Positions 1 to 32,000 of a stretch of 32,000 nucleotides of DNA are shown here, one piece after another (the first letter of the stretch is position 1; each line of letters starts with the position of its first letter). The DNA comes from Propionibacteriaceae bacterium (GTDB lineage Bacteria; Actinomycetota; Actinomycetes; Propionibacteriales; Propionibacteriaceae), in NCBI GenBank assembly GCA_031256725.1, contig JAIRQE010000008.1, positions 1,010-33,009 of the forward strand. Direction: 5' to 3'. A program made the position numbers and the translations under genes. The notes beneath the pieces are model-generated. The model made no database searches and had not been told where the DNA came from. It saw only the letters and a program-made list of their open reading frames with translations.

Positions 1-821
1 AAGTTGGTGGTGAATGCCTTCGCATCATGGGCTTCCAGGAAACTGCGCAACGCGATTTCGAGCTTGGCCGAATAGATCAGGGAATCATAGCGATCCCCAC
101 CCTTGCGCAGATCGGCGACAACGTCGTACTCATCCTCGTAGGCTCCAGCCAAGATCTCAGCTTCTAAGTCGCCGACCTGAGCTACTGCCTCGACGAGATC
201 GTTGACACCGTAGGTGTTCACTGATGTACCGAAGATATGCTCGGCCTCGGTTTTATCCCCCTCAGTGACAGCGACATTGCGCATGTTGTCACCGAAACGT
301 ACGAGGTTCAACTGGCGGGAGGCTGCGTATCCAGCAGAGGCTCTCATCCATATATCGACCTGAGCCTGTACCTGTGGGTTCGAGACATGGCCGACCACTG
401 TGGTACGCGCAATCCCAAGGCGGGACTCGATATAGGCGAACTCGCGGTCTCCGTGGGCGGCCTGGTTGAGGTTCATGAAGTCCATGTCTATGGTGGCCCA
501 AGGCAATTCCACATTGGCTTGGGTGTGGAGGTGAAGGAGAGGCTTCGCCAAACCATCAAGGCCAGCAATCCACATCTTGGCTGGAGAGAAGGTGTGCATC
601 CAGGCGATGACACCAAGACATTCATCATCCCCATTGGCTTCCAACATGATGCGGCGAATAGCATCCTTGCTAGTCAACACGGGTTTCCAGGTCACAGGTA
701 TCGCTAACCCAGCACCATTCAACTCAGCCACGATCTGCTTGGAGTTGTTGGCAACCTGTACTAGGGTCTCCTCACCATAAAGGTGTTGAGAACCCGTGAG
801 AAACCAAATCGTGGGTGACAT
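1..821 (-). CDS. araA: L-arabinose isomerase, N-terminal ~273 aa (3' part lies beyond the window start)
   Basis: Own translation of the minus strand from ATG (complement of 819-821): [31 protein letters not shown]...[19 protein letters not shown]...[19 protein letters not shown]. Typical AraA N-terminus. Absent from the ORF track because it runs off the edge. Last gene of araB-araD-araA. Confidence 0.85.
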
Positions 822-842
822 TGTCTGCCTTTCATTGTGGGC

Positions 843-1511
843 CTATTGCCCATATACATTCTTGTAGCGGTCGTAGAGTCGGTCAATGTCTGCCTGGTCG
901 ATCAGATGGGGATCACCCAAGAGGCGAGCCATGTGTACAGTCTTGGCAACCTCCTCACACATGGCTGCCGTTTTGACTGCCGCCCGAGCATCCTTGCCAA
1001 TAGTGAAGGGTCCGTGATTAGCCATGAGTACAGCTGGAGATCGTGAAGCCTTGAGGGTTTCCACGATCCCGCGTCCAATGGAATCATCCCCAATGAGGGC
1101 AAAGGGCCCCACAGGGATCTCTCCCCCAAACTCATCACCCATCATCGTTAAGACACAGGGAATCGACTCACGACGAGCCGCCCATGCAGTGGCATAGGTG
1201 GAATGTGTGTGAACAACCCCGCCCACTTCCGGCATGTGCTGATAGACGTACCCGTGGGCAAAGGTATCCGAACTTGGGGAATAATCCCCTTCGACAAGAT
1301 TCCCCTTGAAGTCAGTAACAACCATGGATTCAGCCGTGAGATCCTCATAGGCAACACCGGAGGGTTTGATCACCATGAGGTCTGCCCCAGGTACCCGTGC
1401 AGAGATGTTGCCTGCTGTCCACACAACCAGATCCCACCGAATCAATTCACTATGGAGTGCTGACACCTCCGCCCGCAGACGAAGGATCTGGGTGGCCACA
1501 TCTGTACTCAT
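843..1511 (-). CDS. araD: L-ribulose-5-phosphate 4-epimerase (class II aldolase fold)
   Basis: 222-aa ORF with GNISARV, VVHTHSTYATAWA and ANHGPFTIG motifs. Sits between ribulokinase and arabinose isomerase genes. Confidence 0.9.
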   Translation of the reverse strand: MSTDVATQILRLRAEVSALHSELIRWDLVVWTAGNISARVPGADLMVIKPSGVAYEDLTAESMVVTDFKGNLVEGDYSPSSDTFAHGYVYQHMPEVGGVVHTHSTYATAWAARRESIPCVLTMMGDEFGGEIPVGPFALIGDDSIGRGIVETLKASRSPAVLMANHGPFTIGKDARAAVKTAAMCEEVAKTVHMARLLGDPHLIDQADIDRLYDRYKNVYGQ

Positions 1512-1522
1512 ATGTGCTCTTC

Positions 1523-3082
1523 CTAGGAGGTTTCAACTGCCGTACGCAGAACAGGGATGGCTTTCTCATAGGCTTCCAGGAACCTTGTATAACCTTCGAC
1601 ATCGTCAGGATCGGGTGCGATAGTCTCAATCTGAGCATCAGCAAAGACCACACTTACCAAGAAATCAGCGAGACTGAGTTCCCGGCTATCCAGTGCATAA
1701 GAAGCAAGGACTGCCATCCCCCATGCGCCACCCTCGGCTGCAGTTTCACCAACACTGACTGGGGTTGATAGTGCGGCTGCCATCAGGGATTGGGCCACAC
1801 CCTTGGTGGCGAAGATCCCACCATGGGCGAACATGGAATCGACCTCAACATTCTCAGATTCGAGGATGCGCATTCCTAGGCTCAAGGTACCAAAGGAACT
1901 CATGATCAGTGTTCTCATGAAGTTTGCGAGGTTGAGTTTCGAGTCCGGAGTACGCAGAATCAGCGGTCTACCTTCCTCCAAGCCTGTGATCGGCTCACCT
2001 GCGAGATAGTTGTATGCGAGGATCCCCCCGCCGTCCTTATCACCGTCAAGTGCTGCCCCGAATAGTGTCGCAAAGACCTGGTTGGTGTCGAGTTCGCATC
2101 CGGCCTTCGCCGCAAACTGACTGAAAATCTGAGCCCAGGCATCAATCTCCGATGCGCCATTATTGCAATGCACCATGGCGACAGGATCCCCTGCAGGTGT
2201 GGTCACCATATCGATCTCTGGATGAAGATCAGCCAACTCTCGTTCGAGGACAATCATGGCGAAGATAGAGGTACCCGCCGAGATATTTCCGGTACGCGGG
2301 GCCACTGCATTGGTGGCAACCATTCCCGTACCAGCATCTCCTTCAGGGGGACATAGGGGAATACCTGCTTGAAGGACGCCAGCTGGATCAAGGAGGAGCG
2401 CTCCTTCGGCGGTCAAGATTCCTGCGTCTGCGCCGGCGTCGCGTACCTCTGGAAGGATCCCAGCCAGGGTGATACCGGCACCTGCTGCATCCAGCTTGGC
2501 TTGGGTTTTTCCTAAGCGCGGCCCATCCCACCCATGGGCCGCATCAATGGGAAAGACTCCCGAAGCATCGCCCACTCCTAGGATTTTCTCGCCGGTCAGC
2601 TTCCAATGGACGTACCCAGACAAGGTGGTCAGGAAACTAATCTGCGAAACATGGGGTTCGCCGTTCAGTACAGCCTGATAGAGGTGGGCGATCGACCACC
2701 TTTGAGGAATCGTGAACCCAAGTTCCTTGGTCAACTCCTCACTGGCATGGTGAGTGATGGTGTTGCGCCAAGTACGGAAAGGCACCAAGAGTTCACCTGT
2801 TTCATTGAAGGCAAGGTACCCATGCATCATCGCGGAGATTCCAATAGTGGACACCGAGGTGAGGGCTGTTCCTGTGGCCTTCTTATACTCCTCGGCTAGG
2901 CGAGCATACGCCTTCTGTACCCCTGCCCAGGCATCCTCTAAGGCATAGGACCAGATCCCGTCAACCAAGTGGTTTTCCCATGTATGGGACCCCACCGCAA
3001 TGACATCCATAGACTCATTAATGATCACAGCCTTGATGCGAGTCGATCCGAACTCGATACCCAGTGAATACCGCTCAGTCAT
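1523..3082 (-). CDS. araB: Ribulokinase (FGGY carbohydrate kinase family)
   Basis: N-terminal YSLGIEFGSTRIKAV and C-terminal FGGY-type HGGIF region. Start placed at ATG 3082 (MTERYSLG) because GGAGG lies 6 nt upstream on the minus strand; the track start at 3094 is 4 codons further upstream. Confidence 0.88.
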   Translation of the reverse strand: MTERYSLGIEFGSTRIKAVIINESMDVIAVGSHTWENHLVDGIWSYALEDAWAGVQKAYARLAEEYKKATGTALTSVSTIGISAMMHGYLAFNETGELLVPFRTWRNTITHHASEELTKELGFTIPQRWSIAHLYQAVLNGEPHVSQISFLTTLSGYVHWKLTGEKILGVGDASGVFPIDAAHGWDGPRLGKTQAKLDAAGAGITLAGILPEVRDAGADAGILTAEGALLLDPAGVLQAGIPLCPPEGDAGTGMVATNAVAPRTGNISAGTSIFAMIVLERELADLHPEIDMVTTPAGDPVAMVHCNNGASEIDAWAQIFSQFAAKAGCELDTNQVFATLFGAALDGDKDGGGILAYNYLAGEPITGLEEGRPLILRTPDSKLNLANFMRTLIMSSFGTLSLGMRILESENVEVDSMFAHGGIFATKGVAQSLMAAALSTPVSVGETAAEGGAWGMAVLASYALDSRELSLADFLVSVVFADAQIETIAPDPDDVEGYTRFLEAYEKAIPVLRTAVETS

Positions 3083-3225
3083 GAAAACCTCCACAATGCC
3101 CTTGTCGATATCCTAGTCACCATAGACCCTATTTTCCCCATGTGTCTGGATTCACGACCCTACGTGGATCTGCATAGATCAGCCCACATGACACAGTAGT
3201 GCAGAACTCAACAATTCTTATCTTA

Positions 3226-3241
3226 ATGTTAACGCTAACAT
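3226..3241. promoter_or_regulatory. Candidate LacI-family operator (near-perfect 16-bp palindrome ATGTTAACGCTAACAT) in the araB / regulator divergent intergenic region
   Basis: Half-sites ATGTTA / TAACAT with a CG-containing centre. It lies between the divergent araB (start 3082) and LacI-family gene (start 3372). LacI-family operators are typically 14-20 bp palindromes with central CG. Confidence 0.45.
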
Positions 3242-3371
3242 GTCTGAAGTGTCAAGAGAATTCCCATGAAGCATCCTGGAGTTTTCACCTGCCGACAAGG
3301 AGATTGAATCATCAGCACAGTGATCGTGAACACTGCCCCTATTCTTTCCAAAAAAGTCCTAAACTGAAGGT

Positions 3372-4385
3372 ATGGAGGCATCTCGCACATCACCTACAAT
3401 TGCCGATGTCGCGGCCCTGGCTGGGGTCTCCCACCAGACCGTATCTCGGGTACTCAACAACCATCCCTCAGTGTCGGCGAAGACCCGCCACAAAGTGAGG
3501 GAAACCATTGCAACCTTGGGGTATCGCCGCAACCTCGCTGCACGTACCCTCGCCACGGGGAATAGCCGCATTATTGGTGTCATGGTTACGAGTACCCATC
3601 TCTCCGGCCCGTCAGGATCCCTGCTCGCTATCGAGCAGACAGCGCGAGCACAAGGATATTGGGTCTCTATGGCAGGCATTCAAGGAGGGGAACCAGATGA
3701 GGTACTTGAGGTCATCTCCCACTTTATTGACCAGGGAGTGGATGGGATCATCGCTGTTGTCCAAACCCAAACAGCAGTCGATGCCACCATCAAGGCATCC
3801 GGCGGGATGCCCACTGTACTGGTCACCTCCGGCGTTGTGCCAGACAACCTTCCCTCAGTGGATATCGACCAGTACACAGGCGCCAAACAGGCGATGACCA
3901 TTCTCAAAGGCCTAGGTCACACAAATATTGCCCATGTCTCGGGCCCGTGTGATGACCTCCATTCAGAGTTACGTGCAGCCGCTTGGCGAAGTTCCCTGCC
4001 TCCCAGCGTCTCCAATCAAGGGATCATCTTTGAAGGGGATTGGAACTCATGGTCAGGATACTGCTGCACAATGTCACTACTGGCCCTAGAAGAACTGCCT
4101 ACTGCTATCTTTGCTGGGAATGACCACATGGCCTTCGGGGTTCTTCGAGCCCTCAACGAACGTGGAATGAAAGTACCCCAAGACATATCAGTTGTTGGCT
4201 TTGATGATATCGGCGGAGCCGACTGTTCGATCCCTCCCTTGACAACCATTCATCAGGATCATCACGCTTTGGGACAAGCAGCCATGGAACTCGTATTAGA
4301 GGCCATTGATGGTCGGCCTGCACGCTCGGTGAAGATTCCTACTCAGTTGATTGTACGATCCTCGACTGGCGTACCTAGTCGCTAA
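3372..4385 (+). CDS. LacI-family transcriptional regulator, probable arabinose-operon repressor
   Basis: N-terminal HTH PTIADVAALAGVSHQTVSRVLNN followed by a periplasmic-binding-protein-like sugar-binding core (VGFDDI). Divergent from araBDA. Confidence 0.85.
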   Translation: MEASRTSPTIADVAALAGVSHQTVSRVLNNHPSVSAKTRHKVRETIATLGYRRNLAARTLATGNSRIIGVMVTSTHLSGPSGSLLAIEQTARAQGYWVSMAGIQGGEPDEVLEVISHFIDQGVDGIIAVVQTQTAVDATIKASGGMPTVLVTSGVVPDNLPSVDIDQYTGAKQAMTILKGLGHTNIAHVSGPCDDLHSELRAAAWRSSLPPSVSNQGIIFEGDWNSWSGYCCTMSLLALEELPTAIFAGNDHMAFGVLRALNERGMKVPQDISVVGFDDIGGADCSIPPLTTIHQDHHALGQAAMELVLEAIDGRPARSVKIPTQLIVRSSTGVPSR

Positions 4386-4447
4386 ACGACCCTTCATGTG
4401 GTCTCGTGTCCCCCTCAAGGGGTTATCCCGCACCTCACCTCATACAT

Positions 4448-5284
4448 TTATGGGGTGACCTCAAAGGTGATCTCTGGGTTGAAGGCGGCCCGTCGTACTG
4501 TTCTTCTGAAGGCAGCCAGAACAGGCAGGCCTACGAGAACGAGAAGGACTGAATTTGTGATGGCTCGACCGGTATCCCATACGGCTGTTGAGGTGATGAG
4601 GGAGAAGACCAGGAACCTGCGGAGATTGTCGATCAGTGAACCACCTGGGATATAGGCCAGTTCGGTTGTACCCACCATGGAGGGGCCGATCAGATAGGGC
4701 CAGAACCACAGGTTCATGATCATTCCGAAGAAATACGCTGTGAAGATACCATAGATCACGAGCATGAGGATCTCCCATTTCCCGCGAATCATCCGCCCAA
4801 AGATGGAGTTGGGCAGCAATCCTGCACCCATACCGATCCATGCTGAGGCAAGCATCTGGAAGGGCATCCAGGGTCCAACACCAGCAGTGAGTAGTGCGGA
4901 AGCGAACAGGGAGGTACATCCCAAAACAAAGCCGAACCCGGGGCCAAAAACCCGTCCAGCAAGGATAAGCAGAAAGAAGACGGTCTCTATTCCACCTGTA
5001 CCTGCTCCCAAGGGTCGAAGGGCAGCATTGATCGCGCTTAGTACCCCCAGGATCGCCAACGCTTTAGCATCCATCCCCTTTTCGGAGATCTGAGCCAGTA
5101 CAAGGAAAACCAAGAGCGGCAAAATAGCGATGAAGATAAATGGGGAGGTGGAGACCATCCCATCCTCGACCCGTACAGGAATGAGCAAGGGCCACGAGAA
5201 CATAGCCAGCCCTGCCACCGTGAGGATGGTGAGCATGAGGGCAGACTTCCACTCAAGGGGTACTGGGTTATGGATCTGGTTCAC
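4448..5284 (-). CDS. Polytopic membrane protein, putative substrate-specific (S) component of the upstream ECF transporter
   Basis: 278 aa and almost entirely hydrophobic helices. Its start overlaps the ATPase stop by 4 nt (ATGA). Last gene of the riboswitch-led operon. Confidence 0.6.
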   Translation of the reverse strand: MNQIHNPVPLEWKSALMLTILTVAGLAMFSWPLLIPVRVEDGMVSTSPFIFIAILPLLVFLVLAQISEKGMDAKALAILGVLSAINAALRPLGAGTGGIETVFFLLILAGRVFGPGFGFVLGCTSLFASALLTAGVGPWMPFQMLASAWIGMGAGLLPNSIFGRMIRGKWEILMLVIYGIFTAYFFGMIMNLWFWPYLIGPSMVGTTELAYIPGGSLIDNLRRFLVFSLITSTAVWDTGRAITNSVLLVLVGLPVLAAFRRTVRRAAFNPEITFEVTP

Positions 5285-7020
5285 CAGGAGACCTCAGATT
5301 CATACCCTCTGGGATCGTGTACGCCGTCATCATGGGAGTCTTCCAAATTCAGTGCTTGACCAACCTGATAGGCAGTCAACCAGCGCTCTGGATATAACAC
5401 CTTGGCAACCTGGGGTGCGAATAAGGCCGAGGTACCAAGTACCTCAGGAGCCGTACCAGATTGGATCACCTCCCCGGCAGCCATGACAATGATCTGGTCT
5501 GCAACCTCAGCAGCAAATTCCACATCGTGGGTCACTACCCCAACACTTCTCCCCTCCCAGGCCATCTCCTCAAGGATCTGGGCCAGTGATGCCTTGGCGG
5601 GGTAATCAAGTCCGCGAGTGGGCTCATCCAAGAGGATCACATGGGGCCGGGCTGTGAGTTGTATCGCGAGCACCAAACACAGTTGCTGACCCTGGGATAG
5701 ATCCCTCGGATGGCTTCGAGAATCAACCTGAGGAGCCAGAGCATCAAGGATTTGCCGACACAACCCCGACTCGCATCCCGATTCCCTATCGGCAGCCTGG
5801 CATTCCTCTTCCACGCTTGACAGGTACAGCAGGTCACACGCGGTTTGAGGTACAAGACGTACGAGGTCACGTACCTTGTCTGGCCCCTTGTTTTCCAGGT
5901 CAATCCCATCGACGGAATACCGACCGGAGTCCATCTTTTGCACCCCTGTCAAAGCCCACAACAGACTGGACTTTCCTGAACCATTTCGACCCATGATGAC
6001 AGTGATCTTGCCTGGGGGGAGGCTGAGTGAGACATTATTAACCGCGCATGTATGTCCGTACATTATCCGTACATTCTTAGTGGTGAGACCATCCGATTCG
6101 ATGGCCTCCAGTCGCTGGGTACCTGATGGTTTCAATGAAGGATCAGCCAGACGTACAGAGGATCTCCCCTGGGCAGGAGGGACACGGCGAAAGCGACCAG
6201 GGTCCTTCGTGACCAGTGCTGCGCGTATCGGATCAGCCATCCGTCGGGCATCACGTACCGATAAGGGGACCTCAGGAAAGGAGGCTATTCGACCCAAGGC
6301 AACCACAGGTGGTACCAAGGAACTCGCCTCCATGATCAAGCGGGTCTCCCCCTGGGTAACCCCACCACGCCCATCAAGGAGGAGCATTTGATCAGCATAT
6401 CCAGCAACCCTCTCCAAACGATGCTCGGCGATGATGACTGTGAGACCAAGATCATGGACCAGCCTCAACAAAGCAGCAAGTACCTCCTCCGATGAGACCG
6501 GATCAAGGGCCGACGTGGGCTCGTCAAGAACAAGTACCCTTACTCCCGTAGCGAGAACAGAACCGACGGCGACCCGTTGCTGCTGACCACCTGAGAGGGT
6601 TCTCAAAGGGCGATTGCGAAGATCGGCAAGACCAAGAATGTCAAGAGTCTCCTCCACCCGTGTCCTCATCTGTTGAGGATCAATCCCAAGCTGCTCCATT
6701 CCATAGGCCAACTCCTCCTCCACGATGTCGGTCACGAAACCAGCGAGAGGATTCTGATTGACAACCCCAATCACATGGGCCAAGTCACGGGGAGGATGCT
6801 GGGCAGTATCAAGCCCCTCAACCTCGACGCGACCAGTCACAATCCCACCAGTGAAATGGGGTACATGCCCATTGATGGCACCCAGGAGGGTGGATTTCCC
6901 TGACCCAGTACGACCCGCCACAAGGATGAGTTGACCATCAGCCAACTCCAAGTTGATGTCACGGATCACAGGCTCCTGGTCGACCCCATACCGTATTGAT
7001 ACAGAATCAAAGCGAATCAT
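5281..7020 (-). CDS. ECF/ABC transporter ATP-binding protein with two fused ATPase domains (EcfA-EcfA' type)
   Basis: Two Walker A motifs (GRTGSGKST, GRNGSGKSS), two signature motifs (LSGGQQQR, LSQGQQ) and two Walker B motifs (LVLDEPTS, ILLDEPTR) in 579 aa. Confidence 0.9.
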   Translation of the reverse strand: MIRFDSVSIRYGVDQEPVIRDINLELADGQLILVAGRTGSGKSTLLGAINGHVPHFTGGIVTGRVEVEGLDTAQHPPRDLAHVIGVVNQNPLAGFVTDIVEEELAYGMEQLGIDPQQMRTRVEETLDILGLADLRNRPLRTLSGGQQQRVAVGSVLATGVRVLVLDEPTSALDPVSSEEVLAALLRLVHDLGLTVIIAEHRLERVAGYADQMLLLDGRGGVTQGETRLIMEASSLVPPVVALGRIASFPEVPLSVRDARRMADPIRAALVTKDPGRFRRVPPAQGRSSVRLADPSLKPSGTQRLEAIESDGLTTKNVRIMYGHTCAVNNVSLSLPPGKITVIMGRNGSGKSSLLWALTGVQKMDSGRYSVDGIDLENKGPDKVRDLVRLVPQTACDLLYLSSVEEECQAADRESGCESGLCRQILDALAPQVDSRSHPRDLSQGQQLCLVLAIQLTARPHVILLDEPTRGLDYPAKASLAQILEEMAWEGRSVGVVTHDVEFAAEVADQIIVMAAGEVIQSGTAPEVLGTSALFAPQVAKVLYPERWLTAYQVGQALNLEDSHDDGVHDPRGYESEVSW

Positions 7021-8302
7021 CGTTCCCCCTCACGCAAATCTCCCCACTGTTCACCCCAAGCGGTGAAAACCCCCTCAAAACCATCGCATTATGATGCTGA
7101 GTGACGGAAATGGATGGGTTTTCACCCCAATTCTCGCCATGATGCAACCCAAACCCACCATTTTGTGTATCCGCACCCAGAAAACCGACGGATTTATGGG
7201 GGTTTTCCACCACTCGCGTTGAAGGAGTCTCAGCAGGGGGACTCATGAATGCAGGAAGAAGGAGCACAACGATGGTACCAATGGCGAGAATACTCACATC
7301 CGGCCATCCAAGAGGAGACACAGGAGGGAAGGCCACCATCGGTTGAAAGATACCAAGGATGAGGATCCCCACACAGGCAGCTACCCCCGACCCGAGGACC
7401 AACCACTCAGCAGCCAGCATCGTGTCAGGACGGTACCTACTCCTGACGACTCGCCGACCTGAGAGTCTCAACCCAACCAGCCCAGCAACAAGACCAAAAA
7501 CCACCATGGGTACCCCCATCCACAGTGGCGTGAACCCGGTATCCAACAATCCATAGGCACCCACACACAATGCCAGGGATGACACGACAAGCAGCACAGA
7601 TGTCAACCGTCGAGAGAACACCGACACCGCCATTGACCTCCCATAGCCACGCGAATCCATGGCAGCAGCCAGGACCAGGGAGCGGTCCAACCCATCCGAG
7701 AGTACAGGCATCGCCACGTTCTTGATCAGATGGGCCCCCTTTCCTGTCTCTGCACGAAGTTGTCGGGCCCTTCGTACCCTTCCAAAAGACTCAGCCAACT
7801 GGGGAAAGATCGATAAGGCGATGACCACCACTGTCCCCCACTCATAGAGCGCACCTGGTACGGCAGCCAAAAGTCGCTTCGGGTTCGCCAAAGCGTTCGC
7901 AGCACCAATAGCCACAACCATTGCCGCCAACTGTAGAGCCGAGATTCCAGCACCCAAGAGCGCCTCCGCAGAAACCGGACCAAAGAGTCTGACAGAATCC
8001 AGAATTCCTGGAAGAGTCAGTGTTGGAAGATGGAAGAGAACAGTGGGTCCCTGCGCCGAGAACACGATCCTCAACAGGATACGTATAGTCACAATGAAGC
8101 ATGCAAGATAGACATAAAGCCTAAAAGCCATAGCCCAGGGCGCACTTCCACGACGCAGGATCACCGTCAAAAAAACGACAGAGATAAGCAGCCCAAGGAT
8201 CGCTGGATTTGTTGTACGTGACGCGACGACCGCGCATCCAATAGCCCATGCCCACCATGCACCTGGGTGCAAGGATCTAGGAGTAAGGAGTCGAAGGGCC
8301 AT
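7007..8302 (-). CDS. ECF transporter transmembrane (T) component, CbiQ/EcfT-like, with an unusual ~100-aa C-terminal extension
   Basis: Multi-pass hydrophobic protein with an Arg-rich coupling region (FGRVRRARQLR). Start moved to ATG 8302 (MALRLLTPRS), which removes the overlap with the upstream gene ending at 8308. The 3' end overlaps the ATPase start. Confidence 0.7.
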   Translation of the reverse strand: MALRLLTPRSLHPGAWWAWAIGCAVVASRTTNPAILGLLISVVFLTVILRRGSAPWAMAFRLYVYLACFIVTIRILLRIVFSAQGPTVLFHLPTLTLPGILDSVRLFGPVSAEALLGAGISALQLAAMVVAIGAANALANPKRLLAAVPGALYEWGTVVVIALSIFPQLAESFGRVRRARQLRAETGKGAHLIKNVAMPVLSDGLDRSLVLAAAMDSRGYGRSMAVSVFSRRLTSVLLVVSSLALCVGAYGLLDTGFTPLWMGVPMVVFGLVAGLVGLRLSGRRVVRSRYRPDTMLAAEWLVLGSGVAACVGILILGIFQPMVAFPPVSPLGWPDVSILAIGTIVVLLLPAFMSPPAETPSTRVVENPHKSVGFLGADTQNGGFGLHHGENWGENPSISVTQHHNAMVLRGFSPLGVNSGEICVRGNDDSL

Positions 8303-8307
8303 GGTAG

Positions 8308-9249
8308 TTATGCTACGCCCGAGCGACGTCGATACCACACGATGCCCGCTACCACACCGTTTGCCAGGATCAACCCCAGGGCAAGGATCACACCCCACGG
8401 TACTCCCCCAGACTTCTCATCAGGAACCTCAGTTTCTCTGGGCGAAAGTTGGGCAGAAGAAGGGGTACCAGCAGTCGAGGCAGTGGCAGTCACCACGCTC
8501 GGTGACACTGAATCCGTTGGAGTCTCACGAGACTGGGTTGGATGATCGCCTGCGGTTGTATCTGAAGCTGGTTTAGCTCCCTGGGTACTTGATGGCTTCA
8601 CCACAGGTGGATGAGAGGTCACTGGGGGCGGCGGTGGCGGTGGCGGTGGGGCTTCGGTGGTCGGAGGCTTCGGAGGATCCGCCCAGAATGCAGGAGAAAT
8701 CCCTGGTCTCGGTCCAGAGCCAAAGGCAGCACCAAGGGCAAAAGACCATCCCTCGTAGCTTCCGAACTTTACACGTCGACTGTTCGCTCCCTGACTCGAA
8801 TAAGTCCAGGATCCTCCTGCATCCGCATGCCAATAGACCCAGTAAGCTGACCCAGGAGGTGTGTTCACGCAGGACTCCATGTAGGACTCACCATTGGGCA
8901 GGGTTATCGACTCTGAAGGGCCTGGGCGGTTGTTGATCCGGCACACGAAACTGCCTCCATCATGGGTGGTCCCCTGAACAGAAGCAACCGTTCTCAAAAC
9001 ATCCATACCCGTAGAACCATTCGCCAGATTTGAGACACAGTACTGCAAGGTTCCCCCACCAAGACTCTGGTAGTCGATCACTATAGAAACCGCATTCGCG
9101 TCATTGGTCAAGCATGGACCTGTACGTACGCTTGCCGCCGAGGCCTGGGGTACAACCTCCCAAGCCTCGGACACAAAAAGGGTACTGGTGGCGACCATGA
9201 TAGTCGCCACCGTACCTAGAAGGATTCTTCTCACGGAAGTACGACCCAC
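8308..9249 (-). CDS. Secreted, C-terminally membrane-anchored protein with a DUF4430-like (transcobalamin beta-domain-like) module and a Pro-rich stalk
   Basis: Signal peptide (LLGTVATIMVATSTLFV...ASA). Core VSIVIDYQSLGGG...CVSN...GMDVLR...FVCRINNRP...YWVYWHA...WTYS resembles the DUF4430 pattern. Then PPPPPPPPP and Ser/Thr/Pro linker, and a terminal TM WGVILALGLILANGVVAGIVWYRRR. Confidence 0.6.
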   Translation of the reverse strand: MGRTSVRRILLGTVATIMVATSTLFVSEAWEVVPQASAASVRTGPCLTNDANAVSIVIDYQSLGGGTLQYCVSNLANGSTGMDVLRTVASVQGTTHDGGSFVCRINNRPGPSESITLPNGESYMESCVNTPPGSAYWVYWHADAGGSWTYSSQGANSRRVKFGSYEGWSFALGAAFGSGPRPGISPAFWADPPKPPTTEAPPPPPPPPPVTSHPPVVKPSSTQGAKPASDTTAGDHPTQSRETPTDSVSPSVVTATASTAGTPSSAQLSPRETEVPDEKSGGVPWGVILALGLILANGVVAGIVWYRRRSGVA

Positions 9250-11003
9250 CTCCGCAAGGCGACCCCCATCAGGATGAATCCTAGGGCTGTCACAATGCCT
9301 GGATTACCCATGGAAAGGGAACCACCTGTTGAAGCACTAGGTTTCGACACCTCCGGTTTTGAGGAATTGGCACCAGACTGCGGTTTTGAGGAATCGGCAC
9401 CAGACTGGTTCCCGGTCGGTGGGTCCAGGGTGGATGAAGGATCAGCCGGAGGATCAGACTCGCAGGATTCCCTCACAGGGAGATCTGTTTCAATCCCCTC
9501 AGCAGTCAGATTTTCAAAGCCAGGCCCGCCCAATCCAAGAACTGCTTGAACAGTGGCACGTACGAATTGGGATGTACTCGATTCGATGCCCTCATCCACA
9601 CCTTGAGAAAAGGTTTCTGGATTATACGCAATAGCGCCGAGGTCTGCTTCGGTGAGTTTTCCTGTACTTGCTTCGATTGATGTACAACTCACCTGAAGGG
9701 TCCCAATGAAGCGGACAGCCCCCTCAAGGACAGCAGTATTTCCATGGAGTGCTTGGGATCCAAGACCCGTACTATTCGCATTGGGCGCACCAAAGGCTGA
9801 GAATCCACCCGAGGATTCCTGCTTGGAGATGAGCCATTGTTCAGCCATAGCATATTCGGGAGAACCCGAGGCACCCGAGGCTTGTAGCGCCTGAAGTACC
9901 ATAGCTGTCATATCAATATCGGCTCCGCCGCAGCCTGAAGACCAGCCAAAGGAACCGTCGGTGGAGCACTGTCGACCAAGGATCCACTGAGTTGCCTGAA
10001 CGGGTACACCACCATCAGTTCTCGCCAAGGCCAACATGGCCAAAGAATGATTGAACGAGGAATCCGATCCAGGATTACCGAAAGACCCGTCAGCATTCAT
10101 AACTGAGCGAATCTCGAAGAGCAGGTTGCGACCATCGAAAGATGTGGGGTCCTCACCAGCCACCATCAAGGCCAAGGCCACTTTGGCGGCCCGCGCCCAG
10201 CGTGTACCAATCTCGGAACTGCTTCCAATGTAGGCCGAGCCTGAAGCCTTGAGCTTGGCGGCAGTCTTCGAAAGTTGGGTACCACCCACCCCAGCTGAGG
10301 CTAGAGCGAAGATAGAATCGGTGGTCAACTCCCAGTCAACCCCTGAAAATCCTGGAATGACATCGTCGTTGTCTGCGAGTATCTGTCCCAACCATGCTAC
10401 TGCTGTTACAGCGTCGGCTGATCCTTTCGCTGTGGCTGGTGCGACCGACTTCACAGTCACACCACGATTCAGCTCGTTAAGCTTCGGGGTTGGTTCACAT
10501 CGTGACGGATCATCAAGCTCCCAGGTTGGATCATAATCGAGCATCATACAATCCCAGGAATCGGCAGCTCTTAGCAGATAGGCTTGATCGACTTTCAGTG
10601 GACCATCGCCGCCACCAATCTGGGCAAAGGTCCACGATGTGTCTGCGGGACCCGCAGCGGTACCTGTTGTTGTTGATGTGAACATCTCCCAGTAGCCATC
10701 CCAGCTACCGTAGATCTTAGATGGGTTCACACCATCAATCTCGGTAACGAATCCGCTTGCATGGGTGACAGTGAACCCTGCTCCAGTTACGGCATCAACG
10801 ATACTTGGCCATGTACCAGGGGCACATCGTACCTCTACGTCAGAGCCATTCGGCGAATAATCAACAATGACAGTCACACCCTGACCGGGCTGACATGCTG
10901 CTCCACGAACAGCATCAGCGTGGGCGATACCTGGTATAGTGAAACAGAAGAGGGAAAAGAAAAGGGCGGTCGTAATGCCGACGGCCCCCAAACGAGTTTT
11001 CAT
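9231..11003 (-). CDS. Secreted, C-terminally anchored protein: N-terminal DUF4430-like module + prenyltransferase/squalene-oxidase-repeat (alpha/alpha toroid) domain
   Basis: Start placed at MKTRLGAVGITTALFFSLFCFTIPGIAHA (signal peptide). GVTVIVDYSPNG...VRCAPG...GFVTEIDGV...YWEMF is DUF4430-like. Repeated xDGSFG/GGFS motifs (NADGSFGN, STDGSFGW, ESSGGFSAF) are typical of prenyltransferase-like repeats. C-terminal TM IVTALGFILMGVALRRW. Confidence 0.65.
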   Translation of the reverse strand: MKTRLGAVGITTALFFSLFCFTIPGIAHADAVRGAACQPGQGVTVIVDYSPNGSDVEVRCAPGTWPSIVDAVTGAGFTVTHASGFVTEIDGVNPSKIYGSWDGYWEMFTSTTTGTAAGPADTSWTFAQIGGGDGPLKVDQAYLLRAADSWDCMMLDYDPTWELDDPSRCEPTPKLNELNRGVTVKSVAPATAKGSADAVTAVAWLGQILADNDDVIPGFSGVDWELTTDSIFALASAGVGGTQLSKTAAKLKASGSAYIGSSSEIGTRWARAAKVALALMVAGEDPTSFDGRNLLFEIRSVMNADGSFGNPGSDSSFNHSLAMLALARTDGGVPVQATQWILGRQCSTDGSFGWSSGCGGADIDMTAMVLQALQASGASGSPEYAMAEQWLISKQESSGGFSAFGAPNANSTGLGSQALHGNTAVLEGAVRFIGTLQVSCTSIEASTGKLTEADLGAIAYNPETFSQGVDEGIESSTSQFVRATVQAVLGLGGPGFENLTAEGIETDLPVRESCESDPPADPSSTLDPPTGNQSGADSSKPQSGANSSKPEVSKPSASTGGSLSMGNPGIVTALGFILMGVALRRWVVLP

Positions 11004-11079
11004 GAAGAATCTCTCTATGAGCGATCCGAAAGGAACGCCAAGAAAACTCAGACGCCCCTCCACAGACCTCGATGGATGG

Positions 11080-11215
11080 AAACGCTCCTCACCACACAGG
11101 CATCGGACTCATCAACAATCGTTGATCTACCGTTGCGGGTCAGTGTCGGGCTTTGACCGACTTCCCCTGAATGGTTCGGTATTCAATTGTGCCGCTCACT
11201 CTAGCACAGTACAAT
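11080..11215 (-). promoter_or_regulatory. Cobalamin (B12) riboswitch leader of the 11003->4448 operon
   Basis: Minus strand reads ...CAUUCAGGGGAAGUCGGUCAAAGCCCGACACUGACCCGCAACGGUAGA...GAGUCCGAUGCCUGUG. This matches the conserved core AGGGAA-xCGGUGxAAxxCCGxxxCUGxCCCGCAACxGUA and a B12-box-like AGUCxGxAxxCCUGxx. It lies directly 5' of the first gene. Confidence 0.75.
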
Positions 11216-11529
11216 CCCACGCAAAACAATCACAGGATGTTGATTCAATTTAAATATCAGTAATAGCAATTGGGGTAGGTCCCGCAAGCTCCTCACTATG
11301 GATCGATTCCCTGTCACACATGGGCATTCGTACCGCAAAGCCAGTTACTACGATACATCGTTTACTCTTTCTATTGCGATGCACCCAATCATTAAATATT
11401 TATAGCATTATTGGAAATTGCTCCTTTCGGCTTCTAGAAAGCACAAAATTCACTAGCCGAAAGATGCATATTGCGAAGAAAAGTAACTAGGCTTGTTAAC
11501 GAACTCTTAGCATGTACATCATCACCATC

Positions 11530-11544
11530 TTCTCACGACAGCAT
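11530..11544. repeat. Left copy of the flanking direct repeat TTCTCACGACAGCAT (probable target-site duplication)
   Basis: An identical 15-mer occurs at 12874-12888. The left copy abuts the IS end; the right copy is separated from the IR by 5 nt (TCACA). Confidence 0.6.
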
Positions 11545-11554
11545 TGTCTTGGTT

Positions 11555-11615
11555 CGGGACATAGGAAACCCCTGTCTCGGGACATAGGAAACTGATGTGT
11601 CGGGACATAGGAAAC
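11555..11615 (+). repeat. Three direct copies of CGGGACATAGGAAAC at the left IS end (11555-11569, 11578-11592, 11601-11615); one inverted copy at the right end (12849-12863)
   Basis: Exact 15-mers read directly in the sequence at 23-bp spacing. Confidence 0.9.
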
Positions 11616-11629
11616 GCGACGATGGGTGA

Positions 11630-12838
11630 ATGTCTATCGCGAAACTAGTCATCACTGCCGTCATTGTTCAAGGACTCACTCAGTCTGAAGCCGCCAGCAA
11701 GTACGGGGTCTCAAAAGGATGGGTGTCCAAACTGATGGCCCGATACAGAGCGGAAGGCGAGACTGCATTCCAGCCGAAGTCCACGCGTCCTCACACCTCA
11801 CCCAACGTTACATCCGACACCACGACCACAACCATCGTCACGATCCGAACCGACCTTGTTAACAGAGGTCTCGACGCTGGACCAGAAACGATCCGTTGGC
11901 ACCTGGAACATCACCACCACATGATCGTGTCCAGAGCGACGATCGCAAGGATCCTCACCCGCGAAGGTCTCGTGGCACCCGAACCCAGGAAACGTCCGAA
12001 AACCTCGTACACTCGTTTCGAAGCCGCTCAACCCAACGAATGCTGGCAATCCGACTTCACCCACTACAGGCTCACCCACCCAGACGGACAACCCGGCCCC
12101 GACACCGAAATCCTCACCTGGCTCGACGACCACTCCCGCTACGCCTTATCCGTCACCGGACACATCCGAGTCACCGCACCAATCGTCTTAGCCACATTCC
12201 GTCACACGATCAGCCTCTACGCTCCACCAGCGTCCACCCTGACCGACAACGGCATGGTCTACACCACCCGATTCTCCGGTGGGAAAGGCGGACGCACCAG
12301 CTTCGAGAAAGAACTCCAGAAACTCCACATCATCCAGAAGAACGGGCACCCCAACCACCCTCAAACCCAGGGCAAAGTCGAACGATTCCAACAAACCCTG
12401 AAGAAATGGTTACGCGCTCAACCGCACCAGCCCGCCACACTGACCGAACTACAATCTCTTCTTATTGCTTTCACTGATGAATACAACAACCGGCGCCCGC
12501 ATAAATCATTGCCCCACCACCAGACTCCCGCGACCCGATACACCACCGGGATGAAAGCCAGTCCAGCCAACAACCCACCACCCGAATCTCACAACCGTGT
12601 CCGCTACGACAAAGTCGACACATCCGGACGAGTCACCCTCCGCCACGCTGGACAACTCCACCACATCGGCATCGGACGAACCCACACCGGAACCCTCGTC
12701 ACCATGCTCATCCAAGACCTTCAGATCACAATTATCAACACCGCCACTGGAGAAATACTGCGCGACCTCATCCTCGACCCCACCAGGGATTACCAACCCC
12801 ACACCCAAAAACAACAAACCAGCGAACCCGCAATCTGA
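11630..12838 (+). CDS. IS481-family DDE transposase (HTH + rve integrase core)
   Basis: N-terminal HTH LTQSEAASKYGVSKGWVSKLMARY. Catalytic-core motifs CWQSDFTH, WLDDHSRY, LTDNGMVYT, HPQTQGKVERFQQTLKKWL. 402 aa with no frameshift. Confidence 0.9.
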   Translation: MSIAKLVITAVIVQGLTQSEAASKYGVSKGWVSKLMARYRAEGETAFQPKSTRPHTSPNVTSDTTTTTIVTIRTDLVNRGLDAGPETIRWHLEHHHHMIVSRATIARILTREGLVAPEPRKRPKTSYTRFEAAQPNECWQSDFTHYRLTHPDGQPGPDTEILTWLDDHSRYALSVTGHIRVTAPIVLATFRHTISLYAPPASTLTDNGMVYTTRFSGGKGGRTSFEKELQKLHIIQKNGHPNHPQTQGKVERFQQTLKKWLRAQPHQPATLTELQSLLIAFTDEYNNRRPHKSLPHHQTPATRYTTGMKASPANNPPPESHNRVRYDKVDTSGRVTLRHAGQLHHIGIGRTHTGTLVTMLIQDLQITIINTATGEILRDLILDPTRDYQPHTQKQQTSEPAI

Positions 12839-12873
12839 GGGTTCACCGGTTTCCTATGTCCCGAGACATCACA

Positions 12874-12888
12874 TTCTCACGACAGCAT
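12874..12888. repeat. Right copy of the flanking direct repeat TTCTCACGACAGCAT
   Basis: Identical to 11530-11544. Confidence 0.6.
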
Positions 12889-12984
12889 CAATCAGACCCT
12901 CAATCCGATCAAGGTACAAAGGGCGAGGAACTAAAACCATGAAGACTCCTCCAATGGTGGCGAGTATAACCGCCAGCCACAAAC

Positions 12985-14070
12985 CTACAATCGACCAGCA
13001 GCGGTCTCAATCCGCTCATCGGTCGCAGTTAAGGCGATGCGGACGTGATGAGCCCCAGCAGTACCATAGAAGTCGCCAGGGGCTACTATGATTCCTCGTT
13101 CGGCCAGCCAGTGGGCAGTGGTACGACCGTACTCACCCTTGGTGGCCCATAGGTAGAGTCCTCCTTCGGAGTGGTCGATGATGAAACCGGCATCCATTAA
13201 AGCCCGCGTGAGGATCTCGCGGCGGGATGAATAGCGTTGCCGTTGCTCATCAACATGGATCTGATCACCCAACAACACTGTCATTGCCGCTTGTACAGGA
13301 GCAGGAACCATCATCCCGAGGTGCTTGCGCAGGCCGACAAGATCCATGACAACCTTCTCGTCACCCACGACGAAACCGGCTCGATACCCAGCAAGGTTGG
13401 ATCTTTTCGATAGGGAGTAGGCCCCGATGAGTCCTTGAACAGTACCACCGTTCACACGGGCATCAAGGACGGATACAGGTTCAGTATCCCACCCAAATTC
13501 TCCGTAACATTCATCAGCAACCAAGAGGGCATCCTTGGCGCGGGCGTACTCAACCCAGGATCGAACTTCCTCAAAACTGTCGATGCGCCCACTGGGGTTG
13601 GCTGGCGAATTGGTCCAGATGAGAGCAGGGTTTTCACCCTCAATCTCAGCCGGAGTCAATGCAGTGACCACCCGTGCTCCCACCATTGCGGCCCCCACTG
13701 CATAGGTGGGATAGGCGACCTCAGGAATCACGACTGTGTCGTCAGGGCCTAGACCCAGCAGGGTCGGAAGCCAGGCAACAAGCTCTTTCGTACCTACCAC
13801 TGGCAGGACAGATCTCTCAGTCATCGAAGCAGCCAACCAGCGAGTGGTCACGTACTCCAGCATGGATTGGCGTAGGGCAGGTGTACCCCACACCGTAGGA
13901 TAACCATGGGAATTGGAGGCTTGGATTAATGCCTGTTGGCCAATCTCAGGAGTGGGATCAACAGGGGTACCCACACTCAAATCGCACACACCCTCGGGAT
14001 GGGATTTCGCTAGGGCAACATCATCAGCGATAGTGTCCCATGGAAAATCAGGCAGTATGCGCCCAGCCAT
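12985..14070 (-). CDS. dapC: Succinyldiaminopimelate aminotransferase-type PLP aminotransferase (class I)
   Basis: N-terminus LPDFPWDTIA...HPEGVCDLSVGTPVDPTP and SLSKRSNLAGYRAGF (PLP-lysine region). Located immediately downstream of fdxA, as in many actinobacteria. Confidence 0.75.
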   Translation of the reverse strand: MAGRILPDFPWDTIADDVALAKSHPEGVCDLSVGTPVDPTPEIGQQALIQASNSHGYPTVWGTPALRQSMLEYVTTRWLAASMTERSVLPVVGTKELVAWLPTLLGLGPDDTVVIPEVAYPTYAVGAAMVGARVVTALTPAEIEGENPALIWTNSPANPSGRIDSFEEVRSWVEYARAKDALLVADECYGEFGWDTEPVSVLDARVNGGTVQGLIGAYSLSKRSNLAGYRAGFVVGDEKVVMDLVGLRKHLGMMVPAPVQAAMTVLLGDQIHVDEQRQRYSSRREILTRALMDAGFIIDHSEGGLYLWATKGEYGRTTAHWLAERGIIVAPGDFYGTAGAHHVRIALTATDERIETAAGRL

Positions 14071-14078
14071 GAAAGAAC

Positions 14079-14396
14079 CTAGTTCTGTGGGGGCAGCGCA
14101 GCAATAGTCGGATGATCCTTGTCGACTGGCCCAAGACGTGAAGCTCCCCCTGGAGTACCCAGATCAGCAAAGAATTCCGCGTTGATTTCTGCATATTCCG
14201 CATACTCTGCGGGAAGATCATCCGCATAGAAGATCGCGTTTGTTGGGCAGACGGGCTCGCAGGCCCCGCAATCGACACACTCATCTGGATTGATGTACAA
14301 GCTACGAACACCCTCATAGATACAGTCGATGGGGCATTCCTCAAGACAGGCTTTGTCTTTCACATCAACGCAGGGTTGGGCGATCACGTAAACCAT
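14079..14396 (-). CDS. fdxA: 7Fe ferredoxin (3Fe-4S + 4Fe-4S)
   Basis: MVYVIAQPCVDVKDKACLEECPIDCIYEG...CVDCGACEPVCP cysteine pattern, 105 aa. Confidence 0.9.
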   Translation of the reverse strand: MVYVIAQPCVDVKDKACLEECPIDCIYEGVRSLYINPDECVDCGACEPVCPTNAIFYADDLPAEYAEYAEINAEFFADLGTPGGASRLGPVDKDHPTIAALPPQN

Positions 14397-14486
14397 AAGT
14401 TTCCTTTCCTGAAACTACGCCAGAATCATACCGGGTACGAGCATCTGGTAGCCACTTGGCCTCACGGGAACCTGTACCCTTAATCT

Positions 14487-15668
14487 ATGCAGTTAAGTCG
14501 CAAGCTAGAGCAGCAGATTGCCGTATTTGGTGAAAGTGGTTCGGGAAAGACCGTTCTGATCTCCTCGTTTTATGGTGCCACTCAAGAACCGTATTTCCTT
14601 CAGAAAAGCTTGTTTGATGTTATCGCTGATGATTTCGGACAGCGTGCTCATCTTCACCAGAATTACCTGGGGATGAAGAACTCAGCAAAGCTGCCCATGG
14701 CTACACGTTTTCGTGGCTCCTCTTATTCCTTCACAGTGAAACTGAAAGAGTTGCCGGGTGGGAAGTCGAGCAAGAAGCCACCGAAACAGTTATTTGATGC
14801 CCTTCGACTGGTGTGGCATGACTATCCGGGGGAATGGTTCGAACAAAACCTCGTGGATCCCGAAGAAGCCCAGCACAGGGTGAATACTTTCAGATCTTTG
14901 GTGGGATCTGATGTTGCCTTGCTGCTTGTGGACGGACAAAAGTTGCTGGATAACGCCGGCGAGGAGGAAAGGTACCTCAAGTCGCTGTTCACCAACTTCC
15001 GTAATGGCCTGCTCAGCCTCAAAGATGATCTTCTTGAAGGGGGCAAACCCCTTGTTGACTTCCCGCGTATTTGGGTACTTGCCCTATCCAAATCGGATCT
15101 ACTCCCTGATGTCGATGTGTTTCGTTTCAAGGAGCTTCTCATTGAGAAGGTTGCAGGCGAGATCGTAGAACTGCGCAATGTTCTTGCTGGATTTGTTGAC
15201 TCCAGCGATGCACTCTCAGTGGCTGAAGACTATATCTTGTTGTCATCAGCAAAGTTCAATCCAGACAAGATCGAAGTCAGTGAACGTGTGGGAGTGGCAG
15301 CAATTCTTCCTTTAGCCTCCATCCTTCCTTTTGAACGCCATCTTCGTTGGGTACAAACAAAGAAAGCGGTCGGAAAGGTCGCCGAGAGTCTTCTGAGCGT
15401 GGCTGGTATCTTCGCCACAGCAATGATCGGAGGCAAACTGAAGAGCTCCACAAAGGAGAAGAAAACAGGAAAGCTCTCAGGCCTTGTTAAACTGGCTGGA
15501 ATCGTGGATGTCGCGGTTGAAGCAGTGAAGCTTGCTGGGGAGAAACTTCGTATTCTCAATGAACAGGCCATCAGCCAGGGCGACACTCTTTCTGCTGTAC
15601 TCACCCAGTTCCAACTGGATTTGGAAAAGTGTGAAGAGGACCGAGTCCTTCATAGGAGCATAGGGTGA
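14487..15668 (+). CDS. Ras-like/TRAFAC-class P-loop GTPase with a hydrophobic/amphipathic C-terminal extension; family not recognised (gene A of the candidate module)
   Basis: Ordered G motifs: G1 GESGSGKT (aa 15-22), G3 LRLVWH-DYPG (aa 112-115), G4 SKSD (aa 201-204), G5 SAK (aa 254-256). The C-terminal 125 aa contain VGVAAILPLASILPF and LLSVAGIFATAMIGG. No SD upstream; a TANNNT hexamer lies 6 nt before the ATG. Confidence 0.7.
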   Translation: MQLSRKLEQQIAVFGESGSGKTVLISSFYGATQEPYFLQKSLFDVIADDFGQRAHLHQNYLGMKNSAKLPMATRFRGSSYSFTVKLKELPGGKSSKKPPKQLFDALRLVWHDYPGEWFEQNLVDPEEAQHRVNTFRSLVGSDVALLLVDGQKLLDNAGEEERYLKSLFTNFRNGLLSLKDDLLEGGKPLVDFPRIWVLALSKSDLLPDVDVFRFKELLIEKVAGEIVELRNVLAGFVDSSDALSVAEDYILLSSAKFNPDKIEVSERVGVAAILPLASILPFERHLRWVQTKKAVGKVAESLLSVAGIFATAMIGGKLKSSTKEKKTGKLSGLVKLAGIVDVAVEAVKLAGEKLRILNEQAISQGDTLSAVLTQFQLDLEKCEEDRVLHRSIG

Positions 15669-16015
15669 AACTCATATGGGCCACCCGGGGAAGAACCTGG
15701 GGATTTCGGTTCCTGAAAAAGGCAGGATTCGCTGATCCTCTGCCTGAGTACGAGAAAGCCTTCTGTCACATTGAGGAGGAACCGGAGATCTGGCGTCGAC
15801 TCGGCAGGGTTGTCGCTGTTCGTTTTTCTGACCCTGAGGCCCGGCAAGATCAGTCGGGCAGAGTCATCCCCCATGAGTTTGTTCTCTATGGCGTTCTGGG
15901 AACACAAGTGAACTCAGTCAGTGACGCATTAACACTGGTATGGCCCTTGGTAAGCGACGAATTTGATCGGATCTGGGATCAACAAGATCCCCTCTCAAAC
16001 CGTGAATCAGACTAG
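15665..16015 (+). CDS. 116-aa soluble protein of unknown family, translationally coupled to the GTPase (gene B of the candidate module)
   Basis: The GTG start overlaps the gene A stop (GTGA). AGGAG at 15654-15658 lies 6 nt upstream. No TM segment or recognisable catalytic motif. Confidence 0.6.
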   Translation: MKLIWATRGRTWGFRFLKKAGFADPLPEYEKAFCHIEEEPEIWRRLGRVVAVRFSDPEARQDQSGRVIPHEFVLYGVLGTQVNSVSDALTLVWPLVSDEFDRIWDQQDPLSNRESD

Positions 16016-16059
16016 ATGACTTCGTCATCTGATGTGAAAATCACGTATCCTTGAATCTA

Positions 16060-16761
16060 ATGGATTCACCGTATTCAAATACCCAAGGTCCCAGAAGATC
16101 TGCTCCAGGCCCGCAAACTCACCATGCGAGCCCTCCTCGTCGTGCCTATACTCCAGACGAAACCGAACCGATCATGGCTGGGTACACCTACACACCAGGT
16201 AACACCTCAGTACCCATGGACCCTGCTTCAGCCAGCCCGCTTGTACCCACCCTTGCGCCTGGTGACTCCATCACGAACTACAAACCCCACAACAGCACTG
16301 GGTGGATCATCACTTTAGTCGTACTCCTGGTTGCTGGCATCGGGGGAATGATTCTTGTGAACAATCTTCCCCAACCCGAGGTCATAGTTACTGAGACTCC
16401 TCCACCACCTACGAGCTATACCACTGAATCTCGTACCGGTGGGATGGCTTTCGCGGAGAAAGATCTGACCGGATATTGGCGGATCACTGATACCAAATGG
16501 GGCACGAGTGGTGTCACCCTCACCGTGGAGGTGATGGTTGACACAGGCATTCTCTTCTATGACTTCTACGCTTACGCTGTTGATGACCTCACGCAATTGG
16601 AGCAGATCCTGACCTCCCCCACCGACCTTATTCCTGGGTTTGTTGGCCCTGGGGAATCCATCACGGGTACAGTCACCTTTGAAACATCCCGTCAGTCTCT
16701 CCAACTCATCATGGTCAGTCGTGGACAAACACAATTATCAGCTTTACTGGTGGATGAGTGA
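16060..16761 (+). CDS. Single-pass membrane protein: Pro-rich N-terminal tail, one TM, C-terminal beta-rich ectodomain (DUF4352-like)
   Basis: TM WIITLVVLLVAGIGGMILV. C-terminal GESITGTVTFE pattern. Start ambiguous (TTG 16051 in the track or ATG 16060), and neither has an SD. Confidence 0.55.
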   Translation: MDSPYSNTQGPRRSAPGPQTHHASPPRRAYTPDETEPIMAGYTYTPGNTSVPMDPASASPLVPTLAPGDSITNYKPHNSTGWIITLVVLLVAGIGGMILVNNLPQPEVIVTETPPPPTSYTTESRTGGMAFAEKDLTGYWRITDTKWGTSGVTLTVEVMVDTGILFYDFYAYAVDDLTQLEQILTSPTDLIPGFVGPGESITGTVTFETSRQSLQLIMVSRGQTQLSALLVDE

Positions 16762-16866
16762 CACAAAACTGTCTCATTTCCTTCTCATAAACGCGATGCA
16801 GTGTGCATGATCCTTCAGCGTAGGGTAGCGTTACCTACGGGACCGTAAGTTAAGGGAGGTACCCAT

Positions 16867-18552
16867 ATGCTGAACTACGCACAGTTCTACCAACCAGGTG
16901 TGCCAACTCACATTGAGTTACCAACCACTTCACTCGCAGACATGTGCGAAACCGCCATCGCCCAATCCCCCGACCGTATCGCTTTAGATTTCTTTGGCCG
17001 GGCCACCACCTATGCCCAGCTTGGTGACCAGATTTCCAGGGTTGCCGAAGGCCTCAACCGTCTTGGTGTACGCGCTGGCGACAGGGTGGCACTCATCTTG
17101 CCGAACTGCCCACAACATGTCATCGCCTTCTATGCCATCCTAAGACTCGGGGCCATTGTCGTTGAGCATAACCCTTTGTACACCTCCCGCGAACTCCGCC
17201 ACCTCTTCGAGGATCACGCCGCAAGGGTTGCCATCGTTTGGGATGCCGCAGTCGAGAAGCTGCAACATCAACCCGAAGACATTGAACTGAAACACATTAT
17301 TTCGGTTAACATGCTCAGCGAATTCCCCCTCTCGAAGCGTCTTGCGCTCAAGCTCCCCCTTCCCACACTGAAGGCAACACGAAGCAAGCTCACCGCTAAA
17401 GTTTCTGGCACCATGGAGTGGAAGGACCTGCTCAAGCATCGACCACTCAAGAAGTCACACCCACGCCCCAAGGTGAGTGACATCGCAGCGATACAGTACA
17501 CCTCAGGTACCACTGGTCAACCTAAGGGTGCGATCTTGACCCATCTGAACCTTCATTCCAATGCCCGCCAAGGCAAAGCTTGGATGCCTGAAACCAAGCT
17601 GGGACACGAAGTCTTCTATGCCTTCCTCCCCTTCTTCCATGCTTTTGGTACCACAGTCCTGTTGGTGTACGGCATCCTCCAGCAGGCTCGCATCCATCTC
17701 TTCCCCACCTTTGACCCCAGTCTTGTCCTCGCCGCCGCCAAGAAGGATCCACCAACGGTACTCGTCGGTGTACCTCCCATCTTTGAAGCCCTTGCTATTG
17801 CGGCAAAGAAGCGAAAAATCTCCTTCAAGACCGCGAAATTCTGTCTGTCTGGTGCGATGAGTCTGCCCCAATCCACGATGGAGTCCTGGGAGACGATTGC
17901 TGGAGGGTACCTCGTTGAGGGGTACGGCATGACCGAATCCTCTCCAGTCAGTCTCGGCAACCCCTTCCACCATACTCGTCGTCCAGGAACAGTGGGTCTG
18001 CCTTTCCCGTCAACACAGATCAAGGTTGTTGAAGCCGACAATCCCAACCAAGAGGTACGCCAGGGCGAGCGCGGGGAACTCCTTGTTCGGGGCCCGCAGG
18101 TTTTCCAAGGCTATTGGAACAACCCGGAAGAGACTGCGAAGACCCTTCTTCCAGGTGGTTGGCTGGCTACTGGCGACATCGTGATCCAAGATCCTGACGG
18201 GTTCACTGCCGTTGTGGATCGAAAGAAGGAACTTATTATCACCTCGGGGTTCAATGTTTCCCCAACCGAGGTGGAGATCATCATGAAGTCCCATCCAGGG
18301 ATCGCTGATGCTGCCGTGGTGGCTCTGCCCCATCCCTATTCTGGCGAAGAGGTAGTCGCTGCAGTGGTCATGAACCCTGGGGAGACTCTGGATGTTCAAG
18401 AACTACGAACCTTCTGCAAGGCCCGCTTGGCTGCTTACAAAGTACCTCGTCGTTTCTTCCCAGTCGAGACTTTACCCAAATCGGTGATCGGCAAGGTTCT
18501 TCGTGGTCAGGTACGTACTGACCTTATGGGTGAGGCTAAGAAGGCCGAGTAG
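16867..18552 (+). CDS. fadD: Long-chain fatty-acid--CoA ligase (AMP-binding enzyme family)
   Basis: AMP-binding signature IQYTSGTTGQPKGA, then GYGMTE, TGD and the C-terminal lysine region GKVLR. Strong RBS AAGGGAGG upstream of the ATG. Confidence 0.88.
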   Translation: MLNYAQFYQPGVPTHIELPTTSLADMCETAIAQSPDRIALDFFGRATTYAQLGDQISRVAEGLNRLGVRAGDRVALILPNCPQHVIAFYAILRLGAIVVEHNPLYTSRELRHLFEDHAARVAIVWDAAVEKLQHQPEDIELKHIISVNMLSEFPLSKRLALKLPLPTLKATRSKLTAKVSGTMEWKDLLKHRPLKKSHPRPKVSDIAAIQYTSGTTGQPKGAILTHLNLHSNARQGKAWMPETKLGHEVFYAFLPFFHAFGTTVLLVYGILQQARIHLFPTFDPSLVLAAAKKDPPTVLVGVPPIFEALAIAAKKRKISFKTAKFCLSGAMSLPQSTMESWETIAGGYLVEGYGMTESSPVSLGNPFHHTRRPGTVGLPFPSTQIKVVEADNPNQEVRQGERGELLVRGPQVFQGYWNNPEETAKTLLPGGWLATGDIVIQDPDGFTAVVDRKKELIITSGFNVSPTEVEIIMKSHPGIADAAVVALPHPYSGEEVVAAVVMNPGETLDVQELRTFCKARLAAYKVPRRFFPVETLPKSVIGKVLRGQVRTDLMGEAKKAE

Positions 18553-18573
18553 TCCTCTTGAGAGCGTGGTCGT

Positions 18574-20163
18574 CTACAGACCGATGTCGAAAGAAATCAC
18601 GGAGTTCGACATGGATCCGACTCTGAAATGGGAACCTTGGGGAGCCTCAACGGGGACCTGGTAGACGAAGATACCTTGGACACTATTCCCTGGTTGAATG
18701 GTGAGAACCCAGAAGGTGTTCTTTGTACCATCAGGCGCAGAAATGGCCATGGTTCCATTGGGGTTCGGTCGATAGGCGACACCATCGCCTGCAGCCAAGA
18801 TCGAGTCAGAGACCACATGTACATAGGTCTGCGAGCCAGAGAAACTCATTTCAATGGGTACTGCAACAAAAACCATTCCAGGCGAAGGTGTCGTTGACCC
18901 AATCTCGGTGAGTACCTCTGCTTGATCAAGGACAGTGAAGGTCACCAATCCGGATTCGACCTTCATCGACACCGGCATACCAATGGGTACTAATGTTCCT
19001 GTTGGTGGCCTAGATTCTGGAGGCGGTTGATTCAAAGGCGACTCCACTGTGGAGGTACCACCAGGATTTGTTGACCCTGATACGGAAGAACCAGTACCAC
19101 TACTGCCTGGAGTACCTGAGGTGAGCATCCATGGCACCCCTCTGATGCCCACAAGAATTCCAGCAGCCACAGCTACAAGAATGGCGACAATAAAGAGTAT
19201 TACCAATCCTGGACTTACCTTACGCTGAGGTTTCTTCTTGTGCTGAGACTTCTTCTTGGGTTGTACAGGGGGGTGGGGAACAGAAGTCCGGTGCTCGCCC
19301 ACTGGAGGTATAGGTTCAGTAAGCATAGGCCAGGCTGGCAGTGGTACTTGCTTAGGTTCTTCCTGAGGCAGATCCGCCATAATTCCAGGAGGCCAGGCAG
19401 GTACAGTTTCAGGCGGCTGCAAAGGTTGATGGGACAGCAATTCGGGATATGACATCGGGATGGGGGAAGTAATCTCAACTGGTAATGGTTCTGGAATTAC
19501 TGACTCAGATGTCTCGGGAGCTGGTGACTGCGGCGTCACTCCTGGTACTGGAGTGGGCATCCATATCGGTGGCTGGTACTGAGTTTCCAGTGCGGGAGAC
19601 TGAGGCTCAAGGAGTTGAGGTGTCGAGGGCGGTACTGGCGCAGACTCCAAAGTTGGCACAGACTCTACAGTTACTGGATCTTGAGGCTGAAGTACCACTG
19701 GGGGTACTGTCGCTGTCTCAGAAGTTGCGGGTGCCTGAGGTGGCTGCGGCATGGACTCAGGTTGAAGAGGCTCAAGCGGAACTGAAGGTACCGATGTTTG
19801 AAGAAACTCGGCTGGAACTGAAGATTCTAGTGGTTGTGTATAGTCGGGGACCTGAGGAGGCTCAGGTGGTACTTCTGGACGCGGGCCGTAGTAACCAGCG
19901 TACTGACCCTCATTCAGATGCTGACCATCCGGCGGATACGGCCCAGGCGCACTGAGTCCTGGATAGGGGCTCGAACCAAAATCGGGTAAAGGCTCAGTCT
20001 GAATCTTGTGGGATTCCGCTGAAGACTCTGGTTCAAGGCGCGGATCAATCTCCTCCTTGTCTGGAGGAACTGTACCTAATGTAACCCATGCCTCCACTGT
20101 CTGGGGTCCATTTACAGGACTCTCGCTCACAAGACTAATCGTACCCCTGAAGATCGAAAACAA
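18574..20163 (-). CDS. Large Pro-rich single-pass membrane protein with a C-terminal DUF4352-like beta domain
   Basis: About 320 aa of Pro/Glu/Gln/Ser/Val-rich low complexity, a basic KKKSQHKKKPQRK stretch, TM LVILFIVAILVAVAAGILVGI, then a beta-rich domain (GNSVQGIFVYQVP). TTG start is uncertain. Confidence 0.65.
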   Translation of the reverse strand: MFSIFRGTISLVSESPVNGPQTVEAWVTLGTVPPDKEEIDPRLEPESSAESHKIQTEPLPDFGSSPYPGLSAPGPYPPDGQHLNEGQYAGYYGPRPEVPPEPPQVPDYTQPLESSVPAEFLQTSVPSVPLEPLQPESMPQPPQAPATSETATVPPVVLQPQDPVTVESVPTLESAPVPPSTPQLLEPQSPALETQYQPPIWMPTPVPGVTPQSPAPETSESVIPEPLPVEITSPIPMSYPELLSHQPLQPPETVPAWPPGIMADLPQEEPKQVPLPAWPMLTEPIPPVGEHRTSVPHPPVQPKKKSQHKKKPQRKVSPGLVILFIVAILVAVAAGILVGIRGVPWMLTSGTPGSSGTGSSVSGSTNPGGTSTVESPLNQPPPESRPPTGTLVPIGMPVSMKVESGLVTFTVLDQAEVLTEIGSTTPSPGMVFVAVPIEMSFSGSQTYVHVVSDSILAAGDGVAYRPNPNGTMAISAPDGTKNTFWVLTIQPGNSVQGIFVYQVPVEAPQGSHFRVGSMSNSVISFDIGL

Positions 20164-20235
20164 CGAATCATGTTTGAAATATGCATAACTACTTCAGAAT
20201 CTGCGTTGTTTCTAGTGAGTTATTAGCCCACAATG

Positions 20236-20336
20236 GACCCCGGATCGGCCGACGGGCTGGGGGGAAACCCGCCGGCCGACCCTCATGATCCCACAGGACG
20301 GATGCCCAGAGGGGGGGAACTGAGCAGTCCTTCACG
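20236..20336 (-). ncRNA. 6C-type small RNA (two hairpins with C-rich loops)
   Basis: On the minus strand: hairpin GCUCAG-UUCCCCCCCU-CUGGGC (plus 20304-20325, 7 C) and hairpin CGGCCGGCGGG-UUUCCCCCCAG-CCCGUCGGCCG (plus 20246-20278, 6 C). One stem pair is G-U only in the minus-strand RNA, which fixes the orientation. Confidence 0.6.
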
Positions 20337-20517
20337 TACGACGATGAGGTCGTAGGCCCCTCCGATGGTGGATCTCCCATCGGAGTCGCTGAAGATCAGC
20401 TTACCATACACAATCGATTGACTCAAAGCATTGTGGAAATCGCATGAACCATTGCATACAGCCCGGAGACTAGGACTAGAATGTCCTCAAGCAGATTTCG
20501 ATCACCTGGGGGGTGAC

Positions 20518-21573
20518 ATGCCAACTCGCGTTAGTCAACGACCCACGCAGCGACAAATTGCTGCCCAAGTGGGGGTAAGTGTAACCACCGTTTCTCGGAT
20601 TCTTAATCCAGAAGAGACCCATCCAGAACGATGGGCCTCCCCAGAAACCGTTGAAGCGATCCGAAAAGCCGCCTCCGACTTAGGTTATCGACGAAATGCG
20701 CTAGCAGTGTCACTTCGTACCTCCCGATCCCAAACTGTCGGTGTCCTACTGCCCATGATCGGGGACTATGTTCTCGCCACAATCTTTGCGGGAATTGATG
20801 AGGTTGCTCGCGAGAATGGCGTCATGGCCATCACAGCATCCACCCTTGATGAACCAGCTTTGAGAGCAGAGCGTACCTTCAAGATGCTTGACCATCTTGT
20901 TGATGGGATGATCTTCGCTGATGCCCACCTGGATGAGCATTTCCTTGATGGTATCGAGGCTCAGCGCGTACCCTTCACCCTCGTACACCGCCGCCACTCA
21001 CGACACATCTCTGTTACTGCAGATGATCGAGCTGCCGGACGAATGGCTGCCGAACATCTCATCAGTCTTGGAAGAACCCGCCTAGCCATGGTCACTGGAC
21101 GCCGGTACATGTCCACGGGTACAGATCGAGTCGAAGGCTTCGTTTCAGCCGCTCTTGAGGCTGGATTGCCTGAACCAACGATCTACGACAATGGTTTTAC
21201 AGTACGTGCAGGCCGCGATGCTGCTGTGGCGATGCTTGCTCGACCCCCCTATCCTGATGGACTATTCGCCTTCCATGATCTGGCGATCCTCGGAGCAGCA
21301 AGCGTCTTCCGCCACCATGGATTGCGAGTACCTGATGACATCGCCACTGTGGGATTCTATGACTCCCCCATGGCTTGGGCCTCTGACATGACCTCCATTG
21401 GAGTGAACCTCCAAGATATGGGTCGTCGATCCCTGGAATTACTCCTAGATCGCCTATCGGGCAAACCTATAGAGTCGGAAGTCTTCCCAGTGACCCTCAC
21501 GGTACGCCACTCCACCGATCCTTCGCGGCCCGTGGGATCCCCCATGGAAGCCCCCATCGCCAGAGCCCTTTAA
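20518..21573 (+). CDS. LacI-family transcriptional regulator (orphan; no adjacent sugar genes)
   Basis: HTH PTQRQIAAQVGVSVTTVSRILN plus sugar-binding-type core (VGFYD). Start moved to ATG 20518, which is preceded by GGGGGG; the track TTG start at 20431 adds 29 unlikely residues. Confidence 0.85.
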   Translation: MPTRVSQRPTQRQIAAQVGVSVTTVSRILNPEETHPERWASPETVEAIRKAASDLGYRRNALAVSLRTSRSQTVGVLLPMIGDYVLATIFAGIDEVARENGVMAITASTLDEPALRAERTFKMLDHLVDGMIFADAHLDEHFLDGIEAQRVPFTLVHRRHSRHISVTADDRAAGRMAAEHLISLGRTRLAMVTGRRYMSTGTDRVEGFVSAALEAGLPEPTIYDNGFTVRAGRDAAVAMLARPPYPDGLFAFHDLAILGAASVFRHHGLRVPDDIATVGFYDSPMAWASDMTSIGVNLQDMGRRSLELLLDRLSGKPIESEVFPVTLTVRHSTDPSRPVGSPMEAPIARAL

Positions 21574-21983
21574 AGGTACAACCCTGCGTGCTCCTCATCG
21601 AGACGGGTCGTTGCAACCGCATGAAGGTCGCGTTCCCTCAAAAGAATGTAAACCTCAGCTCTCAATTCAACCTCGGCAACCTCGTCAGGGTTGAAAAGGA
21701 CACGATCCCCCACCTTGACCGACCGTACATTCGGGCCCGTGGCCGCAACAGTTGCCCATGCAAGACGGTGACCCATCTTCACGGTTGCGGGGATGAGAAT
21801 CCCTCCACCTGAGCGGCGCTCCCCCTCAGTTTCCGAGGACACCAGAATGCGGTCATGAAGCATGTGAATGGGCAAGGGCTCAGCGGGAGCCTTCTTCGAT
21901 GCTTTCGGTCGCTGGGTGGGTTCCGACTGTGTTTCTTTCGTTGTATCACTCACGTCAAGGGGCTCACTTTTTAGCCAAAACAA
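21570..21983 (-). CDS. GroES/Cpn10-family-like protein with a Lys/Pro-rich N-terminal extension (start uncertain)
   Basis: Core MLHDRILVSSETEGERRSGGGILIPATV...VKVGDRVLF matches the Cpn10 pattern. Candidate starts are TTG 21983, GTG 21953 and ATG 21863. Confidence 0.55.
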   Translation of the reverse strand: MFWLKSEPLDVSDTTKETQSEPTQRPKASKKAPAEPLPIHMLHDRILVSSETEGERRSGGGILIPATVKMGHRLAWATVAATGPNVRSVKVGDRVLFNPDEVAEVELRAEVYILLRERDLHAVATTRLDEEHAGLYL

Positions 21984-22266
21984 TCACTGCAAGAACAGCA
22001 ACAGCAACACCAGCAGCTGCTACGGGTACAGGCTTCCACCCCGAGTCGTCTTTGAAAAAGCTCATAACAAGATGTCCCGTGTCCTTGAGTTTTTCCTTAC
22101 CCTTGTCTATCCCCTGCTTCACTTTGCGTTTATTCTCCTGAATAGCACGATGGGTGACCGCACGAGGATGAACCTCAGTTATCAATTGGGAGATATTCTC
22201 GGCAAGACGTTGCCGGGCATCGGCGAGATCCCGCTCAATAGCTTCCGCTGTACGCTCTAATGCCAT
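21964..22266 (-). CDS. Small coiled-coil protein with C-terminal TM anchor (DUF3618-like)
   Basis: N-terminal helical ERTAEAIERDLADARQRLAENISQL. C-terminal TM PVPVAAAGVAVAVLAVIVLAKK. Confidence 0.5.
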   Translation of the reverse strand: MALERTAEAIERDLADARQRLAENISQLITEVHPRAVTHRAIQENKRKVKQGIDKGKEKLKDTGHLVMSFFKDDSGWKPVPVAAAGVAVAVLAVIVLAKK

Positions 22267-22336
22267 GATTCCTCCTTAGACTCGGCAGGACAAGTTTAGC
22301 GGTTTTCGAGAAACACTAGGGATTAGGGGCTACGAT

Positions 22337-22843
22337 ATGTATATGTCTGAATTGGTTCGCGGTGATGCTGCCCCTGATTTTCGTCTCAAGGACTCGCAAG
22401 GATCCTGGGTTTCATTCTCCGATTTCCCAAACAGGAAGCTCGTGCTCTATTTCTATCCCCAAGCACTGACACCCGGATGTACCGTCGAAGCGATCGATTT
22501 TTCACAGTACACCCCCAAATTCCGTGACGCGGGGTACACAATTATTGGAGTCTCCCCCGATGAGCCCGAAACCCTAGCCACGTTCATAGCCAAACATAAC
22601 CTCACCATCACTTTGCTCGCAGACCCTGATCTTGTGACCATTAAGGAGTACGGCGCCTGGGGTGAGCGTATGTTGTGGGGCAAAACCTTCACTGGACTCC
22701 TGCGCTCAACCTTCGTCCTTGAAATAGACGCCCAAGGCAAGGGTACGGTCGTGGATGCTCAATACTCCATCCGAGCCACCGGCCACGTAGAAAGACTGGC
22801 AAAGAGCCTAGGAATCTACGACCCTTCTGCGCGTGATGCCTGA
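22337..22843 (+). CDS. bcp: Thiol peroxidase / peroxiredoxin, Bcp type
   Basis: KLVLYFYPQALTPGCTVEA active-site motif. 168 aa. Confidence 0.9.
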   Translation: MYMSELVRGDAAPDFRLKDSQGSWVSFSDFPNRKLVLYFYPQALTPGCTVEAIDFSQYTPKFRDAGYTIIGVSPDEPETLATFIAKHNLTITLLADPDLVTIKEYGAWGERMLWGKTFTGLLRSTFVLEIDAQGKGTVVDAQYSIRATGHVERLAKSLGIYDPSARDA

Positions 22844-22866
22844 GCTCTGCGCGTGATGCCTGAGCT
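22827..22866. repeat. Perfect 20-bp tandem duplication CTGCGCGTGATGCCTGAGCT x2 spanning the bcp stop codon
   Basis: Copies at 22827-22846 and 22847-22866, read directly. The bcp TGA (22841-22843) lies in copy 1. Confidence 0.9.
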
Positions 22867-23146
22867 CCCTCTACACCAGCCAGGATAACTTCATCAACCT
22901 CAACTCCAGCGCGAAATACGGTTATCGACCCATCTCCTTCCACGATAGCCCGACCTGCCTGCGATAAACGCCCACTACTGCCAACCAGTTATACCCAATT
23001 GTTCCCACAGTGCTTCTTTCATAGACCTAGACTATCTATTTGATGGAATATCTTGATACTACATCTGTTGAGGGCTCTGGGACTGGGAAACCCTGGGTTC
23101 CCCATCTTGGTAGAGGAACGCGGTCTCTTGTACACTTGTTCAGCCA

Positions 23147-23228
23147 GCCGGAGTGGTGAAATTGGCATACACGCAGGTTTTAGGTACCTGTGCCGCAAGG
23201 CGTGAGGGTTCAAGTCCCTTCTCCGGCA
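23147..23228 (+). tRNA. tRNA-Leu (anticodon UAG), class II with long variable arm
   Basis: Acceptor GCCGGAG/CTCCGGC. Anticodon stem CAGGT/ACCTG with loop TTTAGGT (anticodon TAG). Variable arm GCCGCAAGGC. T-arm GAGGG-TTCAAGT-CCCTT. Discriminator A. CCA not encoded. Confidence 0.9.
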
Positions 23229-23329
23229 CCCATCACGGTAACATCATTCCATCACATTTACTCCAGATTCCGATGACGTCCATTCGATGGATATAGATTC
23301 GTAGTTACCGTACTCGTGATACTCTGCTT

Positions 23330-23598
23330 TAAACCGTTGATAGGGAAGTAAAACCGGTAGCGCACTTACAGAGAGTCAGGGATGCTGAGATCCTGACAGA
23401 AAGCGGGTCGGAAAAATGGGCCCTTGAGGGCTGAGGCGAAAGGCGCGAGCTTAGTAGTTTCAGACGTGTACTCACGTTACAGAGTAGAGATGTGCTAGCA
23501 TCTTAATGAGTGGGCAGCGTTCGCTGCCAAGCAGTGGTGGCACCGCAGGAGTTCAGGCTCTTGTCCCTGCAGAACAGTAGGAGACGAGGGTCTTTTTT
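23330..23598 (+). promoter_or_regulatory. T-box leader (tRNA-sensing riboswitch) with intrinsic terminator, upstream of the TrpB2-type gene
   Basis: Stem I AG-bay ACAGAGAG (23368-23375), followed by hairpin GTCAGGGAT-GCTGAGA-TCCTGAC. Stem III GGCAGCG-TTC-GCTGCC. T-box sequence AGTGGTGGCACCGCAGG (23533-23549). Terminator GGCTCTTGTCCCT...GGAGACGAGGGTC + TTTTTT (23556-23598). Candidate specifier UGG at 23417-23419. Confidence 0.75.
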
Positions 23599-23639
23599 CA
23601 TTCCCGCACTCTCCTGAAGGCTCGCGAAAGGAGAGAACA

Positions 23640-25022
23640 ATGAGCCAGAATGTACCGTACAAAACCTATCTAACCGAAGACGAGTTGCCCACGCATTACT
23701 ACAATGTGAGGGCAGACATGAAAGTCGGTCATGCCCCAATCCTGCATCCCGGCACCCTGCAACCTGTCACCGTCGCTGATATGGAGCCGATCTTCTGTAC
23801 AGAATTAGCCAAGCAGGAACTCAACACGGAAGACCGCTTCATCGAGATCCCCGAGCAGGTGCGGGCCTTCTATCGCATGTATCGGCCTTCACCGCTTGTA
23901 CGCGCCTATCACCTTGAGAAGGCACTCGGCACCCCAGCCAAGCTTTACTATAAGTACGAGGGTGGCAACACGTCAGGCAGCCACAAGCTCAACTCAGCTA
24001 TTGCCCAAGCCTATTATGCGAAAGAGCAAGGGCTAACTGGCTTGACCACCGAGACGGGCGCGGGACAATGGGGCAGCGCCTTGTCGATGGCCTGCGTGTA
24101 CTTTGACCTTGAGCTTGAGGTGTACATGGTACGTGTGTCGTCCGAGCAGAAGCCCTACCGTAAGGTTCTCATGGAAACCTACGGAGCTCAGGTCATTGCC
24201 TCACCAAGTGATACGACCAGCATCGGGCGCACGATGCTCGAAAACCCCGAAAACCAGGGTGGCTCACTGGGCACAGCGATCAGTGAGGCAGTCGAGGTTG
24301 CGGTCACATCCGAGGGCAAGCGTTATGTCTTGGGTAGCGTTCTCAACCAGGTTCTCTTACATCAGTCGATCATCGGTATTGAAGCCAAGAAGGCCCTGGA
24401 GAAACTTGATGAGTATCCGGACATGGTCATTGGATGCGCTGGTGGCGGCTCTAATCTTGGCGGACTCATGTCCGCCTTCATGGAGGACAAACTCGCAGGC
24501 AGAACAGCACCCCATTTCATTGCTGTCGAGCCAGCCTCGTGCCCGTCAATGACTCGTGGGCGTTTCGCGTACGACTTCTGTGACACTGGACAGGTGACAC
24601 CGCTTGCCAAGATGTACACCCTGGGACATGCGTTTATGCCCTCCCCCAGCCATGCTGGTGGATTGCGTTTCCATGGAATGAGCCCCATTTTAAGCCAGCT
24701 CTTCCACGATGGTTTCATCGACGAAGCTCGTGCTGTTGATCAGGTCTCGGTATTCCAGGCAGCAGAAATCTTCGCGCGCGCCGAAGGTACCTTGCCTGCC
24801 CCCGAGTCGTCTCACGCGATCCGTGCAGCCATCGACGAAGCACTCAAGTGCAAGGAAACCGGCGAGCAGAAGACAATCCTGTTCGGCTTGAGCGGCAACG
24901 GGTACTTCGACTTGGCTGCCTACCAGCAATACAACGAAGGTACCCTCACCGACCGTGTACCCACAGACGAAGATCTGGAACGCGGCCTAGCCACTATCCC
25001 CTCACTGCCAGGCATCCAGTAA
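23640..25022 (+). CDS. TrpB2-type tryptophan synthase beta-like PLP enzyme
   Basis: 460 aa, long-form TrpB. Has YKYEGGNTSGSHKLNSAIAQAYYA (PLP lysine motif) and GCAGGGSNLGG. RBS AAAGGAGAG. Confidence 0.85.
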   Translation: MSQNVPYKTYLTEDELPTHYYNVRADMKVGHAPILHPGTLQPVTVADMEPIFCTELAKQELNTEDRFIEIPEQVRAFYRMYRPSPLVRAYHLEKALGTPAKLYYKYEGGNTSGSHKLNSAIAQAYYAKEQGLTGLTTETGAGQWGSALSMACVYFDLELEVYMVRVSSEQKPYRKVLMETYGAQVIASPSDTTSIGRTMLENPENQGGSLGTAISEAVEVAVTSEGKRYVLGSVLNQVLLHQSIIGIEAKKALEKLDEYPDMVIGCAGGGSNLGGLMSAFMEDKLAGRTAPHFIAVEPASCPSMTRGRFAYDFCDTGQVTPLAKMYTLGHAFMPSPSHAGGLRFHGMSPILSQLFHDGFIDEARAVDQVSVFQAAEIFARAEGTLPAPESSHAIRAAIDEALKCKETGEQKTILFGLSGNGYFDLAAYQQYNEGTLTDRVPTDEDLERGLATIPSLPGIQ

Positions 25023-25040
25023 GACTGAGGCAAGTATCCC

Positions 25041-25085
25041 CCGTCGAAACTGAGTGAATCCATTATGTTCACTCAGTTTCGACGG
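25041..25085. terminator. Perfect 18-bp-stem hairpin downstream of the TrpB2-type gene (possible terminator, no clear U-tract)
   Basis: CCGTCGAAACTGAGTGAA (25041-25058) / loop TCCATTATG / TTCACTCAGTTTCGACGG (25068-25085). Confidence 0.5.
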
Positions 25086-25210
25086 AATGTCTTTATTGGA
25101 TCCACCTTCTGCCTCTTCAACGTCTACTGGGTCTTGGGGTACCTGGGCATTGGATACGGTCTTCGATCCCAAGGCCGATCCCCTACCTGACATTATGATG
25201 TCTGTGATGA

Positions 25211-25510
25211 ATGATGTCTGTGATGAAAATCGGTGGAGCGTTCTTGAACCTGATTGCCGTCGCATCTCTGTCACGACTACTCCCACCTCGCCTGAGGAAG
25301 CTCATACGTGGTCTGGGATGGTCTGCCGTCATTATCCTGGCCTTGCGAACCATCCCAGGTCTCATAGTCAATCTTCTGGGTGCGCTCACCATCATCTCGG
25401 TCTCAAGTCCGAGTTGGTTCTGGAACACCTGGTTCGCAGCATGGCTTCTCGCTTTCTTTCCAGCCATGAAGCTCTCCAGGCCCACACTTGACCAGAATGG
25501 CCCTGTTTAG
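25211..25510 (+). CDS. Hypothetical small membrane protein (about 3 TM)
   Basis: 99-aa ORF with hydrophobic segments IGGAFLNLIAVASL, WSAVIILALRTIPGLIVNLLGALTIISV and WFAAWLLAFFPA. Preferred over the overlapping 25054-25491 frame, which has no such features. Confidence 0.4.
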   Translation: MMSVMKIGGAFLNLIAVASLSRLLPPRLRKLIRGLGWSAVIILALRTIPGLIVNLLGALTIISVSSPSWFWNTWFAAWLLAFFPAMKLSRPTLDQNGPV

Positions 25511-25631
25511 ATTAAGAATTCACCAAGATGTGCCGACCGTCATAGTCCATCTGGTAAATCGTCTGCATCAGATGCTGAGTTCCTGCTAGGCTTATTCCGT
25601 TGTTGGCTTGCACACTTCAAAGGGGCGTGAC

Positions 25632-26672
25632 ATGAGCAAACGGAAGAGCACGGCTGGCATTATCGTGGCGGGGGTGCTACTCGGAGGCACTTTGGTGGCT
25701 GGCTCCTTGGTGGGTCAGGCATGGTGCGCTCGTACTCTTGAACCGCAGGCCGAGGCGGCCTTGCAAGAGGCAGGCATCACCGACATTGATGTGTCATTCC
25801 AAGGACGTGAGGCATTTCTCAGCGGATCTGAGAAAACCCAGGCTCAACTCGACGAGGCTAAGGCTATCGTTGAGGCGGTCGATGGTGTCCGATGGGCGAA
25901 GATCACTGGAGATATCGCGCCTGAACCTCTCCCCCAACCTGAGGTACGCGTAGCCACCAATTCCACTGGTGTCGTGCTCTCGGGAACGGTGTCCACACAG
26001 GCTGAGGCTGACGTCCTTGCCGCAGAGATCGAGAAGGTCTTTGGCGGGCCGGTCACCAATCAGATGACCGTGGATCCCAAGGTTGAGTCTGCTGGCTGGG
26101 TGAGTGAACTCACTGATGCCCTTGAAACATCACCGCCAGTTGCAGGCGGCTCACTGAACGCAGGTACAGAAGAAATCACCGTTACTGGCACGGTCACTAG
26201 TGAAACTGATCTAGCAACCCTTGAACAGGCTTTCGACAAGATCTCTGTACCCGCGACAACCGATGTGACTGTGAGTGCTCCTGAACCAGAGCCAGAACCT
26301 GAACCGGAGCCCCAACCCGAGTTGACCCAAGATGAGATCAATACGGTCAATTCAGCATCGGTACGTTTCGGCCAGGGGCAGTACACGCTCACCGATTCTA
26401 CAAAGCGACAGATTGATTCGATCATTCCTCTACTCAAGAAGTCGACTTCAGCACTCACTGTGAAAGGGTATGTTTCTGTACCCCACAGCGAAGGCAACGA
26501 GATACGGGACTCTAAAAAGCGCGCTCAAGCCCTCGCTGACTACCTCATTTCCCAAGGGATCGACTCTTCACGGATCACCGTGGAGGGACGCGGTACAGCC
26601 GATCCCATCGCATCCAACAATACCGAAGCGGGCCGCCTCGCCAACCAACGAGCGACCATCACGCTCGCCTAG
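25632..26672 (+). CDS. BON-domain + OmpA-like peptidoglycan-binding protein (ArfA/OmpATb-like architecture)
   Basis: N-terminal TM/signal anchor GIIVAGVLLGGTLVAG. Two BON-like segments (DVSFQGREAFLSGS..., GVVLSGTVSTQAEAD). (PE)n linker. C-terminal OmpA_C motif NTEAGRLANQRATITL. Start set at ATG 25632, after AAAGGGG. Confidence 0.8.
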   Translation: MSKRKSTAGIIVAGVLLGGTLVAGSLVGQAWCARTLEPQAEAALQEAGITDIDVSFQGREAFLSGSEKTQAQLDEAKAIVEAVDGVRWAKITGDIAPEPLPQPEVRVATNSTGVVLSGTVSTQAEADVLAAEIEKVFGGPVTNQMTVDPKVESAGWVSELTDALETSPPVAGGSLNAGTEEITVTGTVTSETDLATLEQAFDKISVPATTDVTVSAPEPEPEPEPEPQPELTQDEINTVNSASVRFGQGQYTLTDSTKRQIDSIIPLLKKSTSALTVKGYVSVPHSEGNEIRDSKKRAQALADYLISQGIDSSRITVEGRGTADPIASNNTEAGRLANQRATITLA

Positions 26673-26696
26673 AACCAACCCAAGGAGAGAATAACA

Positions 26697-27839
26697 ATGT
26701 CTTGGTTTACCACTGGTGAAATCCTAATCTGGTTAATCCTGGCCGCCCTGCTCGCATTCCTTCTCGGCTGGCTCATTCGTGGCCTTGGGTACGGGCGCAA
26801 GATCGCCAAGCTCAAAAACGAACTGAAGGATCTACGCAAGGAAAACGATGATCTGCGTGATCGACTCAGGGACTGCCGTTGTGGACTGAGGTCCTCAGCC
26901 CATGGTTCTTATAGGGTGGCGCAGACCCTTGAGGTGGACACCTACCCAGTAAAAGATGTCCATGATCCCGAGCTTGACACCGATTTGGATGCTGATCCTG
27001 AGAACGACTACGAAGATTTCGACTACTATGACGACTTCGAGGGTAACCTGGAAGGTGACCTTGAAGAAGATTACGCCGACTTTAACGACTCGGATGAGAC
27101 TGACACGTCGGCTGAGGATGCCTCCAAACTCGCCGCAGCAGCAAGCATCGCTCGAATCAAGTCTGCCAGCAGGGACTCTGACATAGAATCGGAGACTTCC
27201 GAGATAGTTTCGTCAACACCTTCACACTTCGAAGACCTGGATCTGTCTGAGATCTCAAATGCGCTTGTCAAGGCACCCGTACAACCCAGTTCAGCTGCAG
27301 CCAGGGAAGCTGCTGCAGCCATCAAGCGGATCAAAGCGGAGACAAAGGCAGCTCACGAAGCTGACGTCAAGGCAGCCAAGGCAGCCGCAGCTAAGGCGGC
27401 TAAGGCAGCCAAGACAACAGCCACCAAGTCACCCGCCAAGGGAACCAAGACTGCGACCGCCAAGGAAACCAAACCGAAGGCCAGCACGTCTTCCAAGGGT
27501 TCCAGGTCAAAGTCCACGCGTAGTACAACTGCTCCCTCCACGCAGGAAGCCCGCAAGATGATGGTTGATATTGCCGCTCGTACAGCTGGTACGAAGCCTG
27601 TCGAAAAGGATGACCTCCGCGATGTCCACGGTATCGGTGAGGTCCTGTCGAAGCTGCTCTATTCTATGAACATCACAAGCTTCCGTCAGGTTGCCCGCTT
27701 CGAGGCCGACGACATCGAAACTATCGCCAGTGCCTTGGAATGCTTCCCTGATCGCATTGAGCGTGACGACTGGATGTCCTCGGCTCGTCAACTCCATATC
27801 GATAAGTACGGCGATGACCCCCTAGATGAGGATTCATAA
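26697..27839 (+). CDS. Membrane-anchored protein: N-terminal TM, coiled coil, acidic region, Lys/Ala-rich histone-H1-like tract, C-terminal helix-hairpin-helix-like domain
   Basis: TM ILIWLILAALLAFLLGWLI, then KLKNELKDLRKENDDLRDRLRD, then a D/E-rich stretch, then AAKAAAAKAAKAAKTTATKSPAKGTKTATAKETKPK. C-terminal VHGIGEVLSKLLYSMNITSFRQVARF...RIERDDWMSSARQL. RBS AAGGAGAG; 24 nt after the OmpA-like gene. Confidence 0.6.
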   Translation: MSWFTTGEILIWLILAALLAFLLGWLIRGLGYGRKIAKLKNELKDLRKENDDLRDRLRDCRCGLRSSAHGSYRVAQTLEVDTYPVKDVHDPELDTDLDADPENDYEDFDYYDDFEGNLEGDLEEDYADFNDSDETDTSAEDASKLAAAASIARIKSASRDSDIESETSEIVSSTPSHFEDLDLSEISNALVKAPVQPSSAAAREAAAAIKRIKAETKAAHEADVKAAKAAAAKAAKAAKTTATKSPAKGTKTATAKETKPKASTSSKGSRSKSTRSTTAPSTQEARKMMVDIAARTAGTKPVEKDDLRDVHGIGEVLSKLLYSMNITSFRQVARFEADDIETIASALECFPDRIERDDWMSSARQLHIDKYGDDPLDEDS

Positions 27840-27866
27840 TCTGGGGTCACCCCTCATAACCTCTGA

Positions 27867-27902
27867 GATCCACCTTCGACACCGAGGGTGGATCTCTTTT
27901 TT
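27867..27902 (+). terminator. Rho-independent terminator
   Basis: GATCCACCTTCG-ACAC-CGAGGGTGGATC stem-loop followed by TCTTTTTT. Confidence 0.8.
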
Positions 27903-27942
27903 CCTTCCACGAAGACCCTTGAGATGACCTAACCCGATAATT

Positions 27943-28137
27943 GTGAACGATGATCGTGTGGCTATCCGTATCACTTCACGACGCGGCAATGCCGTACTCC
28001 TATCAGAGGGAGACTATGACTCCCTTGAAGAGACTGCGTACCTGTTCCGTTCCCCTGCTAATGCTCGTCGCTTGATGGAAGCTGATGCAGCGCTGAGACC
28101 TGGTGAAGGTGTGACCACCGATCTGGATCGTACATGA
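27943..28137 (+). pseudogene. yefM: Phd/YefM-family antitoxin remnant (N-terminally truncated)
   Basis: ...LLSEGDYDSLEETAYLFRSPANARRLMEA matches the YefM C-terminal half. An in-frame TGA at 27925-27927 prevents any longer N-terminus, so about 20 N-terminal residues of the fold are missing. Confidence 0.7.
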
Positions 28138-28217
28138 ACATCATCTTCGCTCCACAAGGTTTCGAGGATTATCACTACTGGCAAAACAATGACCGTGCAA
28201 TCCTACACGGAGACTAG
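28134..28217 (+). pseudogene. yoeB: YoeB/Txe-family toxin remnant (only the first 27 codons)
   Basis: Own translation: MNIIFAPQGFEDYHYWQNNDRAILHGD*, compared with E. coli YoeB MKLIWSEESWDDYLYWQETDKRIV. ATGA overlap with the yefM remnant. The ORF ends where the mscL 3' end begins. Confidence 0.7.
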
Positions 28218-28579
28218 GAGCTCTTCTGTGTGGCTAGAAGGTCGCGGATCTCCACGAGTACGTCCATCTCGGTCACAGCGACCTCAGGCTCCTCTTTGCG
28301 GAATCGCTCACGTAGCGCAGACATAGGCTTGACGATACACCAGTACAGCACACTCGCGATCAGCAGGAATGCAATCAGAGAACTGATGAACTCCCCTATG
28401 TTGACTCCAGCGACAGTCACTGTCGAGAAATCGGGGGTACCACCCAGGATCCTCGAAATGATGCTCATGATGAGATCGCTGAAGGATTTGGTGAGGTCAC
28501 CAAAGGCTGCGCCCATGATGAACGCAACGGCCAATTCCAACAGATTGCCACGAACCAGAAAGTCCCTGAACCCTTTCAT
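28214..28579 (-). CDS. mscL: Large-conductance mechanosensitive channel
   Basis: MKGFRDFLVRGNLLELAVAFIMGAAFG... canonical MscL N-terminus. Start set at ATG 28579, preceded by AAGGAG on the minus strand. Confidence 0.9.
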   Translation of the reverse strand: MKGFRDFLVRGNLLELAVAFIMGAAFGDLTKSFSDLIMSIISRILGGTPDFSTVTVAGVNIGEFISSLIAFLLIASVLYWCIVKPMSALRERFRKEEPEVAVTEMDVLVEIRDLLATQKSS

Positions 28580-29103
28580 GTCTCTCCTTACATAGAGTAC
28601 CTTGCCCTGGCAGCCTATGCTGCCCCTCACTCAACGTACTCAAGCGGTCAGTATTTGGGCAGTCTCTGTTGGAGTTACCGAATCACCCCTCAGTTTTTGC
28701 TCACACCCGCATTCTGTGCTCACATACTCTCATTCTACGCTCTCACCGCGTCATTCTGCGTGGAGTCGAAGAATCCAGGAATATTGTTTTTGCTATGAAA
28801 ATGTGGGGAGAGTGGGATTATTCCAAACACATTCACGCAGTTGTTTCCCTTGGAAACAACTCCTCCATTCGGGAATACGGCCTTGACCAGTTGGTGGATC
28901 GATTTTACCCCACTGCACTTCCGAAAGAACCCTGGTTGGTTGATCCAATGACGTGGGCTTAACCCTGAGCTGAATAGAGGATGTCGATCACGAAGACGGT
29001 CACGGTCCTGGACAGATGTATTCCACTCTCCCCAGTCGTTGATACATCAATGGTTTGGTGGTCGGCATTCAAGGGAGGATGAGAGGACGACGGAAATAAG
29101 TGG

Positions 29104-29811
29104 CTAGAGTCCGGCGGTTTCCAGGGTGGACTCGTCAGCGAGTAATCCAGTACCGGAATCCTCGACTAGTTTTCCTTTTTGCACTAGGAGTACACGTGTA
29201 CACACCTGCTCAGCGAAGGAGAGGTCATGGGTGGCAATCAACTTGCCTTGGGGTAGTTCACCCAGGATTGAGGTGAGGTTTCGCCGAGCCCTGGGATCCA
29301 GGAAAGCAGTGGGCTCATCGAAGAGAAGGAATGTGGGTGAGAGTGCCAGGACTGTACCAATGGCAGCTAAGCGCTTCTCCCCAGACGAGAGTTTCAGGGG
29401 GGAACGTTCCCCCAAGTGTACTATTCCTAATTCTTCTAGAGCTGAGGTGACCCGTGATGCAGTCTCGGCCTCGTCGTACCCGAAACTTCTGGGGCCGAAA
29501 CCAATGTCCTCCCCAATGGTGGGCATGAACAATTGGTCATCGGGGTTCTGGAAGACCAAGCCGACCTGGGAGCGAATCTGGCGAAGGTTGTCTTTAGATA
29601 GGGGAAGATCGTTGATGAGGATCTCGCCGCTGGCGGGGGTCAGGATTCCCACAAGGGAAAGCAGGAGGGAGGTTTTGCCAGCACCATTGGCTCCGATGAG
29701 GGCAACGTTTTCTCCGGCAGCGACAGAGAAACTGAGGCCATCGACCGCTCTCGTACCATCGGCGTAGTCGATGATGAGATCCTTGACGTGAAGCACAAGA
29801 CACCTACCCAA
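29104..29811 (-). CDS. cbiO: Cobalt/nickel ECF transporter ATP-binding protein
   Basis: Walker A GANGAGKTS, signature LSSGEKRL, Walker B LLFDEPTA. Start is TTG 29811 or GTG 29796. Confidence 0.85.
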   Translation of the reverse strand: MGRCLVLHVKDLIIDYADGTRAVDGLSFSVAAGENVALIGANGAGKTSLLLSLVGILTPASGEILINDLPLSKDNLRQIRSQVGLVFQNPDDQLFMPTIGEDIGFGPRSFGYDEAETASRVTSALEELGIVHLGERSPLKLSSGEKRLAAIGTVLALSPTFLLFDEPTAFLDPRARRNLTSILGELPQGKLIATHDLSFAEQVCTRVLLVQKGKLVEDSGTGLLADESTLETAGL

Positions 29812-30580
29812 TCACAATGAAGCGTAGTAGAACGGTTGGCAAGCACACCAAGGCTAGCGCAAACAGATCCACCCCGCCGAGCTTGCGCGGCGCCCTGGGA
29901 ATCTCGTGAAGGGAGTACCCACGACAGCTCATGGCTGCGTGTACCCTCTCTGCCCTGTCGAAACTGCGTAGAACAAGCTGACCAAGGAAGGACCCCATAT
30001 GCTTCATTTCAAGGGCCTTTCGATTCCCGGATCTGAGGCGATAGGCGGTCATCATCGAGTGGACTTCCTCCAGGAGTACCGCGATGTAGCGGAAGGTCAT
30101 CTCGAAGACCATCACGAAAATCGTGGGTACTCTCAGTCGTCGCAATTGGGTTGTCAGGTCAATGAAGGGCGTTGTCGCGACAAGGATGAGGACAGCCATC
30201 ACACTGAGGTACATCTTCACAAGGATAGTTGCGAGAGAAACCATGCCGAGGCTGACGGTCACTGATCCGATGGTGAAGGCCGGCCCCCGGTCGAAGATCA
30301 CATTCGAAATCCCCCCAAACAAACAGAAGGGCAAGGCGATGAGTACCCGTGACAGCATGAGTTTGTACGGCAGTTCCGCAATAGCCATCATCACGAAGGG
30401 AAAGAAGAGGTAGATCGTGAGCCCGGCAAAAGAGTACCGGGAGCAGGAGACCACAAACACAATGAAGACAAGAGTGTAGATCAGTTTCACGAGAGGGTGG
30501 AGACGGTGAATGACTGTTCTACCCGCGGCAAGGTTTTCGAGGGCTCGAAGTTCGTGGACGCGTGCGCCGATGTCAGGCAT
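29804..30580 (-). CDS. cbiQ: Cobalt/nickel ECF transporter transmembrane component
   Basis: 258-aa multi-pass protein between cbiM and cbiO, with 8-nt overlaps on both sides. CbiQ-type Arg-rich loop (AYRLRSG). Confidence 0.8.
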   Translation of the reverse strand: MPDIGARVHELRALENLAAGRTVIHRLHPLVKLIYTLVFIVFVVSCSRYSFAGLTIYLFFPFVMMAIAELPYKLMLSRVLIALPFCLFGGISNVIFDRGPAFTIGSVTVSLGMVSLATILVKMYLSVMAVLILVATTPFIDLTTQLRRLRVPTIFVMVFEMTFRYIAVLLEEVHSMMTAYRLRSGNRKALEMKHMGSFLGQLVLRSFDRAERVHAAMSCRGYSLHEIPRAPRKLGGVDLFALALVCLPTVLLRFIVIG

Positions 30581-31598
30581 CGGTCTCGACAGATCTACGC
30601 TTCTTCACCCTTGAGATGATGATACCTGTAGCAGCCGCAACAAGGAAGGTGATTCCTGCCCCGACTAGACCAGCGACTGTTGTACCGAGGGAGTTATCGG
30701 GATCAGCCCCAAACCCATAGTCGGGCAGGATGGATGTCTTCTCTTGGGCCTCAGCTGCGCCTTCATGGATGACCCCCGAGCCCTCCAGTTCGGTTTCTTC
30801 ACCAAGACTCTGCTCGGTGGTTTTCCCGATCGCCCACTCCAAACCATCAGGATGGGTGGATGCGACCAAGGAGAGCCCGCCAGCAATGATGACAGTCGAG
30901 ATGGCCAGGGCGATCAGTACCTTCCTGGTTGACCCCCCGATGGGTTTGCCAAGAGACTGGGCTTCAATAATCTCAGCTCTCATGGAGTAGACGAAGCAGA
31001 GTACCCCGGCAGTCACGATTCCTTCAATGACGCCAATGACGAGGTGGATGGGCAGCATCAGACCGAGGAAGGTCGCGAAGGGAAGCTCCGTGATCCCCGA
31101 TAGGAGTGTCTCGACGACGACTCCGAAGGCCCCCAATTGCAGGGCGACAACGACGGAGAGAATCGAGGCAAGGGATAAACGTTTATAGTCCGTTCCCCGC
31201 CGCAGTAATGGTCTAAAGATCAGCGGAAAGATCACCAGACAAGGGATAATACCCAGGTTGAAGATATTGCATCCCAGCGCCAACAATCCGCCGTCAGCGA
31301 AGAAAAGGCATTGGATGATGAGTACTGCTGAAATCGCTAGGAAGGCTGGCACCGCTCCCACAAGGCCCGCCAGAAGGATACCCCCACCGATATGGCCTGA
31401 GGATCCCGTCCCCGGAATGGTGAAGTTGATCATCTGGCCCGCGAAAACCAAGGCACCCGCAACACCCATGATGGGGATCTTCTTTTCAGAAAACTCGTCA
31501 CGCTTGACCTTGGCGACAGAGGTACCAATAGCAACAACGGCGATCGCGTTCATGGAAAGCCCCACTGCTGGCGAAAGAAGGGCGTCAGCCATATGCAT
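30573..31598 (-). CDS. cbiM: CbiM/NikM-type substrate-capture component fused to a C-terminal PDGLE domain and extra TM
   Basis: N-terminus MHMADALLSP (Met1-His2 metal-ligand type). Also GSSGHIGGG, FFADGG, HPDGLEWA (PDGLE motif) and terminal TM VAGLVGAGITFLVAAATGIII. Confidence 0.85.
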   Translation of the reverse strand: MHMADALLSPAVGLSMNAIAVVAIGTSVAKVKRDEFSEKKIPIMGVAGALVFAGQMINFTIPGTGSSGHIGGGILLAGLVGAVPAFLAISAVLIIQCLFFADGGLLALGCNIFNLGIIPCLVIFPLIFRPLLRRGTDYKRLSLASILSVVVALQLGAFGVVVETLLSGITELPFATFLGLMLPIHLVIGVIEGIVTAGVLCFVYSMRAEIIEAQSLGKPIGGSTRKVLIALAISTVIIAGGLSLVASTHPDGLEWAIGKTTEQSLGEETELEGSGVIHEGAAEAQEKTSILPDYGFGADPDNSLGTTVAGLVGAGITFLVAAATGIIISRVKKRRSVETDA

Positions 31599-31714
31599 TT
31601 TCGAGTAATCCTTTCCGGAATATCAAATAATGAGTACCGCCTCTAGTATAGAGCCATATCCTCAAGGAATACCCTCCCCGGGCCTAGTGACAAGGGCATT
31701 GACCTCTGGTGCTT

Positions 31715-31824
31715 GGTTGTCAGGGGTTGTCAAGGGTTGTCAGGGGTTGTCAGGGAACGTATCTCCTGACACTTCGCACTCAATGTGGGGCGGTTTGATT
31801 GTCAAGGGACGTATCTTCTGACAC
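31715..31824. repeat. Repeat array: four tandem decamers GGTTGTCA(G/A)G (31715-31754) merging into a 24-bp palindromic unit TGTCAGGGAACGTATCTCCTGACA (31748-31771), repeated as TGTCAAGGGACGTATCTTCTGACA (31800-31823)
   Basis: Read directly. The two 24-mers are 21/24 identical, with TGTCAGG/CCTGACA arms. The array lies 117-226 bp upstream of cbiM on the opposite side. Confidence 0.85.
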
Positions 31825-32000
31825 TCGTCACTTGATATGGGTGATCTCATCCGCCAGTCTCACCTTCTCCCTTAGTCCTCACACTGGCTGAAGAAATACT
31901 TTGTGGATAACTCCCCATGAGGGCATGCAATGCTGTTGACTATACATAGTTCCCTGATGTCAAAGTGATAGGAGTCATTGTGAAGCGGATTGGGTGTCTA

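Follow-up and report, generated by a model that had tools for sequence, protein, structure and literature searches.

DO-GTPases were predicted in 2020 to be the core switches of conflict systems (Kaur, Burroughs, Iyer and Aravind; PMC7159879). They are TRAFAC GTPases whose Walker B motif contains a conserved Glu, and in DO-GTPase/GAP1 systems the gene immediately downstream of the GTPase encodes its partner (PMC7159879). A second paralogous GTPase is present in 38% of these systems and N-terminal zinc ribbons in 60%. GAP1, located downstream of the GTPase or fused to it, comprises GAP1-N, GAP1-M and GAP1-C, with GASH accompanying GAP1-N1 and FNIII repeats accompanying GAP1-N2, and one DO-GTPase has been noted beside psp genes, a link to membrane stress. 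Among the predicted conflict systems of prokaryotes, DO-GTPase systems, the GAP1 type included, make up one of the large classes. Eleos/LeoA-type operons are dynamin-like defence operons, in which P-loop mutations abolish anti-phage defence (Millman et al. 2022). The actinobacterial conservon CvnA-D joins the GTPase CvnD to the Roadblock protein CvnB in an operon of four genes, including the sensor kinase-like CvnA and CvnC, and occurs in multi-copy chromosomal loci. GTPase-plus-longin partnerships are otherwise known from eukaryotic nutrient signalling, from trafficking and from MglA/MglB, and in FLCN and Nprl2 an arginine finger is supplied by the longin domain.

The gene pair A-B is located in a window (the whole analysed stretch of DNA) of 32,000 nucleotides from a Propionibacteriaceae bacterium. 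It is a minimal variant of the predicted DO-GTPase conflict-system class. GTPase A is of a known kind; only the architecture and the partner B are undescribed. In common with DO-GTPase/GAP1 systems, A passes the DO-GTPase2 cut-off and combines a TRAFAC core with a Glu behind the Walker B Gly, its partner is encoded directly downstream, the neighbourhoods are mobile and a membrane-proximal role is predicted. Unlike these systems, A-B has one GTPase per pair, no zinc ribbons and no variable effector genes, and the partner is a protein of 116 aa without Pfam family, not a three-domain GAP1. An ordinary DO-GTPase/GAP1 system whose remaining components are located elsewhere or were missed would share the Pfam PF19993 score above the cut-off, the Walker B Glu and the adjacent downstream partner, but is very improbable here. 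The PF19993 model is matched only in part, B is far too small for GAP1 and finds no Pfam match at E<=1, and none of GAP1, GASH, FNIII, a second GTPase or a zinc ribbon recurs across 78 loci. GASH and FNIII are missing from the 25 Pfam families that occur most often in 142 immediate neighbours and from the recurrent clusters within 10 kb. The P-loop strand of A begins at aa 8 in both alignment and model, so there is no space for a zinc ribbon.

MglA-MglB, Rag-Ragulator, FLCN-FNIP, GATOR1 Nprl2/3 and Mon1-Ccz1 resemble A-B in combining a GTPase with a small alpha/beta domain, for which longin topology is predicted in B, and B possesses invariant arginines, comparable to FLCN/Nprl2. The matches of B to these Roadblock/longin partners are, however, weak (best E=4e-3, TM <=0.45) and not accompanied by sequence similarity, and A is not an MglA/Rag/Arf-type GTPase. 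The conservon is likewise an actinobacterial operon, but A-B lacks its additional partners, as neither CvnA/CvnC-type genes nor a sensor kinase were found as recurrent A-B neighbours. A furthermore belongs to a different GTPase family from CvnD, DO-GTPase2 being its only family-level match. Eleos/LeoA is GTPase-based as well, and the fold matches of A include atlastin and GBP of the dynamin superfamily. In contrast to Eleos/LeoA, A has about half the size and no Dynamin_N or PADLOC match, and is not paired with a second dynamin. With about 1.5 kb, no accessory genes and hundreds of natural variants, including a plasmid copy, the A-B version provides the simplest handle on DO-GTPases.

Organisation and linkage of the gene pair

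The coordinates and reading frames of A and B in the initial annotation are exact, and the GTGA overlap and the AGGAG motif were confirmed in the sequence (Table 1). The neighbours of the pair in the source window are housekeeping genes, to which it is, as claimed, unrelated in function. The ORF 16051-16761 was rejected as a third component, as it has neither a homologue beside any other pair nor a family match. A sigma-70 consensus scan, which covers actinobacterial promoters poorly, yielded no promoter-like site upstream of A. Downstream of B no terminator-like site was found, all four terminator-like matches falling within A or B, and direct repeats or att-like sites around the pair were likewise not found.

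Table 1. Positions of the A-B gene pair and its sequence features in the window
Feature	Position	Strand	Amino acids	Remarks
Intergenic stretch between divergent fdxA and gene A	14397-14486	+		presumably holds the A-B operon promoter; position only
Gene A	14487-15668	+	393 aa	ATG start; ORF call; DO-GTPase2-family TRAFAC GTPase with C-terminal helical module
G1/P-loop of A, GESGSGKT	14529-14552	+	15-22	G15, G18, S19, G20, K21 and T22 invariant
Walker B/G3 strand of A, LVWHDYPGE	14808-14834	+	108-116	L108-G115 invariant; Glu typical of DO-GTPases
G4 of A, SKSD	15087-15098	+	201-204	NKxD variant keeping the guanine-specifying Asp; S201, K202 and D204 invariant
G5 of A, SSAK	15243-15254	+	253-256	S253, S254 and A255 invariant
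C-terminal module of A	15258-15665	+	258-393	long helices, moderately hydrophobic Gly/Ala-rich segments, conserved terminal helix ending LRS
Shine-Dalgarno AGGAG for B, inside A	15654-15658	+		read from sequence
GTGA overlap, B start codon/A stop codon	15665-15668	+		read from sequence
Gene B	15665-16015	+	116 aa	GTG start; ORF call; obligate partner of A, alpha/beta domain with longin-like topology (predicted)
Core motif of B, DPxxRxDxxGRxIPH	15830-15874	+	56-70	beta4-beta5 loop of the B model

Gene B directly follows A in 84 of 84 genomic loci, and in the reverse test, starting from B, A precedes it in 70 of 71 metagenomic, independently sampled loci. As A has about 2000 homologue clusters (60-66% identity) and B 678 homologues, always adjacent, the linkage is far beyond chance. 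An ATGA or GTGA overlap is present in 77 of 82 pairs, and in 67 of 82 the B start is preceded at 9-13 nt by a GGAG, built from conserved Arg-Ser codons of A. Divergence of A and of B is correlated (Mantel r=0.64, p<=0.001). No third conserved gene was detected: the 142 immediate neighbours comprise 141 Pfam families, and the next-largest neighbour cluster after A and B, a generic SDR, reaches only 14 of 78 loci. The pair is thus a genuine unit of two genes that is autonomous, inherited together and diverging together. The earlier proposal of a conserved, TRAFAC GTPase-based module of two translationally coupled genes is borne out; B is translated from the same mRNA as A by stop/start coupling.

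The A cluster contains 74 members in 72 loci, the extra copies belonging to separate A-B pairs. Locus L009 carries two A-B pairs; furthermore, one orphan B was found. Two fusions of A and B were dismissed as evidence for an interaction, since both are probably artefacts: L055 goes back to one deleted base in a 10x MAG contig, and P0252 has a frameshift-like, Arg/Gly/Pro-rich middle part.

Motifs and predicted folds of A and B

Judged by its motifs, gene A is a TRAFAC GTPase with an intact set of nucleotide-binding elements. Beside GESGSGKT and SKSD (Table 1), the other G motifs claimed for A are in place as well, with LRLVWH-DYPG at aa 106-115, VALLLVDG at aa 143-150 and SAK at aa 254-256. Across 48 homologues, K21, D112, G115, K202, D204, S254 and A255 do not vary, which still holds if variants of 36-37% identity are added, and E116, located after the Walker B Gly, is nearly invariant (at least 90% conserved). 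Fold matches to TRAFAC GTPases number 73 at E<=1e-3. They are generic (EF-Tu, atlastin, GBP1, FeoB, Rab/Rho, septin), and the former label "Ras-like" is too specific. A had also been regarded as unassignable to any family, but passes the threshold of Pfam PF19993 (DO-GTPase2) with 32.8 bits (gathering cut-off 27, E=7e-8). This match is partial, with its best stretch, aa 108-169, corresponding to profile positions 91-143 of 226. Among the matches listed, all but 1 of 120 A homologues publicly carry a precomputed PF19993 label.

The C-terminal module of A is modelled by AlphaFold at low confidence, with helices at aa 270-314 and 337-363, and because of this low confidence an effector role of the module is a guess. 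Its description as hydrophobic holds only at the borderline (Kyte-Doolittle 19-residue maxima of about 1.5). P275, L280, P281 and W288 inside the module are invariant. The Gly/Ala-rich stretch is lost in divergent low-GC variants; the Lys-rich loop in the insert between G1 and G3 is variable among homologues and deleted in divergent variants.

B does not match any Pfam-A family at E<=1. A profile spanning three subfamilies did not match Pfam or PDB sequences either, and no longin or Roadblock relatives were found by sequence profile. The predicted model of B is confident (pLDDT 90, pTM 0.84) and contains the elements E3-8, E14-19, H26-33, E42-46, E49-55, E69-74, H76-81, H85-91 and H93-103. Their order, b-b-a-b-b-b-a-a-a, is that of the longin topology, i.e. 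a five-stranded sheet followed by C-terminal helices. Foldseek returned no match to this model at E<=1e-3; the best match is FNIP2 at 4e-3, and TM values range from 0.37 to 0.45. About 40 of the 50 top PDB fold matches, all weak, are longin/Roadblock GTPase regulators, including FNIP2, LAMTOR, Nprl2/3, Lst4, Mon1-Ccz1, MglB and MglC. In the core motif, D56, P57, R60, D62, R66, I68, P69 and H70 do not vary among the actinobacterial, low-GC TM-type and phage subfamilies.

Low-GC variants possess a C-terminal TM on B, while their A tail is not hydrophobic. Metagenome scans for TM-type B succeeded with an alignment query, whereas the single-protein query P0340 gave nothing. A homologue search from TM-type B returned nothing beyond P0294 itself, whose 1.1-kb contig has an uninformative upstream ORF end.

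Distribution and gene neighbourhoods

The distribution is patchy: a relative is present in about 306 species genomes out of 185,579, almost all from Actinomycetota. Orthologous flanking genes common to the source window and 78 other loci were not found, the closest relatives of the window pair sit in other families, and relationships do not follow taxonomy. The A-B pair moves horizontally between lineages, and its suggested acquisition by the source genome is supported by the lack of synteny with these loci and by the placement of its nearest relatives. The lower GC content cited for the same purpose is a real contrast, but its size is far below the hand counts of 40-48% for A and 58-62% for dapC and fadD: computed values are 49.3% (A), 52.7% (B), 56.1% (dapC), 55.0% (fadD) and 53.9% (window mean). 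The GC content of A falls into the lowest 1% of 1182-nt windows across the stretch (sd 1.7%); GC3 is not distinctive.

One A-B pair is located on a 108-kb Curtobacterium plasmid, and 5 loci contain TrwC relaxases. The majority of copies are on chromosomes, without recognisable mobile-element genes nearby. The plasmid copy and the proximity to relaxases, a resolvase and IS elements would suit a toxin-antitoxin-like addiction or stabilisation module, in which A would be harmful by means of its C-terminal helices, B would be its co-translated inhibitor, and the pair would be kept because its loss kills, rather than for any protection against phages. Two small co-translated genes forming an autonomous unit are consistent with such a module, and an orphan B as well as phage B-like domains without A are as expected of a neutralising subunit; the phage proteins would then be antitoxin mimics. 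We nevertheless consider an addiction module unlikely, given the predominance of chromosomal copies with no recognisable mobile-element genes around them, an A well above typical toxins in size and conservation, and the absence of a DNA-binding domain for autoregulation in the Pfam search. It also overlaps the abortive-infection version of the anti-phage explanation given below, so that the two are not exclusive.

In other genomes the pair often lies among defence genes, i.e. BREX, DISARM, McrBC, GmrSD, type ISP RM, CBASS and OLD-like ATPases. Combinations in single loci are BREX with GmrSD, McrBC with the DISARM gene DrmB (2e-73), NERD-UvrD with Ltp, and Fic/HTH with an OLD/AriA-like ATPase, Mrr and a resolvase; another locus has GmrSD near the pair. 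The plasmid-borne Curtobacterium pair is neighboured by type ISP RM and CBASS, and immediate neighbours across loci also include SspE, DRT-like, PDC-S02 and HEC-06 genes. Of eight annotated contexts elsewhere, two (Micrococcus, Virgisporangium) are without defence genes, and many immediate neighbours are metabolic, e.g. permeases and dehydrogenases. A defence-type context applies to other loci, where defence neighbours are frequent, but not to the source window with its housekeeping neighbours. In agreement with the statement of the initial annotation that the pair matches no named defence system, searching A, B and the downstream ORF against PADLOC-DB v2.0.0 gave no family at E<=1. A comparison of PADLOC matches near and far from the pair was discarded, since the "far" set (7.5-10 kb) is clipped by locus ends and biased to short genes, with sets of unequal size (36k vs 49k residues); the neighbourhood evidence is qualitative because of this biased control. 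Judged from the gene neighbourhoods, a defence function of A-B is plausible.

Counted against defence are the unusually high conservation of both proteins, with 60-66% (A) and 51-62% (B) identity to the window proteins across orders, and the absence of variable effector or sensor domains. Strong purifying selection without variable domains would fit a regulated GTPase of cell-biological or stress-response type, along the lines of MglA/MglB, conservons or membrane-stress systems, with a role in envelope, polarity or development in some actinobacteria and none in conflict. Housekeeping neighbours in the source window and several other loci, the DO-GTPase beside psp genes, and the pairing of a GTPase with a longin/Roadblock-like protein, a classic regulatory layout, point in the same direction. 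Such a role is unlikely in view of the presence in only about 306 of the species genomes, without conserved synteny, the relationships that ignore taxonomy, the plasmid copy, the two copies in one Kocuria locus, the repeated adjacency to BREX, DISARM, McrBC, GmrSD, CBASS and RM genes, and the lack of a conserved sensor kinase or CvnA/CvnC-type partner.

Possible mode of action and phage relatives of B

Our preferred explanation, held with moderate confidence, is that A-B is a self-contained mobile module, a stripped-down relative of DO-GTPase systems, most likely acting against phages or mobile elements. B would be a longin/Roadblock-like domain that attaches to A and sets its GTP/GDP state, acting as a GAP/GEF-type regulator or a lock, possibly via the invariant Arg/Asp/His loop. 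The complex may act at or near the membrane, with a hydrophobic segment contributed by the C-terminal helices of A in high-GC actinobacteria or by the transmembrane tail of B in low-GC variants. An infection cue would alter the interaction of A and B and cause A to switch its state, upon which its C-terminal module, or the whole complex, would damage or block the membrane or the infection process. If B is a true longin/Roadblock-type regulator, the GTPase-plus-longin partnership would extend to bacterial mobile immunity.

B-like domains without A are found in gp8 of the phages Tokki and Nightmare and in four viral contigs. No relatives of A were found in 2.9 million viral contigs. The pair was rejected as phage cargo, the sole "Bacteriophage sp." record containing it having bacterial chromosome around the pair, and the N-terminus of phage gp8 was rejected as a relative of the A C-terminus, as there is no similarity. 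In the proposed mechanism, the B-like domains of actinophages may be the cue, or a mimic keeping A off. Tentatively, and with a low probability of being correct in full, the pair can be pictured as a bacterial immune switch of a GTPase and a longin-like regulator, following the two-part logic of eukaryotic Rag/FLCN/GATOR signalling and, as regards the GTPase, of eukaryotic immune GTPases, which actinophages would counter with their own copies of the regulator, delivered or made early, that hold the GTPase off or act as the cue. The phage domains provide a specific hypothesis for a trigger or anti-defence protein, and Arthrobacter as well as its phages Tokki and Nightmare are already cultured. 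The actinophage proteins are of the composition DUF7211-TM-B-like and are encoded between terminase and portal; in one case the B-like protein and a 2H phosphoesterase are joined within a polyvalent-protein-like chain.

Conservation and coupling of the A-B pair

The candidate GTPase A and its partner B form a real, autonomous two-gene unit. Homologues of A fall into approximately 2000 clusters (60-66% identity) across the Actinomycetota, those of B into 678. A same-strand B homologue is located downstream of A in 84 of 84 A-containing loci and, in reverse, an A-like gene lies immediately upstream of B in 70 of the 71 metagenomic loci with enough upstream sequence to judge. The only orphan B found, without A upstream, occurs in contig L140 (2081-3400), after a DprA-like gene and a Cys-rich 256-aa ORF.

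The reading frames, the GTGA shared by the A stop and the B start, and the internal AGGAG described in the initial annotation are borne out by the window sequence (see table). The overlapping start raised there as a possible constant of the pair recurs as an ATGA or GTGA junction in 77/82 pairs, and GGAG is present 9-13 nt 5' of the B start in 67/82. Across the junctions of loci L001-L085, the Shine-Dalgarno of B is made up of an Arg codon (AGG or CGG) and a Ser codon (AGC) within the conserved C-terminal Leu-Arg-Ser of A. Since AGG is a rare codon in high-GC actinobacteria, its frequent use at these junctions suggests selection on the ribosome-binding site of B. The two genes are translationally coupled and co-inherited, with correlated pairwise divergences (r=0.64, Mantel p<=0.001); a rival reading of this unit is a toxin-antitoxin-like addiction module. 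No conserved third gene was detected: 141 different Pfam families are represented among the 142 immediate neighbours, none recurring more than 4 times, and clustering of all 1162 genes within 10 kb of the pairs left A and B alone widely shared, the next largest cluster being a generic short-chain dehydrogenase in 14/78 loci. Kocuria cellulosilytica (L009) possesses two A-B pairs, 3925-5564 (-) and 9995-11505 (+), approximately 4.4 kb apart. Full-text literature searches turned up no published description of the pair.

Features of the window around the A-B pair
Feature	Position	Strand	Remarks
IS481-like element	11545-12876		beyond dapC; own inverted repeats
Terminal inverted repeats of the element	11545-11615 and 12844-12876
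Three tandem 23-nt repeats in the element	11554-11622		TCGGGACATAGGAAAC...
Transposase ORF of the element	11630-12838
ORF A	14487-15668	+	ATG start, 393 aa
AGGAG within A, upstream of B	15654-15658	+
ORF B	15665-16015	+	GTG start, 116 aa

GTPase A, partner B and their relation to DO-GTPases

All G motifs of A (G1 at aa 15-22, G3 at 112-115, G4 at 201-204, G5 at 254-256) occur at the residues first assigned to them. K21, D112, G115, K202, D204, S254 and A255 are invariant in 48 aligned homologues and remain so after addition of variants with 36-37% identity. Parts of A had initially been left without a family; Pfam places the protein in PF19993 (DO-GTPase2; score 32.8 bits, cut-off 27), the match covering only a part of the model. 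PADLOC, NCBIfam and PHROGs gave no meaningful match to A, in keeping with the earlier statement that the pair was not recognised as any named defence system. In the AlphaFold model the G domain (aa 8-252) is of moderate quality (pLDDT approximately 70-88), and aa 254-393 are poor and drawn as long helices. The 73 Foldseek matches at E<=1e-3 are without exception TRAFAC GTPases, of diverse types; no solved structures related to A by sequence were found. The C-terminal module described as hydrophobic proved moderately so and no more (Kyte-Doolittle 19-residue maxima of approximately 1.5).

DO-GTPases, a TRAFAC family new in 2020 with Glu in Walker B, often form paralogous pairs and often carry zinc ribbons; they are always accompanied by a three-domain GAP1 plus a GASH or FNIII protein and variable effectors, and are predicted to be the switch of conflict systems (Kaur, Burroughs, Iyer, Aravind, eLife 2020, PMC7159879). 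A canonical DO-GTPase/GAP1 system is a rival reading that does not fit: A shares the Walker B Glu (DYPGE), but according to Pfam and the neighbours at 78 loci it lacks the remaining components, i.e. GAP1, GASH/FNIII, a second GTPase and zinc ribbons. The pair is a new variant of the DO-GTPase systems, which are known by prediction only, and a minimal, mobile DO-GTPase module is its best-supported interpretation.

B, initially described as having no recognised motif, indeed has no family in Pfam, NCBIfam or PADLOC; its sole family match is PHROG 38171, of unknown function. Its confident model (pLDDT 90, pTM 0.84) has the order b-b-a-b-b-b-a-a-a, a longin arrangement. No PDB match reached E=1e-3 (TM 0.37-0.45), and the weak matches are mostly longin/Roadblock regulators of small GTPases, including FNIP2, LAMTORs, Lst4, Nprl2/3, Sec22b, VAMP7, Mon1-Ccz1, MglB and MglC. 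On these models a longin/Roadblock fold is plausible for B. Only 294 clusters were recovered when 1.84 billion representatives were searched with a profile. Three architectures occur among them: B standing alone (approximately 115 aa), B with a transmembrane helix behind it, and phage proteins in which a DUF7211 motif and a hydrophobic helix precede a B-like domain at the C-terminus. R8, D56, P57, R60, D62, R66, I68, P69, H70 and W93 are invariant in all three, which suggests that the b1-b2 hairpin and the b4-b5 loop carry a functional site. The transmembrane type occurs in low-GC contigs, where an A-like GTPase also precedes it; as the C-terminus of that GTPase lacks the Gly/Ala-rich hydrophobic stretch, a membrane tether seems to be supplied by either A or B. 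B would interact with A and regulate its nucleotide state, and the complex would act at the membrane.

Mobility and gene neighbourhoods

When one genome per species was scanned with a pattern, approximately 306 of 185,579 species proved to carry relatives; among the matches listed, nearly all are Actinomycetota, with one contig from a Sumerlaeia MAG. The pair is mobile. Orthologues of the window flanks fdxA, dapC, ORF236 and fadD are shared by 0/78 other loci, and the closest relatives of the window's A, itself from a Propionibacteriaceae MAG, belong to Leucobacter, Cryobacterium, Geodermatophilus and Micromonospora, not to the four other Propionibacteriales loci. One pair resides on a 108-kb Curtobacterium flaccumfaciens plasmid, and TrwC relaxases recur near pairs (5 loci). 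In the window no flanking repeats were found around the pair. L091, an independent assembly of the window sequence, stops approximately 140 nt short of dapC, at the IS481-like element. GC content is 49.3% in A, 52.7% in B, 56.1% in dapC and 55.0% in fadD (window mean 53.9%), and A is among the lowest 1% of 1182-nt windows, with unremarkable GC3; A is AT-richer than its flanks as initially described, by less than the hand counts had indicated. Two Pro-rich proteins with one hydrophobic segment each and of no clear family (16051-16761 and 18574-20163) flank fadD; the former gave only marginal PHROG matches (E>0.1), the latter has no precomputed Pfam match, and neither was found with A-B elsewhere.

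Defence genes often adjoin the pair. Neighbours comprise BREX PglZ/BrxD and GmrSD in Arthrobacter, GmrSD in Streptomyces, Fic-HTH, an OLD/AriA/GajA-like ATPase, Mrr, resolvase and TraG in Mycobacteroides abscessus, McrBC, methylase, Vsr and DISARM DrmB (E=2e-73) in Agromyces, and type ISP RM with CBASS on the Curtobacterium plasmid; SspE, DRT-like, PDC-S02 and HEC-06 matches also occur among immediate neighbours. The Micrococcus, Virgisporangium and window loci showed no defence neighbours. The association is kept qualitative because no unbiased control set could be built. Many other neighbours are metabolic genes, and a housekeeping GTPase-regulator pair is a further rival; the role of A-B would most likely be in defence.

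The pair of MT835574.1 (L006, 'UNVERIFIED Bacteriophage sp.') also has defence genes beside it, a NERD-UvrD helicase and the gene of an Ltp-type lipoprotein. Its surroundings (CorA, NadA, NadC, class-V aminotransferase) are those of an ordinary high-GC bacterial chromosome; at least around A-B, the phage label seems mistaken. Beside the Streptomyces pair (L002/L003, 9997-17167) lies an HSP70-centred operon, then lanthipeptide genes (Lant_dehydr_C, LANC_like); its other three genes (445, 408 and approximately 300 aa) have no Pfam matches, and it may be another uncharacterised system.

Phage proteins with B-like domains

The A-B pair is small and tractable, and the phage side offers a concrete hypothesis. 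Two Arthrobacter phages, Tokki and Nightmare, encode between terminase and portal a protein, gp8, that resembles B (42% identity, E=4e-30; superposition TM 0.85). The architecture of gp8 also occurs on four IMG/VR contigs, and a distant relative is encoded by Rhodococcus phage ReqiPepy6. No A was found in any of these phages or contigs; the named phage hosts are all Actinomycetota, the phylum carrying A-B. Roles as triggers or as mimics are possible for the phage proteins, as is an unrelated use of the fold.

The adjacent genes 8 and 9 of Tokki (L004, 5225-6680) and Nightmare (L005, 5231-6690), located in that interval between terminase and portal, both begin with the 25-aa DUF7211 motif (HYGVKGMKWGxRK), followed in gene 8 by a hydrophobic helix and the B-like domain. 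The motif could be a packaging signal or processing site. In L092, L093 and L094 the B profile aligns weakly to it (WATRGRTWGFRF in B), hence it may be a copy of the first beta-hairpin of B. Two proteins from the profile search look like phage 'polyvalent' proteins: P0339 (359 aa) fuses gp8-like and gp9-like parts, and P0376 (548 aa) combines LigT/2H phosphoesterase, DUF7211, TM, B-like domain, DUF7211 and a tail. Acb1, an anti-CBASS enzyme, is one of the 2H phosphoesterases.
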